A stretch of 64,000 nucleotides of DNA from a virus. Its lineage: Duplodnaviria > Caudoviricetes. The stretch is from IMG/VR virus record IMGVR_UViG_3300014208_000026, positions 193,182 to 257,181 of that record; one strand, 5' to 3'. Below are positions 1-64,000 of the stretch, in pieces. The position numbers were made by a program, and so were the translations under genes. The notes below the pieces were generated by a model. The model was not told where the DNA came from. It was given only the letters and a program-made list of their open reading frames with translations, and made no database searches. How positions within the stretch are numbered: position 1 is the stretch's first letter; each line of letters opens with the position of its first letter.

Positions 1-785
1 TCCGAGACCTTATGTAGAGCGTCGTTGCGCTGACAGGCGACTTTGTAGTGCTGCTTGGCTAGCTTGTCCTTGGCCTTCTTGGAGTTCTCGGATCCTTTCT
101 TCTTACGAGAGAGGGACTTTTGTAAAAGGCGAAGCCTCCTTTCGGATCGTTTTAGTGCTTTAGGGTTTTCGAAGACCGTTCCGTCGGATAAAACCGCGAG
201 GGATTTGATCCCCACGTCGACTCCCAGGGTTTCTACCCCGAGAGGGCGGGTGTGAGGTTCATCCGTCTTGATCGAGACAAACCACCTACCTGCTCTTTCC
301 GAGACCGTCGCAGAGATAATTCTTGCGTCGGTAGGGAAGTAGCCATGCTCTTTCAACCGGAGCCAGCCGAGTCTGGGAAGCTTGATCTTTTTCTCAGTTA
401 CGTGAATCTGACCGGTGAGCGTGAAAGATCCGATCCCGTCTTTCTTTTTCTTGAATTTAGGGTAGCCTTTTTTCTTACATTTAGGATCCCTACATCGGCG
501 GAAATATTGGTCGAACCCATTGTCTAAGTTCCGAAGTGCTTCCTGTACAACGCACTTCGAGACTTCATACATCCAAGAGAACCCTCCCTCCTCTTTAGGG
601 AGCTTCTTGAGGACGTTAAGTTCCTTATGAAGATCAATGGCTGTATGGTACTTTTCACCATTCTTATAAGTCTCGTTCTTACGTCCTAGCCCCCAGTTAT
701 AGGCAACCCGAGCCGCACCTGCGTGCTGCTTGCATCCGGTGATCTGGACTTTGTTCAAATCCAGCTCTGTGAAGTAGGCTCTCAT
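1..785 (-). CDS. tnpB: TnpB (IS200/IS605-family RNA-guided endonuclease), 3' end outside window
   Basis: Translated manually (absent from ORF track): MRAYFTELDLNKVQ..HAGAARVAYNWGL..GYPKFKKKK..IKLPRLGWLRLKE..VSERAGRWFVSI..LGVDVGIKSLAVLSDG..ENPKALKRSERRLRLLQKSLSRKRKGSEN..QRNDALHKVS. RuvC-I Asp present; open to position 1; no tnpA in window. Confidence 0.93.
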   Translation of the reverse strand, partial: MRAYFTELDLNKVQITGCKQHAGAARVAYNWGLGRKNETYKNGEKYHTAIDLHKELNVLKKLPKEEGGFSWMYEVSKCVVQEALRNLDNGFDQYFRRCRDPKCKKKGYPKFKKKKDGIGSFTLTGQIHVTEKKIKLPRLGWLRLKEHGYFPTDARIISATVSERAGRWFVSIKTDEPHTRPLGVETLGVDVGIKSLAVLSDGTVFENPKALKRSERRLRLLQKSLSRKKKGSENSKKAKDKLAKQHYKVACQRNDALHKVS

Positions 786-813
786 TTGGTTTAGACTCTA
801 GCCTCCTGGATCC

Positions 814-845
814 TACTATACTCTATTTGGGCACTTGATCGAAAG
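814..845 (-). promoter_or_regulatory. Weak match to early-type promoter upstream of tnpB
   Basis: Minus strand CTTTCGAT-N13-AGAGTATAGTA (TTTCGA-N18-TATAGT), then AGGAGG. Confidence 0.4.
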
Positions 846-959
846 TGGGACCAGGGTCGGCTGATCCACCTAGTTCTAGTTTGAGGTTATTCTGGACGGC
901 TGTTACGTGCCCATGCTCAGGTAGAATGAAACTGAAATCGACCGGCACGGTTTTTCTGC

Positions 960-981
960 CTATGGTCTCAGCTTAGATAGG
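960..981 (+). promoter_or_regulatory. Late-type promoter motif
   Basis: CTATGG-N7-TTAGATAGG upstream of the baseplate operon. Confidence 0.55.
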
Positions 982-1004
982 AACCTCTGCGTGGAGTCCC
1001 TCGT

Positions 1005-2090
1005 TTGAGCCAGGATTTTCAGATCGCCCATAGCTGTTCCCATGAGACTTTGGAGGAATGGGCACAGCTAGATACCGACCGGCAGACGTTGATAACTCGT
1101 CAGCCAGTCGGGTCCGAGTTGTCTGTCCGTATTCTATTGAATGACGATTGGGTGATTCCTCGTGGGGGGTTGCTATCCCCCGCCCAGATCACGAGCGGGC
1201 AGTCGGGGCCCTTCAAGATTCTGCCGAACGAAACCACGTTGACGGTTCGGACGGCGGATGAAGTTGTGACCTTGGACCTCCCTACGGGTTCCCGCGTTCC
1301 TACCTCTACGGTAGTCAGCAGGTTCCAGGCTTTGACGTCGAATGTTCTGGCGGAGAATGTGAATGGCTCCTTGGTGTTCACCGACCTGTCCAGGGTAGGA
1401 CCTGGAGCGGTGATCAAGGTGGAGGGTACAGCGGCAACCTCTTTGGGGTTCGGAACGGACCAGCAGAGGGGGGCCCGAGGAAAAGAGATCATGCCAGGGT
1501 GGAACTTGACGAAGCGGGCAGGGGCTCTTTTCAGTCGCAGTCCGAAGTTCTTGAAGCCGATCAAGTCCAATCCTGTGTTCAAGGTTTCCTACGTGACCGC
1601 CCCTGAGTTTTGTCTCCGGTGTGGAGGTACTCGGGTCGAGAATGATTTCCAAATCGACTCGCAGGGTTCTTACCTGATCATCGAGAACGAGAACCTCCTG
1701 TATCAAGCGTCGATGAAGATCATTCTCACCGACAAGGGCTCGAATCCTTTCCATACTTGGTACGGGACTTCCATCAGTTCCCGGATTGGGAGCAAGGCTG
1801 TCGGTAACATTGCGGGGGCTTTGGCAGAAGATGTACGGCAGGCCCTCACGAACTTGCAGAACATTCAGACCCAGAAGTCCAAGTGGCAACCGGTTACATT
1901 CAAGGAACGGCTGTACCAGATTTTGCAAGTCCAGGTGTACCCCGACCCGCAAGATCAGACAGCCTTTACGATTGACGTGGTGGTACAGAATGCCGCCAGA
2001 GAACCGGTTCAGCTATCTATCGTTTACACAACTCCGGGGACGGTGTCCAGGATGACTTCTAACGGACGAACTCTAGCTTTAGGGGCCTAA
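1005..2090 (+). CDS. Baseplate wedge protein with C-terminal gp25/GPW-like domain
   Basis: C-terminal ENENLLYQASMKIILTDKGSNPFHTWYGTSI..LAEDVRQAL..FTIDVVVQN pattern; precedes baseplate J-like gene; TTG start. Confidence 0.7.
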   Translation: MSQDFQIAHSCSHETLEEWAQLDTDRQTLITRQPVGSELSVRILLNDDWVIPRGGLLSPAQITSGQSGPFKILPNETTLTVRTADEVVTLDLPTGSRVPTSTVVSRFQALTSNVLAENVNGSLVFTDLSRVGPGAVIKVEGTAATSLGFGTDQQRGARGKEIMPGWNLTKRAGALFSRSPKFLKPIKSNPVFKVSYVTAPEFCLRCGGTRVENDFQIDSQGSYLIIENENLLYQASMKIILTDKGSNPFHTWYGTSISSRIGSKAVGNIAGALAEDVRQALTNLQNIQTQKSKWQPVTFKERLYQILQVQVYPDPQDQTAFTIDVVVQNAAREPVQLSIVYTTPGTVSRMTSNGRTLALGA

Positions 2091-2093
2091 GCC

Positions 2094-5000
2094 ATGGCAA
2101 CTCCAAAGTTTCTAGGTCCCGATGGGATTCTGCGAGAAGAATTCAATTTTTCGACTACGCTTGCGTTCCGGTTCTTCTCCGGCACTACGGATGCAGATAC
2201 CGTGGATATGCAAGTGTCGGTCCGCGGGGACCCTTTCGTAAGCGATGCGGATCTGATCTCGTTCGAGGGGACAACGTTTTCTATTCCTAATCCGACGGTC
2301 TATCCTGACGGGCTCCCCCTGGACGCTGGGTTGAATGAGATTCGAGTTCGGGCGGTGCTCACGAACGGTAGTGTGACTCCGGAAGCGGTCATTCGGGCCC
2401 GTTTGGTCCAGGAAAGTGATCTCGGGATGATCGTGCTCCCGCCCACTGGCATTTCGGCGGAGAGGAAAAGTGGTCTTGTTGTCGTTACGGTAGAGGGGCT
2501 CGACGATTCTCATATCCTGGGTTACAATTTCTACGCTTCGACGCAAGAGGGCGGAGGGATTGCAGGGTACTCCAAGATCAACTCCGCTCTTGTGTCCTCC
2601 GGTGTCACGGCAGAGGAGGAAACCAGTCTCTCCTCATTGGATACTGATATCATTGTCGCTGTAGGCGGGGATTTGCTCCCTCTCGCGGATCCTCAGTATC
2701 TGAACATCCTGGGTACTCAGCAGGATCGGGAAGGTGTGGTACTGACAACTGATTTCAATGAGTCTTTGGAGATTCCAGAGACGGCACGTAAACTGAGGTT
2801 TGCGGCCACCATCAACACTGTCCGTAACGTCACGTCTTACTCGTTTACCCATAGTCGCACGGCTACGTTGCAGTCTGTTTATCCCGCGATTCCGAATAGC
2901 AGTTTCGGGACGATTGCTGAGACAGACCCTCTCTACTACGTAGCCTCTGCGGTCTATTACGATGACGTAGCCGGTGTAGAGACTGAGTCCTCCTATTCCC
3001 CCGAAGTGACCGGAGCGCCTATTGTCGTGACTTCGGCTGTGGGGGCTTTCCCGACCGTGAATCGCACGCAGATCGTGCAGGATATGTCCCTTTCGGTGTT
3101 CCGCTCAAATCCCGGACTCTCGATCGAACCTGGGTCCGTTCTTAGAGACACCGTCATGGACCCCGCTTCTGTCGAAATGGCACGAGTTCGTTTCGTCATT
3201 GACTTTATGCATCGGGCTCAGAGTCCCGCTTCGTTGCTGGCTATCGACGACCCGAATCGTACGGGGGCTTCTGTTCCTGTCAGTGCTTCTGCTTACAAGT
3301 TGGATCTGAAAAAGGCTTTCTACCTGACGGCGGATGCTGATGTACAGGCTCTCATTGATGACTCCTTTGATATCCTTGGCAACAGGTATGGTCTGACTCG
3401 TGACCCTGGCAATTATGCCCGAGGCGAGGTCACGTTCTACACCAAGTCCCGTCCGACTCGCTCCAAGACTTTCCCTGTGGGGACTCTGGTTAGTAGCGGT
3501 GTCCAATTCAGGACGACGACTACGGCCCAGGTTACCCTATCTAACGTCGCTTCGATCTACAGTGCCTCTACGGGCAGGTATTCCGTTCGAGCTTCTATCA
3601 AGGCAACCGATCGGGGTGCCGCTGGAAATCTCACTGAAGGTCAGATCCGGAAGATCGTGACGGCAGGCTACGAAGATTTCTCCGTCACGAATGAGGGTCG
3701 AATTTCTGGAGGCACGGAGCGAGAATCCAATCTCCGTTTTGCAGAGAGAATCGGGACCGCTCTGGCTATGATCAGCGGGGACACAGAGTGGGCTTATCGC
3801 CAGACAGCAATCGGCGTTTCCAGCGTAGAAGAGGTCAAGGTTATTAGTGCCGGAGACGCTAATATGCTGCGGGACTTCGATGGTGCTATCCACCGCGGGG
3901 GGAAGGTAGACGTTTGGGTTCGAGGGAGCCAGACCGCAAGCGTGACGGACGATTTTGCCTTCTCTTACGAGATTGCAAAGGGGATGGCTTTTGCGGTTGT
4001 CGGGGATCCTCAGAACCTTACTTTCATTGCCCTCGATAGCAATCTCTCGGTGAACAATCCAATCATTGAGGTGTTGGATATCCCTGCGTGGGGGTACGAG
4101 TTCGTGAATGCCAATACCGGCGTGGCCATGAACCTGACAGGGGTTGTGATTCAGGACTATCGGACCATCGTCCTGTCCTCGACGTACAATGACCCTGTGA
4201 CCTATTATTTGACTGACGTGTTCCATGGCAGTTACCGGTATCGAACCAGTGACAGGTTCGTGTTCCCCAGACAGCCGGTGGAATCTATCGAGTCTCTGAC
4301 CGGAACGGTTACGGGTGTCGTGAACTCCAGTGCCTATGCTCTGTATCGGGCGGCCTCTCCTCTCCAGCTTGGCCGTTCGGAGTGGGCGGGGGATTACCTG
4401 AAGGTTACGGATACCCAGGCAACCGGAATCACCATTCCTTCAGGGACGCCCATCACTGTTGCCAGTGAGGAGCATGTCATTCTTGCGGGGTATACGGAGT
4501 ACCTGTTTGAGATTGGGGCGAACGTTCTCACCTTGGAAGTCTGGGACTCCTCCCACACTACGATGTACATCAGCCCTTATGCTGATTCCGTCAATAATGA
4601 CTACACGGTCATCATGGGTACAGACACGTCTCCTGTCGGTGTTCGGTTGACTACGGGGAGCGCCATCGTTTCGGGGTCTTCCGTTCTGTTCGATTACAGC
4701 CACGATGAGCGGTTTACGGTGCGGTATTCTTTGGATAGCATGACCCGAGAGACCCAGACTGCCTTGGATCAGAATCGGAATCTCCATGCTGACGTGTTGG
4801 CTAAGAAGGCTGTGCCGATTCCCGTAGATTTGGGTATGACGGTGATTTTGCAGCAGAACACGGATTTGACTCCCGACAAAGCGGATACTGCTATTCGTAC
4901 TGCTCTTTATAACTACGAGAATCGGTTGCGGGTGGGTCAACGACTCCGGCCTTCGGACGCTATTGGGGTTGTGGAAAAGATTACGGGTGTGTCCCATGTG

Positions 5001-5507
5001 CTGGTGCCGTTGACAAAACTTGTTCTAACCGAGGGGGCTTTGGTACTTCGGGAGCCTCTCACTGTGGCAACTGTTGCCGACGTGTTCAAGGTTCCTTCGT
5101 GGTCCACTTCGACTGTGGACGTCTACCTGTTGCGGTCCGAACTGGCGGCGGCAACTACGGACCGCGGAGGTCCCAGTAACGAGTATCGAAGCGTTTACCA
5201 GAACGACAACGAGCTGGATTTGCAGGAGATGAACCCGAATCTTCAGAGCATTCCCTTGAAGAGGAAGGCTGGAAACGCCTATATTATCGGTAACGGAGGA
5301 ATGACCATTCCAGGGTATACGGGGGACACGGCCAATCGGGTATTAGTATCTGTCCCCATGGGGGACACTCCGCTGAATTACAGCTATGCGGTAACCTACA
5401 TTGCGTCCGAGGGTACAGGGATGAAATCTGAGATTCGTCCTGGGCCGTTGGGGTATGTGGTGTTCCAGAACATCGAACTGGTTTTTGACGAAGAGGTGCC
5501 TGAATAA
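2094..5507 (+). CDS. Baseplate J-like protein (1137 aa)
   Basis: ARGEVTFY..FPVGTLV..FRTT..IKATDRGAAGN..SVTNEGRISGGTERESN..R baseplate J signature. Confidence 0.75.
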   Translation: MATPKFLGPDGILREEFNFSTTLAFRFFSGTTDADTVDMQVSVRGDPFVSDADLISFEGTTFSIPNPTVYPDGLPLDAGLNEIRVRAVLTNGSVTPEAVIRARLVQESDLGMIVLPPTGISAERKSGLVVVTVEGLDDSHILGYNFYASTQEGGGIAGYSKINSALVSSGVTAEEETSLSSLDTDIIVAVGGDLLPLADPQYLNILGTQQDREGVVLTTDFNESLEIPETARKLRFAATINTVRNVTSYSFTHSRTATLQSVYPAIPNSSFGTIAETDPLYYVASAVYYDDVAGVETESSYSPEVTGAPIVVTSAVGAFPTVNRTQIVQDMSLSVFRSNPGLSIEPGSVLRDTVMDPASVEMARVRFVIDFMHRAQSPASLLAIDDPNRTGASVPVSASAYKLDLKKAFYLTADADVQALIDDSFDILGNRYGLTRDPGNYARGEVTFYTKSRPTRSKTFPVGTLVSSGVQFRTTTTAQVTLSNVASIYSASTGRYSVRASIKATDRGAAGNLTEGQIRKIVTAGYEDFSVTNEGRISGGTERESNLRFAERIGTALAMISGDTEWAYRQTAIGVSSVEEVKVISAGDANMLRDFDGAIHRGGKVDVWVRGSQTASVTDDFAFSYEIAKGMAFAVVGDPQNLTFIALDSNLSVNNPIIEVLDIPAWGYEFVNANTGVAMNLTGVVIQDYRTIVLSSTYNDPVTYYLTDVFHGSYRYRTSDRFVFPRQPVESIESLTGTVTGVVNSSAYALYRAASPLQLGRSEWAGDYLKVTDTQATGITIPSGTPITVASEEHVILAGYTEYLFEIGANVLTLEVWDSSHTTMYISPYADSVNNDYTVIMGTDTSPVGVRLTTGSAIVSGSSVLFDYSHDERFTVRYSLDSMTRETQTALDQNRNLHADVLAKKAVPIPVDLGMTVILQQNTDLTPDKADTAIRTALYNYENRLRVGQRLRPSDAIGVVEKITGVSHVLVPLTKLVLTEGALVLREPLTVATVADVFKVPSWSTSTVDVYLLRSELAAATTDRGGPSNEYRSVYQNDNELDLQEMNPNLQSIPLKRKAGNAYIIGNGGMTIPGYTGDTANRVLVSVPMGDTPLNYSYAVTYIASEGTGMKSEIRPGPLGYVVFQNIELVFDEEVPE

Positions 5508-5668
5508 TGGAAACCCCGGACGTCGAGATCTTCGTGCCGGTGCTGGAAAACGGACAATGGGAACTGTATTTGGTTAGGGAGGGGAACGGTTTGGATTTTG
5601 GGTTGGACAACACGGACCATTTGATGGCCGAAATGTTGCGGGAGATAAGGTCATGCTCTCTGCAATGA
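5507..5668 (+). CDS. Small hypothetical protein (53 aa)
   Basis: ATG overlaps upstream TAA (TAATG); METPDVEIFVPVLENGQWELYLV..; below ORF-track cutoff. Confidence 0.45.
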   Translation: METPDVEIFVPVLENGQWELYLVREGNGLDFGLDNTDHLMAEMLREIRSCSLQ

Positions 5669-5752
5669 TCCTCAGCCAGCGGCCGTGGCAGGTTATCGCC
5701 GTGATTCTCTTGGTGCTGTTCTGTGTCGGACTTCGTGGTGGGGGCGGAAAAA

Positions 5753-7060
5753 ATGGCCACGTCTAGCAAAATCATTCCTGGGTCTGTTGAACAGAATCCG
5801 TCGTGGGTCACGCCCAAGGGGCAGGACTACAAAGATCGGATTCAGGAACAGACCAGTCAGATCATGAGTGCTTTCATGCAGATGCTCCCGTCTAACTACG
5901 TTTCTCAGGTTACAGGGCCTTTCTACACTATGCAGTTCCAGGCCATTGCCGAACGGCTGGCCGAATTTCAAATGGTGGCTCAGGAAGTGTTCTCTGACGC
6001 CGATTACGACTTCACTCGACCTGAGTTTCTGTACCAGATCCTTGGAACCCTGGTGTTCCCAGATATCAGTGAGGGCATTCCGCAGATTGATGGAGACGTG
6101 ACCTATCGTACTTTTCTTAAGAGGATGGTGGCTTTGCTTCTCAGGGGGGCTACGAAGGAGGCTTCTGAAGAAGGGGTGCAACTGCTGACAGACCACGTTG
6201 TTAAGGTTATCGAGAAGAACATTGCTGCTCGGGGGGATGCAAATTCGGGTTGGGGGTTTGACGACCAGTTCACTTTTGAAGTAGATATCTATGCAGACGC
6301 CAACGGGAATTTTCCGGAGGATCCGGTACAACTACAGGAGAATGCAAGGCTGGTTCTCAAGGCGCTGAAACCCGCTCATCTGCTTTACGATTTTCGTTTC
6401 GTGTTTCAGGATATTGCCAGGGCGGCTTCGGATGCTTGGTACACGGACGTCATCCCCAATCCCTATTGGGAGATGGAAGTTTTCGACTATGAGGATGCTA
6501 GGAGTTACTGGCACGGAGCCAAGAACATTATCGGAACCAACGGAGTGACTTGGACGGATAGGGGCCTGTTTTCGGACGTGACCCGAAGTTTCGCTTCAGT
6601 TCAACCCGGAGCTTCCCTCACAATCGCAGCCGGGATTAATACCGGGACTTACAGGGTGAGAGAGGTCAGGACGTTCCCCTTGGGGGATGATAGCACTGCC
6701 CGTCCCTACACGACCGCTCCTACGGGGTTGTCTGGATGGGCAAGTGTGGAGGACGGGGCTTTTGTAGACTCTTCTCAGGATTTTTCGGCTGCGGTTGAAG
6801 GTGAAGTTCTGGTTTTTACCGCAGGAGCCAACGCTGGATCTTATCGGTTGGGGGTTTTGTTGGGCACTCAGGGAGGACCTGTTGGGTTTGCCTCTGGACC
6901 GGCAACGCAAGTTCGACCTACCCCGTCTATTTTGCGTCTTGAGTCTCGAATGAAGCAAGCGGGTATGGGCCAGAGATATATTGTTGAAGTGGATCGGTTG
7001 GGTAAGTCTGAAGAGAAGACAGTGACTGGAGAAGACGTAACTTCTCCGTTTTTATCTTAG
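5753..7060 (+). CDS. Baseplate wedge/tail protein (gpI-like position)
   Basis: Long ORF after baseplate J; FQAIAERLAEFQ..FLYQILGTLVF..LKALKPAHLLY; likely ATG at 5753 (MATSSK). Confidence 0.6.
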   Translation: MATSSKIIPGSVEQNPSWVTPKGQDYKDRIQEQTSQIMSAFMQMLPSNYVSQVTGPFYTMQFQAIAERLAEFQMVAQEVFSDADYDFTRPEFLYQILGTLVFPDISEGIPQIDGDVTYRTFLKRMVALLLRGATKEASEEGVQLLTDHVVKVIEKNIAARGDANSGWGFDDQFTFEVDIYADANGNFPEDPVQLQENARLVLKALKPAHLLYDFRFVFQDIARAASDAWYTDVIPNPYWEMEVFDYEDARSYWHGAKNIIGTNGVTWTDRGLFSDVTRSFASVQPGASLTIAAGINTGTYRVREVRTFPLGDDSTARPYTTAPTGLSGWASVEDGAFVDSSQDFSAAVEGEVLVFTAGANAGSYRLGVLLGTQGGPVGFASGPATQVRPTPSILRLESRMKQAGMGQRYIVEVDRLGKSEEKTVTGEDVTSPFLS

Positions 7061-7070
7061 ATAAAATCTG

Positions 7071-7151
7071 TCAGAGCCGGATGGCCGACGCGGACAGGCC
7101 GATGGTGGCGAGTCCTGCGAGGGCGGCGATAGTGCTTCCTGAGCGGCCCAT
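7071..7151 (-). pseudogene. 26-aa ORF, possible truncated cassette member
   Basis: MGRSGSTIAALAGLATIGLSASAIRL*; preceded by the same AGGAGGCCAGCATGGG start signal as the gene at 7652. Confidence 0.4.
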
Positions 7152-7160
7152 GCTGGCCTC

Positions 7161-7652
7161 CTATGCGATCTCGTACCAGAACGACTTCTTCGCGCTGGTC
7201 GTCCAGGTCTTGTCACCGACGCCCGTGTTTGCCTCGAAGCGGTTAGATGCGGCGTTGAAGTTCACCGCCACGAAGTTGACGCCGTCGGCACTGCACCCGG
7301 CCGAGTAATTCGTCGCGAGGTGGCGCCCCGACGACGTTTCCACGCCGATGTTGCCGTTGATGCTGTCCTGGTACAGCCCGCCGAAAGGCGCTGTCTTGCG
7401 CGTGTAAAGCGCGTGCGTTCCGGCGTCGTTCGCCACCGGCACGATCTCGGTCAACGGGGTGGCAAGGCACGCCCCGCCATTGGCCGCCGCGCACAGCGCC
7501 GTGCCACCAGAATTGAGTTTCAGGGCCGCACCGCCAGGGATGGCGATGTCGAATATCGTGTAGGTCGCATGGATCGTCACCAGGATATTGTCTGCCCCGC
7601 CGCCGCCTCCAGCCGCGATGTCCGCGGCGATCTTGCTTGCCGACTGTCCCAT
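7161..7652 (-). CDS. Putative virion appendage protein, paralogue A (163 aa)
   Basis: AGGAGG RBS then MGQSASKIAADIAA; paralogous to 7663-8148. Confidence 0.75.
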   Translation of the reverse strand: MGQSASKIAADIAAGGGGGADNILVTIHATYTIFDIAIPGGAALKLNSGGTALCAAANGGACLATPLTEIVPVANDAGTHALYTRKTAPFGGLYQDSINGNIGVETSSGRHLATNYSAGCSADGVNFVAVNFNAASNRFEANTGVGDKTWTTSAKKSFWYEIA

Positions 7653-8149
7653 GCTGGCCTCCTTACGCCGTGGCGAAGTCTGCGGCGCGCGTGGCCGACG
7701 TGCTGAATGTGCGGTTCGCGCCCAGGGCCGCCTCGAACCGCGACGTGGCCTGCACGTAGTTGAGCGTCGTGTTGTCAGGGTTGGCCGCCGCGCCTGCGTC
7801 GTAGGGGATCGCGATTTGCCTCCCGGTGAAGGTCGAGATCGCAATCGTGACAGGGACGCCTGCTTGCGACAACGCGCCCGTGCTCTTGCTGATGTACACG
7901 ACGCTGGACAAGGCCGACGTGTCGACGACCACCAGCAGGTCCGTAGCCCCGGCCGTGGCGAAGGCGTTGCCGCCCTGGCCGTCTACGCCGAAGCACTTCA
8001 CAATGCCGGCGGCGTAATGGAGTTTCACCTGGCCGCCGACTGGGATGGCCGCGTCGAACACGGTGAACGTCGCGGGGGACGCCATCAGCGCGTTCGGCGC
8101 ACTGCGGGCCGCGATGTCCGCGGCGATCTTGCTTGCAGACTGTCCCATG
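7612..8149. repeat. 42-bp direct repeat (7612-7653, 8108-8149)
   Basis: GCCGCGATGTCCGCGGCGATCTTGCTTGCMGACTGTCCCATG, 41/42 identical, covers both gene starts. Confidence 0.9.
7663..8148 (-). CDS. Putative virion appendage protein, paralogue B (161 aa)
   Basis: AAGGAGG RBS; MGQSASKIAADIAA, ATFTVFDAAIP, NYVQATSRFEA motifs shared with neighbour. Confidence 0.75.
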   Translation of the reverse strand: MGQSASKIAADIAARSAPNALMASPATFTVFDAAIPVGGQVKLHYAAGIVKCFGVDGQGGNAFATAGATDLLVVVDTSALSSVVYISKSTGALSQAGVPVTIAISTFTGRQIAIPYDAGAAANPDNTTLNYVQATSRFEAALGANRTFSTSATRAADFATA

Positions 8150-8158
8150 GTGACCTCC

Positions 8159-9481
8159 TTACGCGAGCGGCAGGACGTACAGCCGCAGTGCCCCCGCGAC
8201 GGCCGGGAGGCTCTTCAGGACGCTCATAGCCTTGGAGGCAGTGAGATCGTAGGGCTGCGTCGCGAAGCCGTCGTTCCACCCGCGCTCACCGACGACAGCC
8301 GCAGGAATGGTCTCGGCGCCGAGCAGGATCGACGCACCACCGCCGCCAGCGGCGTCTTGCACCGTGATGGTCTCGCCGACGTTCGCGACGTTCGGCCAAA
8401 ATTCGACCGACAGAAGGCGGCAGGCGTAGGAAGGCCCGGTGAAGTCGACAAATACGGGGATCGCCGAGGCCTGGATGTCGTACTCCCAGCACTCCACCAC
8501 TGCATGGCGTGGGCTGCCGGCGGAGGCGATGTACTTCAGGCCGGTGTCGGCCTGCGCCTTGTCCGCGGCGGGCGTGCCGAGAATGCCGTTGACGGCGCCG
8601 TTGGCAGCCTGCGTCGGCGTCACCGACTGGCGCGGCACCTGGAACCATCCGATCGAGCCGTCGTTGGCGAAGTAGTATTCGCCGACGGGACGCCCGGAGA
8701 TCGCCTCCAGCGCCATGACGTGGTCGCCCTGCGCGGGGGTCGTCTCGGCCCACACGTCGGCGGGGGTGTCCGCGGTCAGCGTGTAGATGCGGTTGATCGT
8801 GAACCCATTGGCCGAGTTGTAGGCGATGACCCGCGTACCGACCGGCAGGCCGGGAGCGGGCTCGCCGCCCAGGACGAAGAACTTCACGGGCTGCAGGTAG
8901 GAGGCGATGGCGGCCTTCTCGCTCGTGGTGGGCAACGTGGCGTGCGTGTGGCCGGTCGCCGAATACAGCGTGTCGTAGTAGCCCTTCAGGTCGGCGACAC
9001 CAACGGCAATCCAGCGGCCCGCGATGTCAGTCGGGGATACGATCCCAGGCAGTGCTTCGGCCGCCACGCTGGTTGCGTCATAGCGGTATAGATCCGCCAT
9101 GGCAGCACCGTTGTTTTTGACAAGACAGAGCATCCCTTCGCCACGGGCTGCTGCGATTATGGCTTTGAGGCCCGCAATGTCTGCGACGGGTAGGTGGATG
9201 CCCATATCTTTTGCTACTGTAATGTGGTACACACCGCCCGCGTCGGTGGCGTCATAAGTGTTGGGTGGGTCCTCTGAACCCACCGCTTCACCAAGATTGA
9301 ATCTATAGAGTACGCCGGTAGACTCGACGGGGACCAGAGTTCCATCTTTGAAATTGGTTGTTGACAGTGCTTTGAGTGCAGCCACATTAGCTACGGCGGC
9401 GTGGATCAATCCTTCAAGAGCGGCTACTTGAAGAGCCAGTGCAGTGAACTGTTCCTTGGGAATGAATTGAAGATTTGCCAT
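8159..9481 (-). CDS. Putative tail-fibre-like structural protein (440 aa)
   Basis: Two N-terminal repeats (ALKAL..GTLVPV..LYRF; AGLKAI..GMLCLV..LYRY); beta-rich C-terminus. Confidence 0.6.
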   Translation of the reverse strand: MANLQFIPKEQFTALALQVAALEGLIHAAVANVAALKALSTTNFKDGTLVPVESTGVLYRFNLGEAVGSEDPPNTYDATDAGGVYHITVAKDMGIHLPVADIAGLKAIIAAARGEGMLCLVKNNGAAMADLYRYDATSVAAEALPGIVSPTDIAGRWIAVGVADLKGYYDTLYSATGHTHATLPTTSEKAAIASYLQPVKFFVLGGEPAPGLPVGTRVIAYNSANGFTINRIYTLTADTPADVWAETTPAQGDHVMALEAISGRPVGEYYFANDGSIGWFQVPRQSVTPTQAANGAVNGILGTPAADKAQADTGLKYIASAGSPRHAVVECWEYDIQASAIPVFVDFTGPSYACRLLSVEFWPNVANVGETITVQDAAGGGGASILLGAETIPAAVVGERGWNDGFATQPYDLTASKAMSVLKSLPAVAGALRLYVLPLA

Positions 9482-9497
9482 GGTATTCTCCTCTTAA

Positions 9498-10163
9498 CTA
9501 GCGAATGTCATAAAGGAAAACGGCGTTTGCATCGGTGTCGATGTCAACGTTCGTCCCTGGAACGAACGTTGCTTCTGCACGGTGCGAAGCGGCTGCAACG
9601 TAATTGCACGCTACACCGCCCGCAGCCGCGTAAGCGATGCAGAGGGCTTTGCCATTCAGCATTCTCACGAGAACGTCATTGGTGCCAAAAGCCCCGGTCG
9701 TGTTGTGATGAAGTAATTTAGACCGCAGGGTTCCGGTGTTGTTACAGAAAACCTGTTCGCCCACAACGGCGGAATCAATTACGTAGGCTTTGTCCAGACC
9801 GAGGAGTCCGGACCACAGATCATCTGCGGCTCCAATGGCACTGATTAGGACAGGACCCGACGCGGAGGGGGTCACATACAGAGCGGCCCCGCCTGGAACT
9901 GCGGCATGGGTCACACGGAGCGTCTCAGCCGTGAAAAAACGGGCGGTGAGCATTCCATGGTCGATCATCCCTTTGATCGTGCCGTTGTTGTATGACTCAG
10001 CCACCAGAGAGGTATAGATCAGGGTGATTGTCTGTCCCGGGTCAATGTACATCGGACCAGGGCGGTTTTGGGGACGAACGTTCAGACTTCCAATATCGGG
10101 GAGAGTCAACTGGGCGTTTGGGGTACCCGTATGGGTAAGTTGAATTCGGATTCCGGTAGCCAT
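9498..10163 (-). CDS. Putative virion protein (221 aa), C-terminal half paralogous to 7161/7663 proteins
   Basis: AVPGGAAL and CNYVAAASHRAEA motifs; RBS AAGGAGA; two late-type motifs upstream. Confidence 0.7.
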   Translation of the reverse strand: MATGIRIQLTHTGTPNAQLTLPDIGSLNVRPQNRPGPMYIDPGQTITLIYTSLVAESYNNGTIKGMIDHGMLTARFFTAETLRVTHAAVPGGAALYVTPSASGPVLISAIGAADDLWSGLLGLDKAYVIDSAVVGEQVFCNNTGTLRSKLLHHNTTGAFGTNDVLVRMLNGKALCIAYAAAGGVACNYVAAASHRAEATFVPGTNVDIDTDANAVFLYDIR

Positions 10164-10190
10164 TCTATTTCTCCTTTGAGGAAGTGTTTT

Positions 10191-10257
10191 CCTACTTAGA
10201 GGAACCCTATAGAGAGAAAACCGAACCTCTATCTCCTTACCTAAAGGAACCCTATAG
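10191..10257 (-). promoter_or_regulatory. Tandem pair of late-type promoter motifs
   Basis: Minus strand CTATAG-GGTTCCT-TTAGGTAAGG (10235-10257) and CTATAG-GGTTCCT-CTAAGTAGG (10191-10212). Confidence 0.65.
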
Positions 10258-10286
10258 AGGGAAAACCGGAGCCCACGGTATTATGT

Positions 10287-10308
10287 CTATGGGAAGTCCT
10301 CTTGTAGG
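10287..10308 (+). promoter_or_regulatory. Late-type promoter motif
   Basis: CTATGG-N7-TCTTGTAGG upstream of ATG 10328. Confidence 0.5.
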
Positions 10309-10327
10309 ATCTCCAGAGGCATTTCAC

Positions 10328-12760
10328 ATGGCTGTGAACATAAAGACCACTATTCTTCGTGGGGTTTCTCCCGTAGGAGATCCTCTTCAGACCGGAAGTC
10401 GACCTAAGGCGTCAGAGACTTTTGTGGTTCGGCCTGGAGATGTAATTGAAGCAGAGGAGGCTTCCGCTACCGTAGTAAACTGGACTCTGGAAGATGCTCC
10501 TATTACTTTGGATGGGACCCGTTCTTCTGCTGTTCCTTCTCCCGTTTCTGGAGCGTCCACTTCTTTCATTCTCGATTTCGAGGGGGCATACCTCTTGAAG
10601 GCAACAAACCCTCTGAACGTCAATGATAACCAGACCGTTCGTATTCGGGTGGATTCTCTTACAGCAGGGCTATCTTTTGTCGCTTGGGGAGAACAGAACA
10701 CAGGTTCTTTGCTGGTTCCTTTCGATATCGGGGCTCACGGATGGTCTGAGACCATAAGTCTCGGTTTCGAAAAGACATTGGCTATTTTGCGAAGATCGAA
10801 GGTGACTGGGAGAGTGGTTCGAGTAGATGCTAATCGTGGGTTCGATTACACGCAGTCTCCTGATGACCCTGCCTTCACGAACACCTACCCCGGGATTCCT
10901 GTTTACGAAGCAGGGGTGTGGACAACTTTGCCTCATTCCGAACTCACCGCCCCGTCTTCGGGGGCGGGGGATTTTGGGTCGGTGCAACAAGCCATCAATT
11001 GGATTGCCGCCTCTTCTTATGTCCCCTCAGAGGAGTACCCCTGGGTTGTCGAAGTTGCGGACGGGATATATGAAGAGGACGTGGCTTTCCAGCCTTTCAT
11101 CCATGTTGTATCTGCTCGCTCCCCGATGCAGAATCCTCTGAATCCAGGCTTGTTGTCCTTCGGAAAATGCGTGACCCTTCGTGGCAATCATCTTTTTGTG
11201 GGGACCTCTGCGACAGATGCAGTGTTCCTGTCTGGGCTTTTCCTGGACAACTACGGTATCGACAACGCTTTTCCAGTTCTGAAAGCCAGTGGGGGCCAAG
11301 GAGTTCTGTGCATTCATGACACCGTTATCGACCAGAGTTTCGTTTCCGGAGTCAGGGGGGATACCGTTTCTGTTGAAGGGCCTTACACCCTGCTATTCGT
11401 AGAGGCAGGGGTCTACAACCGGACCACTAATGTTACAAGCGGGCCTTTGAGAGTCGAGGGAGGCGCTAGTCCTGCTTCCGTGGTGAGTCGTCGTTCTTCT
11501 TTCATCGGTTTCGGTGGGAGTATAGACCTCAATCTCGTTTCTAAAGTTGGGGGGGGTATTTTCTATTTCTCGGACAGCAGCATCAGAGCCGGTTTAGGGG
11601 GCGCCCTCCCCGCCGTTCAGATAATAGGGGAACTCCAACTGGTTATTTCTGAGACAGTGAATTCTGGGGGTCCCGTGCTTGTCTTTAACCCCGACGATTC
11701 TGGAGGGGGGCTCAGCCAAACGTGTTTATTGCGGGGGTCTGAGATAGACGGGGATATCCGGATCAACGACGGGAATACTGGAGGAGTCTGTCAGGCTCTC
11801 GTTTCGTCTTCTTCTTTTGGTGCCCTTACAGGAACGTCGGTTACCCACGGCATTCTTACAGTTATAGGCGGGACAAATGGGCTGTCTGTAGCTTTTGATC
11901 CCGCTACTTCCGGGATGGCCGCAAATACAGTGCAGGCGGCTCTTTTAGAACTACATACCTCCAAGATGGCTTTAGTTCCGACAGCTACTGAAAATAATTT
12001 AGCTACATTTAACGCTGCTGGACAAGTAAAAGACGGGGGTGCTTTACCAACCAATGCCGCGACAGTTACCGTTGTGGATACAGCTAGCACGACTTGCTGG
12101 CTGACACTTTTTGAGGCTGCCACAGGGAATTGTGCGGCTAAGACCGATGCAGCCCTCAAGTACAATGCCGCTACGGGTGAACTTGAGGCTACTAGTTTCA
12201 AAGGACCCCTAACGGGCAACGCCTCCTCAGCGACTACTGCTTCAGCATGTAGTGGAAATGCAGTGACAGCTACTGCTGCGGGAACTATTTCGGGAGTCGC
12301 GGATACTGCTAGTGCCACTTGTTGGTTGGCACTGTTCGAGGCCGCTACAGGAACTTGTGCAGCTAAGACTGACGGTTCGTTGCTTTACAATGCCTCGACA
12401 GCTCTGCTCAGTATTGCCAAATTGTACTTGTCCTCGATGGTTTCTGCCATGGAGGTCGACGCGGGAGTTTCTGGCGCTAACAAGACTATTGACTGGAACT
12501 CCGGTAATAACCAGAAGGTTACGTTTGACAATTCCTGTATTTTCGCTTTTACGGCTCCCTCTACGGGAGTAGCGCACCTGACACTTCGTATGATTCAACC
12601 TGTGGCTGGAGGGAAAACGGTGACTTGGCCAGCTACGGTCAAGTGGAGTGGTGGAACGCAGCCTACTTGGGACACAACTGCCAGTAGAGAGAACTACGCC
12701 TTTTTTTACTGGAATGGGAGTTTTTATGTGGGATCTGGTGTCACTAATATAACGCCGTAG
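10328..12760 (+). CDS. Tail fibre / receptor-binding protein
   Basis: Beta-helix-like middle; NTVQAALLELH shoulder; internal repeat; C-terminal KTIDWNSGN..FTAP..LTL..Q..GGKTVTWP..VKWSGG..P fibre-tip pattern. Start set at 10328 (GAGG RBS, promoter motif upstream). Confidence 0.7.
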   Translation: MAVNIKTTILRGVSPVGDPLQTGSRPKASETFVVRPGDVIEAEEASATVVNWTLEDAPITLDGTRSSAVPSPVSGASTSFILDFEGAYLLKATNPLNVNDNQTVRIRVDSLTAGLSFVAWGEQNTGSLLVPFDIGAHGWSETISLGFEKTLAILRRSKVTGRVVRVDANRGFDYTQSPDDPAFTNTYPGIPVYEAGVWTTLPHSELTAPSSGAGDFGSVQQAINWIAASSYVPSEEYPWVVEVADGIYEEDVAFQPFIHVVSARSPMQNPLNPGLLSFGKCVTLRGNHLFVGTSATDAVFLSGLFLDNYGIDNAFPVLKASGGQGVLCIHDTVIDQSFVSGVRGDTVSVEGPYTLLFVEAGVYNRTTNVTSGPLRVEGGASPASVVSRRSSFIGFGGSIDLNLVSKVGGGIFYFSDSSIRAGLGGALPAVQIIGELQLVISETVNSGGPVLVFNPDDSGGGLSQTCLLRGSEIDGDIRINDGNTGGVCQALVSSSSFGALTGTSVTHGILTVIGGTNGLSVAFDPATSGMAANTVQAALLELHTSKMALVPTATENNLATFNAAGQVKDGGALPTNAATVTVVDTASTTCWLTLFEAATGNCAAKTDAALKYNAATGELEATSFKGPLTGNASSATTASACSGNAVTATAAGTISGVADTASATCWLALFEAATGTCAAKTDGSLLYNASTALLSIAKLYLSSMVSAMEVDAGVSGANKTIDWNSGNNQKVTFDNSCIFAFTAPSTGVAHLTLRMIQPVAGGKTVTWPATVKWSGGTQPTWDTTASRENYAFFYWNGSFYVGSGVTNITP

Positions 12761-12771
12761 GAGTATTCTGA

Positions 12772-13881
12772 ATGGCTACTAGACTTGTTCCAGCAACGTA
12801 TGCATCGCCTCAGATAGCACTTGCTGCATGTGCTGCCTGGGACACGATTCTCGTTACGTCTGGATCATATACGCTTCAGAACTTGTCTAGAAGTATATAC
12901 GTAATATGGGAGTGGACGAACGATGTCTCGATAGGCTTGACCGCTGTAGGGTTACAAGGTGCATACGCGCAGAACTGGCGGCCGGCGGCTGGCAGTGCGA
13001 GCAAGCGCATGTCCTTGGCTAGTGGTGCATCTATTCACAGGCAGAGCGCCCCGTCTTCGAGTAACGAGAGTACGTGGACCAATGTGGATTTCACTATTTC
13101 TGCTGACCAGCCGGCACTCTGGTGTACCGGGCCTTGGGCAAGCACGATAAATGTCAATAACTGCACGTTTACGCAAACGGTAGCCGGGGTTGCGTATGCC
13201 ACAAGGATCGGTATAGAGCTTTTTGGTAGTGGGACGTATGTAAATGCTAATAACTGCACGTTTACCAAATGTGGTTCCGGGGTTCATGTCGAAAATACAT
13301 GGTCATGGGCAAAGACATACCGGTGTAAGTTTATAGGGTGTTACTGCACGCACTCGGCGATAGCCGCCGCGGATCAGTATTCATCGCTATGGAGCACACT
13401 CGACGTTGCGTATTCTGGCAGCGGCGGCACCGCTCAGTATGGAATGTACTATAATGGCGGCGATTCTGCGCGTCCGACGTACATTGCTAAAAGGTGTACG
13501 TGGGATGTAACAGCGGGCGCTTTTTACAACATTGGCGGAGTCAGATCTACAGTGCAGGGGTGCTGGGCCGACGCAATGACGCGCACGGGAGCGGGTGGCA
13601 CCTGGGACCACAATGGGAGCCGAGTATACACCGGAACACCCGGAACGGGGGACGTTACAACGCTAGCAGACCCAGGATTCATGAATAAAGCGGGTAACGT
13701 CTACACCCTGGCATTGTCTACCTGTGTTCTTGTTGGAGCGGGCGTAGATATCTCGGAAGTAACCGACCACGCAGGTTTAGCAATACCGAATTCTCACGGA
13801 ACCTATAGTATTGGCGCATACGAGTTCTGGGGATCATGGGGTGGCGGGGACACAGGCGTAGTCGTAGGCATAACCTTCTGA
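12772..13881 (+). CDS. Pectin-lyase-like right-handed beta-helix protein (possible depolymerase)
   Basis: Repeating NVNNCTF / NANNCTF / YRCKF rungs; ends in DPGF..YTL..GAG..SIGAYEF pattern. Confidence 0.65.
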   Translation: MATRLVPATYASPQIALAACAAWDTILVTSGSYTLQNLSRSIYVIWEWTNDVSIGLTAVGLQGAYAQNWRPAAGSASKRMSLASGASIHRQSAPSSSNESTWTNVDFTISADQPALWCTGPWASTINVNNCTFTQTVAGVAYATRIGIELFGSGTYVNANNCTFTKCGSGVHVENTWSWAKTYRCKFIGCYCTHSAIAAADQYSSLWSTLDVAYSGSGGTAQYGMYYNGGDSARPTYIAKRCTWDVTAGAFYNIGGVRSTVQGCWADAMTRTGAGGTWDHNGSRVYTGTPGTGDVTTLADPGFMNKAGNVYTLALSTCVLVGAGVDISEVTDHAGLAIPNSHGTYSIGAYEFWGSWGGGDTGVVVGITF

Positions 13882-13909
13882 GGCAGTTTGATTGTGAGGG
13901 AAAAATAAA

Positions 13910-16900
13910 TTGAACCCCCGACGGGTAATCTACACTCAGTACGGCCCCCTCACCAAAGGTTGGGGAGACGGCACTCCTGCGACCGTCGAAGACGTCCATG
14001 TCTATATTGATACGGGGGGCGGACCAGTTGAGGTCACGGTTTCGGAAGTGAATCCCTACGAGGGCAAGATCATTCTGGCCCTCCCTGTTCCCCCGAACCC
14101 TGTTTCCGTTACAGTCGACTATAAGTGGATGAACAATCCGCAAGAGTCTCTTCGGTTGAACACCCTCGGGCTCACGCTCAACAAATGGGGTTCTGCTAAT
14201 CATTTGTCTTCCCCCAGCCACGGATCCCGACACTCTTTCAACGTTACTCTTGGCCCTGGAAATCGGGCTCGCCGGACTCCTTTCCTCGTCGGGCACCGTT
14301 TCCTTGGTCTGGAAAGGGCATACACTTCGGCTCTAAATAGCCCGACTACCTTACGTTTGAATGCCCCCGATGCACGGCGCCTGAAGTATGACCCGATCGG
14401 TTTCTCTATTCCCTATGAATGCATCACCACTCCGCAATCCGAAGGTTGGGCTCTTCTCGGGGACGATACGGGGTCGGTTGTCAATGGAAATGGAACCTAC
14501 ACTTTGGTCGATGCTACGACCGGTTCTTACGGCCACGGGGAGGGAGCCTGTTACACCCAGGGAGTTGATCTTTCCATTCCCGCTACGGTGTATTTGGCAG
14601 GGCGCCTTCGTGTGACGGATTACACCTTGAATGGGGTGTTCTCCGGCTTGGGTTTAGGGGTGCATGACAACAACAGGCTCTACCTCGCAGGGCTCCTTGA
14701 GGTGAATGGGCTGAAGCATGTAGGTATTCTCCGGAACGTCGGACGTCCTTACGAGGTGGATTCCTGGATTCTAGGGCCGACCACAACCGCCACGATTCTC
14801 ACCACTACGACAATGACGATCCCTGCCGCCAGCACTCCCGTGTCCTTGGCACCCGGGAATCGGTTCCAGGTTCTGTCAGGGGCCCAGGTCGGGGTCTATA
14901 CTATCGCCTCTATTGTCCATCAGACTACGGGTGTGACAACTATCACTGTCGTGTCTCCGTTCCCTGACGACCCGACCAAATGGGATAACTCCCATGCCGC
15001 TGTCATTTTCGAGGCTCTCTGGGATACCAACCCTATGACCTATAGGATGGTCGTGGACACGAGCACTCACACGGCCCAACTGTTTATCAGCGGGGACGTG
15101 TCGGGCACCGTAGTTGACCTAACGGCTGCGGACGTCCAGGATTTGGCTATTACCCCCAAGACGGTCCTCATGCTGACCACGACCGGTAGGGGTCAGATTT
15201 TCTGGGGGTCTTTGAGTCGAGAGGCCACCAGCACCAGTATTTGGTCTTTCTATCGGGCGGGTTCAGTGCCTGCCGCTAACAGATTCCAAGCTCAGAATCT
15301 GGTTATAGACACAGAAATGACGGTGACTCCGGAGTATGACACCGATGAATGGTTCGTGACTCAGGATTTCGGGTACTCCGCAATTCTGGGTGGGGAGATG
15401 CTGTTGAAATCCTCGGCCGCTGATACGGCCTTGGATTTCACCTTTGGCTATGGAAGAACCGAGCCCTTCATTACCGAAAGAACCAACCTGAATCTCACGA
15501 CCAGCCTGAAGGTGGACAGCGGGACTCTCGGGGTCGGGGATGCTCTTATTGTGTTGCAGGACTCCAAACGGCAGGTGAATTTAGGTACGGTTCAGTACCT
15601 GGAAGACCCTCTGGCTACGCCTTACCGCCAGTTTCTCGATTTGCCGCATGTATCGATGTCAGGTCTCTGGCTGCCTGACGAGGAGAACTGGATTCAGTCC
15701 GCCGTGTTCGATATGGCCGAAGAGGTTCGAGGACACGACTTTTTCTCTACTCAGACAGTGGGTGAGGAAGGGGGGCTGTACTACAAGAACCTGTTTTCCC
15801 TGCCCACTTGGGATGAGGGGGGCAGAATCATCGAGAGCCGTCTAGCGGTTCTCAGCTACATTGCTAACGGGCTCGGGGAGACGGGGATTTATTTCGGGGG
15901 GCGTGTCAGCCATCCCGGGGGTGGCGGGGGTGGTATGTGGGGGGCTCCCTTCGGAGGAGGCCCCTTTGGTGGTGTGCCTTTTGGAGGGTTGGGTCCCATT
16001 CCTGGAGTTTGCAGAGGTGTAAACCTCACCCTGCGGGCTTCTGTAGGGGGGGCTTCGCCGAAGGTGCTGGTACTCGATGAAGCTAACACTCTCATCCAGG
16101 ACTACGATTTCGATTGGACAGACGGGGGGGATCATACCTATCGTCTTATCGCGGACCCCATAGCCCTCACTGTAACTTTGGCGATCGATGGGGTTGTGTA
16201 TCTGCCTGTGATGAACCTGCTGGCTTTTGATACCGTGACCACCAATGACCTGTGTTGGTTCGGTTCTTGGACTCCCGCGGTAGATACCGCTTCGGATGTT
16301 CGCTGGACCGATATGGCCTATGCAGTTTTGGCCCCCTCCTCCGCAAAACGGACTTTTGGTGTGTATGTTTCCGGGGACTGGAACGATATCGATTCTTGGC
16401 GTGTCCCTCGAATTGATTCATTCGATGTACCTAACTCAGATGTTTCAGCGGACGTCAAACCGATCGATTGGAATAGCTGGACCGACGTGATGGTCAACCG
16501 CGATCCGGTCTGGGGTGTCTCTGTTGTATTCCCGTTGGAAGCTCCACCTCCTGGTTGGACAGGAGACCCTTCGGACTTCGCAACCTATCTGACCAACCCG
16601 AAAGCAGGTTGGATCAACGTAGAGCAGGAAGAGCTTCCGAGGGTTACGGCTACGTTCGGTTACGTGAAGTTCGGGGCTCTGAGTTCAGATTCCATTACCC
16701 AGCAGTGGTGGGATTACCTTAGGTATCGGATTTTCAACCGGCCCGTTGTTACCTCCCTGCCTTCGTCCAAGATGGTGCTGAATAGGTACAACGCGATCAG
16801 TAGCGGAGAACGAGGGACAGATACTACGGTCGAGTCCGTCGCTGTGACCTCTATGTCCAGTACCCTGGTTTCTTTAATTCCGGCGGATATGAGGGCGGAC

Positions 16901-17536
16901 AGGGTGTTCGTGGTTTCCGAAGGGGGGATTCCGATCTCAGTGGATTACTGGACGTTCGACGTGGCGTCGCAGTCAATCACCATCGACTCCGAACACCCGC
17001 TGTCAGGAGACCACGTTCCTGTAACAGTCAGTTTCTCTCCTGGAAAGCCGATCACGGAAACTTATCTCAAGGGGCAACCTCTCCTGGATAGCCTCAACCT
17101 GTTAAATGCGGGCACTCCCCCGTTCGTCATGAGCCAAATGGGGCAGGCTACGCCCGTAGTAGTTACGTCTCCGGTTGATTTCGTGGATTTCGTCGACACT
17201 CCCGGGTCTTTGTACGATTACGTCAAGAATTTCTCGGTGAATAATGTCGGTTTACAGAACCTGCTCGCGGATGCTGAGGACGGTCGTGTGCCTCATGATA
17301 TGGCGTTTGAGGGGCCACTGTTCCGAGAGGAGCCCCTTTTGCCCCGAGAGGTGGAGTTGGAGGGGGTTCCTATTCTGTTTGCCAGCGGGGGTTCTTTCGA
17401 GGACGGGGCCTGGAATCTTGCTAAATCGGCTCCGACTTGGAAACAGGGGATGAACCGCGGGCTGGTAACTGTTCGTCGGTTGACGATTCCGACTCCAAGT
17501 ATCGAGGTCTTTTGGGACGGCACCCAGGTAGAATAG
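13910..17536 (+). CDS. Large tail/baseplate structural protein (1208 aa)
   Basis: Long beta-rich ORF in the structural operon; concanavalin-like segments (HTYRL..TLAIDG); TTG start uncertain. Confidence 0.65.
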   Translation: MNPRRVIYTQYGPLTKGWGDGTPATVEDVHVYIDTGGGPVEVTVSEVNPYEGKIILALPVPPNPVSVTVDYKWMNNPQESLRLNTLGLTLNKWGSANHLSSPSHGSRHSFNVTLGPGNRARRTPFLVGHRFLGLERAYTSALNSPTTLRLNAPDARRLKYDPIGFSIPYECITTPQSEGWALLGDDTGSVVNGNGTYTLVDATTGSYGHGEGACYTQGVDLSIPATVYLAGRLRVTDYTLNGVFSGLGLGVHDNNRLYLAGLLEVNGLKHVGILRNVGRPYEVDSWILGPTTTATILTTTTMTIPAASTPVSLAPGNRFQVLSGAQVGVYTIASIVHQTTGVTTITVVSPFPDDPTKWDNSHAAVIFEALWDTNPMTYRMVVDTSTHTAQLFISGDVSGTVVDLTAADVQDLAITPKTVLMLTTTGRGQIFWGSLSREATSTSIWSFYRAGSVPAANRFQAQNLVIDTEMTVTPEYDTDEWFVTQDFGYSAILGGEMLLKSSAADTALDFTFGYGRTEPFITERTNLNLTTSLKVDSGTLGVGDALIVLQDSKRQVNLGTVQYLEDPLATPYRQFLDLPHVSMSGLWLPDEENWIQSAVFDMAEEVRGHDFFSTQTVGEEGGLYYKNLFSLPTWDEGGRIIESRLAVLSYIANGLGETGIYFGGRVSHPGGGGGGMWGAPFGGGPFGGVPFGGLGPIPGVCRGVNLTLRASVGGASPKVLVLDEANTLIQDYDFDWTDGGDHTYRLIADPIALTVTLAIDGVVYLPVMNLLAFDTVTTNDLCWFGSWTPAVDTASDVRWTDMAYAVLAPSSAKRTFGVYVSGDWNDIDSWRVPRIDSFDVPNSDVSADVKPIDWNSWTDVMVNRDPVWGVSVVFPLEAPPPGWTGDPSDFATYLTNPKAGWINVEQEELPRVTATFGYVKFGALSSDSITQQWWDYLRYRIFNRPVVTSLPSSKMVLNRYNAISSGERGTDTTVESVAVTSMSSTLVSLIPADMRADRVFVVSEGGIPISVDYWTFDVASQSITIDSEHPLSGDHVPVTVSFSPGKPITETYLKGQPLLDSLNLLNAGTPPFVMSQMGQATPVVVTSPVDFVDFVDTPGSLYDYVKNFSVNNVGLQNLLADAEDGRVPHDMAFEGPLFREEPLLPREVELEGVPILFASGGSFEDGAWNLAKSAPTWKQGMNRGLVTVRRLTIPTPSIEVFWDGTQVE

Positions 17537-17597
17537 AGGACGGCGGTTTTTAGGCTATTGATCGGTCTACCATGAGAGGCTGAGGAAGGTTTTCGCA

Positions 17598-18242
17598 ATG
17601 ACGATTCTCACGGAACGTACGAAGCAGCCCCGAGAGCAGTGCTTGTGGGGCATGAGTATGCTGGAGCAGGAGACTGTCTCCAAGCCTAAGGGGCATTATT
17701 TTTGCCACATGGAAGATGCCACTACCGGAGAGGTGCTGGCCCATTTCGAGGGGGACAATATCATCACCCTCGACGAGGGGATCGCAATGTCCCGCCTTTG
17801 TGCCAGTCCCGCGGCTACTTACCCTGGGATTCGGATGCTTGCTGTAGGTACGGGCGGCTCAGGGGCCGCTACAAGCAGCCAGCGATCGTTGAACGCGGAG
17901 ATTTTCCGTAAGGCTCTTTCTAACCGCCAGTACCGGGATGCGTCAGGGAACGCTACGGGCATTCCGACGAATGTGGTGGACTACACTTGTACTTTGGGTG
18001 TTGGGGAAGCTGCGGGGGCTGCGCTCAACGAGATGGGGTTGCTGTTGCCTTTCGATTTGATAACCCCCGCTCCTGGAAATCCCATTGGGGCGCCGACTCC
18101 CTGGTTGTACAATCCTCCGAATCCGTATGACCCGACCTTTGACGTGACAAGGTACGATATCCTGTTCAACTACGCCACTTTCGGGGTTGTCACGAAACCG
18201 GCAGGGGCTGTTCTGACGTGGACGTGGCGAATCACGCGATAA
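17598..18242 (+). CDS. Tail collar-fibre-like protein
   Basis: NIIT..G..MLAVGTG..QRSLNAEIFRK..GEA..LNEMGL..LFNYATF..KP..LTWTWRI pattern. Confidence 0.6.
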   Translation: MTILTERTKQPREQCLWGMSMLEQETVSKPKGHYFCHMEDATTGEVLAHFEGDNIITLDEGIAMSRLCASPAATYPGIRMLAVGTGGSGAATSSQRSLNAEIFRKALSNRQYRDASGNATGIPTNVVDYTCTLGVGEAAGAALNEMGLLLPFDLITPAPGNPIGAPTPWLYNPPNPYDPTFDVTRYDILFNYATFGVVTKPAGAVLTWTWRITR

Positions 18243-18259
18243 GCGGGGAGTAGAAGTCG

Positions 18260-21200
18260 ATGGGTGTCAGCGATAAGACTAAGTTTTTCGACTATGACCT
18301 GCTCATTCCGAACACTACGGCTCAGGTTCGGGCTCCGGGGGACAGGTCATTTTCTCAGGTTGTGGTTCAGTCGGGTAAGTTGGTTCTCGACAGTGAGCTG
18401 AACCTTAGCCAGGACTTGGCCACGTTCACCCGCCAACTCCTTGCTGGGCAGTCTACGCCTTCTGGTTTCCTCATCAACTCGACCCATGCCGAGCAGTTTT
18501 CGAATTTCTCGTTCAGAGTTCCCAGCGACCCTGATTTTCTGCCAAACTCTTTCCACATGGACCGGAGAGAGGCGATTGTCGCAGGGTTCCCTATTGTCGT
18601 GGAATACACCCTCTCCGATACCCCGAACGACAATATCATCCCGCTCTCGGCGGCAACTCTTTACGATCCTTCCGGGGAGGTCAACCGCACGGACTTTGTG
18701 TTCCTCGAAGTCTGGCAGGCCCTGATTGCCCCATCCCCTCATGCTTTCGGGACCATTACGGTCAATACTCCTATCGTCGGGTCCGCGATTACGGTTGAGG
18801 GGCCGTTCCCAGGAACAACAACGTTCTCGGCAGTTGCGGCTCTCCCCGCCCCGAACGAGTTCGAAATTGGGGGAGATGATGTTGCTACTGCCGTCAATCT
18901 CGCAGCAGCTATCAATGCTTTCCCTGGTTTGTTGGTTTATGCCAAAGCCGCGGGTGATGTGGTTTACGTGATCGCGATTGACGGAGGGGCTGCGGGGAAC
19001 CTTTTCAATTTCTCCTCTGCTGATCCTGTTACACTCATTCCCGACCCCGTAGGCGGGTTCCTGGCTGGTGGCGTCGACATGCCCAACAAGCCGGACCAAA
19101 CACACCTTTACCGGCACGGTAACGTATATTCTTCGTCGTCGGTTGCTTTGGGTGATGATCTAATCGACCCCACGATAGCTAGGGAGACGGCTCAACGGGT
19201 TCAGGTCCAGTATCGGATTCGAGCTACGGGCTCTTTTGAGGCAGTCAACTTTAAGACTCAGATGGACGGGTTTTCTTCTGGGGTTCTGGCTCAGGGTTCG
19301 CAGGTTGGAGGAACTGTAGCGGGTTATCCTTTTGTCCCTGCAGATGGTTCCACGGTGAGTGGAAATTCCAGTGCTGTGGCCTATGGGACAGTAGATACAG
19401 GCCTTTGGATTGCAGGGAATGGGACCGATACTGCAGCAGCCGCGCTAGGGACGGTAGATGGTTTTGTTTATGCAATCCCTATGGCTTTCGTGTTTCGGCA
19501 CAATGACGCTTCGACTCCGCTGGTCAACCAGGGTTGGGGTCCTGTCAGCAACGCTAATGGTGCTCCTGTCTCCAATCACGGTGGGTACACGGGGGCGGAG
19601 ACGGGTTGGCTTGTCCCTCCTGCGACGTCCGACCGGCCGGACGGTGCTTTCTGTGATGCCATTTCCGAGACAATGGTGCTGGACCTTCGGCGCCACGTGA
19701 GCCCTGTTGGGTTCGATTTCAAGGCCGTTCTGCACCAGCAGTTCCAGTCCCTCATGGACGGGTCTTTCAGGACTTGGGCTATCAACACACAGGATAAGCA
19801 GGAGTTGGGGCTTTCGGGGGACGTGTCTACCAAGTTCCTGGTTTGTAATGAGGTTGGTCGTGGTGCAGAGGGTGGTGCGGGGGACAGTTTCGTCGGGGAT
19901 ACCCCCCGCGGAGTGACAATAGGACAGTTTGATCATATCCGACGCCGTTTTGCCGATCAGGCGGTTGTCGAGCGGGCGGTGTTTGCTTTCTATCCTACTG
20001 ACCTGTGGGTTGCGAATCCTGGTAAGTACGTGAGCGGAGCGGCTCCCTGGTGGCAAGAAGATTCGACGTTGGTGCTAGATCTGGACCATTTCAACGTGAC
20101 CGGTCAGGGCGGTGTCTTTCACGGGTTGGCCCCGAGTGACACCTCTACAGAGGTATTCACGGACGTGTGCCCTCCCGGTACTCGCATCACGGATCTTTTG
20201 TCCATTTACCACGATGATGGTAACTGGAATCTGGTTGGCGGTTTCCCTGTAGACCAGACAGTTCAGATCAAGACCGCTACTGGACTAGGAACTCCGAAGC
20301 TCGAAGTGGTTCTGGATTTCAATGACACCCCTATGACCGGTGGTTTGAATGTTGCTCCCTATGGGGTTGTCGATGGGGTTCTTGGGGATGCTCATTCTAC
20401 TCGACGTATTTTCATGGAAGTTGAGATTACCTACCCTCTCGGAGTAGGTTTGACCGACACTCCGACTCAGGAAGTCGTCCCTACAGTTATTCCGGGCGTG
20501 GCTTGGGAAGAAGGGCCCCTTGTGCAGAATGACGTGGGCCAACGTCCTGCCGACATGTATGACCCGACAGGAGGTATTAATTACCAGCCCCTGCCTCCAG
20601 CTTTCAGAGAGGGCTACAGAGAAACGGATCTGGAGTATGTAGCTTCGTTAGAGGGAAGCCCCGCAGATCGAGTTGTGGATCAGATCGTGAGCCGAGATCC
20701 GCTCAGTCTGGTGTTCCCTCGTCGTCTATGGTCTTGGGGCCCTGCTATCCAGGACTTGGAAGATATGGACTTCAGGGCTGCTGACACGGCAAACTGTGAG
20801 TATGGCTCAAGTTCCCGTTTGGTTGCGGTAGATGCGGGAGGTCTTAACGGTCCTCTCAGCGGGGCAGGCCAGACTCTCTGTTCTGTCGCTTACTACGCCC
20901 AGGACGCCATTCCGAATTATGGGCTTTCAGGCTATCAGGTTTCGGTATACTTCAGGGCCAATGCCCCTCAAACTTTCGGGACGAAGGCCGGAGTGTTGTC
21001 TGACCCTGTGAACGGGACCCTGCCTGTGACGCTGACGGTTGAGCCCCTGGCTATGTCTGAGTCTCTGTGGACGGGACAGGTCGGCAAGGGGTCCCAGGAC
21101 CTGCCGTATCCCTATGTTTCTCCGTTGGACCAGATCCCACACTATGACGGGATGGTTCCTGCTATTGCAGAAGAGTGGTTCTACTGTGCTACGGCGATGA

Positions 21201-21640
21201 TCTCCGTGGCAGATTTCAATGCGGACGTGGGTCTTCTGTCCTTGCATCCTTTCGTTCAAGCGGACGGATCTAGTGAGATCGCTTTCGGCGGGGGCGTAGC
21301 TCCCTTGCGAGATGCCGAATTCCGGTCCCTGTATCGGGTGGTTGATACTAATACCTATCGCCCGACTATTATGGCCCAGCCTTTGGCTGGATCGGTTCGC
21401 CACAAGGTGTTTTTCCCCTTCTTGGCTCGCATCCCCGAGGACGTGAAAAACGCTAACGGGGGGATTTCGTGGCGATCGGGTGAGTTGGTGTTAATCGTCA
21501 TTTCCCGTTTGGCGGAGCTGGACGACCAGAACACCATTCGGTTCCTCGACCTGAACAACCGGACTTGTGCGGCCGTTTATCGTACACGGAATCTGTTGCT
21601 GACAGTGGGTAAAGGTTTGAACTTGCCTATGCCGGTGTAG
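18260..21640 (+). CDS. Large tail-associated protein (DUF6519-like N-terminus), paralogue of 45468-51008
   Basis: DRSFSQVVVQSGKLVLDSELN; FVFLEVW; ETAQRVQVQYRIR; GTVDGFVYAIP; RPDG..LDLRR. Confidence 0.65.
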   Translation: MGVSDKTKFFDYDLLIPNTTAQVRAPGDRSFSQVVVQSGKLVLDSELNLSQDLATFTRQLLAGQSTPSGFLINSTHAEQFSNFSFRVPSDPDFLPNSFHMDRREAIVAGFPIVVEYTLSDTPNDNIIPLSAATLYDPSGEVNRTDFVFLEVWQALIAPSPHAFGTITVNTPIVGSAITVEGPFPGTTTFSAVAALPAPNEFEIGGDDVATAVNLAAAINAFPGLLVYAKAAGDVVYVIAIDGGAAGNLFNFSSADPVTLIPDPVGGFLAGGVDMPNKPDQTHLYRHGNVYSSSSVALGDDLIDPTIARETAQRVQVQYRIRATGSFEAVNFKTQMDGFSSGVLAQGSQVGGTVAGYPFVPADGSTVSGNSSAVAYGTVDTGLWIAGNGTDTAAAALGTVDGFVYAIPMAFVFRHNDASTPLVNQGWGPVSNANGAPVSNHGGYTGAETGWLVPPATSDRPDGAFCDAISETMVLDLRRHVSPVGFDFKAVLHQQFQSLMDGSFRTWAINTQDKQELGLSGDVSTKFLVCNEVGRGAEGGAGDSFVGDTPRGVTIGQFDHIRRRFADQAVVERAVFAFYPTDLWVANPGKYVSGAAPWWQEDSTLVLDLDHFNVTGQGGVFHGLAPSDTSTEVFTDVCPPGTRITDLLSIYHDDGNWNLVGGFPVDQTVQIKTATGLGTPKLEVVLDFNDTPMTGGLNVAPYGVVDGVLGDAHSTRRIFMEVEITYPLGVGLTDTPTQEVVPTVIPGVAWEEGPLVQNDVGQRPADMYDPTGGINYQPLPPAFREGYRETDLEYVASLEGSPADRVVDQIVSRDPLSLVFPRRLWSWGPAIQDLEDMDFRAADTANCEYGSSSRLVAVDAGGLNGPLSGAGQTLCSVAYYAQDAIPNYGLSGYQVSVYFRANAPQTFGTKAGVLSDPVNGTLPVTLTVEPLAMSESLWTGQVGKGSQDLPYPYVSPLDQIPHYDGMVPAIAEEWFYCATAMISVADFNADVGLLSLHPFVQADGSSEIAFGGGVAPLRDAEFRSLYRVVDTNTYRPTIMAQPLAGSVRHKVFFPFLARIPEDVKNANGGISWRSGELVLIVISRLAELDDQNTIRFLDLNNRTCAAVYRTRNLLLTVGKGLNLPMPV

Positions 21641-21651
21641 GGAGATAGGGC

Positions 21652-24600
21652 ATGCCTAGGTCAATCAATCCTGGTTCGCTACAAGTCGGGTCTGGCACTC
21701 TGCGCCCCGACCCTTTGAATCTCAGTTTGTCCTCCGGAGCTTTGGGCGGGACTCTGCCTTTCCTGTCTGGCGGGGGGCTGCAAGGTCTGGATGTTCATGT
21801 GCATGACCCAAAAGGGGCTCATCCTGCGTCGGCTATTTCGGTGGATGAGTATCCCCCGCTGTTCTTTGCCAAGAACGTAGAGGATGCTCTGGACGAACTG
21901 GCGGCCCTCATTCCGCCTCGTCCCGCAGGAGTTGGTTTCTGGAACACTACCATTACGCCCTATTACAACAGCCTCCCCGATTGGGGCAGTTTGAAAGAGG
22001 CGGACGCCCCGTTGACGGTGCGGGACCCTGGTTCTTTTCCTACGTGGCTAACTACTACGCCGGATGAGATCTACCCTTACTACTGGATTCAACCCTCTCC
22101 TGCAAACGTGACTCCGCCGTTCAACCCGTTGGGTAGCGATCCGGATTCGGATTTGACGTTCAACGTTGCGGATGGGGTTTACACGGGTGGTGGCTCGGGG
22201 CAGTGTTTCATCGGGGCCTTTACAAGGGGCAACCCCGGACCCGTGGTGCAGACCGTTCGCATCACGACCCGGGATTTGATTCCTACTGCTTGGCCTGTTG
22301 TTGTGTCTGGTACCGTGTCTCCGGCTGATCGGGGAGTTCTCGCTCTCTTGTACTGGCCTTTCGGGGCAACAGTTCCGGCTGATTTCACTAACCAGAACCT
22401 GGAGGACAGGGTTATTGCGGCCATACTGTTAGGGCAAGGGATCGACCACAAAGAGGGATCGACGGATTGCGACGGAGGTCCTGGCGGGATTTTCTCGATG
22501 GGGGAAACGTCGGGGGAGTATGATCCTTTTGCATTCCCTGGTCAGGCTTCGGGCCAGTATGACCTGTCGGAACTCACGGCTTTGGACCCCGCCGCCGGTC
22601 AGGTGCGTTTGGGAATAGACCCGAATGCGGAGCCTACGGGAATCACTATCCCTGGAGGTTTTCCTGTTCTGGGGGCTTCGGCCATTTCTGCCGGAGGCGG
22701 GGACGATAACAACTTTTTCCGTTACCGTCTGCCCTACCTGAAAAATTACTCCGCTCTGAAGTGGACGCCTGCGGTTGAGCAGACCCGCTACTTTGCAAAG
22801 CCCCCAGTGTCGTTGAACCCTGGAACGGATTTGGCACAGGCAGGGGATTTCTCTAATTTCGATGCCGACTACCGGACGTTCCAGGTTGCTCGATACCGGC
22901 ACCGTTTCGAGCTTCCAAATACCGCTATTGCGGGAGACATGGAGGACGCTGGGACGGTGATCCTGGTCCATTTCAAGAAAGAAGCAGACTTCGAGTCCTA
23001 CGTTGCCTATGGCACCATGCCCGGACCTCTGACGTACAGCGTCTACAGTGCCTCGCAGGTCTCCGGTACTGTTCCGCCTGAGTTGGACAACGTCGAGGAC
23101 TCAGTGACGAATCTCGCCGCTGTGCCTTATCATGTTTTGCGGTCTGACATCGTGAATGACCCGGACGGTGCCACGGAACCAGCGACTATACTCACGACTG
23201 CGACCTATGACGGTGTGGACAAAATGTGGGTGTCTGGTATTGAGTACTTTACCCCGACCGACACCCTGGGAAACCTGACTTTCACCATTTCTGATGCCTA
23301 CCTAGAAATGCAGAATTTCTATAACCGGACTTACCTGTTGTCCCCTCTGACAACGGTACTGCATACCGCCTATCCTGTAACTTTCGGCGTTGCACCTTTT
23401 GCTTACGAGGTCGGAAACGTCAACGTTTCTGGTGGTATTCTCTCAACAGTGCAAGAACGTCAAAGGATTGAAGTTACTTTTGAAACTATGGGCGGGTCTA
23501 TGTTGGCAGGACCCCAGCCCGCCGATTGGGCTTATGTGGACTGGACCGGAGAAACCGTTACTTTCAACGGAGACCTGAATTCCCCCAGTTTCTCCAGTAA
23601 CGCTTTGGCCCGTTTTTTCATCCGCAGGCCTCTCGGTCAGGCTTTGGTCGGGACTGCTGTAATGCCTGCGGCAACTAACGGGTCTGTAGCCGTGAACCAG
23701 GACGCGGGGAACCCCATTGTCCTGTATCACTCTACGGTCCAGCCTGCTCCAGTTTACGGCAACTTTGTGTTCCCTCCTGGCGGACCCGCTCTCCCCACTT
23801 TGGAGACTTCTCTGAAGGACACCGAAGAGAGGTTCCTCGATGAAGTGTACCGGTACTGCTCCGACTGGAGCGGCTCCGGCGGGGTAGACCCCACAATTAC
23901 GGCCGAACTCTTGGGTCCTGGCATCTCGAATTTCAGCGCCATTCCGGTTCCGGTTAGGGCTGGAACCGCGGTCGATGCAGACTTTTCGCTTGTGTCTTAT
24001 CTTCAGCAGGGGTTCTATGCTCTGACTCTGGTGGGAACGCCCGAGTTGCAGGTTGCAGGGCTCCCTGACCGGAATCCCTACCTGACTGAAGGGGTTATAT
24101 CTCCGTTCCCGTCGGCGGGCGTGCTCCTATACCCCAAGACGGACTATTCGGGAGGAGGGGTGGATTATAACCCTGTGGGGTTGGATTACTCTGGTTGTAG
24201 CGGGGACCGTGAGTACGTCAGAGCTTTCGACGCTGCTTTCTCTCAGAGCGGTACTCCGGTGGCTGCTGCGGGTCAGCCCTTTGTGACGTTCCGCATCGAC
24301 GGAATCAAGCGGGAGGATTTCGCTTACGTAGCCCCTGGTCCCGGCTCCTATCACTTGTCAGGTGTTGCTATTTTCGTGAAGGTGCCGGGGCTCACGACCT
24401 GGATGGATATCGGTCGGGCGGATGGCAGTGGGCCTAGCAAACAGGACCCGTTCCTGGACGGGGCTGGTTGTGCCGTGATCGGGACTGGGACCCGTGATGG
24501 GGTAGACAGTTTTACGGGGCAGGTTTACACACAGGTCAAGATAAACGTGGGGCCGGTTGCCAATCTGGCCGTGGGGGAGGGGGACGAGGTTCCGGTTCTC

Positions 24601-24780
24601 GTGAAGGTGCTGATGCGGGATCCTTCCACTATGGCAGACCCCACTTTGACTCCCCTGTACTATGACTTTGACCACGAGTCCGTTGGGGGTCCAGGGTTTG
24701 TCAATCCCCCGAGTACGGGACCGTTGCTGTCCCCTGGTGTAATTCGCGGGATTATCGGGATCAAGCTAGAGCGGCCCTAA
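21652..24780 (+). CDS. Large virion structural protein (1042 aa)
   Basis: HVHDPKGAHPASAIS..NVEDALDEL fibre-type motif; operon context. Confidence 0.65.
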   Translation: MPRSINPGSLQVGSGTLRPDPLNLSLSSGALGGTLPFLSGGGLQGLDVHVHDPKGAHPASAISVDEYPPLFFAKNVEDALDELAALIPPRPAGVGFWNTTITPYYNSLPDWGSLKEADAPLTVRDPGSFPTWLTTTPDEIYPYYWIQPSPANVTPPFNPLGSDPDSDLTFNVADGVYTGGGSGQCFIGAFTRGNPGPVVQTVRITTRDLIPTAWPVVVSGTVSPADRGVLALLYWPFGATVPADFTNQNLEDRVIAAILLGQGIDHKEGSTDCDGGPGGIFSMGETSGEYDPFAFPGQASGQYDLSELTALDPAAGQVRLGIDPNAEPTGITIPGGFPVLGASAISAGGGDDNNFFRYRLPYLKNYSALKWTPAVEQTRYFAKPPVSLNPGTDLAQAGDFSNFDADYRTFQVARYRHRFELPNTAIAGDMEDAGTVILVHFKKEADFESYVAYGTMPGPLTYSVYSASQVSGTVPPELDNVEDSVTNLAAVPYHVLRSDIVNDPDGATEPATILTTATYDGVDKMWVSGIEYFTPTDTLGNLTFTISDAYLEMQNFYNRTYLLSPLTTVLHTAYPVTFGVAPFAYEVGNVNVSGGILSTVQERQRIEVTFETMGGSMLAGPQPADWAYVDWTGETVTFNGDLNSPSFSSNALARFFIRRPLGQALVGTAVMPAATNGSVAVNQDAGNPIVLYHSTVQPAPVYGNFVFPPGGPALPTLETSLKDTEERFLDEVYRYCSDWSGSGGVDPTITAELLGPGISNFSAIPVPVRAGTAVDADFSLVSYLQQGFYALTLVGTPELQVAGLPDRNPYLTEGVISPFPSAGVLLYPKTDYSGGGVDYNPVGLDYSGCSGDREYVRAFDAAFSQSGTPVAAAGQPFVTFRIDGIKREDFAYVAPGPGSYHLSGVAIFVKVPGLTTWMDIGRADGSGPSKQDPFLDGAGCAVIGTGTRDGVDSFTGQVYTQVKINVGPVANLAVGEGDEVPVLVKVLMRDPSTMADPTLTPLYYDFDHESVGGPGFVNPPSTGPLLSPGVIRGIIGIKLERP

Positions 24781-24794
24781 GTAAGGAGAGACGA

Positions 24795-27700
24795 ATGACA
24801 ACGGTTCCGAACGACACTTTGGGTGCAAGTCGAGACACGACACCGACCACGCCGACCAGGGACCCGTGGCAAGAAATGATGGAGAGGTTTTCTCCGGTTC
24901 CGGCGTCGAAGATGGTGCAGGCCGCTGAAGTCATTCAGGGGCTGGCCGGATCGTGGGCTAATAGTTATGTTCTCGGTTCCGGTTCGATCATGGACGACAA
25001 TCGGGCTCAGGAGCCCGGGGCTCCGAGTCAGGTCCAGGCCGTGCTCAACACCCTGGGTCTGCCTGGAATGCCCGAGATCAATTTTGCTCCCTATGCCCAT
25101 AGGACCAATCGCATGGGGTCTAAGGGCGGTTCCCTCATCGGGCACCCGATCTCTTTCTCTGTTGTCGGACCTACGCTGAAAAACCCGAGAACCAACTGGC
25201 AGTGGGTTATCACGGACAATAGCGGGTCGGCTAATGGAGACGTTCTCCAGTTGGATTCTGTAGAGACGTTCAACCTGGACCCAACCATGGCTCCAGGGGC
25301 TTTCGCTAAAACGTTGGAAGACTGTTATGGGTTTGCCAATCTGGCGGGGTTCCAAGGGGGCTTGTACGTCACGATCACGCAGACCGGTGCTCCGGTGACT
25401 TTGACGGGGGATGTTTATAACACGGCTGGCGGTATGGGCGACGGGCCTCTCAACACTGCACTCAATCGTGAGCCTCTGGTCCCGAAGACCTCCTACTCTA
25501 AGTCGGAGATTTTCAGGGTGATCGCAATGGACGACACCCCGGGGAATCACACCCTTACGCTCGATCCGAACAAGAGGCTGGCGGACTATTTCATCATCCC
25601 TGCGTTCCCTGACAATCCGGCTATTCGCGGTATCACGCTCCTGAAGCCCGAGGCTACCCGTTGTCTGGCGATTCCTGATTCTGGAGATAAGACTTTCGAG
25701 AAAGCTTTCATCATTGTGTCTCCCGAGCGGGCTCTGAATGCTGATAACTTGTACCCGCACTATGATTGGATTGATCCCGCTTTCCAGGAAGACGGGCTTC
25801 CTTTTATTTCTGCTGGATTGGTAGCTTACTACTCTTTGCCGCCGCACCTTCCGGTTCCGAGGTCGGTTGCGGTTATTGAAGGCCGTTTGTGGGGTGAGTC
25901 ATTAGACGCCCCTTCTATCGCTGACCTGTCTGCCCGTATGTCAGTGGTTCTGGACGAGACTCTTTTGAGCAATCCTGGTGATTGGGCGGGGAAAATTATT
26001 CAGATTCGAGAGGTTAAGGTCAGAGGGAGCGCAAAGCTAACTATTGACCCAGGTACAGGTTGGCAAGCGGACCTGAAATCTCTGGTCGGTTGGTTTGAGG
26101 TCCTTTCCTGGACGGGGGCCGATAGCAAATACATTGTCCGTCGTATCGATGAGACAGATCCGGTTACGGGCAGAGCCTATTTTTACCCATCCCAGGCTTT
26201 CGAACTCGACCAGACAGTTCCTCCGGTGGCTGGAGACGGGATTGATCTCGCGATCACGGTCCATGAGCCGATTTCTTCCCTCTGGTCTTCTTCCTACTTT
26301 GATTATGATGCGGTGGACTCGGCCCGTTTGACCAATATCATCGACCCGAAGTGGTCGCCCAGGGCTCTCAAGTCCAGCGGGGCTTTTCCGGGAACTAGGC
26401 CTAATAGGGCGGACCGTTCTGTGTTCGACACTGAGGGAGATTCGGGGACGGGGCTGTATGCCAATCCTGGTAGTATGGCCGACCTCGGGTTCCGGATGGT
26501 GTTGTTCCCTGCGACTATTGATGCGGTGACGGGGTCCATCATTCCCGATTGGAGTAGGCCGGTTACTTCGAATGAGGTTGTGCTCGACCCCGCTATCACG
26601 ACGGAGAAGCAGTGGGTCGAGATCGACTATGCCAACGGCATGATTCGTCTTTCGCATGCTCCTGCACGGACGGGGGCGCTGTGGCCGGGAGACCCTGGTG
26701 TTTTCACACACCCTACGGAAAATCCTCGTGGAGAACTCGTCATTTTCTGTTCTTGTGTGCCCTACTCTATGGAAGAGGGACAACTCGGGGGTGGTACGAG
26801 AGTTACGGGGTCCACGACGCTGGAGGGGATCTCTATGCCCCTCGGGGCAGGCCAGACCACGGAAATGGTTGACGTCTACGGGGAGCGGGTCGTAGTCCCC
26901 GTAGCGGCCCATGATATCCCCTCGTCGAATGGGTACACGGGTGCTGCGGCTTCGTTCATTCAGTTGGTCGGTTCGGTAGCTTCTCAGATTCCGGCCACAG
27001 GGTTCGTGGAGATCCTGGCAGGGCAGAATGCCGCGGGGGATCCGGTCTTTGCGGATTTGACCGTACGGGCTTCTACCTGGGGGTACAACGGGGTTACGGA
27101 GGACGGGACCTATACTTACCTGAATAACATTTACGGTGGGGCACGGTACGCAGGTCCCGACACTGTAGCTGTCGCTACTGCGGATACTCACGTTGCTGTT
27201 TTCCGGAAGCAGGTGAGCTTGCCTTCTCAGGAGAACGGTCGGACCCTCGTCGACTACCAGCACGACACTACGTATGGTTCTGCGAAGCGTCCGAAGGTGC
27301 TTCGGTTCGAGGATGCAGAGCCGGTCGCTAACGTGGACGGTTCGGTTACGATCAAGCCTCGGCAGACCTTGCCCCTGAGTCAGGTTGAGCTGTTCAATGA
27401 CCTGTTCTCTTCCTGGTTGCTTGAGGGCGGGACTCTAGGGACTCCCGCACTGGTGGGGGCTGATTGGGTTATACCCTATACTGCTTCGGTCGTTCTCTGG
27501 AAAGGTCGACGGTATGCTTTGCCGAAGGGGGAGATCCATCTTCCGGCGGCGGCTACTACGGTGTACCTGTACATCGGGGATACGGCTGGGATTTACCCCG
27601 CGTGGAATTATGCTGCAACGCTCCCTCTGGGAGACTACGATCATATCCTCATGCATCGGGTGGATACTACGGTTCTCGCCCCTATCGGGGTTCGCGTAGA

Positions 27701-30155
27701 TTTGCGATACCCCCTGGCCGACGTGGACAAGAGGGACTGCATTTACGTAGGCAACGTGGAGGGGATGGAAGCGTACACTCCGCATTTCACAACTCTCGTG
27801 GATGCGGTTGACTACGTCAATGAGATTTATAACCCTGCCAATGGAAACTACCCGGGTCGGCGGCTTCGTATCCGAGTGGTTGGCTACACAGACGAGCCTG
27901 GGGACAGGTTGCCGATCACGTTCAACGCCGATGGGATCATCATCGAAGGTGAGCCCTCCGCAAGTGTTGCGGGGGAAAAGAAAGAAGTTCGTTGGGACGG
28001 CGGGACAACTCCTGGGTCTGAAGGGGAAATGCCCCTCATCGATTTCAATGGCAGAGATGACATCATCATTCGGGATGTAGCTTTCAGGTGCACCCTGGAT
28101 GAGACCACCTATCCGCCCACTGATCCAGTGCGAGATCAGGCTACTATGCTCAGGGTGCTCTTTACGAACACGGGGGGCGTGTGCCAGCGTCTGGTTATCG
28201 ACAACTGCCGCCTGTACGGACCCGCACAGGGGTTCCTGTCTATTGACGCAGCACATCCCGGGAGTGGTCTGTCTGGCGCCCACATCACCAGGAACTATGC
28301 TGCTGAGGTGTTGGATGCAGGCATTCGTATTTCTCGGAACGTAGAGGTAGCGAACTACAGCGTATTCGAGAACAACACTTTCACTGTCAATGCTTTCCCC
28401 GGGGGGGACTATTCAGGGAATGGTGGGATTTATCTGAATTCCACTTTAGGGGGAGCTAAGGGAGAGGGAATTCGAGTTTCCGGTAACACGCTGACGGGTT
28501 TCCACTTTGGAGTGCTTGTCAATCCCCTCACCGGGGGGTCTGTGACGGATAATACTCTTCTCGGAAGCTACGCTACAGGACTTCAAGTCCTCAGCGGAGA
28601 TTCAAGCGCTGTTTCCAGAAACCGGTTGGTGGATGTCTGTACGGGTATTGCGGGGGGCCCGGGTCTGAGTGTAACTGGATCTAACTGCCATGTGGAGGAT
28701 AACGCCGTTACCATTCAGACCCCCGCTCCTGGAAACGTTGGTATAGCCGTTTCTTCTGGGGCAGGGAATAGCTTTTCGGGCAACACCAGCAATTCGGACA
28801 TCACCTGGGCGAATTCCGTGGATGGGATTCTTCATGGGAATACGGGTACAGTTTTGGGGGTGTCAGGGGTTTCAACAAACCTCGTACTTTCCGCAAATGC
28901 CATTCAAACGGTCACGCTAGCTGCGGCTGCTACGGGGTGTCGTATTACGGATTGTCAGGGTACGGATTTCACCGTAGAAGCTAACTACACTTCTTTGAAA
29001 GGGGTCGTTTTCACCGGGGATATGACCATCAATGGCGATAACGTGAAAGTGGCCGACTGCCAGGGAGGTGCCCTGAAATTGTTCGGGGGCTACGCCAGTG
29101 TGGTGGATACTTCAGTGTCTACTTTGGAAGCAGGGTACAACGCGGGCACTGCCGCTATGGTCTCGACCAACCACAGCCTGACCAACGTGGTTGCTTCGGG
29201 TTTGGTCTATTTCGGGGTTGACGTTCAGGCAGTCAATTGCCGGTTCCTCGATGACACCTACCTGACTTGGTTTGGCTCTCTTCAGAACTGTATTCTGGCG
29301 GATGTTCATGACTACGTTTGGGATTCCCCGACTGCGATAGCCCTCTCTCTTACTTTGATCGGGAATACCATTACCTTAGTGATGGGAGGTGCAGGAGCCT
29401 TGTCGTGTTCGGGCGGGGTTTTCAAGGGGAACCATTTCCTCGGGGACTTCAAAGTCACGGGTAATTCCGATGCACCTCCTTTGGCCGGGGTGTCCCATAT
29501 CATCGACGGGAATACCGTTGGCGGAGATTTGTTTGTTGGTACCGCGGTGCTGTCCGCAAACAACTCCAGGGTGTGTAACAACATCGTCACAGGGGGCCTG
29601 GAGGCATACGGAGAGGACCTTTGCGTTATGGGGAATCATGTGACGGGTAGTGTTGTTGTCGGGGCTGGAGCTTTGGTTGCTGACGGCTCAAAAGTTTCCA
29701 GTAACACCGTGGGAGTGAATTTGACTTTCTGTGGGGATGATGCTTGTGTAAGTGAGAACCGTGTCGTGGGAAATATCTCTATTCAGACGGGACCGGATGG
29801 GTCTGATGTGATCTCTAACAATCAGGCTGTGAACATGGATTTCCCAAACGTAAAGGGAGATTGTTTTGTCCAGGGTAACGTTTTGAGCGGGAACCTGACG
29901 AACATTGGTTTGGGGGGTGTCTATATTGGTAATCGTGTGGCAGGGTTTATGCAGGCTCCGGGTACGAGTGCTGTCGTGATGGGAAACAAAGTGAGCGGAG
30001 CACTGGGGGCCGGAGGTGGGGTTATCGGGACTGCGATAGTCATGGGTAACCGTGCAGCTAGTGTTTTTGGAGTTACGGCTCCCGCTCTGCCCGGGGGTGC
30101 TATGGATGCGGAGCTTGCTGCTGGTGGAACTTACTACAACGTCACGGAGCCCTAG
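24795..30155 (+). CDS. Large tailspike-like protein with C-terminal beta-helix (1786 aa)
   Basis: HFTTLVDAVDY..IRVVG then many I(S/D)GN/VMGN rungs typical of parallel beta-helices. Confidence 0.7.
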   Translation: MTTVPNDTLGASRDTTPTTPTRDPWQEMMERFSPVPASKMVQAAEVIQGLAGSWANSYVLGSGSIMDDNRAQEPGAPSQVQAVLNTLGLPGMPEINFAPYAHRTNRMGSKGGSLIGHPISFSVVGPTLKNPRTNWQWVITDNSGSANGDVLQLDSVETFNLDPTMAPGAFAKTLEDCYGFANLAGFQGGLYVTITQTGAPVTLTGDVYNTAGGMGDGPLNTALNREPLVPKTSYSKSEIFRVIAMDDTPGNHTLTLDPNKRLADYFIIPAFPDNPAIRGITLLKPEATRCLAIPDSGDKTFEKAFIIVSPERALNADNLYPHYDWIDPAFQEDGLPFISAGLVAYYSLPPHLPVPRSVAVIEGRLWGESLDAPSIADLSARMSVVLDETLLSNPGDWAGKIIQIREVKVRGSAKLTIDPGTGWQADLKSLVGWFEVLSWTGADSKYIVRRIDETDPVTGRAYFYPSQAFELDQTVPPVAGDGIDLAITVHEPISSLWSSSYFDYDAVDSARLTNIIDPKWSPRALKSSGAFPGTRPNRADRSVFDTEGDSGTGLYANPGSMADLGFRMVLFPATIDAVTGSIIPDWSRPVTSNEVVLDPAITTEKQWVEIDYANGMIRLSHAPARTGALWPGDPGVFTHPTENPRGELVIFCSCVPYSMEEGQLGGGTRVTGSTTLEGISMPLGAGQTTEMVDVYGERVVVPVAAHDIPSSNGYTGAAASFIQLVGSVASQIPATGFVEILAGQNAAGDPVFADLTVRASTWGYNGVTEDGTYTYLNNIYGGARYAGPDTVAVATADTHVAVFRKQVSLPSQENGRTLVDYQHDTTYGSAKRPKVLRFEDAEPVANVDGSVTIKPRQTLPLSQVELFNDLFSSWLLEGGTLGTPALVGADWVIPYTASVVLWKGRRYALPKGEIHLPAAATTVYLYIGDTAGIYPAWNYAATLPLGDYDHILMHRVDTTVLAPIGVRVDLRYPLADVDKRDCIYVGNVEGMEAYTPHFTTLVDAVDYVNEIYNPANGNYPGRRLRIRVVGYTDEPGDRLPITFNADGIIIEGEPSASVAGEKKEVRWDGGTTPGSEGEMPLIDFNGRDDIIIRDVAFRCTLDETTYPPTDPVRDQATMLRVLFTNTGGVCQRLVIDNCRLYGPAQGFLSIDAAHPGSGLSGAHITRNYAAEVLDAGIRISRNVEVANYSVFENNTFTVNAFPGGDYSGNGGIYLNSTLGGAKGEGIRVSGNTLTGFHFGVLVNPLTGGSVTDNTLLGSYATGLQVLSGDSSAVSRNRLVDVCTGIAGGPGLSVTGSNCHVEDNAVTIQTPAPGNVGIAVSSGAGNSFSGNTSNSDITWANSVDGILHGNTGTVLGVSGVSTNLVLSANAIQTVTLAAAATGCRITDCQGTDFTVEANYTSLKGVVFTGDMTINGDNVKVADCQGGALKLFGGYASVVDTSVSTLEAGYNAGTAAMVSTNHSLTNVVASGLVYFGVDVQAVNCRFLDDTYLTWFGSLQNCILADVHDYVWDSPTAIALSLTLIGNTITLVMGGAGALSCSGGVFKGNHFLGDFKVTGNSDAPPLAGVSHIIDGNTVGGDLFVGTAVLSANNSRVCNNIVTGGLEAYGEDLCVMGNHVTGSVVVGAGALVADGSKVSSNTVGVNLTFCGDDACVSENRVVGNISIQTGPDGSDVISNNQAVNMDFPNVKGDCFVQGNVLSGNLTNIGLGGVYIGNRVAGFMQAPGTSAVVMGNKVSGALGAGGGVIGTAIVMGNRAASVFGVTAPALPGGAMDAELAAGGTYYNVTEP

Positions 30156-31144
30156 TTAGCCGGAGCGGTCACGTCAGCGCAACCGTTTCCCGAGAGGTAG
30201 GCACACCAAGGGGTCTGGCTCTCGGGAGCCAGACTTTCGATCGACACTTCTTTTTCCGTCACGGTGAGATTGAAGAGGTCCACTGCAGCCCCGCTAATCA
30301 GGTTGAACGAGGTCAGGTTCACGGGCTGACGTACCACGAGGTTCCCTTTGTTCCAGAGTTCGACGGTCATGTTCACGTCAGGGTAGAAGTACACACGGGG
30401 AGTGACGGTGCTGGGGGATTCGAGAGAGGCGCCCTGCTGCAAGGTCACGAGGTACGTCGCGGGGTCCGTGACGATCTCCTTGGGGTAGGTGTTCGTCCCA
30501 CTGCCGGGGTCGCATACGCCGTTCCCGTGGACCTTGGGGTCGAACTTCACGGAGTCCTTGTACAGATTCGTCTCGACCAGAACGGTGTCGTTCTCGGTGT
30601 CCACTTTCGCATGAAAGGTTTCGATGGTGTCCTCGTCGGTGCCCTTGAGAAGGTGCAGGCGGGGGCGGTACTCATACCCCGTCTTGTCGGTGCAGTCGAA
30701 GACCAACCGAATCTCGATACCATCGCTCACGGGCACGGGGGACACGCTCAGGTTCTCTTCCTCGTGGAGGCACTCGCCGGTTTCCAGTTCACAGGAGTCC
30801 AGCGTCATGGGGTTGCCGTCGCTGCAAGTCCGCGTCCAGTGTTCGCACTGGCCCTTGTCGTTGCAGCCGTCCAGCGTGCAGGGGTTCTCGTCGTCACACT
30901 GGACGGTCGAGTCACAGACAAAGGAAATGTCGGCGGGCTTGCAGGTGCAATGCGAGCCATCTTCGGTGCAGACACCCGGCAGGACTTCGTCCGACTCACA
31001 CTGGCAGTCGACGGTTTCGCCCGGTTCGCACGTTCCGAGGATGGGGGTGCCCACGTCGAAGTCTTCGAGCCCATCAGCCCCACCGCAACCCGCCAGGATC
31101 GCCAGCACGCCTACGAACATCGTGGTCAGCAGGAACTTCGTCAT
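30152..31144 (-). CDS. Cys-rich lipoprotein
   Basis: MTKFLLTTMFVGVLAILAGC lipobox; CEPGETVDCQC; CDDENPCTLDGC..C.H and CSDGNPMTLDSC..C.H repeats; GAGGAGG RBS. Confidence 0.8.
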   Translation of the reverse strand: MTKFLLTTMFVGVLAILAGCGGADGLEDFDVGTPILGTCEPGETVDCQCESDEVLPGVCTEDGSHCTCKPADISFVCDSTVQCDDENPCTLDGCNDKGQCEHWTRTCSDGNPMTLDSCELETGECLHEEENLSVSPVPVSDGIEIRLVFDCTDKTGYEYRPRLHLLKGTDEDTIETFHAKVDTENDTVLVETNLYKDSVKFDPKVHGNGVCDPGSGTNTYPKEIVTDPATYLVTLQQGASLESPSTVTPRVYFYPDVNMTVELWNKGNLVVRQPVNLTSFNLISGAAVDLFNLTVTEKEVSIESLAPESQTPWCAYLSGNGCADVTAPAN

Positions 31145-31193
31145 CGGAACCTCCTCGTGGGGGTTTGTTTCTTTCTCTATCCCCCCACACCTA

Positions 31194-31224
31194 CTGTATA
31201 CACCAAGGGAGGTGAAAATGAAAC
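31194..31224 (-). promoter_or_regulatory. Early-type (sigma70-like) promoter
   Basis: GTTTCATT-N12-GGTGTATACAG (TTTCAT-N17-TATACA). Confidence 0.75.
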
Positions 31225-31258
31225 TGGAATCGGACAAGATTCGGTTCCAATGGAAAGA

Positions 31259-31279
31259 CTATAGGTTTCTCTTTGTAGG
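31259..31279 (+). promoter_or_regulatory. Late-type promoter motif
   Basis: CTATAG-N6-CTTTGTAGG. Confidence 0.55.
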
Positions 31280-31303
31280 TCTCTACAAGGGAGCGTTCCA
31301 ATC

Positions 31304-31744
31304 ATGCCAACTTTTACCGCCGCCAAGTACGAGACGATTGATTTCAAGCCCCCTGTTGCCGTGGCCGAAGCCGCGAAAAAGGGTTTGGAGTACAGGCGTA
31401 AGGCCAATCCTTCCAGCAAAGGAGGGTTGACGCCGTCAGAAGCGTCCAAACAAGGGATCGGCTCTGGGGTGCAGAGGGCCACGAACTTGTCGAAGCGGGA
31501 CACGCTTTCTCCCGACACCGTGAAAAGGATGCATTCCTTCTTTGCACGCCATGAGAAGAACAAAGGTATCGCACCAGAACTTCGCGAGGAGCCCTGGAAC
31601 GACAAGGGCCATGTTGCTTGGCTTCTGTGGGGTGGGGACCCGGGTAAAACTTGGGCGGACAAGATCGTCGAGCAAATGAACGCCGCAGACGAAAAGAAAA
31701 CGGCCTCTAGGGTTGCTCGAAGATTCCTTGCTAGCCAGAGGTAG
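31304..31744 (+). CDS. Conserved phage hypothetical protein (WGGD motif)
   Basis: PP..VAEAAKKGLEYR..GVQRA..L..DTVKRMHSFFARH..AWLLWGGD.G..WA, a pattern recalled from widespread phage proteins. Confidence 0.75.
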   Translation: MPTFTAAKYETIDFKPPVAVAEAAKKGLEYRRKANPSSKGGLTPSEASKQGIGSGVQRATNLSKRDTLSPDTVKRMHSFFARHEKNKGIAPELREEPWNDKGHVAWLLWGGDPGKTWADKIVEQMNAADEKKTASRVARRFLASQR

Positions 31745-31747
31745 AGG

Positions 31748-31858
31748 CTACTTCCGAAGGAAGCCGTATTCGTAGACCCCTGGCCTCAGTTTCTCACTCA
31801 GCACCTTGAAGGCCGTTTGGAGTTCCGCCCACTCCTCGGGGAACAGGCCACGCCACAA
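31748..31858 (-). pseudogene. Orphan duplicate of the last 36 codons of the R-M gene
   Basis: LWRGLFPEEWAELQTAFKVLSEKLRPGVYEYGFLRK* vs LFRDLFPQEWSELQTAFKALAEKLRPGVYEYGFLRR* (29/36 identical). Confidence 0.9.
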
Positions 31859-31865
31859 AAAAATC

Positions 31866-32795
31866 TCAGACTACGTGTGTCCAAATCTTACCCGCCGCAA
31901 GGTTGCGTATCGTTTTATGACTTACTCCGAAACGTCGGGCTTGAGACATTTTACTAGCCCCTTCGGCGAGTGCTTTTCGGATTTCTCTCACGGCTTCGTC
32001 TGTCAGCCTGTGTGTCCCACTACGTTCTCCTTTTTGGGCTGTACCATGTCGTTGTTTGTCCATGTTATTATCACTGGGGGTGGCATACCGAAGGTTTTTG
32101 AGTTTAGGATTGGTAGGGTCCCCATCCCAATGGGCCACTTGCATTCCGAACGGGCATGGACCCAGGAAGGCACTCGCCACCAGTTTATGGACGGCGTGCA
32201 TTTTAGTGCTATTATTTTTGCTTAAATGGACTCCTGGATAGAGACCTAAGAAAACGGTGTACCTTAGAGTTCCTCTGACAAGGCGTTGTCCACCCCATCG
32301 ATGTTTTACATAATGATCCATGCTTCGTATTCTGCCCCAATCGGAAACTTCATAAAGCCCCTCATATCCAACAACGGGTTTCCATATCTCGCTGGTTTGC
32401 ACAAGTGGGATTGCAACTAGCGGGATGATCATAGGAGTACAGTGGTAGTGTCCTTTCTGGTTGTTGTTGATTAGTGGAGTGGCCCACTGTAAGTTGGTAG
32501 CACAGTTGTTTCCAGGGTTTCCGTCCAGGTGTGCAACGTGGGGGTGTTCTGCAGGATTTGGAACAAAAGCAGCGGCTACAAGTCGATGCACAAGTAACCC
32601 TTTGGTTTTGCAGTCTTTTCTGAAATTCACAAAAAAGTAGCCTTTTACATTTTTATGAAGTACTAACATTCTGCCTCTCAATCGGATTTCATTTGTACCG
32701 CTAGGGACTATCCGGTCTAGGCTACGCACACGCCCTGCGTTGGAAACTTCGTAGTAGCCTTCATATCCCTCAATGGGTTTCCATTCCTCTTGCAT
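31866..32795 (-). CDS. Tandem NUMOD4-HNH homing endonuclease with C-terminal HTH
   Basis: Two copies of EEWKPI.GYEG.YEVS..GR.RS..VH.LVA.AF..V.H.DG...N...NL; AT-rich. Confidence 0.92.
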   Translation of the reverse strand: MQEEWKPIEGYEGYYEVSNAGRVRSLDRIVPSGTNEIRLRGRMLVLHKNVKGYFFVNFRKDCKTKGLLVHRLVAAAFVPNPAEHPHVAHLDGNPGNNCATNLQWATPLINNNQKGHYHCTPMIIPLVAIPLVQTSEIWKPVVGYEGLYEVSDWGRIRSMDHYVKHRWGGQRLVRGTLRYTVFLGLYPGVHLSKNNSTKMHAVHKLVASAFLGPCPFGMQVAHWDGDPTNPKLKNLRYATPSDNNMDKQRHGTAQKGERSGTHRLTDEAVREIRKALAEGASKMSQARRFGVSHKTIRNLAAGKIWTHVV

Positions 32796-32954
32796 CTGTT
32801 ACCTCGAAAGGTATTTTCAATGAGAGGAAACTATAGGCAAGATATCGGTCTTTTCAGTCTGTGGTACTGGCCTAAGAGCAGGCTTTTTCAAAGACAACCG
32901 CACCTAAAACTTGGAATCCACTAGATTTCAAGTCTGGTGTTTTCATCCGCCTGG

Positions 32955-32981
32955 GACCGCGGGCAAAAGCCGGTCTTTTTT
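32955..32981 (+). terminator. Intrinsic terminator-like hairpin
   Basis: GACC..GGC-AAAA-GCC-GGTC followed by T6. Confidence 0.55.
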
Positions 32982-33055
32982 GATTGCCGGAAGCGGCCTA
33001 GGCTAGACTCTGCATTTCAAGCATATTCTAACTTCTGGCTGAAATAGGCAGAGAA

Positions 33056-35566
33056 TTATCGCCGCAGGAAACCGTACTCGTAAACTCCCGGACGCAACTT
33101 TTCCGCTAGTGCCTTGAAGGCCGTTTGGAGTTCTGACCATTCCTGCGGGAACAAGTCCCTGAAAAGGTGCTTGGTTTGGTACAAACCCGCGTCCCAGCTC
33201 GTCAAGTGCAACTCCGGCTTACCGGCTGCATAAGCCTCACGAACGGGCAAGGACTTGACCCAGAGGTTGTCCAGGAGGAAAAGAACCTGTTTAGCTTCGG
33301 GGGAGAGGTTCACCTTGTAACGCAGAACATGGGCCATGTAGGGATCTGGTGTTGATTCTACGGGGTTCCCGAACACGTCCTTAGCAGGGTGGTTTTTGCA
33401 GTCCCGATAGAGCGTTGGCGTCTCAGGAGTGTCGAGGGCAACGAGAGCGCTTGCGTGGTCTTTCCAGAAGAAATGGTTGTGGATATCCCAAGATTTGCCG
33501 GCGTAGGAGACGGAACGCATCGAGGTGCAGTTGTTCGAGTTGTGGAGAAGGGCGTAGACGTGACAAGAATCGAGCCAGCCGGAGTAACCAGGGGTGTCTT
33601 TGGCAGGAGAGAGATATTCGTCTTTCTGGTTGTCCCAGGTTTCGGCGACTAGCTTACGGGCTGCGAAGAGGGCAACAGCACGACGCCAATTGGAACAACG
33701 AACAGAAAGCCCGTGGTTTCGAGTGTCAGCACTCGAAACCACATAGACGAGGGTCCCACTATCACAGAGGTTGTTGCTGTTGTTCCCGAAGAACAGAAGA
33801 GCACCAGGGACAAGAGAGCCCCGTCCTGTTTCTTTCACTTTGAGCCCGCTACTCATTTGCGGAGCGTCCACCCCGCGTGCTTTGCCCAAAGGTTCCCGCA
33901 CCCACTTGGAAGCTTCTCTCCCATCCGCGTTGTAGGCTGTTTTCGTTCCCGTCTTGATAACAGAGAAGTTTTGAACGTCTTTCAGGTCGAGGGGCAATGT
34001 TCTCTTGGAGTCAGTTTTTCCAGGGGAGTTCCAAACGGTGAACGAGATCCCCCAACGGCTGCTCACGTCCGCAAAGTGAGAAGCCTGGAACAGAAACCCT
34101 GACTGGAACTCATACTGGCTATTCCACCAATCCCTGAAGGGTTTGTAACTCCCGCTGCTCATGAAAGTCGGGACGGAGAACAAAGCGACCGTCGACTTCT
34201 CGAATCCGAAGTCCCGTGCAACCTTGTTGAACTGGAACATGAACTGCGTGTAGAGTTGCTGTGAAGCTCCGCCCAGCTTGGCTGTTTTCATCGCCGTGTT
34301 GGTAGCGGTGAGGGCTATTCCCGCTTTACTATCCCCCTCCACAGTTCCTGCATTGTTGGCAGTCCCGTAAGGCGGGTTCCCGAACCACACAAGTCGCTTC
34401 CCAGCCGCAGCCGCTCTACGAAGCCGCTCCACTACGGATTCAGGCAGGACATTCTTGTCTTTGGCGTCGACGAAGAAGAAGGGACTAGGCACTCCAGGGT
34501 TTAGGAAATCGTACTGCACGACCGAAGCACCAGGATTGTAGCTCTGGCTCTTGATTACCTCCACGTCGGGCTTCTCAGCCGTCGAGAGAATCAAGTCCGC
34601 GAACACGTAGTCACGGGTGAGGTTCGCTGTTCCGGCACTCGAATCCCAGACTATGCACTCCTCTTTCCAGTTCGGCCCAAGTACCTTTTCGAGTTCCTTA
34701 TGCGCCGAGTCGGCCCACAAATTCGACGTGTAGAAGGCACCCTGTCTCCGCCTTGCATCATCTTCTATCAACCGGTCCTTCATGGCGTAGAACGCCTCAA
34801 CCTCCGAAGGCCGATACCCCTGTTGGAAGTGGTCGAAGAACGACCGGTACTGGTCGGCGTTCACCACTACCCCGTCCCCATACCCAGGGACGACCAACAC
34901 TCCCCGTTTGACGGGATGGAGATAGACGTCCGTAGGCTGGAAAAGGCACCGCAGGAATACGTCGACCTGTTCGACCGGCGTCAAAGCACTTCCGGTAAAC
35001 ACCCTGTTCTGCCAGTAGTTGAACATGACGCCGACGTTCCCGGGAGTCGCCCGTACGGCGTGAAATTCTCCCTTGGCCAGCACTTCGACCTTGGCGAGTA
35101 CATCACGGAAGTTCAAGCTCCCGTTTACGTCGTACACGTAAGGAAGGAGGTTGAGCCCCGAGACCAACGCCCGCGTTAGTTCCGGTGAGCCCTTGGAAGG
35201 CGCCACCGACCAGTCGATCGGTTGGCTCAGGAAACTCTGGACGGCCGAAGTGCCCAGGACCAAGCACTCGTTCCTATCTCCAACGAACAAGACGTTGGGG
35301 AGGATCTCACCGGCCTGCTCGAATTTCTTGAGATACAGTAACAGTTGCCCCAGAACTCCACAGAGGGAAGCTCGTTCTTTCAGGTGCTCATCGTACTTGG
35401 CTTCCAAGAGCATCCTGACGGTTTGCCAACAGGCTAGGCCATCCGTGTTGTAGGGAGAGGTGAGGGAGACGTCAGGGCGGGTGTTTACTATCTCCGCCCT
35501 ATAGGCGTTCTCGACGTCCTTCTCGGTCAGAGCCGAACCTAGTAACTGGAGAGTCTGCTTACGCAC
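33056..35566 (-). CDS. Type IIG-like fused restriction endonuclease / N6-adenine methyltransferase
   Basis: N-terminal TDG..LLEAK PD-(D/E)xK; RRQGAFYT; WDSSAGTANLT (motif I variant); FGNPPYG (motif IV); C-terminal TRD-like region; GTG start after GAGGA. Confidence 0.8.
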   Translation of the reverse strand: MRKQTLQLLGSALTEKDVENAYRAEIVNTRPDVSLTSPYNTDGLACWQTVRMLLEAKYDEHLKERASLCGVLGQLLLYLKKFEQAGEILPNVLFVGDRNECLVLGTSAVQSFLSQPIDWSVAPSKGSPELTRALVSGLNLLPYVYDVNGSLNFRDVLAKVEVLAKGEFHAVRATPGNVGVMFNYWQNRVFTGSALTPVEQVDVFLRCLFQPTDVYLHPVKRGVLVVPGYGDGVVVNADQYRSFFDHFQQGYRPSEVEAFYAMKDRLIEDDARRRQGAFYTSNLWADSAHKELEKVLGPNWKEECIVWDSSAGTANLTRDYVFADLILSTAEKPDVEVIKSQSYNPGASVVQYDFLNPGVPSPFFFVDAKDKNVLPESVVERLRRAAAAGKRLVWFGNPPYGTANNAGTVEGDSKAGIALTATNTAMKTAKLGGASQQLYTQFMFQFNKVARDFGFEKSTVALFSVPTFMSSGSYKPFRDWWNSQYEFQSGFLFQASHFADVSSRWGISFTVWNSPGKTDSKRTLPLDLKDVQNFSVIKTGTKTAYNADGREASKWVREPLGKARGVDAPQMSSGLKVKETGRGSLVPGALLFFGNNSNNLCDSGTLVYVVSSADTRNHGLSVRCSNWRRAVALFAARKLVAETWDNQKDEYLSPAKDTPGYSGWLDSCHVYALLHNSNNCTSMRSVSYAGKSWDIHNHFFWKDHASALVALDTPETPTLYRDCKNHPAKDVFGNPVESTPDPYMAHVLRYKVNLSPEAKQVLFLLDNLWVKSLPVREAYAAGKPELHLTSWDAGLYQTKHLFRDLFPQEWSELQTAFKALAEKLRPGVYEYGFLRR

Positions 35567-35603
35567 TGGTGGGTTCCTCTGAAGGAACGGTTTCTCTATC
35601 CCC

Positions 35604-35634
35604 CTGTATACACCACGGGGAATGAAAATGAAAC
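35604..35634 (-). promoter_or_regulatory. Early-type promoter
   Basis: GTTTCATT-N12-GGTGTATACAG. Confidence 0.75.
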
Positions 35635-35656
35635 CCAAATCGTTCCGAAGTCCCGA

Positions 35657-35811
35657 ACGCGGTTACACTACAAAACGGCCCTTCTGTAGTGTAACCGCGT
35701 CCAGCAATCACAGGAAAGCACTAGCAATTCGGTCCGTCCGATGGCTAAGGTAAAGACCTTTACCTTAAAGTAAAGGGAGCTTGCACACTAAACCTCCCCG
35801 CTTTAGTGTGC
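35657..35811. repeat. Three perfect inverted repeats
   Basis: 16-bp arms 35657-72/35685-700; 10-bp arms 35746-55/35758-67; 10-bp arms 35783-92/35802-11. Confidence 0.9.
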
Positions 35812-35838
35812 CTTTATGGTCCGGTCGCGGTAGTTTCG

Positions 35839-35859
35839 CTATAGCTTCTGCTATGATAG
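35839..35859 (+). promoter_or_regulatory. Late-type promoter motif (weaker)
   Basis: CTATAG-N6-CTATGATAG. Confidence 0.45.
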
Positions 35860-35878
35860 ACAGGTTGGAGTTTACCCC

Positions 35879-36457
35879 ATGTTCAGTAGCTTGGTTTCGA
35901 GAGTGGCTTCCAGGTTCTTAGCTTTGCGGACTGCGAGCACGGTCCGGCTGGCTATTTCCCAAAGGGCTTTCCTGTATTTCATGAGTAAGCCTGGGCAACT
36001 AGGGGTCATATCGGCCTACCTTGACGGCAAGAAGAGCATCAACAAGCAGAGACACGGACAGCTAATAGTCGACTTGCAAAAGCTCGGTTATCGTAAGGTC
36101 TCCGACTTCAAAGGGTCTTGGGAAGGGAAAAAAGAGCATTCCGTTGTAGTTGAAAATATTCGGCATGAGGATTTGTTCGAACTCGGTCGGAAGTACGGAC
36201 AGGAATCCGTGATCTTTAAGGCCAAGACTGGCGTCGTGGGAATGTACTATTTCAGGACTATGGACGCCCAAGTAGCCGTAGACCCTAAAAGCGGAGGCCC
36301 TGCGTTTGAAACGGCGCTTGGCCGAGCAGGAATTTCCAAGGAGCGGAACTGGTCATTCAGTTTTGATTTCTTGGAGGGCAGGATTCCCTGGGATGGACAT
36401 TCTGTGATCACTCATGACGATATCGCCAAGCACCTGGGACTTCAACTAGCCCGCTAG
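35879..36457 (+). CDS. Hypothetical protein, DUF3293-like
   Basis: ISAY..N..RH..L..DL..LG..G.W....E.S..V..LGRKYGQESV resembles the DUF3293 pattern. Confidence 0.55.
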   Translation: MFSSLVSRVASRFLALRTASTVRLAISQRAFLYFMSKPGQLGVISAYLDGKKSINKQRHGQLIVDLQKLGYRKVSDFKGSWEGKKEHSVVVENIRHEDLFELGRKYGQESVIFKAKTGVVGMYYFRTMDAQVAVDPKSGGPAFETALGRAGISKERNWSFSFDFLEGRIPWDGHSVITHDDIAKHLGLQLAR

Positions 36458-36750
36458 TTGGGTTCCTTCTTTTCGGCTTCCTTCATCAACCTAAGTTGTT
36501 CCGCTATGACAGGGCCTAGATCATCGGGGTCGTCCTTGGTCGTGTCAAAGGGGATCCGGATCGAGTTCGTGAAATCGAACTTGAAGGAGTTACCTCTGCA
36601 CGTGAATTCTACGATATCAGGAGGGGGAGCAGCCCGCCTCCTAGCAGCCCTTTCGTCATATTCCCTTTGGCGAGCGGCCTGTTCGTCTGCCACGGCTTGG
36701 CGACGGGCGGCCCTCCGTTCGAGTGTTCCTGCCTTTTTCTTCTGAGCCAC
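36454..36750 (-). CDS. Small charged protein, paralogue 1
   Basis: RRAARRQA; FDFTNSIRIPFD..DDLGP..EQLRLMKEAE. Confidence 0.75.
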   Translation of the reverse strand: MAQKKKAGTLERRAARRQAVADEQAARQREYDERAARRRAAPPPDIVEFTCRGNSFKFDFTNSIRIPFDTTKDDPDDLGPVIAEQLRLMKEAEKKEPN

Positions 36751-36763
36751 GGTAGTCCTCTGT

Positions 36764-37024
36764 CTAGTCGGGTTCCGTTGTTCGAGCCTCTTTTCTCAAA
36801 CGAAGTATCTCCTGGACGCGATGTTGAACCTCTTCTAGAGATTCGGCCCCGATTTCAAGTGAGGGAGAACGGTATCTCTTATGGGTTTTGCTCCATTCCG
36901 CATCCATGAGTGTCATTTCCTCACGATACTCTAGTTCCTTGTCGATCAGGGCTTGCCTCTTAGCGGCCCTACGGTCCTGGGCCGCCTTACGGCGAGCGGC
37001 CTTCTGTTCTTCGGTCCTGGACAT
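36764..37024 (-). CDS. Small charged protein, paralogue 2
   Basis: MSRTEEQKAARRKAAQDRRAAKRQALID..RVQEILRLRKEA. Confidence 0.7.
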   Translation of the reverse strand: MSRTEEQKAARRKAAQDRRAAKRQALIDKELEYREEMTLMDAEWSKTHKRYRSPSLEIGAESLEEVQHRVQEILRLRKEARTTEPD

Positions 37025-37084
37025 CGCAACAGCCCTTTCGGTCAACAGGGAGAGGAGAGAAGACACCTCTCCGCCCCATGTTTA

Positions 37085-37115
37085 CTGTATACACCAAAGC
37101 TGGATGAAATGAAAC
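37085..37115 (-). promoter_or_regulatory. Early-type promoter
   Basis: GTTTCATT-N12-GGTGTATACAG. Confidence 0.75.
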
Positions 37116-37128
37116 CGGAATCGTTAAG

Positions 37129-37443
37129 TTAGTTTGGCCGACTGTTCTCTGCTTCTTTGGTAAGCCGGATCTGTTCCTGGACGCGGGGGCCAAGATTGTC
37201 CACGGAGTCCTTGTCGGGATCAAACGGAACAGTGATGGAGTTCCGGAAATCGAAGCTAATTATATCGCCGTTCCGGCACTTGAACTGCACGAGCCGCTGG
37301 CGAGTCTTGTGGTGTTCTTCGGCTAGGGCTTCTAGCTCTTCCAGGTGCTTTGCTTCTGCGTCCAGCAAAGCTTGACGTCGAGCCGCACGGCGGTCCTGGG
37401 ATTCTTTACGTCGAGCAGCCTTTTTCTCTTCGGTTTTTGACAC
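37129..37443 (-). CDS. Small charged protein, paralogue 3
   Basis: MSKTEEKKAARRKESQDRRAARRQALLD..FDFRNSITVPFD..DNLGPRVQEQIRLTKEAE. Confidence 0.75.
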   Translation of the reverse strand: MSKTEEKKAARRKESQDRRAARRQALLDAEAKHLEELEALAEEHHKTRQRLVQFKCRNGDIISFDFRNSITVPFDPDKDSVDNLGPRVQEQIRLTKEAENSRPN

Positions 37444-37444
37444 C

Positions 37445-38041
37445 TTACTCCTCGATGAAATCAGGCGGCACAGAGTCTGTCAGCCAAACCCCGTTCTCCG
37501 ACTGATAGAACAAGAAGCCCTGTCTGTGCATCTTGCCCGCCTGGATTCGCAGAACCACTGGAGCCCCACGCCGCATCCCGACCGAAGAAGCGGTTCCGAC
37601 GTCCGCCGCCATATGTACGTGCTGGCGGTTCATCTTTCGTAGGCCCTCTCGACGAATTGCTTCGAGGGCTCCGGGATAGGTTCCGTGGTAGAGAGTTTCC
37701 GGAGGCTCTACGGGGATGAGGCCAAGGTTCACGTCAAGGGAGTGCCCTTGTCTGGCTCGGATCCTTTTGCCGTTCTCGGAGATTCCGAACCGCTGTTTGC
37801 TGTTATCCGCCACGGCTTGGTCAATGAGAGGTCGGGTCAGTTTCCCATTGGAGAGGCGGACAATTTCGTCGATGTCTGCCCATCCTTCGGAGTCCAACTT
37901 GATTCCGATAACTTCAGGACGGTGCCGAAGGATGAGGGAGAGAAATTTCGAGGCCCTCGATACGGCTTGAGGTGCCGTAGGCTTGCTGTAGTCCCTACTG
38001 GGGCACGTTTCCACTCCGTCCTGTTCTGGGCACCTTCTCAT
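37445..38041 (-). CDS. kptA: RNA 2'-phosphotransferase (Tpt1/KptA)
   Basis: SKFLSLILRH; GWADI; KQRF; IRARQGHS; LYHGT; GLRKMNRQHVH; SENGVWLT. Confidence 0.95.
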   Translation of the reverse strand: MRRCPEQDGVETCPSRDYSKPTAPQAVSRASKFLSLILRHRPEVIGIKLDSEGWADIDEIVRLSNGKLTRPLIDQAVADNSKQRFGISENGKRIRARQGHSLDVNLGLIPVEPPETLYHGTYPGALEAIRREGLRKMNRQHVHMAADVGTASSVGMRRGAPVVLRIQAGKMHRQGFLFYQSENGVWLTDSVPPDFIEE

Positions 38042-38081
38042 TTTCCTCCGCCGAATTCAGGTTGTTCATTTCCAGGATTTT

Positions 38082-38244
38082 GTCTTAATGAGCCCTCGTG
38101 AGAGGGCATAACCGTTCATTCAATATAGGTCCTCCAGTGTTTCCACCGATTCTCGGGTTCCGTCACATCAAACATGAAGGCCCGATAGGGTGCCCACTAC
38201 GCTACGACCTCCTCGGCGTCTCAATGAGTCCTCGTGAGAGGACA
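38082..38244. repeat. 27-bp direct repeat with compensated hairpin (38082-38108, 38218-38244)
   Basis: GTCTYAATGAGYCCTCGTGAGAGGRCA; stem C-G in copy 1 is T-A in copy 2. Confidence 0.85.
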
Positions 38245-38259
38245 GCCTTTCCCAGTGTC

Positions 38260-38613
38260 TCACTCCCCGTCACCGTCCAAAGCACTTGTGATAACCATGG
38301 CTGACTCAGGGATCTTGGGCCGTGCCGCTTCAGGCTGAGCGTAGATGCGGGAGTGGTTCAGTCGCATCTTGCGGATATCCCAGGCGGTCTGTTCCGCTTC
38401 GGTCATGGGAGGGCGGGCCCGGAACTTCACCAGCTCTGCCTGTTGCTTGGGGGAAAGCTGTTCTTCGAGGTCATCGGATTCTTCTTCCCATACGGGATTG
38501 ACCGTGACTCTCCGGCCGTCGGGGATTATAAGGGTTTCTCCCTCATCGAAGGAGATGGCGATCCAGCCCTTTGGATTTACGTAGTAGATGAGGTCAAGGA
38601 CTCCGTTCTGCAT
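38260..38613 (-). CDS. Hypothetical protein
   Basis: 117-aa ORF in the minus-strand operon. Confidence 0.65.
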   Translation of the reverse strand: MQNGVLDLIYYVNPKGWIAISFDEGETLIIPDGRRVTVNPVWEEESDDLEEQLSPKQQAELVKFRARPPMTEAEQTAWDIRKMRLNHSRIYAQPEAARPKIPESAMVITSALDGDGE

Positions 38614-38658
38614 GGGGGTGGCTCCGTAGAGGTTTCTGCCGGAGCTAGTATACCCGAT

Positions 38659-38958
38659 CTAGCCGAAGATGATCAACACCAGTCCGGCAATCCAGAGCAG
38701 CAAGTCCAGTCCGGCCAGGATTCTCAGCTTGCGTTCTGTCCGCTTACGTTCTTCCTGCTGCTTCATCACGGCGCACTGGTGCCGCATATCCGGCTCGACG
38801 AACAGAGGCCGCCTGAGAGGGTCTGTAGGGGCGGGCGGTTCGGTGGGCTTGTTCAGGTCTTGGTTTCTCAGATGATTCTTGAATGCCCTGACGATGAGCA
38901 GGATTCCAAGCAAATAGCCCAGGACGAAGAGGGCAATTCCTAGATGCAGTAGGGTCAT
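38659..38958 (-). CDS. Two-TM membrane protein
   Basis: Hydrophobic N- and C-terminal helices. Confidence 0.7.
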   Translation of the reverse strand: MTLLHLGIALFVLGYLLGILLIVRAFKNHLRNQDLNKPTEPPAPTDPLRRPLFVEPDMRHQCAVMKQQEERKRTERKLRILAGLDLLLWIAGLVLIIFG

Positions 38959-38976
38959 GGTGAGGTCTCTTTCAGG

Positions 38977-39273
38977 TCAGGCCGTGAGGATCCCCACGGC
39001 TATGATACCACGACTGGTTATGGAAAAGCAAGGCCCGCCGTTGGCCTCGAAAGGGTTCACTAGACGCCAGTCTTCCAGTTCTTTCAGACATTTCTTAAAT
39101 TCTTCCGCTGTCTCTGTGTATCCCAGGGCCAGCATAGCTATCTCTACCTCGGAGGGTTCCGGCAGTCTAGTCGGGTATCGACAGTTCGGTGTTGCTATTA
39201 TTTTCCGGTCCTGATCGATCAGGTACAGGAAATGCAGGCACACCTTGGCGGGTCCGGACAGAGGTTCTTTCAT
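38977..39273 (-). CDS. Hypothetical protein (possible winged helix)
   Basis: 98-aa ORF; LKELEDWRLV..FSITSRG wing-like end. Confidence 0.6.
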   Translation of the reverse strand: MKEPLSGPAKVCLHFLYLIDQDRKIIATPNCRYPTRLPEPSEVEIAMLALGYTETAEEFKKCLKELEDWRLVNPFEANGGPCFSITSRGIIAVGILTA

Positions 39274-39274
39274 A

Positions 39275-39475
39275 TCACGCCTCCACCAGGACTATTCTCT
39301 TGATGTACAGATCGTAGTCTTCGGGCGGGATTTCAATGGCGTTGACCAGCACGACCTTTTCCTTGTCGTAGGTCCGCTTGTAGATCAGCCACTCAACTGG
39401 AGAGAGGTTCGTGACGTCGTTCTGTAGACTGAAGCAACCTTCGTGAGTGAAAGTGATCAGGTAGCGCTTTTCCAT
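39275..39475 (-). CDS. Hypothetical protein
   Basis: MEKRYLITF.., GGGAG RBS. Confidence 0.6.
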   Translation of the reverse strand: MEKRYLITFTHEGCFSLQNDVTNLSPVEWLIYKRTYDKEKVVLVNAIEIPPEDYDLYIKRIVLVEA

Positions 39476-39488
39476 TCTCGAATCTCCC

Positions 39489-39911
39489 TCACTCAAACTT
39501 TCGGCCCCGCAACTCCAGTCCCTCTACTGTACCACCCCAGGACCCGATGTAAACGGTCTCGGGTCCCGTGGAGCAGATGCAAAGCGTGTTCTGGTACGTT
39601 TCTCCTGTGTTTATATAGGCAATCCAGATCCCGCCGTCCCCGCGACAGTTGGAGAAGTCGCTCGGGTGTTGATGAATCACTTCGACGCCGTTCACAAGCA
39701 TCGTGGTGTAGGGGACGTTCTTGTCGAGGTACTCGTTCGCGGATTCGAGAACCACCCTGGCACGATCTTCGTCGGACCACGTTCGGTTCCGATACTTCGG
39801 ATCAACCATGTACGCCGACTCGCCGTCCCGAAGGAAAGCTCGTACGCCCTTGGCTTGGGCGGGCGTCAGCTTGAGGTTCTCGACGAGGGCCTTCACGCTA
39901 GGGAATCGCAT
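39489..39911 (-). CDS. Hypothetical protein
   Basis: MRFPSVKALVENL..YINTGETYQNTL..SWG; GGAAGG RBS. Confidence 0.7.
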   Translation of the reverse strand: MRFPSVKALVENLKLTPAQAKGVRAFLRDGESAYMVDPKYRNRTWSDEDRARVVLESANEYLDKNVPYTTMLVNGVEVIHQHPSDFSNCRGDGGIWIAYINTGETYQNTLCICSTGPETVYIGSWGGTVEGLELRGRKFE

Positions 39912-39916
39912 TCTAT

Positions 39917-40303
39917 TTAGCCTTCCGTCTGAGGGTCTGGATTGACAGAGTTGACCCGTTTGTACTCGTCGTTGATTTTCTGGAGGAGACACCAGACCTC
40001 TCCGGAGAGCTTGGAAGCGAGTTCTTGCTTCTGTCCCTGTCCAGTGAAGCGGAAATGGGCCATTTCCAGGATCTTCATGCAGGTGTCGAGTTCTCGGAAG
40101 GTTACGGGAACGGTGTTCGGACCCTCGCCAACGAACCCGAGACGGTGCTTCCACCCATTCAGGAAGGCCCCGGGCCCCGGCAACACCGCTTGCTGACACT
40201 TGTTGTCGTAGTGCGTCAGGGCCACTTCGATGAGGAGGTCGGTTTCTTCCTGGGAGATAGCGATGTGGGCCGTGACGTGGTACTCGAATTCCTTGAGTTC
40301 CAT
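39917..40303 (-). CDS. Hypothetical protein
   Basis: 128-aa ORF, operon spacing. Confidence 0.7.
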   Translation of the reverse strand: MELKEFEYHVTAHIAISQEETDLLIEVALTHYDNKCQQAVLPGPGAFLNGWKHRLGFVGEGPNTVPVTFRELDTCMKILEMAHFRFTGQGQKQELASKLSGEVWCLLQKINDEYKRVNSVNPDPQTEG

Positions 40304-40309
40304 GGCCTT

Positions 40310-41158
40310 CTAGGCCCCTTTCTCATTGGCGAGCAGTTCGCGGACCTTGTCCAGGTCCTCTGCCGTATGGGCGACCCCTCCAAAATTCAGCCGGAGATAA
40401 AACTCCAGCCGCTCCTTTCGGGGGATATCCAGGATCGCCACCTTGACGTGGGGCAGTCCCCGACGGTCGATCTCGTCCGTGTCCTCGTACCATAGCAACC
40501 GGCCGTCCGAAATCTCAGCCGGGATCTCGTTCGCCATCCAGGCCAGGATAGCGCGGATCCTCTGCTGTCCGTCGATCACTTCGATCGGCAGGTCGTAGTA
40601 GTCCTTCTTGTGACCGGCGGGCGCATTCTTCGGGCTGTCATACCGCTGGACGAAGAGCAACGGAGCCTGCCCCCCTTCCAGGAGGTGCCCGATGAAACGG
40701 GACTGCTGCGTTTTCGTCCAAACAGCCCCTCGCTGGTAGTCCGGATTGAGGTCCCAAGCGGGACGCCTGTGCTCGTTCAGGCGGAGAACCTCATCGCACA
40801 GGTACCTGAAGTCATAGTCCACGGGACTGAAAGGGGGCCATGTGTTGAGAGTCCGCAGGTTAAGACCCTTGCCGACTTCGCAAGTGCGGCCCGTCTCCAG
40901 CACCCAGCACACCCAGTCGACGGCTTCGGAGAGATCCTCGACTTGCTTCGTCAGCGGCAGATCCTCCCAAGTGGTCGGGTGTCCCTCTCCGCCTTCTCGA
41001 CGACCACGGAGGAAAAAGCCTTTCGCTTGGCTCTGTACCGGAGACACCTTCACCCGACTGTGCCCAAATTGGACGTGAAGCCCGCTCTGTGAGGTGCTGA
41101 TACTCACCCCAGGAATCCGGGCCTTGATGAGGGTTGTGAAGTTTTCGTGTGCGTCCAT
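40310..41158 (-). CDS. DUF262 (ParB/GmrSD-N-like) protein
   Basis: LNPDYQRGAVW..QQSRFI..IDGQQRIRAI..FYLRLNFGG. Confidence 0.85.
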   Translation of the reverse strand: MDAHENFTTLIKARIPGVSISTSQSGLHVQFGHSRVKVSPVQSQAKGFFLRGRREGGEGHPTTWEDLPLTKQVEDLSEAVDWVCWVLETGRTCEVGKGLNLRTLNTWPPFSPVDYDFRYLCDEVLRLNEHRRPAWDLNPDYQRGAVWTKTQQSRFIGHLLEGGQAPLLFVQRYDSPKNAPAGHKKDYYDLPIEVIDGQQRIRAILAWMANEIPAEISDGRLLWYEDTDEIDRRGLPHVKVAILDIPRKERLEFYLRLNFGGVAHTAEDLDKVRELLANEKGA

Positions 41159-41192
41159 TTTGTAAGCCTTTCGTTCCCTTGCTTCACAACCC

Positions 41193-41223
41193 CTGTATAC
41201 ACCAAGGGAGGTCGGAATGAAAC
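41193..41223 (-). promoter_or_regulatory. Early-type promoter
   Basis: GTTTCATT-N12-GGTGTATACAG. Confidence 0.75.
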
Positions 41224-41253
41224 TGGAATTGCATGGGTGATTTAAAAGAGAGA

Positions 41254-41889
41254 TCAGGGCTGTGGGATCAGGGAGGTGGTCGGAAAGAAAACGTCCTGGG
41301 TTTCGTCCTTGCCAGGAATGACACGGGCAAGGAATGGCATTCTGTAATTTCCGAACCACTTCTCCTGGCCGTCCTCCCCCGTCTCGGAGTGCTCTCTCAC
41401 GATCCGGTCCGGAACCAGGAACTTGAAAGACTCCCCGAAGAATTTGGGGAGTGCCTCACGCCAGGGACCATCGGGGGAGAGGGTCTCTCGACCCATGTGG
41501 AACTCGGCGAACTTGAAGGTGGTGTCAGGTTGTAGCTCGTAACGGAACTCCAGGAAGGTCTTGGCCCCAGGACTCAAGTCCATCCCGTAGGCAAATTCCT
41601 TGCCCAACAGTTCGGGGACGATGATGTGCATTCGGAGGTCCACCGTCGGGCAGATTTCTCCCTTGGCATAGTCTACGATGAGGGTCCAATCGTTCCGAAG
41701 ACGGACACCGCTCAGCTTGACCCCGCCCCCGTCCAGGGGGGTGCTATCCTTCTCCAGGAGGTAACGAGACTCGAAGATGAGCCGCTGCTGACCTTCGGGG
41801 TGAATCAAGATTGTTTGTCGAGCATCCACGTTCATGGGGACTTGGAATCGGTACGAGTGCTCCAAGTCGAAGTGCTTACGAGGCGACAT
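41254..41889 (-). CDS. Hypothetical protein
   Basis: 211-aa ORF with host-like codon use. Confidence 0.65.
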   Translation of the reverse strand: MSPRKHFDLEHSYRFQVPMNVDARQTILIHPEGQQRLIFESRYLLEKDSTPLDGGGVKLSGVRLRNDWTLIVDYAKGEICPTVDLRMHIIVPELLGKEFAYGMDLSPGAKTFLEFRYELQPDTTFKFAEFHMGRETLSPDGPWREALPKFFGESFKFLVPDRIVREHSETGEDGQEKWFGNYRMPFLARVIPGKDETQDVFFPTTSLIPQP

Positions 41890-41894
41890 TTTTT

Positions 41895-42200
41895 CTAGTT
41901 CCCTTCGACGCCGCCACAGAGAGCCAGCGCAAACGTGTACTTGTCAGTTCCGTCCCAAGGCACACCTACCTCCGAGACGTTCATGTTCGGTACGAGGTAA
42001 CCGTCCCGCAACCCTGAGAGGAGTTCGACAGCGTCATCGTAGCTTTTGCCAGTAGGGTCTACGACTCTGCATCGTTGCTTTCCAGGGCCGAACTCTTCGA
42101 ACACGGCGGCATGATAGAGCCCCGTGTCCTTGTGCCGGAGCAGCCCTAGGAAATCATAATCTCCACCTACCTTGATTCCATCTTCTCGTTCGTGCCACAT
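41895..42200 (-). CDS. Hypothetical protein
   Basis: 101-aa ORF directly after an early-type promoter. Confidence 0.65.
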   Translation of the reverse strand: MWHEREDGIKVGGDYDFLGLLRHKDTGLYHAAVFEEFGPGKQRCRVVDPTGKSYDDAVELLSGLRDGYLVPNMNVSEVGVPWDGTDKYTFALALCGGVEGN

Positions 42201-42225
42201 AGGGATCCCTAAACTGTCTCTGTTC

Positions 42226-42256
42226 TTGTATACACCAAGACGGGATGGAATGAAAC
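42226..42256 (-). promoter_or_regulatory. Early-type promoter
   Basis: GTTTCATT-N12-GGTGTATACAA. Confidence 0.75.
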
Positions 42257-42266
42257 AGAAAAAGCG

Positions 42267-43253
42267 CTAGAAGAAAGCGAGCATCGTGCCGGCACTCGGA
42301 GGAATCCGACGGTACAGGGGAGAGTCCGATTGCGGAGTAATTATGCCCAACGGACCGGTCAGACCGAGTTGTGTGATTCCGTTCTTGTCTGTTGCCGAAG
42401 AGGTGCCGGCGGCTGTCGTGTTATAGATATTGTAAGAGCCCGTAAAGGCTCCAGAGAGAGTAGCAACACCCGTAACCAGAATTCCAGCACAGGAACCACG
42501 GATTTCGAGATCATGCAAAGCGGCCCCGCCCTGGAATTCTAGCAGATCCCCAACCGAACCAGAAGAGAGCACCGTGAGGTCTGTTGCTGTTGCGGCCAGA
42601 ATCGAGGCGTGATAGCCTGCTCCGGATTGGTAGCAGTTGTCGAGAATCACCGACCCGGTAGCGCCATTGATAGCCACAACGGCCGTACCTGTTCGGATTC
42701 TCCGCAGTACTAGGGTATCCCCCGTCTCCTGTTGGACAACTGTCCCGAGGGCGGTTCCCGTCAGGGGGAGAACCAAGTCTTCTGCCTGTAAAACTGTCCC
42801 TCCGCCACAGAGAGCCAGTTGGTACCGGCTGGAAGTTCCGGTGTCTGTGCAACCGGAAATTAGGACTGATCCTCCCGTGGCATGCAAGATATAGAAGGTG
42901 CCCGCCAAGGGAGCATCTAAGCACTCAAGAACGTTTCCCGTGAGGGAGAATCCGGCAAAGCGCCCGTCCATCACGTAGGCAAAGTTCGACCGCCACTGAA
43001 GAGTACAACCCGTTATTGAGCTTCCGGCGGCTCCCGTGATCATATACGTGGCTCGCAAGGCGACGTCTTTCAAGATTACGACGCCGCCCGAATCGTTCCT
43101 GACTGTCTGACCCGCTTGCAGAACAGGGGTTTCGTCCACGTAGGTCCCGGCCTCGGTGATGGAGATAGTGTCCCCCACCCCGCCTAGTAAACACCCCGCG
43201 GTGACCGTGAGAGCATCACCCGTTCCGTCTAGACGAACCGTGACAGTTGCCAT
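42267..43253 (-). CDS. Beta-helix-type protein (putative virion-associated)
   Basis: TVRLDGTGDALTV..GDTISI..GTY start and ITGCTL/ISGCTD/LDNCYQ rungs. Confidence 0.6.
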   Translation of the reverse strand: MATVTVRLDGTGDALTVTAGCLLGGVGDTISITEAGTYVDETPVLQAGQTVRNDSGGVVILKDVALRATYMITGAAGSSITGCTLQWRSNFAYVMDGRFAGFSLTGNVLECLDAPLAGTFYILHATGGSVLISGCTDTGTSSRYQLALCGGGTVLQAEDLVLPLTGTALGTVVQQETGDTLVLRRIRTGTAVVAINGATGSVILDNCYQSGAGYHASILAATATDLTVLSSGSVGDLLEFQGGAALHDLEIRGSCAGILVTGVATLSGAFTGSYNIYNTTAAGTSSATDKNGITQLGLTGPLGIITPQSDSPLYRRIPPSAGTMLAFF

Positions 43254-43268
43254 TTAGATGGCCTCCAT

Positions 43269-43742
43269 CTATCCGCGTTTCACGAAGTCAAACCCGAACT
43301 GGACGTTGCCACCTGGAGCAACGGCGGTGCTGCTAATGTACACAAGATAGTAACGCCAGATGTGCAGGAATTCCTGCTGGGGAGTCCCCATGGTGGCAAA
43401 GGCTTGGGTTTCCCTTTTCTGTGGTTGAACCTGCGTGCTGATCGCGGTCCAGTCGGCGCTCACGAACGGAATGGGGGGAATTGCGGGAGTCGGTTTTACA
43501 TCACAGCCTCGAACGACCCAGGTGTAGTCGAATCCGACCCCGATTCCGCTCAGGTTCCTGACGTAGGGTACGATGTAGGGTACCGTGGCCCCGATGGGCG
43601 GAGTTCCCAGGGAGTCGTACACCGCGATAATCTCGTCGGTACCAGGACCAGCCACGAAGTTGTAGGTGCCTGTGATGACGGTAGTGCCATTGGTCGGGCT
43701 GAGCCAGACTCCATGATCGTTGGATGAAACCACTCGTGCCAT
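43269..43742 (-). CDS. Putative virion protein
   Basis: Beta-rich 157-aa ORF downstream of a late-type motif; GGAGG RBS. Confidence 0.6.
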   Translation of the reverse strand: MARVVSSNDHGVWLSPTNGTTVITGTYNFVAGPGTDEIIAVYDSLGTPPIGATVPYIVPYVRNLSGIGVGFDYTWVVRGCDVKPTPAIPPIPFVSADWTAISTQVQPQKRETQAFATMGTPQQEFLHIWRYYLVYISSTAVAPGGNVQFGFDFVKRG

Positions 43743-43762
43743 TTTCGAATTCCTCCATGCTG

Positions 43763-43783
43763 CCTACCTAAGAGAAGATATAA
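43763..43783 (-). promoter_or_regulatory. Late-type promoter motif
   Basis: TTATAT-N6-TTAGGTAGG. Confidence 0.5.
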
Positions 43784-43859
43784 GGCAGTTACCGGCTTCC
43801 CTATTTTGATAGCGCCGAGGTCGTTCAGTAGGCCAAGGGTCTTTTCGAGGGCAAATATG

Positions 43860-43890
43860 GTCTCATTCTCCTGTTGGAGTGTGTATTATA
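43860..43890 (+). promoter_or_regulatory. Early-type promoter
   Basis: GTCTCATT-N12-TGTGTATTATA. Confidence 0.55.
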
Positions 43891-43932
43891 TCAGCGTGGG
43901 TGCTGGTGCCCATAAAATGCCGAGGAGGTTCT

Positions 43933-44520
43933 ATGTCAACTATCAATCCGAAAGACGCAAGTGAGCTTGAGACCTACCCCGTAACTGAGGAGAAGACCGA
44001 ATTCCCGCTCGTAGTTTTCAGGTCTGGAAACAAGGTCGGTAGATTTTTCCGTGTTCAGGTCTGCATGGGCATTTTTGAGATCCCCATGAGTGACGAGGCT
44101 CTGCCAGTGGCAAAGGCTTTGGTGAAACGGGCGGTGGCAACTGGGTGTTTGCCGGATGGTGGGGAGGATGACCTTTGGGCAGAGGTTCTGACTTGCATGG
44201 GGTGGACGCAGTGCCCCTTCACGGCACTGCAAAACCTGGGGCCTGATTGGATGTTCCATGCTTGGGGGGAACCGGGCAACTACAAGGTCTCGCTGTACGG
44301 CCCCGGAGCAGGGGGTCTTCCGGGTGCGAAGTTGGAGCCCTCGGTCTTCAAGGGGTGTGTCGAACGTATGATGAGCTTCCTGAAGGGGATGGGGTACGAG
44401 AAGGCTGAGATCGTGGAAATCTCTGAGCTGGAGAACCGGGCGGAGATACTGATTCCTGAAGAGCGCTCGTACATGCTGGTCAAGCACTTGCTCAAAGCGT
44501 TCAAGAGTCTCGGTCTGTAG
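43933..44520 (+). CDS. Hypothetical protein
   Basis: GAGGAGG RBS before ATG 43933. Confidence 0.7.
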   Translation: MSTINPKDASELETYPVTEEKTEFPLVVFRSGNKVGRFFRVQVCMGIFEIPMSDEALPVAKALVKRAVATGCLPDGGEDDLWAEVLTCMGWTQCPFTALQNLGPDWMFHAWGEPGNYKVSLYGPGAGGLPGAKLEPSVFKGCVERMMSFLKGMGYEKAEIVEISELENRAEILIPEERSYMLVKHLLKAFKSLGL

Positions 44521-44596
44521 CTCGTCGGTATGGTCTAAGGCACCCCAAGGCGGGGAGTGCGTCGGGGGACTGTTTCGGAGAACGACGATACTTTCC

Positions 44597-44617
44597 CTAT
44601 AGGCCGTCCTAGGTAGG
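44597..44617 (+). promoter_or_regulatory. Late-type promoter motif
   Basis: CTATAG-N6-CTAGGTAGG. Confidence 0.65.
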
Positions 44618-44634
44618 ACAGTAGAGTGGTATCC

Positions 44635-45450
44635 ATGAGAATCCTTGTTGACCTGTCATCGCACGTTTTGAACGCCGGAGGCGCGGGGGGGTTGATTCTC
44701 CAAGCGGAGAAGTCTCCTCCCATTGGATCTCCTGGTACGCCCATCAACGGGAAGTTTGTCATTCCGGTCGAAGAGGGGATGGAAGCGTACATCGATTCCT
44801 CTTCTCATGTTCTGCCGGTCGATGGCACTGACGTGTGCAGTCAGTCTTTTGCGCTCCTGTTGGCCCAGTACCCTCAGTACGAGTACTGCTATTTCAATCC
44901 GCTGTTGACGGCGGCGGATGTTACAGCGGTTTCGGGAGGTTTGGACCTCACGGCAGTTCATGCTCACCAGAGCATTCCTGAGTTCTCATGGGCGGACGTG
45001 CCTTTGCAAACCCGAGTGCTGACGGGTTCTGCTGCGGGTATGGCTCCAGGAAGTACTTCTCTGCCCATTCCCAATCCGACTACGGCAAACCCCGGGCTGG
45101 TAATGACCAATCCGATCACTGAGGTTGGTAGCTTTACTCCAGGGGGGATTGGGGCGGACAAGTTCATGGTCTGGTGGAAGATATACTCGTACGAGGTGAG
45201 TCAGGACGTGCGGGCGACTGGAGGGCTGCTAAACGGTCAGAACACTCCGGCCATCAAGCGGATCAAAGAAATGGACCAGGAGCCCACTGATTTTTACGTG
45301 TTCCTTTCTATCGACGATGGAGCTAACTGGTTCATCGCCAATCGGCTGACGCCGATTGCTGTCTGTTCCAAGGCCCCTTCGGTTCGGCTGATGTTCATGA
45401 ATACCACCCGTGAGCGGGTGTACCTCGCTCAGTACGCTCTGCTTTTCTAG
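44635..45450 (+). CDS. Putative virion structural protein
   Basis: About 271 aa, beta-rich; first gene after a late motif; precedes the giant tail-associated gene. Confidence 0.65.
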   Translation: MRILVDLSSHVLNAGGAGGLILQAEKSPPIGSPGTPINGKFVIPVEEGMEAYIDSSSHVLPVDGTDVCSQSFALLLAQYPQYEYCYFNPLLTAADVTAVSGGLDLTAVHAHQSIPEFSWADVPLQTRVLTGSAAGMAPGSTSLPIPNPTTANPGLVMTNPITEVGSFTPGGIGADKFMVWWKIYSYEVSQDVRATGGLLNGQNTPAIKRIKEMDQEPTDFYVFLSIDDGANWFIANRLTPIAVCSKAPSVRLMFMNTTRERVYLAQYALLF

Positions 45451-45467
45451 AGGGGAGATAGAAGGAT

Positions 45468-48400
45468 ATGACTACGAGCTACGGCACTGGGCTTACGCGA
45501 GTTCTTCCGGCAACGGATCGCCAGTTTGACGTGGTGGTCTGGCAGCAGGATATGCCTCCCCTGGATTCGGAGCACGTTCTCCAGAACCATCTTGCCAATG
45601 AGAAGGTCCGGGAGCACGTCCGTTCGTTGATGTACTCGGGGTTCCTGTTGGACCCGACCATCGCCATGGCGGACTATGCCTTTGACCCCATGTGGAGCAA
45701 TTTTTTCGTGCTCGGGAACACTCGGGCTGGTGAGACTCAGCCGGTTCTTTGGGCTAACGTGAATGGTTGGATTCTCCCCATCGCGGGGACGCAGTTGGCG
45801 GGGGTTGCCAATCATGTTCGACTGAACCCGCCTCCCGCGACCAACAACCGCATCGATATGGTGTTCCTGGAAGTTTGGCGGGCTCTGGTTTCGGCCAATC
45901 CTTCGACGGTGAATAAGCCCTCGGCGAGCACGGTTTGGAAGTACGGAAACGTAGAGTACGGGGATACGAATCCCGCCGATGATCTAACGGACCCTGACGT
46001 CGGATTCGAGACCACAAAGCGGGTGCAGTTGCAATACCGCATTCGAGTTCACGGAGCAGGAGCGGGCGGCGGGACCGGTGTGGCTCTCGACGTCTATCCC
46101 GATGGTTTGGGGGACCCGAATATCCTGGGCCAGGGGACGGCGACGGCTCCGGTTGGCGGGCCTGTCGGGCTTTTCAGTAACATGCGTGAGACTCTCGGGG
46201 ACCCTTCTTTGTGGAGGGCGGGAGACGGGGATTCCAACAACGGTCTGGGAACGGTAGATGGTTACGTCTACGCGATTCCGATTTGTGCGGTGTTCCGTCG
46301 GAATGCTTCTGCTTTCGTAGCGATCAATTCGAGTGGGGGCAACCCGAACCAGAACGGCGGGTTCAACCGCAATACCGCTGCTTCTCTGTTGGTAGACCCC
46401 CGTGATGGAGCCAAGATTCTGACCAGTGCTACGCTGGACGCGGATCTACTTCATACTTTCACGGGCGTCGTGAATGTAACGGGCCTCACGGGTTCCGGTT
46501 TGGATGACACCCAGATTCCGGCGTTGATCGTGTCGGGGTTGTATCTGTGGATCGGCACCGAATTGGTGAAGGTCTCGGCCGTGGGGGCTAATACCGTTAC
46601 CATTTCAGTCCGTGGTTGTTGGGGCACGAGTGCTACTCGTCATGCAGCCGGTTCCGCCTTCGGGTTCTTCAATACCCGTCCTGACGGATTGTTCTCCGAT
46701 CAGATTGCGGTTACCGACATTCTGGATTTGCGTCGAGCGGTCAACCCGGGCAATTGGGATTACCAGCGGCTTCTGGAGCATAACCTCGGGAAGCTCTTGT
46801 CGGGACAGTTGCAGTCCTCTTGGAAAAGGTCGGGGCCTGGGGATACGATCGGACCTTACGTTGTGGAAACCGATTGGCTCCACGCTGTAGGGACAATTGC
46901 GGCCCCAAACCAGACCGTGCCTTTGGACGGGCCGGATGGTATTCGAACCATTTGGTCGGACGCTGCGGTCTGTCAGAGTGGCGTGACGGTGTTGTGTGAT
47001 CCCGATGTGCCTTTGATCAATGGGTATGCTAACTCCCTGGATATCACTGTAGGTTGGGATGTAGGGGCGGATTTCCAGGCTCAGGGGTTTATCAATAACG
47101 CAAACACCGCTGGGGAATGGACTAACGGTTCGACCATTTTCCTGTTCCTTGGTGGGGCGGACAATGGTAGCGGCGCCAGGGCTACGTTCCGTGATGGGAA
47201 TACCCGAGCGGTTCGTTTCGTAATGCCTTACGAGTCTATCACGAGTTTCTCGCCTTATCTGACAAGTGATTGGTCGGCTACGGGGTCCCAGACTCCAGTT
47301 ACGGCCAAGTTTTTGAATTCGTATGCCATGGAACCGGGAGCCGATGGGGAAGTGTTTGTTCCTGTTCAGGAGACTGTTCTGCCCTATGGACATCCTGGAC
47401 CGATGTATCCCTATCCCGCGGGGGAGTACCAGAAACCTTTCATGGTTCTTGGAGGGGTTCTAGACCCTCTGTTCAGAAAAGGAATCACGCGAGCGGCTCT
47501 TCTGGTAGGGACCGATGGGGACGTTGATATTGAAATGGGGTTCAATATTGACCTCTTTACCAGTACCGTGCTGGGGGGTCGATATGATCTTGATTTCCTT
47601 TTGAACCCTCTGGGCAACGACAGTACCGGCTCCCGTTCGGGGGTTTACGCAGTGCTTTACGGGGATCATGAAGCGGGGGCTCAGACCAACAACGGGGCGT
47701 TCCAGGTTGTGGGTATGGGTCTTACGCGAGGTTCTCCTGCCACTGCGGCTACTCGGATCAGAGTACGTCCGGTGGATTCGAGTTTTGCCGCTTGGGTTAC
47801 TACAGCCGGACCCTACAGCCTGACTGTGGAACTCCGGTCCGTGTTTTCAACTGTTGACGATGGGGGTCCTGCAACGGGCCCGGGAGCAGGCCCTGCTGCC
47901 CTGGCAATTGTGTTGACTGACGTGGGGGATGCGATAGGGACGCCCGCGACGGGATCCCACCCGTGGAAATACAATGCTCTGCACGAAGTAGTCGGTGCCG
48001 CGAGAAATTACAGTATGACTCCAGCGGTGCGCACCTCTAAGTTGGAGATTAGCACTACGCTCCTCTATTCTCCCGGACGCGGCGGCACAGCCCGTCTTGC
48101 GGAGGACCTGTGGCGGGTTGCTCTCAAAAACCCCCTTCCGAACTACCTGCGTCAAGCCAAGGGCGTTCTGGATTCCACTTTTGCGAACAACACGAGTATG
48201 CCCCTGGACGAAACTTACTTTGACCCCGACCACATTCAACTGTGGAATAGGTTGTCTGGTAAGGGTGTGGCGGCACCTGTTCTTCCTGACGCGGGAGGGA
48301 ACTTGGTGTCGGGGGCGGAGCAGGACAGAGAGCATGAGTTGTTCGTCGACAAAGGTTCGAAGACGCTGGTTCTGCGACCGTTCCAGGATGAGGCTATGAC

Positions 48401-51008
48401 CTTGGCAGGGATTGTGACCTCTCCTGCTGTCAGTCTGTTGGGGGCTGTGGCTTATCCTGTCTCTTTGATCCCTAAAGACGGATTGGGCTTGTTTACTCCG
48501 GCGCATACTCTGGCTTTTGCTCTACCTCCGGAGTTCATGCCTCGGTTGGGTCGGCAGGATATTCCCTATCACACGGATCTCAATAGTGGGGCGGGGACGT
48601 TCCTGAGCGGTATCAACCACTTGTTCCGAGATTCCATTGATCCTACCCAACTGGTGTTCAACATCATTGGTGGGGATGATAACCTGGGGGGTAACTCCGT
48701 ACTTCAGCTCCATTTCCAGACCGGAAACGAGCGTGTTTACGGGGATGCGGGTCCGACCATTGGCGGAGTTCTGAATCGTCCTTGTTATCAGGCACGCCGT
48801 TCGGATACGGTTTCGGGTCTGTTCGGATCTCTGGCCTATTCAGTGGCTCGCCAGTTCCAGAACGTGAAGTCTTCCGACTTAGGGGCTGGATTGGAAGGGA
48901 TTCAGTTCCCGCCCTATCTCGGGATTGCTCGTCTTTACGGGGTATATGAGCGTCAGGAGTGGATTGATCTGGGCGGCAATGATTTCAACACGGACCGCAT
49001 CACTCCGACCCCGGGAGCGGCCACGAACCTTCTGCGGACGGATGTGGACCAGCAGACTCTGTTCATCATGAAAGACGGGGCCCGGGATATCACTGGAACG
49101 GATCCCACGAATCCTGAGGTCGGAGACCACACCTACGTTATTCCGTCGAACGTGATTGACGTGACCAAGGCCCGGGATTACACGGGAGCCCCTGGATTCA
49201 GCGACTTCAAGGATTTCGATTACGTAGTAGTCGCCACGGTGTTCGGTTTTGCCAAGGAGTTCATTACAGAGAACAACTACGTTCTGTGCCGCCTCCACAA
49301 CGGGGCTGGCACAGATATGACCGCCGTAGAAAGCGGTGGAAGTCCGGGGGAGGCTCCTGCGGCGGCTTTGCTTCAGGACATCCACATGGTCATTCCGGCT
49401 CCTGCCTCGTTGAATGACATGGTGTATACGGGATATTCGCGGACTCCCTACCAAGGGGATCCCTACGGGACTCGTGACGGCAACACCAGGAACATGGGGG
49501 ACTACGGTCTCCGCAGTACCCCTGGGCAGATTCCCCCGACAGATTCTTACGGCCTCACCAACCAAGTACAGCAGTTCAATCCCGTTACGGGTGCAGACCA
49601 GTTGGAAATCCCCAACCCCCGAGGGTTCGCTGTTCTGGCTTCGTTGGATTTCTACACTACATACGGTACGGGAAAGATCGGCGGGGACCTATTCGAAGGG
49701 ACTCTTACGGATACAGGGTACACGGAGAGGTCTTTCAGGTCGTTCCTGCGGGTGCCTGAGACAACTTTGAGTGTTGACCCGACTACTAAGATTCGAGCTT
49801 TCTCCGAAGGGTATCTGCGTACGGCAGGGGGAGCTTCGGTCTATTTCACTATTTCTACCAACACCACAGGGGCTCTGGTCGGGGCGGATCCAGTAGTGTT
49901 CAATATTTACAGGGGCGCCCAACTTTTGGCCACCCACGAGATGACTAACGGTGACGTTGGCGCTGACGTTTCGGCAACGCTCCTGAATATCTGCGGACAT
50001 TTTTCAGGGTCTACCATCTTTGAAGCAAAGAATTTCGGGGGGTACGCTAGATTCCAGGCTTGGCCGGGTGGTAGTTGGGGTAATTCCTTGTCTCTGGAAG
50101 TCATCCGAAACGTCAGTGGGGGTTCTGCCACTGGGGCCGTGCAGATTTGGGGTGGCGACGTTAACATGCTAGCCACTTCTGGTAGCACTTACCTGCATTT
50201 CTCTGGCGGGAAAGATACTCCTGTAAATGCAGGCGACGGTACTTCTCCGATCGGGCTGGCCGGTATGACGGAAAGGCTCCCTCTGGGTATCCTGTTACAG
50301 GATTCCGATTTCATCGGGGAGAGCCCTCTCAATGACACTTCCTCGGGAATGCGGGCATTCTATAACGGGGTCGATGTACCCCAGACCCTGTTGCCTCTTT
50401 CTTCGGGCGGGGATGAGTACAGCCGTTTCACGGCCACCCCCGGGGAATCCCTCGGCATGGTCGACGGGGCTGTCCTCACGTATGTAGCCTATGATGCAGC
50501 AGAGCGTCCAACTGGAACCAAGCGGTTCCGTTTGTTCCGTGGCGGCGGTGCCTGTTTCATGGCTTCAGGGCTGAAGCCCGGAGGTCCGATTGAGTGGGTG
50601 AACGGGGAGTTCCAGACAGGCCAGCAGCCGATTTTGAAGGGCGGGATTCTTTCCGGCAAGGCCATTCTCGTGAGGAACTATCCTGAGGATGCTTTTGCTC
50701 CTACGGCTCGGGTGTCGGAGGGGGATGAGATTCAAATGATCATTCTCACTTCTGGTGTTCTGGCAGGGGCAGACCGGTATACCAGGATGGTGTCTGGACA
50801 AGACCCTGCGGATAACCAGCCCGGGAATCTCAGCATCTCCGGTATTATCTCCCCCACGGGATATGGTTTCGGCAAGACCGCCGCAGATCGATACCGTTTG
50901 GAGGGTAAGCCCATGTTCCGAGTTGGCGCACGTTTGGGGCCGGATCTCTCAAATATCTCTCTGGCTCCTGCCCAGACCCTCCAGGAAACCTACCCAGGTT
51001 ACGTTTAA
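45468..51008 (+). CDS. Giant tail-associated protein (1846 aa), paralogue of 18260-21640
   Basis: DRQFDVVVWQQ..PLDSE; MVFLEVW; ETTKRVQLQYRIR; GTVDGYVYAIP; RPDG..LDLRR. Confidence 0.7.
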   Translation: MTTSYGTGLTRVLPATDRQFDVVVWQQDMPPLDSEHVLQNHLANEKVREHVRSLMYSGFLLDPTIAMADYAFDPMWSNFFVLGNTRAGETQPVLWANVNGWILPIAGTQLAGVANHVRLNPPPATNNRIDMVFLEVWRALVSANPSTVNKPSASTVWKYGNVEYGDTNPADDLTDPDVGFETTKRVQLQYRIRVHGAGAGGGTGVALDVYPDGLGDPNILGQGTATAPVGGPVGLFSNMRETLGDPSLWRAGDGDSNNGLGTVDGYVYAIPICAVFRRNASAFVAINSSGGNPNQNGGFNRNTAASLLVDPRDGAKILTSATLDADLLHTFTGVVNVTGLTGSGLDDTQIPALIVSGLYLWIGTELVKVSAVGANTVTISVRGCWGTSATRHAAGSAFGFFNTRPDGLFSDQIAVTDILDLRRAVNPGNWDYQRLLEHNLGKLLSGQLQSSWKRSGPGDTIGPYVVETDWLHAVGTIAAPNQTVPLDGPDGIRTIWSDAAVCQSGVTVLCDPDVPLINGYANSLDITVGWDVGADFQAQGFINNANTAGEWTNGSTIFLFLGGADNGSGARATFRDGNTRAVRFVMPYESITSFSPYLTSDWSATGSQTPVTAKFLNSYAMEPGADGEVFVPVQETVLPYGHPGPMYPYPAGEYQKPFMVLGGVLDPLFRKGITRAALLVGTDGDVDIEMGFNIDLFTSTVLGGRYDLDFLLNPLGNDSTGSRSGVYAVLYGDHEAGAQTNNGAFQVVGMGLTRGSPATAATRIRVRPVDSSFAAWVTTAGPYSLTVELRSVFSTVDDGGPATGPGAGPAALAIVLTDVGDAIGTPATGSHPWKYNALHEVVGAARNYSMTPAVRTSKLEISTTLLYSPGRGGTARLAEDLWRVALKNPLPNYLRQAKGVLDSTFANNTSMPLDETYFDPDHIQLWNRLSGKGVAAPVLPDAGGNLVSGAEQDREHELFVDKGSKTLVLRPFQDEAMTLAGIVTSPAVSLLGAVAYPVSLIPKDGLGLFTPAHTLAFALPPEFMPRLGRQDIPYHTDLNSGAGTFLSGINHLFRDSIDPTQLVFNIIGGDDNLGGNSVLQLHFQTGNERVYGDAGPTIGGVLNRPCYQARRSDTVSGLFGSLAYSVARQFQNVKSSDLGAGLEGIQFPPYLGIARLYGVYERQEWIDLGGNDFNTDRITPTPGAATNLLRTDVDQQTLFIMKDGARDITGTDPTNPEVGDHTYVIPSNVIDVTKARDYTGAPGFSDFKDFDYVVVATVFGFAKEFITENNYVLCRLHNGAGTDMTAVESGGSPGEAPAAALLQDIHMVIPAPASLNDMVYTGYSRTPYQGDPYGTRDGNTRNMGDYGLRSTPGQIPPTDSYGLTNQVQQFNPVTGADQLEIPNPRGFAVLASLDFYTTYGTGKIGGDLFEGTLTDTGYTERSFRSFLRVPETTLSVDPTTKIRAFSEGYLRTAGGASVYFTISTNTTGALVGADPVVFNIYRGAQLLATHEMTNGDVGADVSATLLNICGHFSGSTIFEAKNFGGYARFQAWPGGSWGNSLSLEVIRNVSGGSATGAVQIWGGDVNMLATSGSTYLHFSGGKDTPVNAGDGTSPIGLAGMTERLPLGILLQDSDFIGESPLNDTSSGMRAFYNGVDVPQTLLPLSSGGDEYSRFTATPGESLGMVDGAVLTYVAYDAAERPTGTKRFRLFRGGGACFMASGLKPGGPIEWVNGEFQTGQQPILKGGILSGKAILVRNYPEDAFAPTARVSEGDEIQMIILTSGVLAGADRYTRMVSGQDPADNQPGNLSISGIISPTGYGFGKTAADRYRLEGKPMFRVGARLGPDLSNISLAPAQTLQETYPGYV

Positions 51009-51010
51009 CA

Positions 51011-51214
51011 ATGGCTGTTGTAGTCCGAAGTCAGATTCCGGCTGAGGTCCGAAAGCCGCACGAAGACAGGTATCGTGAGGCTTTAAGACGTCAGTTGGAA
51101 CTCCCAGACTTGACAAAAGAAGCCCGGGAGTCCATAGTGGCTGCGCTTCGTGCAGTTGGCTGCGCGAAGAAACAGGTGACGGATTCCCCGTCACCTCAGA
51201 AGAAGGAGTTCTAG
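51011..51214 (+). CDS. Hypothetical protein
   Basis: 67-aa ORF filling the gap in frame with operon spacing. Confidence 0.55.
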   Translation: MAVVVRSQIPAEVRKPHEDRYREALRRQLELPDLTKEARESIVAALRAVGCAKKQVTDSPSPQKKEF

Positions 51215-51216
51215 TC

Positions 51217-51918
51217 ATGCGGAATCTATCGTTGCTGCTGGTGCTGATTCTGGTTCTGGTCCTGGGGAGTGCGAGCGTGGCTCTGGCTGAGGACGTCGGC
51301 GTGGGCCCGGGTCTTACGGCCGTGACGGCTACGGTGCAGCCGGTCACCGAAGCTGTCGTTGTTCCTGCCGTGGTCGATCCTACCGTCGCCCCTGCCCCCG
51401 CGACTGTCCCTGTCGTCGCTACCCCTGCGACGACTGACGTAATCGCGGCCCCCACGGTCGATGTTGTCGACGCCCCCGAGGTTACACCGACTGATGTTGT
51501 GGTTGCTCCGGTCGAAGTGGTTGCCCCGAAGGACGTTCCTGCGGAGGCCGTTCCTGCGGAGGCCGAGGTGGTCAATGAAGCCGCGCAGGCTCCGGAGACT
51601 ACGGAAGAGGCGGCCGGGACTGCCGACAAGTTGATTGGTGCCGTCAAGAGCGGTAACTGGCAGCTTGCTCTGGGGGCTCTCCTCATGCTGCTGGTGTATT
51701 TCCTGAACAGCGTGTTCAAGATTCAGGAGAATCTGGCAAACCCCAGCAACCTGAAGTGGTTCGCCGTTGGTGCGGGCGTGATCGTTCAGATTGCTGCTGG
51801 TCTGATGGGCACCCTCTCTTGGGACACCGTCATTCTTGGGGGTGGCGCTTCGGGTCTGATTGGTGTCGGTATCTGGGAAGTGGTCGGCAAGGCCCTCTTC
51901 ACCAAGAAGTCCGCGTAG
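51217..51918 (+). CDS. Membrane protein: signal peptide, PAVT-rich linker, about 3 C-terminal TM helices (holin-like)
   Basis: LSLLLVLILVLVLGSASVALA; C-terminal GGGASGLIGVGIWEVVGK. Confidence 0.7.
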   Translation: MRNLSLLLVLILVLVLGSASVALAEDVGVGPGLTAVTATVQPVTEAVVVPAVVDPTVAPAPATVPVVATPATTDVIAAPTVDVVDAPEVTPTDVVVAPVEVVAPKDVPAEAVPAEAEVVNEAAQAPETTEEAAGTADKLIGAVKSGNWQLALGALLMLLVYFLNSVFKIQENLANPSNLKWFAVGAGVIVQIAAGLMGTLSWDTVILGGGASGLIGVGIWEVVGKALFTKKSA

Positions 51919-51964
51919 CTGTCTTCCTCTTCCTCTCCCCTCTTCCCTTCTCACGATTTTTCCC

Positions 51965-51985
51965 CTATAGTTCCTCCTAGGTAGG
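51965..51985 (+). promoter_or_regulatory. Late-type promoter motif
   Basis: CTATAG-N6-CTAGGTAGG. Confidence 0.65.
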
Positions 51986-52001
51986 AGGTACGAAAGACCC
52001 T

Positions 52002-52571
52002 ATGTCTTATTTTGATCCCAACCCCGAGGAAAAGCTGCGCCAGAACATTTCTTTGCTGGTCGGCAAGAAGTGGACGAAGGCTCTCCTGCCCTGGACCAAG
52101 ACGATCAAGGCTCAGATCCGGACGGTAGCCGAGAAGCACAACATAGAGCGTGAGTACTTCTGCCACCTCTTGTTCTCCGTGGCTTCCGACTGGCCCAGCC
52201 TGCCTTCGGACCAGCGAAGGGGGCTCAACTGGTCTCTAAAATTGGCTTTCTGGAATGGGGAGTTCAAGGACTGCGACAACTGGACTCCACCCCTCGATCG
52301 GGAACGAGACCAGATCGACGATGCCGTAAGGGAGATGGCAACCTGGGTCTCTACGGTCGTCAAGAAGGCGTGGCTCCGTCTCCTCTTCCAGTCCGCTGAG
52401 GCGGCGATCCCGATGGTCGAAAAGTATCTCGGCAAGGGCGTAGAGGATCACATTACGATGCTGGCCTATGTTCTGTCTGAGTTCCGGAAAGGGCTAGACG
52501 AGAACGAAGGTATTTTCGACTTCGCGCCACAAGTGAACCTGATCCTCAACGGGTGGTTGGCCAGCAAGTAG
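52002..52571 (+). CDS. Hypothetical helical protein
   Basis: 189-aa ORF with AGGAGG RBS. Confidence 0.7.
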   Translation: MSYFDPNPEEKLRQNISLLVGKKWTKALLPWTKTIKAQIRTVAEKHNIEREYFCHLLFSVASDWPSLPSDQRRGLNWSLKLAFWNGEFKDCDNWTPPLDRERDQIDDAVREMATWVSTVVKKAWLRLLFQSAEAAIPMVEKYLGKGVEDHITMLAYVLSEFRKGLDENEGIFDFAPQVNLILNGWLASK

Positions 52572-52632
52572 TCGGTCGAGTCCGGTCCCGAATAGGGTAT
52601 ATAGAAGTAGCCACCTCGGACGGTCCGCACGC

Positions 52633-54429
52633 ATGTTCGACGCCCATCTCTATGACCGGCTCCTGAAAGTCCGGACGAACAAGAAACTGAAGCTCAATCC
52701 CACTCCCTACCTGCGAACTACGTTCACGGGGTTCGACGGTTTGGAGCACCCTTTGCAGTTGAGATACTATCAACTACAAGGTGTATTGCATCTACATATG
52801 ATGTCTAGATTTATACTTGGGGACGATTGCGGACTCGGAAAAACTTTGAGCAGTATCGCGGGGTTATGCTACGTTTGGTCGAAAAATCCTAGTATGAAAG
52901 CCATTATTCTCACCAACAAATCTGCAACCACACAATGGGCAGGTGAGTTCGGTAAATTCACCCAAGGCATTCGCGTCCTGCTTTGCAAAGGCACCGCAGA
53001 ACGGCGTGCAAAAATCCGTGCCCAGTTCCTCGAAGAAACAACCCAGCCTACGGTCATGATTCTAGGCTATCGCTCAGCCGTCCAGGACTTCTCGGAACTT
53101 CAAGGGCTGTCCGGCTATGCTCTCGTTCTCGACGAGGTCACGGCTGTCAAGAACACCAAGACCCGTGTGCACAAGGTTGTAAAGCATTTCGCTTCTCAGG
53201 CCGTCCGAGTGTGGGGGCTGTCGGCAACCATCATCAAGAACAACCTCCTGGAAGGCCATGCCATCTACAGTCTGGTGGTCCCGGGGCTTTTCGGGTCGAT
53301 GAACAATTTCCTGGACAAGTACTGTATCTGTAAGCTCCAACCCATCGGGAAAGGGCGTAAAGTAAAGGTCATGGTGGGGTACCGTCCTGGGGCCATTCCA
53401 GATTTTCGTCGGTTGATCGACCCCTATTTCCTGGGCCGCCCGAAGCACGAGGTAGCCTCAGAGCTTCCGGTTCTGACCATCAAGGAAATCGAGGTTGGCC
53501 TGTCCCCCGAACAGGAGCACTGGTACCGCGAAGCCCAGGACGCGATGAAGAACCAGCTCATGCTGACGATTCGCGGGGAAGAGAAGGAGATCACCCCTCT
53601 CACGCAGATTATCTATTTCCAGCAGATCGTCAATCACCCCGAACTCATCGGAGTTCCTGGTGGGTCAGAGAAGATCGATACGCTCATTGACCTGCTGACT
53701 GAGGGAGAGCTGATCGGTGAGAAGGTCATCATATATACCCGCTTCAAAAAAATGGTCGATATCCTTATGCCGGTTCTGGAACAGAACGGGTTGAAGGCTG
53801 TCCGTATCACGGGAGCCGAGGATGAAGATGGGCGTCAGGCCGCTCAGGATGCTTTCCAGAATCCTAACTCGGAAACGCAGGTTGTTTGCCTGACGGACGC
53901 AGGGTCCGAGGCCATCAATCTGCAAGCGGCCAAAGCCCTGGTTTTCATTGACACACCTTGGTCTGCCGGAAACCTATTACAGATTCTCGGCAGGATGATC
54001 CGCATCGGTTCTGTCCACGATCGGGTATATGCAATCCACCTGATTGCCCGAGGGCCTGGAAGATCCAAGTCCATCGACGGGCACGTCATGGAAGTGGTCA
54101 AGAAGAAACTGGACGTGGTGGAAGCGGTGATTGGAAAGCGTTTGAAGGGAGAGAGCGAGAAGGCCGTGCAGGTCCAGCCGGAGAACGACATTTCCGCCCT
54201 GTTTAGGGCCCTTCAGGAGGATGCAGGTGTCGTTAAAGTCAAAGATGCTGTTGTTACCACTCCACAGAGCCACGGGGCGCCAGAGGAGACTTTGGTACCC
54301 TATGATCCTCAGTATGGGGCAAAGGTTGTCGAAAATGCCCGCGCCCTCTCAGAACCGGCTCCCAAAGAGGAACCCGCCCCGAAAGAAGGCCCTAAGGACG
54401 ATTTCGATTTGTCTCTACTCTTGAGCTAG
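52633..54429 (+). CDS. SNF2-family (SF2) helicase/ATPase
   Basis: LRYYQ; GDDCGLGKT; LDEV; LSAT; KVIIYTRF; EAINLQAA..FIDTPWS..QILGRMIRIG. Confidence 0.92.
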   Translation: MFDAHLYDRLLKVRTNKKLKLNPTPYLRTTFTGFDGLEHPLQLRYYQLQGVLHLHMMSRFILGDDCGLGKTLSSIAGLCYVWSKNPSMKAIILTNKSATTQWAGEFGKFTQGIRVLLCKGTAERRAKIRAQFLEETTQPTVMILGYRSAVQDFSELQGLSGYALVLDEVTAVKNTKTRVHKVVKHFASQAVRVWGLSATIIKNNLLEGHAIYSLVVPGLFGSMNNFLDKYCICKLQPIGKGRKVKVMVGYRPGAIPDFRRLIDPYFLGRPKHEVASELPVLTIKEIEVGLSPEQEHWYREAQDAMKNQLMLTIRGEEKEITPLTQIIYFQQIVNHPELIGVPGGSEKIDTLIDLLTEGELIGEKVIIYTRFKKMVDILMPVLEQNGLKAVRITGAEDEDGRQAAQDAFQNPNSETQVVCLTDAGSEAINLQAAKALVFIDTPWSAGNLLQILGRMIRIGSVHDRVYAIHLIARGPGRSKSIDGHVMEVVKKKLDVVEAVIGKRLKGESEKAVQVQPENDISALFRALQEDAGVVKVKDAVVTTPQSHGAPEETLVPYDPQYGAKVVENARALSEPAPKEEPAPKEGPKDDFDLSLLLS

Positions 54430-54445
54430 GGAGGATACCGTAAAA

Positions 54446-55180
54446 ATGCCTCAGCCGAATCAACTCTGGAAGCAGCCGGGGGATAAGAACTGTCCTCTGT
54501 GCAGGGGAAGTGGTTACGTCCCCAACAACGAAGGGTCACGGCCTTTTTGGGACCCGCCCCGAGTAACCCGCTGTACCTGTCTCCATGAAAAGGATATGAA
54601 GAGGAACCTGGAGAACGTGTGGCGGGGGCTCTCTCTAGTAGCCCCGTTCCCGAAGGGCTCTCCCCTGGTGAAATACCTGGACAAGAACCTGCACTTGATT
54701 GCCTGTCGAGGTACCCTGACTCGGCACCTCAGCAGTCTTGGTCGGGCTATTGGCCCGCATTGGTCTTGCAAGGTCCAGTCGGACGCCGACCTGATTACAG
54801 CTTGGCTGGCTAACGTGGCTATCAAGGGACAGGAGATTTTCGACGCGGACGCCAGTCGGGTGTCTTCGCAGTACATCTCTCTCGTAGACTTGGCAGTCCC
54901 CCCGGGATTGCTGGTTCTGTATCTGGGGATCAAGACCGCCCCGAACAAGGAAATGCCCCAGGTGTTCCTTGAGGCTCTTCAGGAGCGGGCGTACCGAGGG
55001 AAGCCTACGTGGGTAGTATCGGATAAGCCCCTGGATTCCAATCACCGCTGTTGGTCAGAGTCTGTTCACGAGTTCCTGTCCGATTGGAAGGTGCTCACCC
55101 TGAAGGCCCCGAAGGTGAAGCCCGAGGTTCTACCCGAGCCCGATGAGATGGATGTAGCAGACGGAACTCCCAAGGACTAG
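54446..55180 (+). CDS. DnaC/IstB-like protein with N-terminal Zn finger and degenerate Walker A
   Basis: CPLCRGSG..CTC; DLLVL-like LLVLYLG; ERAYRGKPTWVVS; adjacent to DnaB. Confidence 0.55.
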   Translation: MPQPNQLWKQPGDKNCPLCRGSGYVPNNEGSRPFWDPPRVTRCTCLHEKDMKRNLENVWRGLSLVAPFPKGSPLVKYLDKNLHLIACRGTLTRHLSSLGRAIGPHWSCKVQSDADLITAWLANVAIKGQEIFDADASRVSSQYISLVDLAVPPGLLVLYLGIKTAPNKEMPQVFLEALQERAYRGKPTWVVSDKPLDSNHRCWSESVHEFLSDWKVLTLKAPKVKPEVLPEPDEMDVADGTPKD

Positions 55181-55203
55181 CAAATCATTTCGCAGAAAGG
55201 TCA

Positions 55204-56916
55204 ATGCAAAGCATGAAGCAGCTTCTTCGCTCGATGTTCGTTCACGGACCGGATGACGACAGGGCCGCAGCTTTCCACAACTACCGCCGTTTTGTAGAGG
55301 TGGACCTCGCGTTCGAGGAAGCGGACGATCAGGCTATCTGGACGTACCTCCATAACTTCTACCGGACGAACTCTGAAGCTCCCGACCTGGAGAGCATCCG
55401 AGCCCATTTCTCGATGGCCGGTGAGATCTCGATGACGGACTACCTTGAAGAGCTTCGGGCGTTGAAGCCTGCCTATGGGGGCAACTTCACGCAGAAGGTC
55501 GAGCAGAAGGCCCAGGACCGGCGTGTGAGGTTGGTCGAAGAGGCTCTGACCGAGTCCAGCACGATTCTCACCAAGGGGATCGTGGATAGAAATAAGAAGG
55601 GGGAAGAACGGAAGCTGTTCGGGCCCTTCGAGGCCGTGAACCGGTTTATGGAGCGGGCCCAGAAGGTCGTTGCTCCTACGTTCGGTGGGAATCTGACCGG
55701 TGAGATCATTCACGACACGGAGACTTTCAGGGAGCGATACCTGCGGGTCGAGTCTGATCCATTCTTTGGTGTGGGCTATGCTACTCCCTTGGATCGTATC
55801 AATGAGTATATCAGCGGGGCAAGAAGGAAAGAGCTTTGGATCCATGCTGCGTTTTCGGGAGGTCTCAAAAGTACGCTTGCATTGAATTGGGCCCATTATC
55901 AAGCAATCTATAGAGGTAATACAAGTCAGTATTTCTCTCTTGAGATGCCTAAAGAGCAATGCCACAACATCATGGTTGCCATGCACTCGGCCATGCCGGT
56001 TCCTCGGGAACACCGGATGGCGGAAGGCCGGTTGAAGTGCGGTCTGGCTAAGACTGAGGCGGATCTTGTTCACAGTCCTGGTCTTGACTACTCCCGCCTG
56101 CGTGACGCCAAGTTGTATCGTCCGGATGGTTCTATGTCTCTCCAGGATGTTGGAAACCTCCCCGCGAACGAGCGGAGGTTCCTTTTTGATTATGTTCTGG
56201 CGGATATGGAAGAGGGGCGGTTGAACGTTCCGAAGTGTGACATGTACCCCAACGGGGCGAGCATTCCGTACGGGAAGGTTCATATTGAGGTCGCTGACCC
56301 TGACAAGAACGATTTCACTGTCCTCGACATGAAGGCTAAGGCCCAACTTCTGCGGGCCAAAGAGGATTTCCAACTGATTTTCGTGGACTACGCAGGCTTG
56401 ATGTCTCCCAGGCCGGGAAACAAGTCCAGTAGTCGCACGGACCAGTTGAACGAAGTCATGCGTGATCTGAAGAAGCTGGCCTTGAGCTTCAACCGTGGCG
56501 AGGGCATGGCTGTTGTGAGTCTGTTCCAGCTCAGCCGTGAAGGCTACAAACGTGCTGTATTGCGTAAAGAGAAGTGTGGTGTTCCATTGTATTTGATGTC
56601 GGATTTGTCATACGCGAATGAGTGCGAGAGGAGTGCTGATATTATAACATCTACCTTCGTAGATGATGAATATCGTGCTAATAGTGAAGCTCTGGTTCAG
56701 TGCCTGAAGACCCGTGACGATGCGCCGTTCCCCTTGCACAAGATCGGGGTGCGGTGGAATCATCGTGTTCTTCTGTCCCGCTGGGACGAAGCCGGAACGG
56801 ACCTTGTCGACGCAACTCCCTCTGATATCCGCTCCTCGGATATCGCAACCGAGCGGGATGGTCGAGGGACGGCTGATGATCTCAGTTCCTTGATTAGTGC
56901 TACGGATAACGACTGA
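55204..56916 (+). CDS. dnaB: DnaB-like replicative helicase
   Basis: AAFSGGLKSTLALN; FSLEM; IFVDYAGLM; SLFQLSRE; ERSADII. Confidence 0.85.
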   Translation: MQSMKQLLRSMFVHGPDDDRAAAFHNYRRFVEVDLAFEEADDQAIWTYLHNFYRTNSEAPDLESIRAHFSMAGEISMTDYLEELRALKPAYGGNFTQKVEQKAQDRRVRLVEEALTESSTILTKGIVDRNKKGEERKLFGPFEAVNRFMERAQKVVAPTFGGNLTGEIIHDTETFRERYLRVESDPFFGVGYATPLDRINEYISGARRKELWIHAAFSGGLKSTLALNWAHYQAIYRGNTSQYFSLEMPKEQCHNIMVAMHSAMPVPREHRMAEGRLKCGLAKTEADLVHSPGLDYSRLRDAKLYRPDGSMSLQDVGNLPANERRFLFDYVLADMEEGRLNVPKCDMYPNGASIPYGKVHIEVADPDKNDFTVLDMKAKAQLLRAKEDFQLIFVDYAGLMSPRPGNKSSSRTDQLNEVMRDLKKLALSFNRGEGMAVVSLFQLSREGYKRAVLRKEKCGVPLYLMSDLSYANECERSADIITSTFVDDEYRANSEALVQCLKTRDDAPFPLHKIGVRWNHRVLLSRWDEAGTDLVDATPSDIRSSDIATERDGRGTADDLSSLISATDND

Positions 56917-56934
56917 CGGGGAGGGGCACAAGCA

Positions 56935-57249
56935 ATGAACCTCAACAAACGACTCTGGAAATGCCGGTCTCATAGATGGTATGGTGCGGAGGACTACGAG
57001 TGTCCTGGTTACGCGGGTACCCTGCGGTGGATTCTCGCCTGGGTTGTGTGGTGTGTTCTAGCCATTCCACCTGTGGTGGTAGGAGTGCCTTCGGCTATAC
57101 TGTTTACGCTCGCAGAAGAGTTTGAAAAGTACAATCACAAACTGCGGCTTTGGATCGCAGGGCCTCTGAAACACAAGAAAGAAACAGAGGAACGGCTGGA
57201 TAAGCTGTATGATGAGTTGGAAGCCAAAGCGGGGGGATATAGAGAATGA
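56935..57249 (+). CDS. Small membrane protein
   Basis: ILAWVVWCVLAIPPVVVGVPSAILF hydrophobic stretch. Confidence 0.65.
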   Translation: MNLNKRLWKCRSHRWYGAEDYECPGYAGTLRWILAWVVWCVLAIPPVVVGVPSAILFTLAEEFEKYNHKLRLWIAGPLKHKKETEERLDKLYDELEAKAGGYRE

Positions 57250-58085
57250 TTGCCCAAGAACTGATTTCTTACCTGACCACTTTGATCTCACCCCCTCCCT
57301 CCTACGGGGAAGCAGTGAAGTTCTACCCGACCCCCGACGTGGATTTGTCTGGCGTGCCGGATGGCACGTTAACAGGGGCAATTGTTTGTGGGATTCCGTC
57401 AGAGGAGCAAGTAGCGGAGTTCATGCGGGCGTTGCGCCCAGGAGCGCATTTCCTGTTGGTCGCCCCCGATGAACAGCCTACGGGGCACACGGGGGCTTGT
57501 CGACTTGAAGATGGGGGTTTTGAGATCCGAGACTCTATTCTTGTGGTCGAAGAGCCAGGACGCCTACACTACGTACCGAAGGCGGCACGGAAGGAGAGGG
57601 AAGCTGGATGCAAGGTGCTTCCCGCCAAGGTCCGGAAGGAAACACGCTGCAAGTTGTGCGACGCCGTGTTGGAAGAGGGAGAGGATTTCGGAGAGTGTGA
57701 AAGTAGTGAAGATGGAGTGCATGAGATTGTTGTAGTAGAGACAAATGAGAAGATTAGAAATTTTCACCCGACCGTGAAAACTATTAAATTAATGAAAAGA
57801 TTACTCAGTACAATATCAACAGATAAGGGCCCCGTCCTTGACCCCTTCTTGGGATCGGGCTCCACGTTGATTGCTTGTCTGGAAACGGGGCATGACGCTA
57901 TCGGAATTGAGCGTGAGGAGGATTACCTCTTGATCGCGGATGCTCGTATCCGGCATTGGGCGCATACCGAGAAGGCCTGGGTCGAGAAGAACGTGGAATC
58001 GGACGTGGACAGCCGCGAGAAGATTGAAGCCCCCAAGGGAGGGGTGTTCGATCTGTTTGGTGGCGGTGGAGTTTTCGGGAAGTGA
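57246..58085 (+). CDS. DNA methyltransferase SAM-binding module fused to a degenerate catalytic-fold copy (no DPPY)
   Basis: LRPGAHF..LEDGGFEIRDSI; HYVPKAARKERE; RNFHPTVK; VLDPFLGSGST..IGIERE. Confidence 0.85.
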   Translation: MIAQELISYLTTLISPPPSYGEAVKFYPTPDVDLSGVPDGTLTGAIVCGIPSEEQVAEFMRALRPGAHFLLVAPDEQPTGHTGACRLEDGGFEIRDSILVVEEPGRLHYVPKAARKEREAGCKVLPAKVRKETRCKLCDAVLEEGEDFGECESSEDGVHEIVVVETNEKIRNFHPTVKTIKLMKRLLSTISTDKGPVLDPFLGSGSTLIACLETGHDAIGIEREEDYLLIADARIRHWAHTEKAWVEKNVESDVDSREKIEAPKGGVFDLFGGGGVFGK

Positions 58086-58729
58086 GAGTCATTACGGTAG
58101 CCCGAAAACCCTTAGTTGGAACTGTTGCACAAACGGTCCTGAAGTTCGGAACAGGCGGGATCAATATCGACGGAACGAGGTTGGCTTATTCAGGGGAAAC
58201 GGATGCTGCAAGCGCTACCCCGCAGGGTAGGTGTACCGCAAAGTCGGGGGCTCTCGCAGGCGGGACACAACACGATGGAGATCGATCTGACTTTGTCCGT
58301 CCAGAACAAAAAGGAAGATATCCGGCCAACCTCATTCTCTGCCATCTTCCAGATTGTGCTTGTGTCGGAATGAAGAAGGTGAAGCCCCTCGAAGGGTATC
58401 GGCCCAATCCGGTTGCTGTCCAGTCCGATGGGGCCATTCAGTTCAACCAGAAGGCTCCTGGATACCAGAAAAAGAGTTTCACGGGGGAGGACGGGGCCGA
58501 AGAGGTTCAGGATTGGAATTGTGTGGAGGGGTGTCCCGTCAGAGAGTTGGATCAGCAGAGCGGTGTTGTTCCTACAGGTTCCTGGTGCCGACAGAAGGAT
58601 GGGGCACACCCATTCGGGGATGCTGTAGGGTCCCCTTACGAGAACTGGAAACAGGTTAAAGAAACTCCTGGAGGCGCTTCCCGTTTTTTCAAACAGATAC
58701 AAGGTACCAGCAAGGGCGGCAAGGAATGA
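58082..58729 (+). CDS. DNA methyltransferase middle (TRD-like) module B1
   Basis: RVITVARKPLVGTVAQ..GTGGINID..GRYPANL..GGASRFFKQ; no DPPY or FxGxG. Confidence 0.8.
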   Translation: MRVITVARKPLVGTVAQTVLKFGTGGINIDGTRLAYSGETDAASATPQGRCTAKSGALAGGTQHDGDRSDFVRPEQKGRYPANLILCHLPDCACVGMKKVKPLEGYRPNPVAVQSDGAIQFNQKAPGYQKKSFTGEDGAEEVQDWNCVEGCPVRELDQQSGVVPTGSWCRQKDGAHPFGDAVGSPYENWKQVKETPGGASRFFKQIQGTSKGGKE

Positions 58730-59367
58730 GAGTAATCACGGTTGCCCGTAAACCCCTGGCGGGGACCGTTGCACAGACCTCCCTTCTCCACGGAACGGGT
58801 GGGATCAATATCGACGTCTGCCGTATTGGGCTCAACCCAGGGTACTGTTACAACGCAGACCGGAACGGAACTACGTTCCACGGGCAGGTTGGGGATAGAA
58901 TTCGGCAGACTGCAGAGAAGAAAGGCACCGAGACGATTGAGTCGACCAAGGGCAGGTGGCCAGCCAACCTTGTGATTTGCCACAGGGAAAGTTGTGAGTG
59001 TGTAGGTGTCTCTGAGATCACAGGAATCCGAAAAGATACTCGACCTGAGGGGGACGGCGGGCGAGAGGACAGAACCCAATGGCGTATTCGCCCTACAGAG
59101 CAAACTCGCCGAGGCTATGCTGACGAGAACGGGGTTGAAAAAGTTCCAGATTGGAACTGCGCTCCCAACTGTCCCGTTGCGGATCTGGACAGACAGAGCG
59201 GGGATAAAACAGGGGCTTCGGCTCCCGTCAAAGGAACTGAGCCGAGTGAACCGACAGATCGGGTGTACGGAAAGTACAAGAGGATTCCCGCGACGATTCA
59301 CGGGGACTCGGGCGGGGCTTCGCGGTTCTTCAAACAGGTACAACGGGAAAGGGACGGGGGATGTTAG
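58726..59367 (+). CDS. DNA methyltransferase middle (TRD-like) module B2
   Basis: RVITVARKPLAGTVAQ..GTGGINID..GRWPANL..GGASRFFKQ. Confidence 0.8.
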   Translation: MRVITVARKPLAGTVAQTSLLHGTGGINIDVCRIGLNPGYCYNADRNGTTFHGQVGDRIRQTAEKKGTETIESTKGRWPANLVICHRESCECVGVSEITGIRKDTRPEGDGGREDRTQWRIRPTEQTRRGYADENGVEKVPDWNCAPNCPVADLDRQSGDKTGASAPVKGTEPSEPTDRVYGKYKRIPATIHGDSGGASRFFKQVQRERDGGC

Positions 59368-59567
59368 GGGTGAAAAAGACAAGTTTAGTGGTGCAGGTTC
59401 AAGGGGCGTGCTCTGCTCCTATTCCAGAGTTGTTGGGGGCGCTTCAAGTCGTTTTCGAGGAACTAGGGTTCCAGGTGATAGTGGAGGTTCCTGACGAATT
59501 CCCAGAGGCATGGGACGGATTTGTTGAGAGTGAGACAGTTCTCATCAAGTATGGCGGGGATATCTGA
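59361..59567 (+). CDS. Hypothetical protein
   Basis: 68-aa ORF overlapping the B2 stop. Confidence 0.5.
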   Translation: MLGVKKTSLVVQVQGACSAPIPELLGALQVVFEELGFQVIVEVPDEFPEAWDGFVESETVLIKYGGDI

Positions 59568-59658
59568 GCAGGCGAGATTGCGGATCGGGTATATAGAATG
59601 ACACGGGGGCTAGTGGCGCCCCGGGTTTCGTAGAGACTACAAACAGGGAGACAAGAAG

Positions 59659-59790
59659 ATGAAGGAGCCTACGCAAGACCGTAGGGCGGTCCAGACTCTT
59701 CGCCTCCGGTTGGGAGACAGCTTCGAGGTCATTAAGACTCTTGAAGAAGGTTCCATCGGGGCGATAGTCACGGATCCGCCCTACGGTTAG
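59659..59790 (+). CDS. DNA methyltransferase N-terminal 43 aa ending at the DPPYG catalytic motif
   Basis: AGGGAG RBS; MKEPT..LRLGDSFEVIKTLEEGSIGAIVTDPPYG*; absent from ORF track; same frame as 59812 ORF. Confidence 0.85.
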   Translation: MKEPTQDRRAVQTLRLRLGDSFEVIKTLEEGSIGAIVTDPPYG

Positions 59791-59811
59791 TCACTCTAAG
59801 GTATTGAATTT

Positions 59812-61035
59812 ATGGGAAAATCGTTCGATTCCTTGACTACTAAGTCGAAGCTTTTTGATTGTCTGCCAGGAATTTGGTTTGAAGAAACGGGGGTTCCTTT
59901 TCCTCTCGTAGAAACTAAAGTACGGCTTCAATCGGTCCAAGACAATCCGCTAAAGCCGAACAACTGGCTTGAGATGGTGAAGGCAGCTTCGGCTGAACAA
60001 GAAATTCCGCAAGCTGAGTACCTTTCTATGCCGGATTGGCAGAAAGGCGGAAATTTTACCAAACCCGGCATTGGAGATCGAGAGACCGCATGGCCTTCTT
60101 TCTCCAGTGACCCCATTCATGGAACGGCCAATCCTACTTGTGCTACTTGCGGTGGTCGTCTCCGAGGTAAGAAAAAGTGTTCTTGTGAGCAGCCTCATGA
60201 CCACTGGAAACCTTTGGGGGCTTCTAAAAAAGCTTCAGAAGAGCATATTCTTGTTGCACAGCCGGTTGTATCCCGAGCCTCTCAGGCCCACGGAATGCAA
60301 GCATGGCACGAGGGCTGGCTTCGTGAGTGCTTCCGAGTTCTCCGTCCAGGCGGAGTGATTAAGGCATTCAGTGCGACTAGAACGCAGCACCGCCTAGCGG
60401 CTGCAATGGAAGCTGTAGGGTTTGTGTTGGACCCGAAGGAGAGTCTGGAAGCCTGGGCGTATGGGTGTCTCTCGGCCGACACGGAGATTCTGACCCAAGA
60501 CGGCTGGAAACCTGGATTGACGGTAGAGGCCGGGGAATTGGTATCCTGTTGGGACCCAAAGACGGACACCTCTATGTTCTATGCCGTGGAGCGGGTAACA
60601 AGGGCTCCTTTCAAGGGTTCCCTTGTGCGTCTCACGGGAGAGGGTACGGACCAACTCCTTACGCCCAATCACAGGGTCTATCACAAGACTCCTGAGGGCG
60701 AGGGTTGGGAGGTAACTAGGGCCGACGCTCTGTTGGGGGTTACGGTCGAAGTGCCCCTGGATGCTGGAAAGACCACGCAAGCCTCTGGGGAGTTGGTTTC
60801 TTACGACGGAATGGTGTGGTGCGTGAAGGTGCCTACAGGGGCTTTCTTTGCGAGAAGGGGTAATCAGGTATTCCGGAGTGGGAATAGCGGATTTCCCAAG
60901 AGCCTTAACGTGAGTAAAGCTTTGGAAAAGATGGGAAACACGGAAGCTGCAAAGGTTTTCGCCGGAATTGGCACGGCGATCAAGCCAAGCTGGGAGCCGT
61001 TTTTGGTGGGTAGGAAACCAATAAAAATAATTTAG
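59812..61035 (+). CDS. DNA methyltransferase catalytic-domain remainder with mini-intein
   Basis: (GIEF)MGKSFD; WLRECFRVLRPGG..AFSATRTQHR; WAYG/SGFPKS; GTAIKPSWEPFLVGRKP. Confidence 0.88.
   Translation: MGKSFDSLTTKSKLFDCLPGIWFEETGVPFPLVETKVRLQSVQDNPLKPNNWLEMVKAASAEQEIPQAEYLSMPDWQKGGNFTKPGIGDRETAWPSFSSDPIHGTANPTCATCGGRLRGKKKCSCEQPHDHWKPLGASKKASEEHILVAQPVVSRASQAHGMQAWHEGWLRECFRVLRPGGVIKAFSATRTQHRLAAAMEAVGFVLDPKESLEAWAYGCLSADTEILTQDGWKPGLTVEAGELVSCWDPKTDTSMFYAVERVTRAPFKGSLVRLTGEGTDQLLTPNHRVYHKTPEGEGWEVTRADALLGVTVEVPLDAGKTTQASGELVSYDGMVWCVKVPTGAFFARRGNQVFRSGNSGFPKSLNVSKALEKMGNTEAAKVFAGIGTAIKPSWEPFLVGRKPIKII
60466..60885 (+). mobile_element. Mini-intein (140 aa, no endonuclease)
   Basis: CLSADTEILTQDGWK (block A); LLTPNHRVY (block B); YDGMVWCVKVPTG.FFARR..SGN then +1 Ser. 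Confidence 0.92.
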
Positions 61036-61051
61036 TTTTAAGGTATAGGCC

Positions 61052-62035
61052 ATGAAACAAGAGTATATATGTAAAAGATGTGGCAAAGCTGTTATAAAAG
61101 ATGCTTGTCAAGTTAGAAACCCTGACAACGTTTTTTGTTCCAGAGAGTGCAGTAATGCCAAGTTAGGAGAGCAGAGAATATGTCCTACATGTGGTGAACC
61201 TTTTTATGCTAAATTGTCTGCAATACTTCGAGGCGAGTCTACTTACTGTTCTCATAAATGTTCGAATCCTGCTCGGGGGAGAAAAGGTGAGCAGAACGGG
61301 AATTGGAAAGGTGGACGTTTCGTGCGTAGTGATGGCTATATTGCGGTCCGAATACCCGATGGCACCTATAAGCTAGAGCACGATGTGTTGATGGAAGAGC
61401 ATATAGGGCGTAAGTTGACTCCCGATGAAAACGTGCATCACATAAATGAGGACAGAGGAGATAACCGCATAGAGAACTTAAAGCTAGTTTCACGGGCTGA
61501 ACATATCTCTGAGTTTCATCCGTCGCAAAAGGACCCTGAGTGTTGGGTTTCTTTAACCTGTTTTGGGTGCGGTGTGGTTTTTGAGAGGCATAAATGCCAG
61601 TTGTTTAAATCGAAAAGGCTTTTCTGTTCTTGGGAGTGTTTCATTGAAAATCAGTGGTCCGACGTCATAGGTCCAGATTGGACCATATCTAAGTTGCACA
61701 AAGAGATTAAAGGGTCCCTAGTTTCTCTGGGATTTGAAACTACTACTAATTTAGGCGTAGGAAAATGGATTATAGACGAGGCAGACCCTAAAAGAAAAAT
61801 AGCTTTGGATTTGAGAGGCTGTTATTGGCACTCCTGTCCTCTTTGTGGGTTTCATGGGCCCGAAAGCAATCCCGAGAGAGATGCCAAGAAACAGGCGGGA
61901 CTGGAGAAAAAAGGTTGGACAGTTTTATGCATATGGGAACATGAGTGGCAGCAGGATCCAGAGGGCTGCATAGATAGGGTAAAAGAAATGTTCCTGGCAA
62001 AGAAAGAATCTGACATTGCAAGGAATGAGACGTAA
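61052..62035 (+). CDS. Zn-ribbon/HNH endonuclease with C-terminal Vsr/DUF559-like domain
   Basis: CxxC..FCSxxC repeats; EHDVLMEEHIGR.L..ENVHHINEDRGDNRIENL; LRGCYWHSCP..RD..L..GWTVLCIWEHE; AT-rich. Confidence 0.88.
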   Translation: MKQEYICKRCGKAVIKDACQVRNPDNVFCSRECSNAKLGEQRICPTCGEPFYAKLSAILRGESTYCSHKCSNPARGRKGEQNGNWKGGRFVRSDGYIAVRIPDGTYKLEHDVLMEEHIGRKLTPDENVHHINEDRGDNRIENLKLVSRAEHISEFHPSQKDPECWVSLTCFGCGVVFERHKCQLFKSKRLFCSWECFIENQWSDVIGPDWTISKLHKEIKGSLVSLGFETTTNLGVGKWIIDEADPKRKIALDLRGCYWHSCPLCGFHGPESNPERDAKKQAGLEKKGWTVLCIWEHEWQQDPEGCIDRVKEMFLAKKESDIARNET

Positions 62036-62437
62036 ATGTGTTCCTCTCCTGAAGAAAAAGCCGACTCGGCCGACAGGGAGAGCACTTCCGAAGCCGAAGC
62101 CCTCGCTGCATGGTCCGCCTATGGTCGTGTTCTTGCGGGAGTCATCCCCGTTGACGCAGAAGCGGAAGCCAGGGTAGAGACTTACATGACCTCGCTGTCA
62201 GAAGGTTCCGTGACGATTCGTCCGTTGAATCGTAAAGCCTCTCTGGGGGACAGGACTAACCATATCCACGCCCGTCTCCGCAGCCCCTTCTTCTTTCACA
62301 AGGACCCCAATGAGCCGGACCCGACTTCTGCCGAGGTAGCACAGTTCCAGGCAGAGCTTCGTAAGCAGGCGGAGGAAGAGGCGTTGGAAGATGAACTGCG
62401 GTTCTTGGAGGAGTTTTCTGCGGAGTTTAAGAAGTGA
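62036..62437 (+). CDS. Hypothetical protein
   Basis: 133-aa ORF abutting the HNH stop and overlapping the B3 start (GTGA). Confidence 0.6.
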   Translation: MCSSPEEKADSADRESTSEAEALAAWSAYGRVLAGVIPVDAEAEARVETYMTSLSEGSVTIRPLNRKASLGDRTNHIHARLRSPFFFHKDPNEPDPTSAEVAQFQAELRKQAEEEALEDELRFLEEFSAEFKK

Positions 62438-63063
62438 GAGTGATCACAGTAGCCCGTAAACCCCTGAGTGGAACCGTGGCTCAGACCGCTCTCCTCCATG
62501 GTACGGGCGGCTTGAACATCGACGCTACCCGCATCGGGGTTTTCCAGAACACAACTCCCTCGGGCGCGAACCGGTTCAACCAGCGGCTACAAGAGCAGGG
62601 CTATCGACCTGGGGCCTATCCCGTAGAAGAGAAGGTGCCAGAGGGCGGTTCCGGTAGGTGGCCTTCAAACCTCGTTTTGGTTCACAAAGAGAGTTGTTGC
62701 TGTACGGGCACGAGAGAGGTTCGTTCCGACGGGCACTTCCCCAAGGCCCGTTCCTCGGGGAGTCAGGTTTGCGGGCCTTCGGGACACGCCGGACAAGAGG
62801 GACTGGAGGAACGGAAAACTGACGGGGAAGCGGTTGAGGCTTGGGAGTGTGCCGCAGGTTGTCCGGTGAAAGAGTTAGACGAGGGAGTGGGGGTTTTGAA
62901 AAGCGGGGCGGTGAAACAGGGATGCATGAGGCATAATAGCACCCAACCGAGCCGTGGTGGGTTTGAAGGGGGATTCGGGGATTCCCCTCTAACGGGGTTC
63001 GGGGATTCAGGTGGTGCCTCCAGGTTCTTCAAACAGGTACGGGGCGAGAGTTCTGGTCACTAG
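62434..63063 (+). CDS. DNA methyltransferase middle (TRD-like) module B3
   Basis: RVITVARKPLSGTVAQ..GTGGLNID..GRWPSNL..GGASRFFKQ. Confidence 0.8.
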   Translation: MRVITVARKPLSGTVAQTALLHGTGGLNIDATRIGVFQNTTPSGANRFNQRLQEQGYRPGAYPVEEKVPEGGSGRWPSNLVLVHKESCCCTGTREVRSDGHFPKARSSGSQVCGPSGHAGQEGLEERKTDGEAVEAWECAAGCPVKELDEGVGVLKSGAVKQGCMRHNSTQPSRGGFEGGFGDSPLTGFGDSGGASRFFKQVRGESSGH

Positions 63064-63072
63064 CCGATTTCT

Positions 63073-63103
63073 GTTTCATTCCACCCTCAAATGGCGTATA
63101 TAG
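63073..63103 (+). promoter_or_regulatory. Early-type promoter
   Basis: GTTTCATT-N12-GGCGTATATAG. Confidence 0.7.
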
Positions 63104-63130
63104 AGACTGCAACCGTGGGAGCCCCTTGCT

Positions 63131-64000
63131 ATGACCACTGAGATCGTCGACATCGCCGCCTTGGTAAAGCGCCTTCGGGACGCCCGTGAGGCTTATTACG
63201 TGGACTCCAACCCTACGATGAGCGACGCTTCGTTCGACGCTCTCGAAGATGCGCTGCGGGCCATCGCCCCGTCGCATCCCTATTTCGATGAGGTCGGGGC
63301 TCCGGTGCGGTCTGCTACTGTGGCTCCCGTCCCTGCTTCGCAACCGCAGGACGCCCTGGATTTCCTCATGGGGAACTCCAAGGCAACGATTTCTACCCCT
63401 GTTCCCGTCCCCCCTTTCGCTTACTCCCTCTTGTCCACTCCGTCCCCTGCTGCTCCCGCTCTCAAGGAGTGGAAGAACGTCACGCACAAGGCTCCCATGG
63501 GGTCGTTGAACAAGGCCAACGTGTTCGCAGAGCTGGAAACTTGGTGGAAGGACGGCACCCTGGGCGGCATGATTGCCCAGATGATGTGCATTTCCGACAA
63601 GTGCGACGGGATCTCTATCAGCGAGTTGTACAAGAACGGGAAACTGGTCCAGGCCGTGACTCGCGGGAACGGCTCCGTGGGCGAGGATATTACGGTGAAT
63701 GTCCTCAAGATGAAGGGGGTTCGGAAGAGCATTCCGGATTTCTCCGGTCACCTGCGTGGAGAGATCATCGTCACCCACGAGGATATGGAGCGGCACTTCG
63801 AGGGGTATTCCAACCCCCGAAATACGGCGTCCGGTGTTGCCAAGAGGTTTGACGGCGAGGGTTGCGAGAACCTGACGGTCCTGCACTACCAAGTCCTTCC
63901 GGACGCGGGTTGTGCGTCGACCCCTCCGTTCAAGTCGAAGCTCAAGGAATTCCAGTGGCTCCAGAAGATCGGCGTCGGGGTTCCTCGTTTCTCGGTGGCG
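63131..64000 (+). CDS. ligA: NAD-dependent DNA ligase, 5' part (runs off window)
   Basis: Translated manually: AYY..SDASFDAL..VGAP..HKAPMGSLNKA..SDKCDGIS..AVTRGNGSVGEDITVN..LRGE..NPRNTASG. Confidence 0.93.
   Translation, partial: MTTEIVDIAALVKRLRDAREAYYVDSNPTMSDASFDALEDALRAIAPSHPYFDEVGAPVRSATVAPVPASQPQDALDFLMGNSKATISTPVPVPPFAYSLLSTPSPAAPALKEWKNVTHKAPMGSLNKANVFAELETWWKDGTLGGMIAQMMCISDKCDGISISELYKNGKLVQAVTRGNGSVGEDITVNVLKMKGVRKSIPDFSGHLRGEIIVTHEDMERHFEGYSNPRNTASGVAKRFDGEGCENLTVLHYQVLPDAGCASTPPFKSKLKEFQWLQKIGVGVPRFSVA

Follow-up and report, generated by a model that had tools for sequence, protein, structure and literature searches.

The locus considered here raises the question of how an endonuclease gene can come to lie between two copies of the end of one gene while that gene stays whole. 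The window, meaning the whole 64,000-nt stretch analysed from a virus of the Caudoviricetes (IMG/VR record IMGVR_UViG_3300014208_000026), carries on its minus strand, in this order, the gene end in use (tail A), a 260-nt spacer, a NUMOD4-HNH gene and an orphan gene end (tail B). A sequence-only reading had placed the HNH gene between two copies of the end of a restriction-modification gene, the orphan copy being a stop-free stretch of 36 codons, and the coordinates and profile searches bear this out. The features are:

33056-35566, minus strand: the host restriction-modification-like gene, a putative 836-aa nuclease-methyltransferase fusion resembling Type IIG/IIL enzymes
33167-33172, minus strand: the K-H codons (AAG CAC) of the intact gene, corresponding to the presumed insertion point of the element
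33056-33166, minus strand: tail A, the end that the gene now uses, with 36 codons (33059-33166) and a TAA stop (33056-33058)
33112-33133, minus strand: a 22-nt block in tail A with perfect identity to its partner in the orphan at 31804-31825
32796-33055, minus strand: the 260-nt spacer from tail A to the HNH start
31866-32795, minus strand: a free-standing NUMOD4-HNH ORF of 309 aa, with two tandem NUMOD4-HNH modules and a C-terminal helix-turn-helix
31748-31858, minus strand: tail B, the orphan gene end, with 36 codons (31751-31858) and a TAG stop (31748-31750)
31304-31744: a convergent neighbour gene whose stop lies 3 nt from that of tail B

The two tails are identical at 29 of 36 residues (80.6%, tblastn) and form a 92-nt direct repeat with 76% nucleotide identity. 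An HMM made from the ends of 120 homologues matches the orphan at E = 1.4e-17 over HMM positions 15-50, and its likeness to the gene end is therefore not due to chance. Tail A continues the gene body without a gap or a change of frame, and in the structural model it takes part in helices 819-829 and 831-854; for the final 60 residues the block-mean pLDDT is 87-97. The frame of tail B is closed upstream by a TAG, and where the K-H codons would precede it there is a T-run, which exceeds that of the related locus L108 by 2 nt.

The likeliest start of the host gene is at 35566, which agrees with its homologues, rather than at a TTG at 35638. The gene is conserved across many huge-phage contigs, with more than 470 homologues on contigs of up to 530 kb, the best 120 of which are 56-72% identical. 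The protein has no sequence match in Pfam, PHROG, NCBIfam or PDB; D66, E79-x-K81 and NPPY421-424 are unchanged in 25 homologues, and its AlphaFold model (pLDDT 79.7) matches the folds of DrdV, BpuSI, MmeI, BsaXI and BREX PglX/BrxX, with a best E of 3.4e-9. The matches to DrdV, BpuSI, MmeI and BsaXI (E = 3e-9 to 2e-6) have a probability of 1.0 and low TM-scores, which we attribute to domain arrangement. By motifs and fold, the protein resembles a Type IIG/IIL-like enzyme comprised of a PD-(D/E)xK nuclease, a gamma-class N6-adenine methyltransferase (NPPY) and a target-recognition region, and its DNA cleavage and methylation activities are putative.

The endonuclease ORF gives Pfam matches to NUMOD4 (4.4e-28) and HNH_3 (6.7e-19), two stretches of each, together with a weak HTH_38 match, and the two halves of the protein are 43% identical to each other. 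I-HmuI (1U3E) matches the first NUMOD4-HNH module at E = 2.1e-13. Residues H222, D224, N229 and N234 are unchanged in six close homologues, and between lineages pN is 0.15-0.32 against a pS of 0.60-0.89, values that show a gene under purifying selection. Taken together, the unchanged catalytic residues, a pN well below pS and the homology to I-HmuI indicate that the enzyme is likely to be active, and it is probably site-specific, with tandem catalytic modules. The gene is also compositionally distinct, with a GC3 of 0.44 compared to 0.68 for the host-gene body.

An intron- or intein-borne endonuclease was considered and rejected: no group I or II intron matches within 30000-36000 at E <= 1, the HNH gene has its own start, both it and tail A end in their own stops, and no in-frame intein layout is present. 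The same absence of an intron match, the direct orientation of the repeats and the stop carried by the used copy also leave the earlier suggestion of a switch between termini by splicing or recombination without support.

The arrangement recurs. Four other metagenomic lineages (L007/8, L009/L114, L107 and L108-110) have a gene end, an HNH gene and an orphan end in succession, and in a fifth (L111/L113) the contig starts inside the HNH gene, so that only this gene and an orphan remnant are visible. The HNH homologues of the other lineages are 58-66% identical in amino acids and directly follow homologues of the same host gene; single- and double-module enzymes both occur among the six lineages. 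Wherever readable, the HNH-to-orphan junction falls at the same codon, and orphans start at tail-HMM positions 11-17; in L007, L009, L108 and L111 the K codon of the orphan has its first base within the HNH stop. Decay takes various forms: the orphan of L007 is frameshifted, that of L111 retains some 35 nt, that of L107 is trimmed at the 5' side, and the window's own has a 2-nt indel. Between genomes, orphans compared with one another have a pN that is low relative to pS, which argues that they worked as gene ends until recently.

Two ends in relatives without the HNH gene had been named beforehand as the observation that would count against an invasion; instead, each of the 19 HNH-less loci read as DNA has a single gene end, and among the loci compared no relative carries two ends without an HNH gene. 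Two further relatives, P0016 and P0039, have no adjoining HNH gene according to their gene tables. The sequences thus point to a fixed insertion site in a conserved gene and sporadic presence among relatives. No closely related genome with an empty site was found, and the loci compared have no genes in common downstream of the host gene.

Between tails A and B, pS is 0.80 and pN 0.126 (80% of synonymous and 13% of non-synonymous sites differ). Since the tails are saturated synonymously yet conserved as protein, one copy came from another lineage, and by their sequence the two are long-separated working gene ends and not the products of a local duplication. A tandem duplication of the gene end, with a later and unrelated HNH insertion between the copies, is barely conceivable: slippage or illegitimate repair can yield direct repeats around an insertion, but the synonymous divergence is as large as that between phage lineages, and the same junctions recur in other lineages wherever they are visible.

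We therefore consider it quite probable that the locus holds a composite mobile element, with a free-standing, I-HmuI-related HNH gene at its core, that occupies a fixed site in a restriction-modification-like gene of huge phages and bears a substitute gene end. It would have entered at K823/H824, some 110 nt short of the stop codon, and would comprise two parts: tail A, which the gene now uses in place of its own final 36-38 codons and which brings a stop, and behind it the endonuclease gene. The original last 36 codons (tail B) would have been displaced downstream, severed from the gene, to persist as a relic. During co-infection the enzyme would cut or nick HNH-less alleles near the stretch coding for ...LWRDLFPTEW, and repair would copy the element from the donor, homology on the left being provided by the gene body and on the right by the orphan end; the used copy would be protected by its difference from the target, and recombination between the two ends may delete the element cleanly. 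The original proposal, of an invading HNH cassette that came with a substitute 3' end and so kept the gene intact, is supported by the recurrence in other lineages, the matching junctions, the single end of HNH-less relatives and the divergence of the tails. Its description of that end as recoded is unnecessary, the used copy being simply a diverged homologue.

Which of the two ends is native can be approached through the closest HNH-less relative (L002). pS to this relative is 0.87 for tail A and 0.63 for tail B (about 25 synonymous sites, near saturation), compared to a mean of 0.70 and a maximum of 0.84 for 37-codon windows of the host-gene body; tail A exceeds every body window, and tail B is typical of the body. 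These distances, with the analogy discussed below, suggest that tail A is the replacement end that arrived with the endonuclease and that tail B is the displaced native end, although the direction is weak in this genome because it draws on some 25 synonymous sites and on analogy. The orphan had been taken as ancestral for its GC-rich third positions, set against codons such as TCA, GCA CTA and GGA GTT in the used copy; these codons are present, but the GC3 values of 0.64 for tail A and 0.78 for tail B both lie within the gene's own spread (36-codon windows, mean 0.67 +/- 0.085), so that the contrast is not significant and, as a reason for ancestry, statistically empty. As a separate observation, tail A is host-like in GC3 when set beside the HNH gene, which speaks against its having travelled with that gene.

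The reverse direction, in which tail A is native and the spacer, the HNH gene and a donor end fragment (tail B) landed just past the native stop, is improbable in our judgement. It would accommodate a GC3 near the gene mean in tail A, the low GC of the HNH gene and spacer, and the 260-nt spacer that follows the tail A stop in this genome only, and comparisons over 36 codons are too short to decide the matter. Against it, only 3-5 nt separate the tail A stop from the HNH start in the four other lineages with a visible junction, every orphan seen has the same first codon, a hallmark of insertion within the gene, tail B has a native-like terminus 3 nt from the convergent gene's stop, and relative to HNH-less relatives the outlier in pS is tail A, tail B being body-like.

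The longest identical run between the tails is 22 nt (P = 0.004, shuffled codon columns), and comparable blocks, differently placed, occur in L009 (26 nt) and L108 (21 nt). The 22-nt block is likely to be a short gene-conversion tract, and recombination at this block would remove the endonuclease gene. As a point against the composite-element reading, tails A and B of one genome have lineage-specific residues in common (EYGFL, DLGWL), for which the donors must have been close or one copy must have converted the other.

Such blocks also suit an unlikely history of a single ancient insertion and vertical descent, with gene conversion keeping the ends alike, HNH-less loci arising by deletion between the repeats, homing no longer going on and the endonuclease perhaps domesticated or idle. 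HNH and host-body nucleotide identities are equal in every lineage pair (65-67% and 66% for the window and L007; 72% and 71% for L007 and L009), and all verified HNH-bearing host genes sit in one part of the host-gene tree. Outside the identity blocks, however, the tails are saturated synonymously yet have a pN of 0.13-0.23, whereas a neutrally drifting orphan older than the lineage split should have lost its coding character. Every HNH-bearing group also has an HNH-less sister, as in the pairing of the window with P0004, which lacks the gene (99% support), and of P0016, which lacks it, with P0070 and P0088, which have it (100% support); this would require at least 2-3 separate losses. In addition, the HNH catalytic residues are still under selection.

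As a tentative extension of the composite-element reading, with perhaps a modest chance of being right, the orphan may be a homing arm and thus a third working part of the element, beside the replacement end and the endonuclease gene. Because downstream genes vary, the last 110 nt of the gene would be the only conserved right-hand homology; inserting before the gene end and supplying a substitute would secure both arms inside one conserved gene, and the arm would stay recognisable through gene conversion now and then, with the used copy as donor. If so, this would be a general, intron-free route for homing endonucleases into gene ends that border the variable regions of huge phages.

It is very unlikely that the orphan is instead functional as protein, whether by offering a second C-terminus, to be joined on through splicing or recombination, or by encoding a small, translationally coupled peptide that mimics the enzyme's last helical hairpin. 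It is stop-free and protein-like in 4 of 6 lineages, L108-110, L111 and L009 have an ATG or GTG that overlaps with the stop of the HNH gene, and gene callers list a 39-aa orphan ORF in L009, L108 and L109; three of the four possible NTG codons, however, are start codons regardless. The region has no match to an intron or other RNA family, recombination between direct repeats produces a deletion and not a switch, the orphan in the window lacks both an ATG and a ribosome-binding site and lies in a frame that is closed upstream, and the orphans of L007 and L111 are frameshifted or truncated.

Substitutions in the used copies of the four other lineages hint that these may resist re-cleavage; in the window the hint is weak. 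In 4 of 5 lineages the used end has the sequence LY[KPS]E[DE]W, and (D)LFPTEW is kept by all six orphans and by many genes that lack the HNH insertion. The copy used in the window has DLFPQEW, near the presumed target, and protection by divergence is therefore not evident here.

The closest known case is that of the mORF 'hybrid genes' of fungal mitochondria, found in atp6 of Allomyces macrogynus, in atp6, atp9, cox2 and nad3 of Glomus sp., in Rhizopus atp9, in Mortierella cox2, and in atp6 and cob of Endoconidiophora (PMC3630166; PMC6279837). Both comprise a core, an in-frame foreign C-terminal end, an endonuclease ORF and a displaced C-terminal remnant, here presumed to be native, both are sporadic among relatives, and in both the ends are conserved as protein and diverged as DNA (63.5% nucleotide and 91% amino acid identity in Glomus atp6; 76% and 81% here). 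The present host, in contrast, is a huge bacteriophage and not an organelle, its endonuclease is of the NUMOD4-HNH rather than the LAGLIDADG or GIY-YIG type, its target is a restriction-modification-like gene, and its inserted end has its own stop, with the endonuclease a separate ORF behind the spacer. In the fungi, a close relative is 91-98% identical in nucleotides to the native remnant; no relative as close is available here, and the direction is less certain for that reason.

The phage homing enzymes I-HmuI and I-HmuII nick near their insertion site and read mostly downstream sequence. These enzymes of Bacillus phages SPO1 and SP82 (PDB 1U3E) share with the present one the homology of the first module and a C-terminal helix-turn-helix, but they have one HNH module instead of two in tandem and reside within a self-splicing group I intron, where here none is detected and the spare end keeps the gene whole. 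Among T4-like phages, free-standing endonuclease genes lie between genes or split one (Aeh1 nrdA), and to our knowledge they leave no duplicated gene end. SegB, SegF, SegG and MobE are likewise encoded beside or within conserved phage genes, and in 'intronless homing' the endonuclease-less allele is cut in co-infection and flanking markers are co-converted (PMC2330249; PMC2790892). The element here differs in lying inside a coding sequence and supplying a replacement end.

A spare gene end would thus be an alternative to the intron or intein for an endonuclease inside a phage coding gene, a solution previously documented mainly in fungal mitochondria; a limited literature search found no phage case of this layout. 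The six lineages, with intact, frameshifted, truncated and trimmed orphans, offer a natural experiment on the life cycle of the element, from invasion and co-conversion to decay and clean loss by repeat recombination. Small 'hypothetical' ORFs behind HNH genes may be gene relics, and conserved gene ends of huge phages can be foreign mosaics, which would affect phylogenies built on them. The enzyme is itself a candidate with a definable target of approximately 20-30 bp.

The DNA of the spacer (46% GC) has no Rfam match, folds with a z-score of -1.5 and has no like elsewhere in its own genome or in any of the fetched loci. It carries a GAGG 7 nt upstream of the HNH ATG, and positions 32823-32837 correspond to the first half of the phage's own recurrent YCTATAG-N10/11-RTAG motif.

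The window forms the final 64 kb of an IMG/VR viral contig from groundwater that is 257 kb long and has an estimated completeness of about half, and the genome is therefore that of a huge phage. Four parts make up the locus:

33056-35638, minus strand: host-gene open reading frame, ending in TAA; homologues favour 35566 as the start (836 aa)
32796-33055, minus strand: non-coding spacer, 260 nt, after the host-gene TAA
31866-32795, minus strand: HNH open reading frame, 309 aa, ending in TGA
31751-31858, minus strand: orphan gene end (tail B), 36 stop-free codons with a TAG terminator, directly after the HNH TGA

Tail B is a second copy of the final 36 codons of the host gene (tail A, the copy in use), with 29 of 36 residues identical by tblastn, and at the nucleotide level the tails constitute a 92-nt direct repeat of 76% identity. 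Tail B also matches an HMM built from the gene ends of 120 homologues (E = 1.4e-17), and the second gene end that the sequence-only reading had placed past the HNH stop is thus real. No match was found in phage GenBank with window positions 31000-36000 as the query.

The host gene has no match in Pfam, PHROG or NCBIfam, and a PDB sequence-profile search returned nothing significant. Residues D66, E79-x-K81 and NPPY421-424 are invariant in the family alignment, and a fold search with an AlphaFold model of the protein (pLDDT 79.7) matches the Type IIG/IIL enzymes DrdV, BpuSI, MmeI and BsaXI along with BREX PglX/BrxX (best E = 3.4e-9). At the level of motif and fold it is reasonable to regard the product as a Type IIG/IIL-like restriction-modification enzyme, as its earlier labelling as an R-M gene had proposed. 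There are more than 470 homologues, on contigs of up to 530 kb, and identity is 56-72% among the best 120; the C-terminus ...KHLWRDLFPxEWxELQxAFKALAxKLRPGVYxYGFLRR is present in nearly all of those listed. The reading frame reaches 24 codons further upstream to a TTG (35567-35638); in every homologue the start corresponds to the GTG at 35566, which is probably the true start. Large internal insertions or changed ends are seen in the variant homologues P0071 (1009 aa), P0095 (992 aa), P0062 (755 aa) and P0020 (an odd C-terminal extension), which may represent other insertions or fusions within this family; a Pfam search of these four and of P0074 found no domain. A scan for a recombination breakpoint in the host protein, by nearest neighbour in sliding windows, was too noisy and gave no clear switch.

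The closest homologues of the HNH protein (P0123-P0127; 58-66% amino acid identity) all occur in the same gene context. Among the relatives' loci, L007/L008, L009/L114, L107 and L108-L110 have the HNH start 3-5 nt past the stop codon of the host-gene homologue and an orphan end immediately after the HNH gene, while the L111/L113 contig starts within the HNH gene, leaving the upstream gene end outside. In L007, L009, L108 and L111 the first base of the orphan K codon lies within the HNH stop codon, and every orphan starts between positions 11 and 17 of the 50-position tail HMM. Since the junctions match wherever they are readable, a single origin of the composite is indicated, and because the contigs derive from different samples and assemblers, the composite is not an assembly artefact. 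Three short HNH-bearing contigs (L107, L109 and L110; 826-1668 nt) break off within the two gene ends or just beyond them, a behaviour expected of assembly graphs where one sample contains both HNH-bearing and HNH-less variants, or both single- and double-module ones.

HNH-less relatives carrying both gene ends, named beforehand as the observation that would speak against an insertion, were sought, and each of the 19 distinct HNH-less loci read as DNA has exactly one end (19 of 19). Two more loci (those of P0016 and P0039), known from gene tables alone, have no adjoining HNH gene. An IMG/VR scan with the single host protein as query found nothing; the alignment-based scan with the host gene recovered 17 loci, none with a second end, and that with the HNH alignment recovered nothing but distant relatives, at or below 50% identity and in other contexts. 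A scan of JGI metagenomes yielded two contigs only, both from lineages already known. For orphan-like small proteins, a 50-aa tail query gave no candidate with enough words in common.

Between the tails of the window, 80% of synonymous but 12.6% of non-synonymous sites differ, the pattern of functional gene ends that would have diverged in separate genomes; a local duplication of the gene end does not fit the same figures. When orphans are compared with one another across genomes, pN lies well below pS, so that they would have been working gene ends until recently, and a single ancient orphan in neutral drift is inconsistent with this result. L009 and L108 have intact orphans, whereas that of L107 is missing its first four codons, that of L007 carries a frameshift, and only about 35 nt survive in L111. 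The window's orphan has a T-run in place of the K-H codons, 2 nt longer than that of L108. Together the orphans look like a relic at various stages of decay.

As to which copy is native, the GC-rich third positions of the orphan, earlier taken as a sign of its ancestry, do not discriminate, because the GC3 values of the used copy (0.64) and the orphan (0.78) fall inside the gene's own window-to-window spread (0.67 +/- 0.085). Synonymous divergence gives a weak pointer to a native orphan: relative to L002, the closest relative without the HNH, pS is 0.87 for the used copy, which exceeds the value of every 37-codon window in the gene body (0.84 at most), and 0.63 for the orphan, with a gene-body mean of 0.70. 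Comparisons with L003 and within the L009/L112 pair run in the same direction. The orphan stop lies 3 nt from that of the convergent neighbour gene, as would be expected of a native terminus. It is likely that in this genome the orphan is native and the used copy imported. Insertion at a fixed internal codon would be the simplest reading of the shared junctions, and the matching junctions, the single-ended HNH-less relatives and the contrast of synonymous with non-synonymous divergence all uphold the proposal that the HNH cassette entered the host gene with a replacement end. The model as a whole, an HNH gene and substitute end displacing the native end, is considered likely.

The spare end may be understood from the surroundings. 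The genes downstream of the host gene share no homology or synteny among the loci compared, and an HNH gene placed past the stop codon would therefore be without a right-hand arm in most recipients. Insertion 110 nt before the gene end, together with a substitute end, would put both homology arms inside the conserved gene, and we infer that the spare end serves to secure them there.

In the host-gene tree, the window groups with HNH-less P0004 (99% support), and the HNH-bearing P0070 and P0088 pair with HNH-less P0016 (100% support), a topology that calls for at least two HNH gains, or else for a single gain with several losses. Within each lineage pair the HNH gene and the host-gene body have the same nucleotide identity, and any transfers were therefore not recent on that scale. 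The tails also share blocks of perfect identity, of 22 nt in the window (P = 0.004), 26 nt in L009 (fewer than 1 in 5000 shuffles) and 21 nt in L108 (P = 0.02), at differing positions:

33112-33133 and 31804-31825, minus strand: 22-nt identity block in tails A and B of the window

These blocks stand out from a background saturated at synonymous sites and suggest short gene conversion between the tails. Recombination between tails A and B, deleting the HNH gene cleanly, is a plausible route to the HNH-less sisters. As the tails are direct repeats, such recombination would mean loss and not a reversible switch; the region matched no intron or other family in an RNA-family search, and the alternative-terminus switch or splicing once entertained for this locus is disfavoured on both grounds.

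The HNH protein consists of a tandem pair of NUMOD4-HNH modules that share 43% identity, with a weak C-terminal helix-turn-helix, and matches I-HmuI, a homing endonuclease of phage SPO1 (1U3E; E = 2.1e-13), as well as HNH PHROGs. The gene is under purifying selection and compositionally foreign in the window (GC3 0.44 vs 0.68 for the host gene). Among close relatives, double-module forms (P0002, P0123, P0124 and P0125) interleave with single-module forms (P0126, nearest to P0123, and P0127, nearest to P0124), which implies that loss or gain of the first module happened more than once, possibly through recombination between the two module copies. The single-module form of L009 has 175 aa. With two HNH sites per chain, a nickase could become a double-strand cutter.

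The segment (D)LFPTEW, with the DNA core CTGTTCCC, is kept in all six orphans and in many HNH-less genes. The used copies of four of five lineages read LYKEDW, LYPEDW, LYSEEW and VYSEDW, perhaps representing two or three independent events, while that of the window, DLFPQEW, is barely changed; the LYPEDW form also occurs in HNH-less genes (P0039). Escape of the used copy from the enzyme through target-site divergence is suggestive only.

The spacer (46% GC) is found only in this genome, the corresponding distance being 3-5 nt in the four lineages with a visible junction, and shows no RNA family, significant fold, open frame, within-genome repeat or similarity to any relative locus compared. 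At 32823-32837, about 37 nt upstream of the HNH ATG, it holds CCTATAGTTTCCTCT, which corresponds to the first half of the YCTATAG-N10/11-RTAG motif that recurs in this phage, with 12 full copies elsewhere in the genome; in an exact late-motif search, matches were no commoner than in the control, and of the bipartite motif the spacer has only this first half. The sequence GAGG occurs 7 nt upstream of the ATG.

To our knowledge, free-standing phage endonucleases of the SegB/MobE type leave no duplicated gene end, unlike the composite described here. SegB and MobE engage in intronless homing (PMC2330249, PMC2790892). The layout is the same as that of the mobile-ORF hybrid genes of fungal mitochondria (Allomyces atp6; Glomus atp6, atp9, cox2 and nad3; and others), in which an endonuclease ORF comes with a foreign C-terminus and the native one stays downstream (PMC3630166, PMC6279837). 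A limited full-text literature search found no phage example of such a layout.

TnpB/Cas12f-like ORFs lie near the host-gene homologue in L002 (3319-4734) and L009 (1773-3185), as do GIY-YIG endonuclease genes in L007 (117-1085) and the P0016 contig, and the restriction-modification-like locus appears to be a mobile-element hotspot. Two further features were noted in the window:

31194-31232 and 35604-35642: 39-nt direct repeat, 82% identity, covering the start regions of the minus-strand gene 30152-31237 and of the host gene
35657-35700: palindrome with 22-nt perfect arms, just upstream of the 35604-35642 repeat

The 39-nt repeat is a shared promoter- or leader-like block.

What the first reader, a model, noticed from the sequence alone, without database searches (positions are those of the whole stretch)
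57246..63063. DNA methyltransferase split into separate genes, with three interchangeable specificity-like modules
Seen: a widespread phage N4/N6 (beta-class) MTase family reads DPPY..FMGK.WD..WxYGSGFPKS..KP.WEPI.LARKPL.GTVA..GTG..NID..GRWPAN..ARFF..KA..ER..HPTVKP..VLDPF.GSG in one chain. Here it is cut into pieces. The catalytic part (59659-61035) ends at EPFLVGRKP. Three paralogues (58082, 58726, 62434) each begin at VARKPL.GTVAQ and end at GGASRFFKQ. The SAM-binding part (57246) resumes at YVPKA..KERE..HPTVK..DPFLGSG. The three middle modules share H-x3-C-x-C..C-x3-C (likely Zn) but differ in the intervening loops. B1, B2 and B3 each start in a GTGA/ATGA overlap with the upstream stop. Inference: a hetero-oligomeric MTase whose specificity depends on which middle subunit is loaded, giving one catalytic core up to three sequence specificities against host restriction. 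This is analogous to multispecific Bacillus phage MTases or swappable HsdS, but with free-standing subunits.
Basis: partly seen in the sequence, partly recalled or inferred. Interest (0 to 1): 0.92.

Follow-up and report, generated by a model that had tools for sequence, protein, structure and literature searches.

The report
Phage DNA methylase built from parts
A giant groundwater phage encodes one DNA methyltransferase as separate genes (a cofactor-binding hub, a catalytic half and three different DNA-reading modules), a layout shared by many uncultured huge phages that probably lets one enzyme mark several DNA sequences to escape host restriction.

Summary
On a profile of one-chain relatives the pieces map in order. 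A (59659-61035) covers DPPY to EPxxxxRKP. B1, B2 and B3 cover the central variable region. C' (57246-58085) covers the SAM-binding end.

- C' also carries a degenerate N-half without DPPY (Cn).
- A has a 12-nt gap with two stops after DPPYG. It looks like a ribosomal bypass, and similar gaps sit at the same site in seven other contigs.
- A holds a 140-aa mini-intein.
- A low-GC HNH homing endonuclease gene sits between A and B3.

The split is not decay. Free-standing A, B and C' each form large viral families. Related huge phages keep the same breakpoints, with one C' and 2-7 B genes. Some relatives fuse B to C' or carry tandem B modules in one chain.

A modelled complex of a relative's C'+B+A scored 0.87 against 0.32 for the best control. 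A's DPPY strand pairs with the SAM-binding half of C'. B touches A through its conserved blocks, which leaves its hypervariable loops free.

The best reading is a modular methylase with alternative specificity subunits. No methylation has been measured. This scan has noted the same kind of system on other genomes. I found no published description.

The parts
57246..58085 (+). C' hub subunit (279 aa). Cn (residues 1-105, 57246-57560) is a degenerate N-half without DPPY. Cc (57561-58082) is the SAM-binding half with motif X (HPTVK) and motif I (DPFLGSG).
   Evidence: Pfam N6_N4_Mtase scores 61.6 bits over profile positions 148-219 only. phrog_67 aligns residues 57-237. There are 478 homologous clusters, and the DPPY-equivalent position is not conserved among them. 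The AF2 model has pLDDT 86, but its two halves match methyltransferase halves separately and are not packed as one canonical fold.
58082..58729 (+). B1, a free-standing middle module of 215 aa (putative target-recognition subunit). Its GTG start overlaps the stop of C' (GTGA).
   Evidence: It maps to positions 177-381 of the one-chain profile. It has no Pfam hit. phrog_3008 matches at positions 2-81. Its nearest relative, P0152, is 64% identical, closer than its own paralogues.
58726..59367 (+). B2, a free-standing middle module of 213 aa, with an ATGA overlap with B1.
   Evidence: 1443 homologous clusters fall within the length range that the search scores (117-373 aa); most of the best hits are about 200-230 aa, without a Pfam domain and unnamed. 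The ESM Atlas clusters are 'hypothetical protein' and 91-100% viral.
59361..59567 (+). orf68, a small ORF that overlaps the end of B2. Its role is unknown.
   Evidence: It has no family hit and no match in the related loci.
59659..59787 (+). A-N, the first 43 codons of the catalytic subunit. It ends with DPPY (59773-59784) and the take-off codon GGT (59785-59787).
   Evidence: It maps to profile positions 4-31.
59788..59802 (+). Coding gap TAGTCACTCTAA (12 nt, two in-frame stops), followed by the matching landing codon GGT (59800-59802). This is a candidate programmed ribosomal bypass.
   Evidence: Seven other huge-phage contigs have gaps at the same site with the same layout: GGN, a stop, 5-11 nt, a second GGN, a Leu or Ile codon, then EFMGK. 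All of them lie in free-standing A genes.
59800..61035 (+). Body of catalytic subunit A (motifs V-VIII, ending KPSWEPFLVGRKP). The ORF finder starts it at the ATG at 59812.
   Evidence: There are 2461 clusters of free-standing A homologues.
60466..60885 (+). Mini-intein of 140 aa inserted in WxYG|SGFPKS. It has Cys1, TPNH, a C-terminal GN and a +1 Ser.
   Evidence: Larger inteins at the same site in L020 and L025 also end in GN; L093 and L098 carry homologous inteins of about 320 aa at that site. The TIGR01445 match is weak, E 0.022. Relatives without the intein read YGSGFPKS without a break.
61052..62035 (+). Free-standing HNH plus Vsr/DUF559-like endonuclease gene (327 aa) at the A|B junction, probably a homing endonuclease.
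   Evidence: Pfam HNH_3 scores 37.4 bits, and there is a MTES_1575/DUF559 match. The best of the PHROG HNH and homing endonuclease families reaches 3e-26. Its GC content is 43.4% against 55.1% for the window.
62036..62437 (+). orf133. Its role is unknown. Its stop overlaps the start of B3 (GTGA).
   Evidence: It has no family hits.
62434..63063 (+). B3, a free-standing middle module of 209 aa.
   Evidence: In the tree it sits apart from B1 and B2.

Best explanation
This is a modular, multi-subunit beta-class DNA amino-methyltransferase of a huge phage (adenine-N6 or cytosine-N4).

C' is the hub. Its C-terminal half (Cc) binds SAM. Subunit A supplies the catalytic half with DPPY, and that half completes the Rossmann fold with Cc in trans. 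A B subunit docks onto the C-terminal segment of A through its conserved blocks (the ARKP strand, GTGG-NID, GRWPAN and ASRFF). Its three hypervariable loops are left exposed as the DNA-reading (target recognition) surface.

B1, B2 and B3 would be alternative specificity subunits. On this reading, one A and one C' yield up to three enzymes with different target sequences, which protect phage DNA from several host restriction systems.

Cn is a conserved, non-catalytic second N-half inside C'. It packs against A like a pseudo-dimer partner.

In this phage A must first be matured. The ribosome has to hop from GGT to GGT over a 12-nt gap with two stops, and a mini-intein has to splice out. The fragmentation probably began with, and is still accompanied by, invasions of homing elements (the HNH gene and the intein).

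Shown by computation: the in-order mapping, the family conservation, the gene fusions, the variable B copy number and the predicted assembly. Inferred: catalytic activity, one B loading at a time, distinct specificities, bypass and splicing.
For: - The pieces map in order, without loss, onto a one-chain profile.
- The parts are maintained, not decaying. The searches found 1443 B, 478 C' and 2461 A clusters within the length range each search scores (about 0.55-1.75 times the query). The B profile gives 13561 hits. Of its best 150 representatives, 69 are B alone.
- Gene fusions link the parts. B-Cn-Cc proteins occur in L013, L019, L092 and L093. Single chains such as A-B-B-Cc and B-B-B-Cn-Cc carry complete tandem B modules.
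- The breakpoints are the same in relatives, but the copy number varies. This genome has 1 A, 1 C' and 3 B. A complete 536-kb phage has 1 A, 1 C' and about 7 B. A complete 436-kb phage has 1 A, 1 C' and about 5 B.
- The complex model of L017 C'+B+A, with A as the scored partner, gives ipSAE 0.87 against 0.32 for the best of three controls. The mark was reached by 58 of 80 solved complexes and 2 of 110 mismatched pairs. The three runs share at least 72% of their contacts, and the partner's pLDDT is at least 68. In the model, A's strand before DPPY (residues 23-26) pairs with Cc's strand before motif I (194-197), and B's GRWPAN touches A's TALKP.
- B residues at the modelled interface are far more conserved than the rest: 0.95 against 2.47 bits of entropy, p = 1e-8.
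- Between B1, B2 and B3 the scaffold is 63-66% identical, but the loops are only 17-25% identical and hold many indels.
- B1, B2 and B3 are old lineages. They do not group together in the tree, and B1 is sister to a module from another contig with support 95*.
- The start/stop overlaps fit co-expression.
- Modelled alone, C' does not close into a canonical fold (Foldseek TM about 0.23; the halves align separately at Z 7-8). B alone is poorly ordered, with pLDDT 64 and an N-terminus below 50. Both results fit obligate assembly.
Against: - No methylation, binding or expression data exist.
- The complex model used a relative's proteins (C' is 44% identical to the window's) and my own alignments.
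- The model may score well from memory of solved one-chain beta-class folds.
- Cn is unexplained. There are two N-halves (A and Cn) for one SAM-binding half.
- Relatives with several complete B modules on one chain, or with several A genes for one C' (L012), suggest that B modules may act together, or pair with particular A subunits, rather than swap freely.
- In this phage A needs two unproven maturation steps. If either fails, the enzyme is dead.
- B has no detectable similarity to any solved target-recognition domain. Its role rests on its position in the enzyme and its pattern of variation.
Confidence: 0.6

Rival explanations
1. B modules act together, not as alternatives. Several B modules would sit in one complex and jointly read a longer or bipartite site, as the two TRDs of a Type I HsdS subunit do. 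The three genes would then give one composite specificity, or a few, rather than three independent ones.
For: Single chains with two to four B modules, and B-B-B-Cn-Cc proteins, place several B modules in one molecule. Each B keeps its own ARKP strand.
Against: The model shows a single docking site for B on A's C-terminal segment. The number of B genes varies from 2 to 7 between close relatives that each have one A and one C', which is hard to reconcile with a fixed joint architecture.
Confidence: 0.15
2. This is a gene broken into pieces by selfish elements, and only one working enzyme remains. Homing endonuclease and intein invasions fractured an ordinary one-chain methylase. A, B3 and C' would still complement one another, while B1 and B2 are spare paralogues with some other role, or none, in methylation.
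For: The low-GC HNH gene sits exactly at the A|B3 junction, and the adjacent end of A also has low GC. There is an intein in A. In L025 an HNH gene separates A-B from Cc. Published work shows this methylase family is a hotspot for inteins and homing endonucleases (PMC9957025, PMC11855218). The T4 gene 39/60 split by the mobA cassette is a precedent (bioRxiv 10.1101/2022.08.31.505936).
Against: Relatives keep the same split without any endonuclease gene at the junction (L013 and L017). B1 and B2 retain every conserved docking block and are translationally coupled to C'. Each has closer relatives in other phages than in this genome. Free-standing B genes are a very large family.
Confidence: 0.12
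3. The locus makes a non-catalytic DNA binder. C' together with B would form a SAM-binding, DPPY-less, sequence-specific DNA-binding protein, for example a regulator, a decoy or a reader. A would not be functional in this phage because of its stops.
For: B-Cn-Cc fusions lack DPPY across the whole family. A is interrupted by two stops.
Against: The gaps in A recur with matched Gly codons and an intact downstream frame in seven other contigs. Every genome examined that has a C' also has an A. The model pairs A with the SAM-binding half in the canonical way.
Confidence: 0.08
4. The pieces are decaying pseudogene fragments with no function.
For: There are in-frame stops in A, and the pieces are not in the canonical order (C', B1, B2, A, B3).
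Against: The ORFs remain intact at about 40% paralogue identity. The docking blocks are conserved, the gene families are very large, the layout is the same in two complete relatives of 436 and 536 kb, and the gene starts are coupled to upstream stops.
Confidence: 0.03

Closest known systems
One-chain beta-class phage DNA methylases (Pfam N6_N4_Mtase, phrog_67), including the actinophage methylase family studied by Gosselin, Arsenault and Gogarten (PMC9957025, PMC11855218)
   Same: They have the same motifs in the same order: DPPYG-EFMGK, YGSGFPKS, EPxxLARKP, the GTGG-NID / GRWPAN / ASRFF middle region, then HPTVKP and DPFxGSG. They are also prone to inteins and HNH or LAGLIDADG insertions at conserved sites.
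   Different: They are a single polypeptide with one middle module. Here the enzyme is three kinds of gene product, there are three B paralogues, and a dead N-half is fused to the SAM-binding half.
Multispecific cytosine-C5 methyltransferases of Bacillus phages SPR, phi3T and rho11s (Trautner and colleagues; from my own knowledge)
   Same: One catalytic core serves several target-recognition modules, each giving a different target, as a phage defence against restriction. The one-chain relatives with 2-4 tandem B modules are the direct analogue.
   Different: They belong to another enzyme class (C5, with different motifs). Their TRDs are in one chain, whereas here they are free-standing subunits.
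Type I R-M HsdS with HsdM, and the Type IIB BcgI B subunit (from my own knowledge)
   Same: A separately encoded specificity subunit programs a methyltransferase, and swapping the subunit changes the target.
   Different: Those are gamma-class methyltransferases with an intact catalytic domain in one chain. HsdS has two TRDs and coiled-coil spacers. B gives no Pfam match at all, so it does not match Methylase_S. In this locus the catalytic fold itself is also split.
phrog_3008, a family of roughly 244-residue phage 'DNA methyltransferase' proteins
   Same: B1-3 match its positions 2-82 and C' matches positions 109-218. So a two-piece split at the same ARKP breakpoint (A | B-Cc) already exists among catalogued phages.
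   Different: In that family B is still joined to the SAM-binding half. There is no Cn and there are no multiple free B genes.
The phage T4 gene 39 / mobA / gene 60 cassette (bioRxiv 10.1101/2022.08.31.505936)
   Same: A homing endonuclease is associated with the split of an enzyme gene into subunits. There is also a coding gap with matched GGN take-off and landing codons and a stop right after take-off.
   Different: In T4 the gap is 50 nt, has defined RNA and nascent-peptide signals, and lies in a topoisomerase gene. Here the gaps are 5-12 nt, lie in a methylase gene, and have not been tested.
Two-polypeptide C5 methyltransferases M.AquI and M.EcoHK31I (from my own knowledge)
   Same: The methyltransferase fold is assembled from two separately translated polypeptides.
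   Different: They are C5-class enzymes made of two fixed parts, with no interchangeable specificity subunit.

Membership tests
Beta-class N6/N4 DNA amino-methyltransferase (Pfam PF01555 N6_N4_Mtase) | Catalytic motif IV, (D/S/N)PP(Y/F/W) | tested here: met
   DPPY lies at 59773-59784 in A-N. It is followed by a 12-nt gap with two stops.
Beta-class N6/N4 DNA amino-methyltransferase (Pfam PF01555 N6_N4_Mtase) | SAM-binding motif I (FxGxG), placed after motif IV (the beta permutation) | tested here: met
   DPFLGSG is in C'. The order IV, then VIII, then the variable region, then X and I is recovered on the one-chain profile.
Beta-class N6/N4 DNA amino-methyltransferase (Pfam PF01555 N6_N4_Mtase) | Score above the Pfam gathering threshold of 26.7 bits | tested here: met
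   C' scores 61.6 bits, over profile positions 148-219 only. A alone scores 19 bits, below the cut-off. The B modules have no hit. The locus as a whole qualifies, but the individual pieces do not all qualify.
Beta-class N6/N4 DNA amino-methyltransferase (Pfam PF01555 N6_N4_Mtase) | The catalytic domain lies in one polypeptide | tested here: not met
   The domain is spread over A-N/A, B and C', which are separate ORFs.
Beta-class N6/N4 DNA amino-methyltransferase (Pfam PF01555 N6_N4_Mtase) | Methyl transfer to DNA | not testable with these tools
   This needs expression and methylome sequencing.
Multispecific phage methyltransferases (SPR type) | C5-class motifs, and several TRDs in tandem in one chain | tested here: not met
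   The motifs are those of an amino-methyltransferase (DPPY), and the B modules are separate genes. One-chain relatives with tandem B modules do exist. The resemblance is in how the system works, not in family membership.
Type I HsdS specificity subunit (Pfam Methylase_S) | Sequence membership in Methylase_S | tested here: not met
   B1-3 gave no Pfam family at E up to 0.1 and no NCBIfam family.
Intein (Hint domain) | N-terminal Cys/Ser, block B TxxH, C-terminal Asn, and a +1 Cys/Ser/Thr | tested here: met
   The sequence reads C-LSADTEIL, TPNH...SGN|S. The insert is absent from relatives, which read YGSGFPKS.
Intein (Hint domain) | Penultimate His, and a significant match to an intein profile | tested here: inconclusive
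   The penultimate residue is Gly, also in the inteins at the same site in L020 and L025. The TIGR01445 match has E 0.022 and 15.7 bits, below its cut-off of 24.5.
Programmed translational bypass (T4 gene 60 type) | Matched take-off and landing codons, with a stop immediately after take-off | tested here: met
   The window has GGT, TAG ... TAA, GGT. Of the seven other contigs, three repeat the same Gly codon exactly (GGC/GGC) and four match only in the first two bases. The gaps are 5-11 nt long.
Programmed translational bypass (T4 gene 60 type) | A 50-nt gap with a take-off stem-loop and a nascent-peptide signal, and a demonstrated joined protein | not tested
   The gap here is 12 nt. I did not analyse RNA structure or peptide signals. 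Proteomics would be needed.
HNH homing endonuclease | An HNH domain above the Pfam threshold, encoded as a free-standing gene inside or beside a conserved host gene | tested here: met
   HNH_3 scores 37.4 bits against a cut-off of 24.8. The gene lies between A and B3, and its GC content is 43% against 55% for the window. Homing activity was not tested.

The most novel reading that the evidence does not exclude
Huge phages carry a plug-in methylation system. A single SAM-binding hub (C') and a catalytic half (A) are programmed by a library of free-standing DNA-reading subunits that are exchanged between phages: three here, up to seven in relatives. One enzyme body therefore writes several methylation motifs. 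In this phage, production of the catalytic half also depends on a short programmed ribosomal hop and on protein splicing.
Probability: 0.5. Interest if true: 0.85.

Novelty: new variant of a known kind. Interest (0 to 1): 0.78.

Why it matters
Separate specificity subunits are known for Type I and Type IIB enzymes. Multiple recognition modules are known for C5 methylases of Bacillus phages. A beta-class amino-methyltransferase with its catalytic fold split between two proteins, and its recognition region provided by several interchangeable free-standing subunits, does not appear in the literature I could search.

The parts form families of hundreds to thousands of sequence clusters. The free-standing B proteins are largely unnamed, and in the ESM Atlas their clusters are 91-100% viral. 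If the mechanism holds, these families explain a large block of dark matter in huge-phage genomes.

It would also show a compact way for phages to evade many restriction systems, and would give a natural scaffold for programmable DNA methylation.

The recurring short coding gaps after DPPYG would also be a rare new natural case of translational bypass.

Tried and rejected
- DNA search of GenBank phages with the whole locus found no match.
- The B profile found no meaningful match in the PDB, so B has no solved homologue.
- B folded alone gave a poor model (pLDDT 64). I did not use it for fold searches, because matches to a low-confidence model would mean nothing.
- I considered recombination cassettes or phase variation. 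The repeats at the ends of the B genes are only 66-83% identical at the DNA level, so I rejected this.
- I considered recoding of stop codons such as TGA. The ATGA and GTGA overlaps change the reading frame, and the gap in A holds both TAG and TAA, so readthrough cannot join the pieces.
- I considered a group I intron between A and B3. It does not fit, because the ARKP strand is present on both sides and relatives are split at the same place with no insert. No RNA family search was run.
- The motif GTATATAGAGA upstream of several genes is no more frequent than chance: 5 matches against 6.3 expected.
- The promoter and terminator scan was uninformative.
- No RNA holder was listed among public sequencing runs, so I could say nothing about expression.
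- dN/dS was not computed, because the paralogues are too diverged (about 40% amino-acid identity) for a meaningful estimate.
- The careful tree search did not finish. I used the quick tree with SH-aLRT support.

Full report
**Context.** The window is the last 64 kb of a 257-kb IMG/VR virus contig from groundwater. CheckV estimates it as 49% complete, which implies a phage of about 0.5 Mb. The locus lies in the replication module, between DnaB (55204-56916) and an NAD-dependent ligase (from 63131).

I built a 478-position profile from 12 one-chain relatives and mapped the window's pieces onto it. They fall in order:

- A-N covers positions 4-31 and ends in DPPYG.
- A covers 45-112 and 155-186 and ends in EPxxxxRKP.
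- B1, B2 and B3 cover 177-381/390.
- The tail of C' covers 377-475 (YVPKA..KERE..HPTVK..DPFLGSG).

The ARKP strand is present twice, at the end of A and at the start of every B.

PHROG profiles agree. phrog_3008 aligns B at its positions 2-82 and C' at 109-218. phrog_67 aligns both A and the N-terminal part of C' to the same region.

In the 257 kb available, the genome holds exactly one A, one C' and three B genes. Its three other methylases are ordinary complete ones.

Contigs from a second, independent groundwater study match pieces of the locus with no differences, including 59602-59798. The unusual features are therefore not assembly errors.

1. *C' is more than a SAM-binding half.* Its first 105 residues or so (Cn) are a shortened, degenerate copy of the catalytic half. 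They keep the strands and helices around LRPGAHFLL and GFEIRD, but CGIP stands where DPPY would be. The family of 478 clusters does not conserve DPPY at that position.
2. *A is interrupted.* It reads GAT CCG CCC TAC GGT | TAG TCA CTC TAA | GGT ATT GAA TTT ATG GGA AAA. Skipping from the first GGT to the second gives DPPYG-IEFMGK, which is the family consensus.
3. *A contains a mini-intein.* It is 140 aa long (60466-60885) and sits in WxYG|SGFPKS. It has Cys1, TPNH, a C-terminal Asn and a +1 Ser. Larger inteins at the same site in other contigs share its unusual GN ending.
4. *An endonuclease gene separates A from B3.* It encodes a 327-aa HNH plus Vsr-like protein (61052-62035). Its GC content is 43% against 55% for the window. 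The adjacent end of A is also low in GC (47%), as expected if flanking DNA was converted together with a mobile element.

**The split is widespread and maintained.**

- A profile of B1-3 found 13561 proteins among representatives clustered at 50% identity. Of the best 150, 69 are B alone, about 200-230 aa long and matched end to end.
- The word-indexed searches, which score only proteins of about 0.55-1.75 times the query's length, found 1443 B, 478 C' and 2461 A clusters. Most of the best hits are free-standing, and many lie on contigs of 100-536 kb. The B proteins carry no Pfam domain and mostly no name.
- The ESM Atlas lists these B clusters as viral 'hypothetical proteins'.
- Among annotated GenBank phages, only one-chain mycobacteriophage methylases and one uncultured 485-kb phage match B.

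**Architectures.** The same modules occur in several arrangements:

- A-B-Cc, the canonical form
- A-B-B-Cc and longer forms, up to four B units
- B-Cn-Cc
- B-B-B-Cn-Cc, with three complete B modules

These fusions are Rosetta-stone evidence that B, C' and A work together. They also show that more than one B is a normal state for this family.

**Related huge phages.** Relatives keep the same breakpoints:

- L013 (536 kb, complete; its DnaB is 42% identical to the window's) reads DnaB, orf, B-Cn-Cc, A, then five more B genes. A further partial B lies at the far end of the contig.
- L093 (436 kb, complete) has B-Cn-Cc, one A with a gap and an intein, and about four further B genes.
- L017 reads C', A, B, a thymidine kinase gene, then B.
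- L019 has B-Cn-Cc and an A with a gap.
- L012 has one C' with about six A genes and six or seven B genes.

The constant feature is a single C'. The number of B genes runs from 2 to 7, and in one case A is multiplied too.

**Structure.** Modelled alone, C' is confident (pLDDT 86), but its halves are not packed as one methyltransferase fold. Foldseek matches beta-class methylases over the full length with TM only about 0.23. The second aligner matches residues 1-100 and 113-255 to different halves of class I methyltransferases, at Z 7-8.

B alone is poorly ordered, with pLDDT 64 and its N-terminal strand below 50.

For the complex I used L017's proteins, because they have neither a gap nor an intein. 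The chains were C', B and A, each with its own alignment, and A was the scored partner:

- The score was ipSAE 0.87 in all three runs, against 0.32 for the best of three controls.
- The mark was reached by 58 of 80 solved complexes and 2 of 110 mismatched pairs. Those calibration counts hold only roughly here, because I supplied my own alignments and three chains.
- The runs share at least 72% of their contacts, and the partner's pLDDT is at least 68.

The most confident contacts are these:

- A residues 23-26, the strand before DPPY, pair with C' 194-197, the strand before DPFMGSG. This is the canonical pairing that closes the Rossmann fold, but made in trans.
- The A helix at 78-82 packs against the equivalent Cn helix (PTGHTGAC, 83-87). 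This is a pseudo-symmetric contact.
- B's GRWPAN and GGLNID blocks touch A's GWGTALKP segment.

This pass may partly reflect the model's memory of solved one-chain beta-class structures. It shows likeness to them, not proof that these proteins bind.

**B as the specificity element.** B occupies the position between motifs VIII and X, where beta-class enzymes carry their target-recognition domain. In the one-chain relatives the rest of the protein only accounts for the catalytic fold. Four results bear on this:

- Across 90 free-standing homologues, four blocks and an H/C/C/C set are conserved, and three loops are hypervariable.
- B residues at the modelled interface have an entropy of 0.95 bits, against 2.47 for the rest (p = 1e-8).
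- B1, B2 and B3 are 63-66% identical in the scaffold, but only 17-25% identical in the loops, with many indels.
- In a quick maximum-likelihood tree the three do not group together. B1 is sister to a module from another contig (95*), inside a starred clade that also holds two L013 modules.

They are therefore old, separately kept lineages and not recent duplicates.

**The gap in A.** I scanned viral contigs for DPPYG followed directly by a stop, with EFMGK within 30 nt. The scan found seven further cases. All lie in free-standing A genes, and three of them also carry the intein. In every case the layout is GGN, a stop, 5-11 nt, a second GGN, a Leu or Ile codon, and then GAR TTY ATG GGN.

Gaps of 5 and 11 nt shift the reading frame, so readthrough cannot work. 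A hop between the two Gly codons restores the consensus every time. Three of the seven repeat the same Gly codon exactly, and four match only in the first two bases.

The alternative is termination followed by re-initiation at the ATG of FMGK. That would give a separate 43-aa DPPY peptide. It does not explain why the G-(L/I) codons ahead of EFMGK are kept in frame; my search pattern did not demand them, whereas it fixed the E and F codons.

The T4 gene 39/mobA/gene 60 cassette is the published parallel. There too a homing endonuclease splits an enzyme gene and is associated with a bypass gap (bioRxiv 10.1101/2022.08.31.505936).

**Mechanism and rivals.** My best reading, at about 0.6, has four parts:

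- C' is the hub that binds SAM.
- A completes the catalytic fold in trans.
- One B at a time docks on A and reads the DNA.
- B1, B2 and B3 give alternative specificities against host restriction.

The less likely rivals are:

- B modules acting jointly in one complex (0.15)
- a selfish-element fracture with only one working B (0.12)
- a non-catalytic C'+B DNA binder with a dead A (0.08)
- plain decay (0.03)

The role of Cn is unresolved. A pseudo-dimer partner for A is only an inference from the model.

**Comparison with what is known.** The one-chain family is known, including its inteins and hidden HNH insertions in actinophage methylases (PMC9957025, PMC11855218). Jumbo-phage methylases have been surveyed without mention of this layout (PMC7824862). 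My literature searches found no description of a beta-class methylase with free-standing recognition subunits.

In function it resembles the multispecific C5 methylases of Bacillus phages and the swapping of HsdS subunits. It is a member of neither family.

This scan's own notes describe the same kind of system on other genomes. One of them is the 536-kb groundwater phage, which appears to be the contig I analysed independently as L013. Those notes are AI notes and do not count as independent evidence.

Noticed in passing
window 59785-59802; L092, L093, L094, L096, L097 (the same contig as L019), L098, L100: Short coding gaps of 5, 9, 11 or 12 nt follow DPPYG directly. Each begins with a stop and is flanked by two Gly codons. 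They recur in eight huge-phage contigs, always in free-standing A genes. A hop from GGN to GGN restores DPPYG(L/I)EFMGK in every case. This is a candidate family of short programmed ribosomal bypasses.
   Followed up: partly
window 60466-60885: A 140-aa mini-intein sits in YG|SGFPKS and has the unusual C-terminal ending GN. Inteins of about 320-345 aa lie at the same site in L020, L025, L093 and L098. The central stretch that the mini-intein lacks probably holds a homing endonuclease, but I did not test that.
   Followed up: partly
window 60886-62035: The HNH plus Vsr-like endonuclease gene has 43% GC and the adjacent last 150 nt of A have 47%, against 55% for the window. This pattern suggests that a mobile cassette arrived recently, along with converted flanking exon sequence.
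   Followed up: partly
L020:3805-6927: A one-chain relative carries an in-frame insertion of about 290 aa exactly between DPPYG and FMG, the same site as the short gaps. It also has the intein. The insertion may be a ShiLan-like hidden element. This site looks like a hotspot for insertions.
   Followed up: no
L012 (contig coordinates about 98300-106800): One C' is followed by about six free-standing A genes and six or seven B genes in a row. In this relative the catalytic half is multiplied as well as the recognition module.
   Followed up: partly
window 59870-60280; L019:8382-9359: The window's A has an extra segment of about 130 aa after FMGK. It holds the motif C-x2-C ... C-x-C .. H-x-H, possibly a zinc site. 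L019's A shares it. The 200-aa A proteins of L013 and L017 lack it.
   Followed up: no
window 52597, 57235, 59589, 63096: GTATATAGAGA-like motifs lie 10-70 nt upstream of four plus-strand gene starts (SNF2, C', A, ligase). The total count is no higher than chance, but the positions suggest a phage promoter or leader element.
   Followed up: partly
L013:8412-8843, L017:7865-8362, L019:4975-5418: A conserved ORF of 143-165 aa with no known function (motifs HALHG...P and VVVV.G..F) lies beside the methylase parts in three relatives.
   Followed up: no

What the first reader, a model, noticed from the sequence alone, without database searches (positions are those of the whole stretch)
59773..59814. 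Candidate programmed ribosomal bypass right after the catalytic DPPY motif
Seen: GAT CCG CCC TAC GGT | TAG TCA CTC TAA | GGT ATT GAA TTT ATG GGA AAA. Identical GGT codons (59785-87, 59800-02) flank a 12-nt in-frame gap with two different stops. Skipping it restores DPPYG-IEFMGK, matching the family pattern DPPYG(L/I)xFMGK. The gap can form a small hairpin (TTAG-TCACT-CTAA). Established: T4 gene 60 bypassing uses a matched take-off and landing codon with a stop directly after take-off. Inference: hopping could gate MTase production. Alternatives are a 43-aa DPPY peptide acting in trans with reinitiation at ATG 59812 (TAAGGT is SD-like), or a recent inactivating insertion. Retention of G-I-E-F before the ATG favours bypass.
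Basis: partly seen in the sequence, partly recalled or inferred. Interest (0 to 1): 0.88.

Follow-up and report, generated by a model that had tools for sequence, protein, structure and literature searches.

The report
Ribosome-hop gap in phage methylase gene
A huge phage's DNA-methylase gene is cut just after its catalytic DPPYG motif by a 12-base, stop-containing gap that ribosomes most likely hop over; about 90 related phage genes share the device, together with a co-evolving upstream RNA helix, which would make it one of very few natural families of translational bypassing.

Summary
In detail: GGT-TAG-TCA-CTC-TAA-GGT at 59785-59802 splits a beta-class DNA methyltransferase gene into a 43-codon ORF1 ending in DPPYG and a 407-codon ORF2. 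It is neither an artefact nor a dead gene.

About 90 distinct junctions from independent metagenomes show the same design at the same codon: a Gly codon, then a stop codon, then a gap, then GGN (68 of 93) or AGY (16 of 93), then (L/I)(E/S)FMGK. The inserts are 4-24 nt long, fall in all three frame offsets and are almost free of G.

All 12 cases picked without reference to the junction obey the rule. A near-identical strain has TGA and an 11-nt gap instead of TAG and 12 nt. The codons before the ATG vary synonymously. ORF1 is intact in 88 of 88 classes.

New here: 95 of 99 interrupted genes, against 3 of 65 intact ones, carry an upstream segment complementary to the take-off site. In the window it is 59678-59689 pairing with 59776-59787 (12 bp). 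The pairs show compensatory changes, which fits an "exiting-mRNA driver" of bypassing.

No protein or RNA data exist. This scan noted the same device earlier on other phage DNA. I found no paper describing it.

The parts
59659..59787 (+). ORF1: 43 codons for the N-terminal strand and catalytic motif IV (DPPYG) of the methyltransferase
   Evidence: Equivalent ORF1s are open, have a start codon and keep the pattern in 88 of 88 junction classes.
59678..59689 (+). 5' arm of the long-range helix (ACCGTAGGGCGG), inside ORF1 codons 7-11
   Evidence: Exact reverse complement of 59776-59787. The helix is predicted by RNAalifold without a hint and lies in the MFE and centroid folds. Covariation.
59776..59787 (+). 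3' arm of the helix (CCGCCCTACGGT): the Pro-Pro-Tyr-Gly codons, ending with the take-off codon
59785..59787 (+). Take-off codon GGT (Gly43)
   Evidence: The family uses GGT 43, GGC 31, GGA 14 and GGG 5.
59788..59799 (+). Coding gap of 12 nt (TAG TCA CTC TAA); the stop codon directly follows the take-off codon, and beyond that stop codon the gap holds no G
   Evidence: A close strain has TGACCCTCTAA (11 nt) here.
59800..59802 (+). Landing codon GGT, identical to the take-off codon
59803..61035 (+). Resumed coding (IEF-MGKSFD... to EPFLVGRKPIKII*); gene callers start it at ATG 59812
60466..60885 (+). Mini-intein (Cys1 ... Gly-Asn, +1 Ser) inside the same gene
   Evidence: Read. Homologs P0016 and P0027 run ...YG/SGFPKS without it, and others carry larger inteins at the same site.

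Best explanation
The site is a programmed short-range translational bypass (a 'stop-hop') in a phage beta-class DNA methyltransferase gene. The ribosome translates ORF1 to DPPYG. With peptidyl-tRNA-Gly on GGT (59785-87) and the stop codon TAG in the A site, the tRNA unpairs and the mRNA slides 15 nt. The tRNA then re-pairs with the next GGT (59800-02), and decoding resumes at ATT GAA TTT ATG. This gives one chain reading DPPYG-IEFMGK. A 12-bp helix between 59678-59689 and the take-off site 59776-59787 cannot exist while the ribosome covers its 3' arm. Its re-formation as that arm leaves the mRNA exit probably pulls the mRNA forward and blocks back-sliding, as proposed for the 5' and extended stem-loops of T4 gene 60. 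Shown by comparison: the design is conserved and selected, the codons between the landing site and the ATG are under amino-acid-level selection, the gap is frame-independent and free of G, and the helix covaries and is specific to interrupted genes. Inferred: the hop itself, its efficiency, the driver role of the helix, and the purpose. The likely purpose is setting a low or conditional level of methylase; the origin may be an insertion that the protein does not 'see'.
For: (1) Same architecture in relatives of 47-56% identity: L002, L003 and L004 have DPPYG, a stop, 11 nt, then GGA CTN GAR TTC ATG in another frame. (2) 93 unique stop-junctions: the codon before (L/I)(E/S)F is Gly in 68 and AGY in 16; inserts are 4-24 nt with frame offsets 53/21/19; Leu uses all six codons and Ser uses both TCN and AGT. 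(3) All 12 cases found without reference to the junction obey Gly-stop-gap-Gly. (4) A strain with 3 differences in 128 nt has TGA and an 11-nt gap, against TAG and 12 nt in the window, and keeps GGT...GGT. (5) ORF1 is intact in 88 of 88 classes, and ORF2 is long or open to the contig end. (6) The gap interior holds 9 G in 313 nt, against 30% in the coding sequence (P about 1e-26 on distinct gaps); GG occurs in 1 of 71 gaps against 19 expected. (7) An upstream complement to the take-off site of 8 bp or more is present in 95 of 99 interrupted and 3 of 65 intact genes; three of the four exceptions are chance pattern hits. (8) Covariation: pairs at the two Pro third positions take all four Watson-Crick forms, with 8 double-sided changes each and 0-1 mismatches; 89% of cells are paired against 44% or less when slid. 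RNAalifold finds the same helix unaided. The window's ORF1 region folds at -73.6 kcal/mol, z -5.76, with this helix in the MFE. (9) Precedents: T4 gene 60 and the exiting-mRNA driver model; 7-10-nt gaps in phiHau3 terminase with mass-spectrometry support.
Against: There is no protein, Ribo-seq or RNA evidence, so a single polypeptide is not shown. Take-off and landing codons differ in the third base in 33 of 68 Gly cases, and 16 of 93 junctions have AGY instead of Gly, which needs two-of-three re-pairing or a different event. Hairpins inside the gap are not better than shuffles, and the G-free gap holds no Shine-Dalgarno-like element, so two gene-60 signals are absent. G-U pairs lengthen the helices only moderately more often than A-C would (45 against 28), so a DNA-level inverted repeat is not excluded. 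This phage already makes its methylase from separate gene pieces, so another split is conceivable. The contig has no tRNA genes to examine.
Confidence: 0.72

Rival explanations
1. Deliberately split gene. ORF1 is released as a 43-aa DPPYG peptide and ORF2 is made separately by termination-reinitiation at ATG 59812. The two assemble non-covalently, and the helix tunes the coupling.
For: The ATG of FMGK is always present. The methylase of this phage is already divided into several genes (note e1-5401258). Gene callers annotate two ORFs in every relative.
Against: The ATG is equally conserved in intact genes, so it is not diagnostic. This model does not explain why G-(L/I)-(E/S)-F upstream of the ATG stays under amino-acid-level selection with no start codon before it, why a GGN codon sits exactly there, why the gap avoids G (a reinitiation spacer would favour a purine-rich Shine-Dalgarno element), or why the helix ends at the take-off codon. 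LEF would be lost from both products.
Confidence: 0.15
2. The gap is removed before translation, either from the RNA (an unconventional mini-intron or RNA repair-type cut and ligation) or by polymerase skipping. The helix would be part of that processing signal.
For: The helix next to the gap could position a nuclease. Another first-reader note (e1-5401270) reports RNA-repair genes (kptA) elsewhere in the window; I did not check this.
Against: Gaps as short as 1-5 nt with no conserved sequence, and no pairing on the 3' side of the gap, fit no known splicing or endonuclease motif. The stop directly after a Gly codon, the matched Gly codon and the avoidance of GG are features of decoding, not of cleavage.
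Confidence: 0.05
3. Other recoding: stop-codon readthrough or a +1/-1 frameshift, rather than a hop.
For: Some relatives (insert lengths 4-6) could be read by a +1 or +2 shift or by readthrough of a single stop.
Against: The window has two in-frame stops of different kinds, and no single shift restores the frame. No slippery sequence is present. These routes would add 1-5 residues inside the invariant DPPY-x-x-x-FMGK spacing. No suppressor tRNA is on the contig.
Confidence: 0.04
4. Inactivated gene (pseudogene), or a sequencing or assembly artefact.
For: Taken alone, a stop-containing insert in a catalytic motif looks like damage.
Against: The same junction is found in an independent study. 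About 90 diverged genes have the same design, with ORF1 and ORF2 both intact. A specific covarying helix accompanies the break.
Confidence: 0.02

Closest known systems
Phage T4 gene 60 translational bypass (50-nt gap) and its homologs in topoisomerase genes
   Same: [quoted passage not shown]
   Different: The gap is 12 nt here (about 1-24 nt in the family) rather than 50. There is no significant stem-loop inside the gap and no Shine-Dalgarno-like element. The helix's 3' arm includes the take-off codon itself. The host gene is a methyltransferase. No homing-endonuclease family was flagged among the Pfam-annotated neighbours in six relatives' loci. There is no sequence homology to the gene 60 cassette.
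Streptomyces phage phiHau3 large terminase, 7-10-nt coding gaps (PMC10732093)
   Same: Very short frame-disrupting inserts in an essential or enzymatic phage gene. The flanks join to match uninterrupted homologs. [quoted passage not shown] Mass spectrometry of a UAA variant in E. coli showed a bypass junction peptide.
   Different: The trigger there is a rare UUA 'hungry' codon tied to the host's bldA tRNA; here it is a stop codon. Three genes are known there; here there are about 90 junction variants with covariation evidence.
Low-level 'stop-hopping' in E. coli test constructs (Weiss et al. 1987, as cited in PMC5009743)
   Same: Peptidyl-tRNA re-pairs to a matching codon a few nucleotides past a stop codon. 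The classes GGT-TAG-GGC and GGT-TA-GGT are the textbook form.
   Different: Those were synthetic and about 1% efficient. The 2016 review states that no natural in-frame stop-hop was known. Here the arrangement is natural, conserved and has a dedicated RNA helix.
Mitochondrial 'byps' of Magnusiomyces capitatus
   Same: Many natural bypass elements with matched take-off and landing codons.
   Different: Byps are 27-55 nt and are spread over many genes of one genome. Here the gaps are tiny and sit at one codon of one gene family across many phages.

Membership tests
Programmed translational bypassing (gene 60 type) | Take-off and landing codons read by the same peptidyl-tRNA | tested here: met
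   Window: GGT and GGT. Family: Gly landing codon in 68 of 93, identical to take-off in 35; AGY in 16, all with a GGY take-off.
Programmed translational bypassing (gene 60 type) | Stop or slow-to-decode codon directly 3' of the take-off codon | tested here: met
   TAG at 59788-90. All 12 unbiased cases have a stop codon there.
Programmed translational bypassing (gene 60 type) | The gap is not decoded: its length is free of the triplet frame and its sequence is not conserved as codons | tested here: met
   Frame offsets 53/21/19; inserts 4-24 nt. Gap of 12 against 11 nt between near-identical strains.
Programmed translational bypassing (gene 60 type) | No cognate decoy codon within the scanned gap | tested here: met
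   GG inside 1 of 71 gaps against 19 expected; G is 2.9% of the gap interior.
Programmed translational bypassing (gene 60 type) | [quoted passage not shown] | tested here: met
   Helix of 8 bp or more in 95 of 99 interrupted against 3 of 65 intact genes; compensatory changes. Its function as a stimulator is inferred.
Programmed translational bypassing (gene 60 type) | Stem-loop formed by the 5' part of the gap (A-site or take-off stem-loop) | tested here: not met
   Gap hairpins have mean z -0.36 against shuffles; the window's is -0.5 kcal/mol, z +0.36.
Programmed translational bypassing (gene 60 type) | Shine-Dalgarno-like element in the gap upstream of the landing site | tested here: not met
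   The gap interiors are almost free of G.
Programmed translational bypassing (gene 60 type) | One polypeptide spanning both ORFs is made | not testable with these tools
   Needs mass spectrometry, a reporter assay or Ribo-seq.
Programmed translational bypassing (gene 60 type) | Nascent-peptide signal in the exit tunnel | not tested
   ORF1 carries basic residues (RRAVQTLRLRLGD) 25-37 residues before take-off, but they are encoded by the 5' arm, so the two roles cannot be separated by sequence.
Beta-class N6/N4 DNA methyltransferase (Pfam PF01555) | Motif IV (DPPY) near the N-terminus, followed by the conserved core | tested here: met
   DPPYG closes ORF1. ORF2 has 481 homologs at E of 0.001 or better, and many of the 120 listed carry PF01555. 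ORF2 alone scores 19 bits, below the 26.7-bit cut-off.
Beta-class N6/N4 DNA methyltransferase (Pfam PF01555) | SAM-binding motif I (FxGxG) in the same chain | tested here: not met
   ORF2 ends at EPFLVGRKP. The motif-I part (DPFLGSGST) lies in a separate gene at 57246-58085, which hits PF01555 positions 148-219 at E 1.4e-16.
phiHau3-type short-gap bypass | A rare UUA codon opens the gap | tested here: not met
   The gap opens with TAG (family: TGA 53, TAG 31, TAA 9).

The most novel reading that the evidence does not exclude
These are a natural, widespread class of 'zipper-driven' ribosome hops. A helix whose 3' arm is the last 11-15 nt before the gap re-forms behind the ribosome and drags the mRNA until peptidyl-tRNA-Gly meets the first GG. 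The device arises repeatedly at the DPPYG codon, and, according to other unchecked notes of this scan, at catalytic motifs of other phage enzymes. It would act as an insertion the protein does not see, used to throttle or condition enzyme synthesis, or to alter a nuclease target site.
Probability: 0.4. Interest if true: 0.92.

Novelty: new variant of a known kind. Interest (0 to 1): 0.86.

Why it matters
According to the 2016 recoding review read here (PMC5009743), naturally used translational bypassing rests essentially on T4 gene 60 and the mitochondria of one yeast lineage; a Streptomyces phage terminase has since been added as a candidate (PMC10732093). Here there are about 90 natural sequence variants of one short hop. 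They amount to a ready-made mutational series covering gap length, stop identity, landing codon and helix geometry. Such a series could test directly how ribosomes take off, what drives forward sliding (the exiting-mRNA pairing hypothesis) and how landing sites are chosen. It also matters for annotation. These methylase genes are routinely called as a 43-aa orphan plus an N-terminally truncated enzyme lacking its catalytic motif; 32 of the 120 listed homologs start exactly at MGK, and several more a few codons upstream.

Tried and rejected
folded for 33 gaps against shuffles and not significant.
- **Suppressor tRNA or unusual tRNA-Gly:** ARAGORN found no tRNA in the window or on the 257-kb contig, so nothing can be said.
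- **Alternative genetic code:** rejected. Long ORFs are open under table 11, all three stop codons are used at the junctions, and most gaps are out of frame.
- **RNA evidence:** no RNA holder was listed for this stretch, so expression and RNA-level removal could not be examined.
- **First scan of viral contigs with the read-through protein:** found nothing.
- **Scan without the stop requirement:** returned mostly unrelated MTase families with chance out-of-frame TTYATGGG. It was used only to recover a few genuine cases and the Tyr-Tyr variant.
- **Five pattern hits (L094, L114, L115, L126, L127):** not methylase genes; set aside.
- **Homing-endonuclease cassette as in gene 60:** among the Pfam-annotated neighbours of six relatives' loci, no HNH or GIY-YIG family was flagged. 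The window does have an HNH gene just downstream. No controlled test was made.
- **Stop-codon usage:** TAA is 11% at junctions against 28% of gene ends on this contig. The junctions come from many phages, so this is only a hint.
- **Tree of a 69-aa core:** the interrupted state needs at least 22 changes, against 25-33 in the first ten of the label shuffles. The alignment is too short to count origins.
- **G-U against A-C test for strandedness:** 45 against 28, suggestive only.
- **A Pfam scan of an L049 stretch:** used a wrong frame and is disregarded.

Full report
**The observation.** The bases are as described: GAT CCG CCC TAC GGT | TAG TCA CTC TAA | GGT ATT GAA TTT ATG GGA AAA at 59773-59817. 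ORF1 (59659-59790) encodes 43 residues ending in DPPYG. ORF2 starts at ATG 59812 and runs to 61035. The window is the last 64 kb of a 257-kb IMG/VR phage contig estimated to be 49% complete, so this is a very large phage. Long ORFs are open under the standard code. A contig from an independent groundwater study is identical across 59602-59798, so the insert is real DNA.

**The same break recurs in relatives.** ORF2 has hundreds of homologs. Of the 120 listed, 62 are intact with DPPY...FMGK, 32 were called as starting exactly at MGK, and several more start a few codons upstream.
- DNA of three of them (47-56% identity) shows a 42-43-codon ORF1 ending in DPPYG, a stop codon, and then 11 nt. GGA CTN GAR TTC ATG then follows in a different frame.
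- A protein-guided sample of viral contigs gave 26 intact loci and five interrupted ones, including GGC TGA NT GGC with only a 5-nt gap.
- Pattern scans gave 7 viral and 112 metagenomic stretches, with 94 distinct junction strings.
- In a broad family sample chosen by a motif far from the junction, 77 of 80 loci were intact. The trait is therefore rare in the wider family and concentrated in the window's subfamily.

**The rule at the junction.** One search covers 93 unique stop-junctions.
- Inserts relative to intact genes are 4-24 nt long, with modes at 8, 5, 14, 12 and 10.
- Frame offsets are 53/21/19, so the inserted bases are not read as codons.
- The codon just before (L/I)(E/S)F is Gly in 68 junctions. 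It is identical to the take-off codon in 35 and differs only in the third base in 33.
- That codon is AGY in 16 junctions, always with a GGY take-off.
- Upstream of the ATG, Leu is written with all six codons and Ser with both TCN and AGT. This is selection on the amino acids, although no start codon precedes them.
- My metagenome pattern required a stop after Gly, so that feature is biased there. All 12 cases found without using the junction still obey Gly-stop-gap-Gly: L002/L029, L003, L004, L005, L009, L034, L281, L359, L360, L361, the window and the X3 strain.
- The X3 strain differs at 3 of 128 ORF1 positions, yet has TGA and an 11-nt gap where the window has TAG and 12 nt. It keeps GGT...GGT. 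The in-frame state of the window is therefore incidental.
- Variants extend the rule: a Tyr-to-Tyr pair, TAY TAGT TAT (L257), and a second MTase subfamily (DPPYGTT.C.WD; L052, L191) with GGT-T-AGC and GGT-TGAGTT-AGT.

**This is not decay.** ORF1 is open, has a start codon and keeps the N-terminal methyltransferase pattern in all 88 junction classes with enough upstream sequence, although the peptides are highly diverged. ORF2 is mostly 137-618 aa or runs open to the contig end. The few very short ORF2s are chance pattern hits, one internally deleted remnant, or the second subfamily read in the wrong frame.

**Two tests of a hop model.**
1. If peptidyl-tRNA-Gly takes the first GG it meets, gaps should avoid GG. 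Only 1 of 71 gaps contains GG, against about 19 expected. G makes up 9 of 313 gap-interior bases, against 30% in the gene (P about 1e-26 on 38 distinct gaps).
2. Helices of 8 bp or more occur in 95 of 99 interrupted genes and 3 of 65 intact genes. Three of the four exceptions are loci already set aside as chance hits, and the fourth has a perfect 7-bp helix.

**The helix.** The 3' arm ends at or within a base or two of the take-off codon. There are two main geometries: a local hairpin starting about 20 nt upstream, in genes with a short ORF1, and a long-range pairing about 95 nt upstream, in genes with a long ORF1. Other spacings occur in 22 of 99 loci. In the long-ORF1 genes the N-terminal 'RRA' extension is simply the translation of the 5' arm.
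- In the window, ACCGTAGGGCGG (59678-59689) pairs perfectly with CCGCCCTACGGT (59776-59787).
- On an alignment of 33 long-range members, 89% of cells are paired, against 44% or less when the register is slid. The pairs opposite the two Pro third positions take all four Watson-Crick forms, with eight double-sided changes each and 0-1 mismatches.
- RNAalifold, given no structure, returns this helix as the only consensus element.
- The window's ORF1 region folds at -73.6 kcal/mol (z -5.76), with the helix in both the MFE and the centroid structures.
- The local class shows the same kind of covariation in a noisier alignment.
- G-U pairs lengthen the helices more often than A-C would (45 against 28). 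This mildly favours sense-strand RNA.

**What is not supported.** The small hairpin inside the gap is not better than shuffles, in the window or across the family. The gaps contain no Shine-Dalgarno-like sequence. No tRNA genes are on the contig. No homing-endonuclease family is flagged among the Pfam-annotated neighbours of six relatives, although the window has an HNH gene just downstream of ORF2. On a short-alignment tree the trait is scattered, needing at least 22 changes, so origins cannot be counted.

**Mechanism proposed.** At take-off, the 3' arm of the helix lies inside the ribosome while the 5' arm is free behind it. With a stop codon in the A site and peptidyl-tRNA-Gly in the P site, the tRNA unpairs. 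As the mRNA moves forward, the arm emerges and zips up with its partner, which favours forward movement and prevents return. The tRNA re-pairs at the first GG-codon and decoding resumes. This matches the 'exiting-mRNA driver' idea developed for T4 gene 60. It is compatible with the observed range of hop lengths, mostly 16 nt or less, against helices of 9-15 bp. The hop, its efficiency and the driver role are inferences. Only the comparative signatures are shown.

**Comparison and novelty.** Natural bypassing is documented for T4 gene 60 and its topoisomerase homologs and for the mitochondrial byps. The 2016 review states that no natural in-frame stop-hop was known. Short 7-10-nt gaps have been proposed for phiHau3 terminase and are partly supported there, with a rare UUA codon as the trigger. 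My literature searches found no description of bypassing in DPPY methyltransferases. This scan had already noted the same device on other phage DNA (e1-5410433, e1-5410440) and a similar one in a hydrolase gene (e1-2911663). Those are unchecked AI notes. I tested the hairpin claim here and found the helix in nearly all cases once long-range pairing is allowed.

**Verdict.** The finding is real, conserved and most likely a programmed short hop with a dedicated RNA helix. It is a new variant of translational bypassing. Experimental proof is lacking.

Noticed in passing
window 60466-60885: Mini-intein (Cys1 ... Gly-Asn, +1 Ser) in the same gene. Homologs have no intein (P0016, P0027), a mini-intein, or a large intein of roughly 350 aa or more (not scanned for an endonuclease domain) at the same YG|SGFPKS site (P0003-P0007). 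The product would need both a hop and protein splicing.
   Followed up: partly
window 61052-62035: This gene fuses an HNH_3 endonuclease domain with a REase_MTES_1575/DUF559 (Vsr-like) domain. It sits 17 nt after ORF2, between the catalytic piece and a later 'VARKPL...' module of the split methylase.
   Followed up: partly
window 58082-58729, 58726-59367, 62434-63063: Three paralogous ORFs all begin MRVITVARKPL.GTVAQT and end GGASRFFKQ, with no Pfam hit. They correspond to the middle segment of single-chain homologs, so the methylase appears to be dispersed over several genes.
   Followed up: no
window 59659-59830: The whole ORF1 region folds into one long imperfect hairpin (-73.6 kcal/mol, z -5.76). 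Only its outer helix is conserved across relatives.
   Followed up: partly
L096:79-155 and L096:1576-1652: One 2.1-kb metagenome contig carries two interrupted methylase paralogs (GGT TA GGT and GGC TGAAT GGC), each with its own local hairpin.
   Followed up: no
L257 (viral contig): A variant in which the stop follows the Tyr codon and the matched pair is Tyr: TAY TAGT TAT GGC ATG AAT TTY ATG.
   Followed up: no
L052/L097 and L191: A second MTase subfamily (DPPYGTT.C.WD) is broken at the same Gly, with AGC or AGT where a landing Gly codon is expected. AGY recurs as the 'landing' codon in 16 of 93 junctions, always after GGT or GGC.
   Followed up: partly
L041:617-693 and downstream: After a normal hop junction, ORF2 is only 26 aa (FMGKKWD fused to GWGTALKPSWEPVVVGRKP). 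This is an internal deletion of the whole core, probably a remnant.
   Followed up: no
G000 contig, whole 257 kb: No tRNA or tmRNA genes were detected on half of a huge-phage genome. Four other N6_N4 MTase genes on the contig (near 44.5, 51.6, 112.7 and 123.5 kb) are uninterrupted.
   Followed up: partly
runs X1 and X2 laid on window 59752-59786: The same groundwater samples hold another phage whose homolog reads straight through (…GG GCTTTCGTTCATGGGCAAGGAGTGGGAT = DPPYGLSFMGKEWD). Interrupted and intact forms therefore coexist in one habitat.
   Followed up: no
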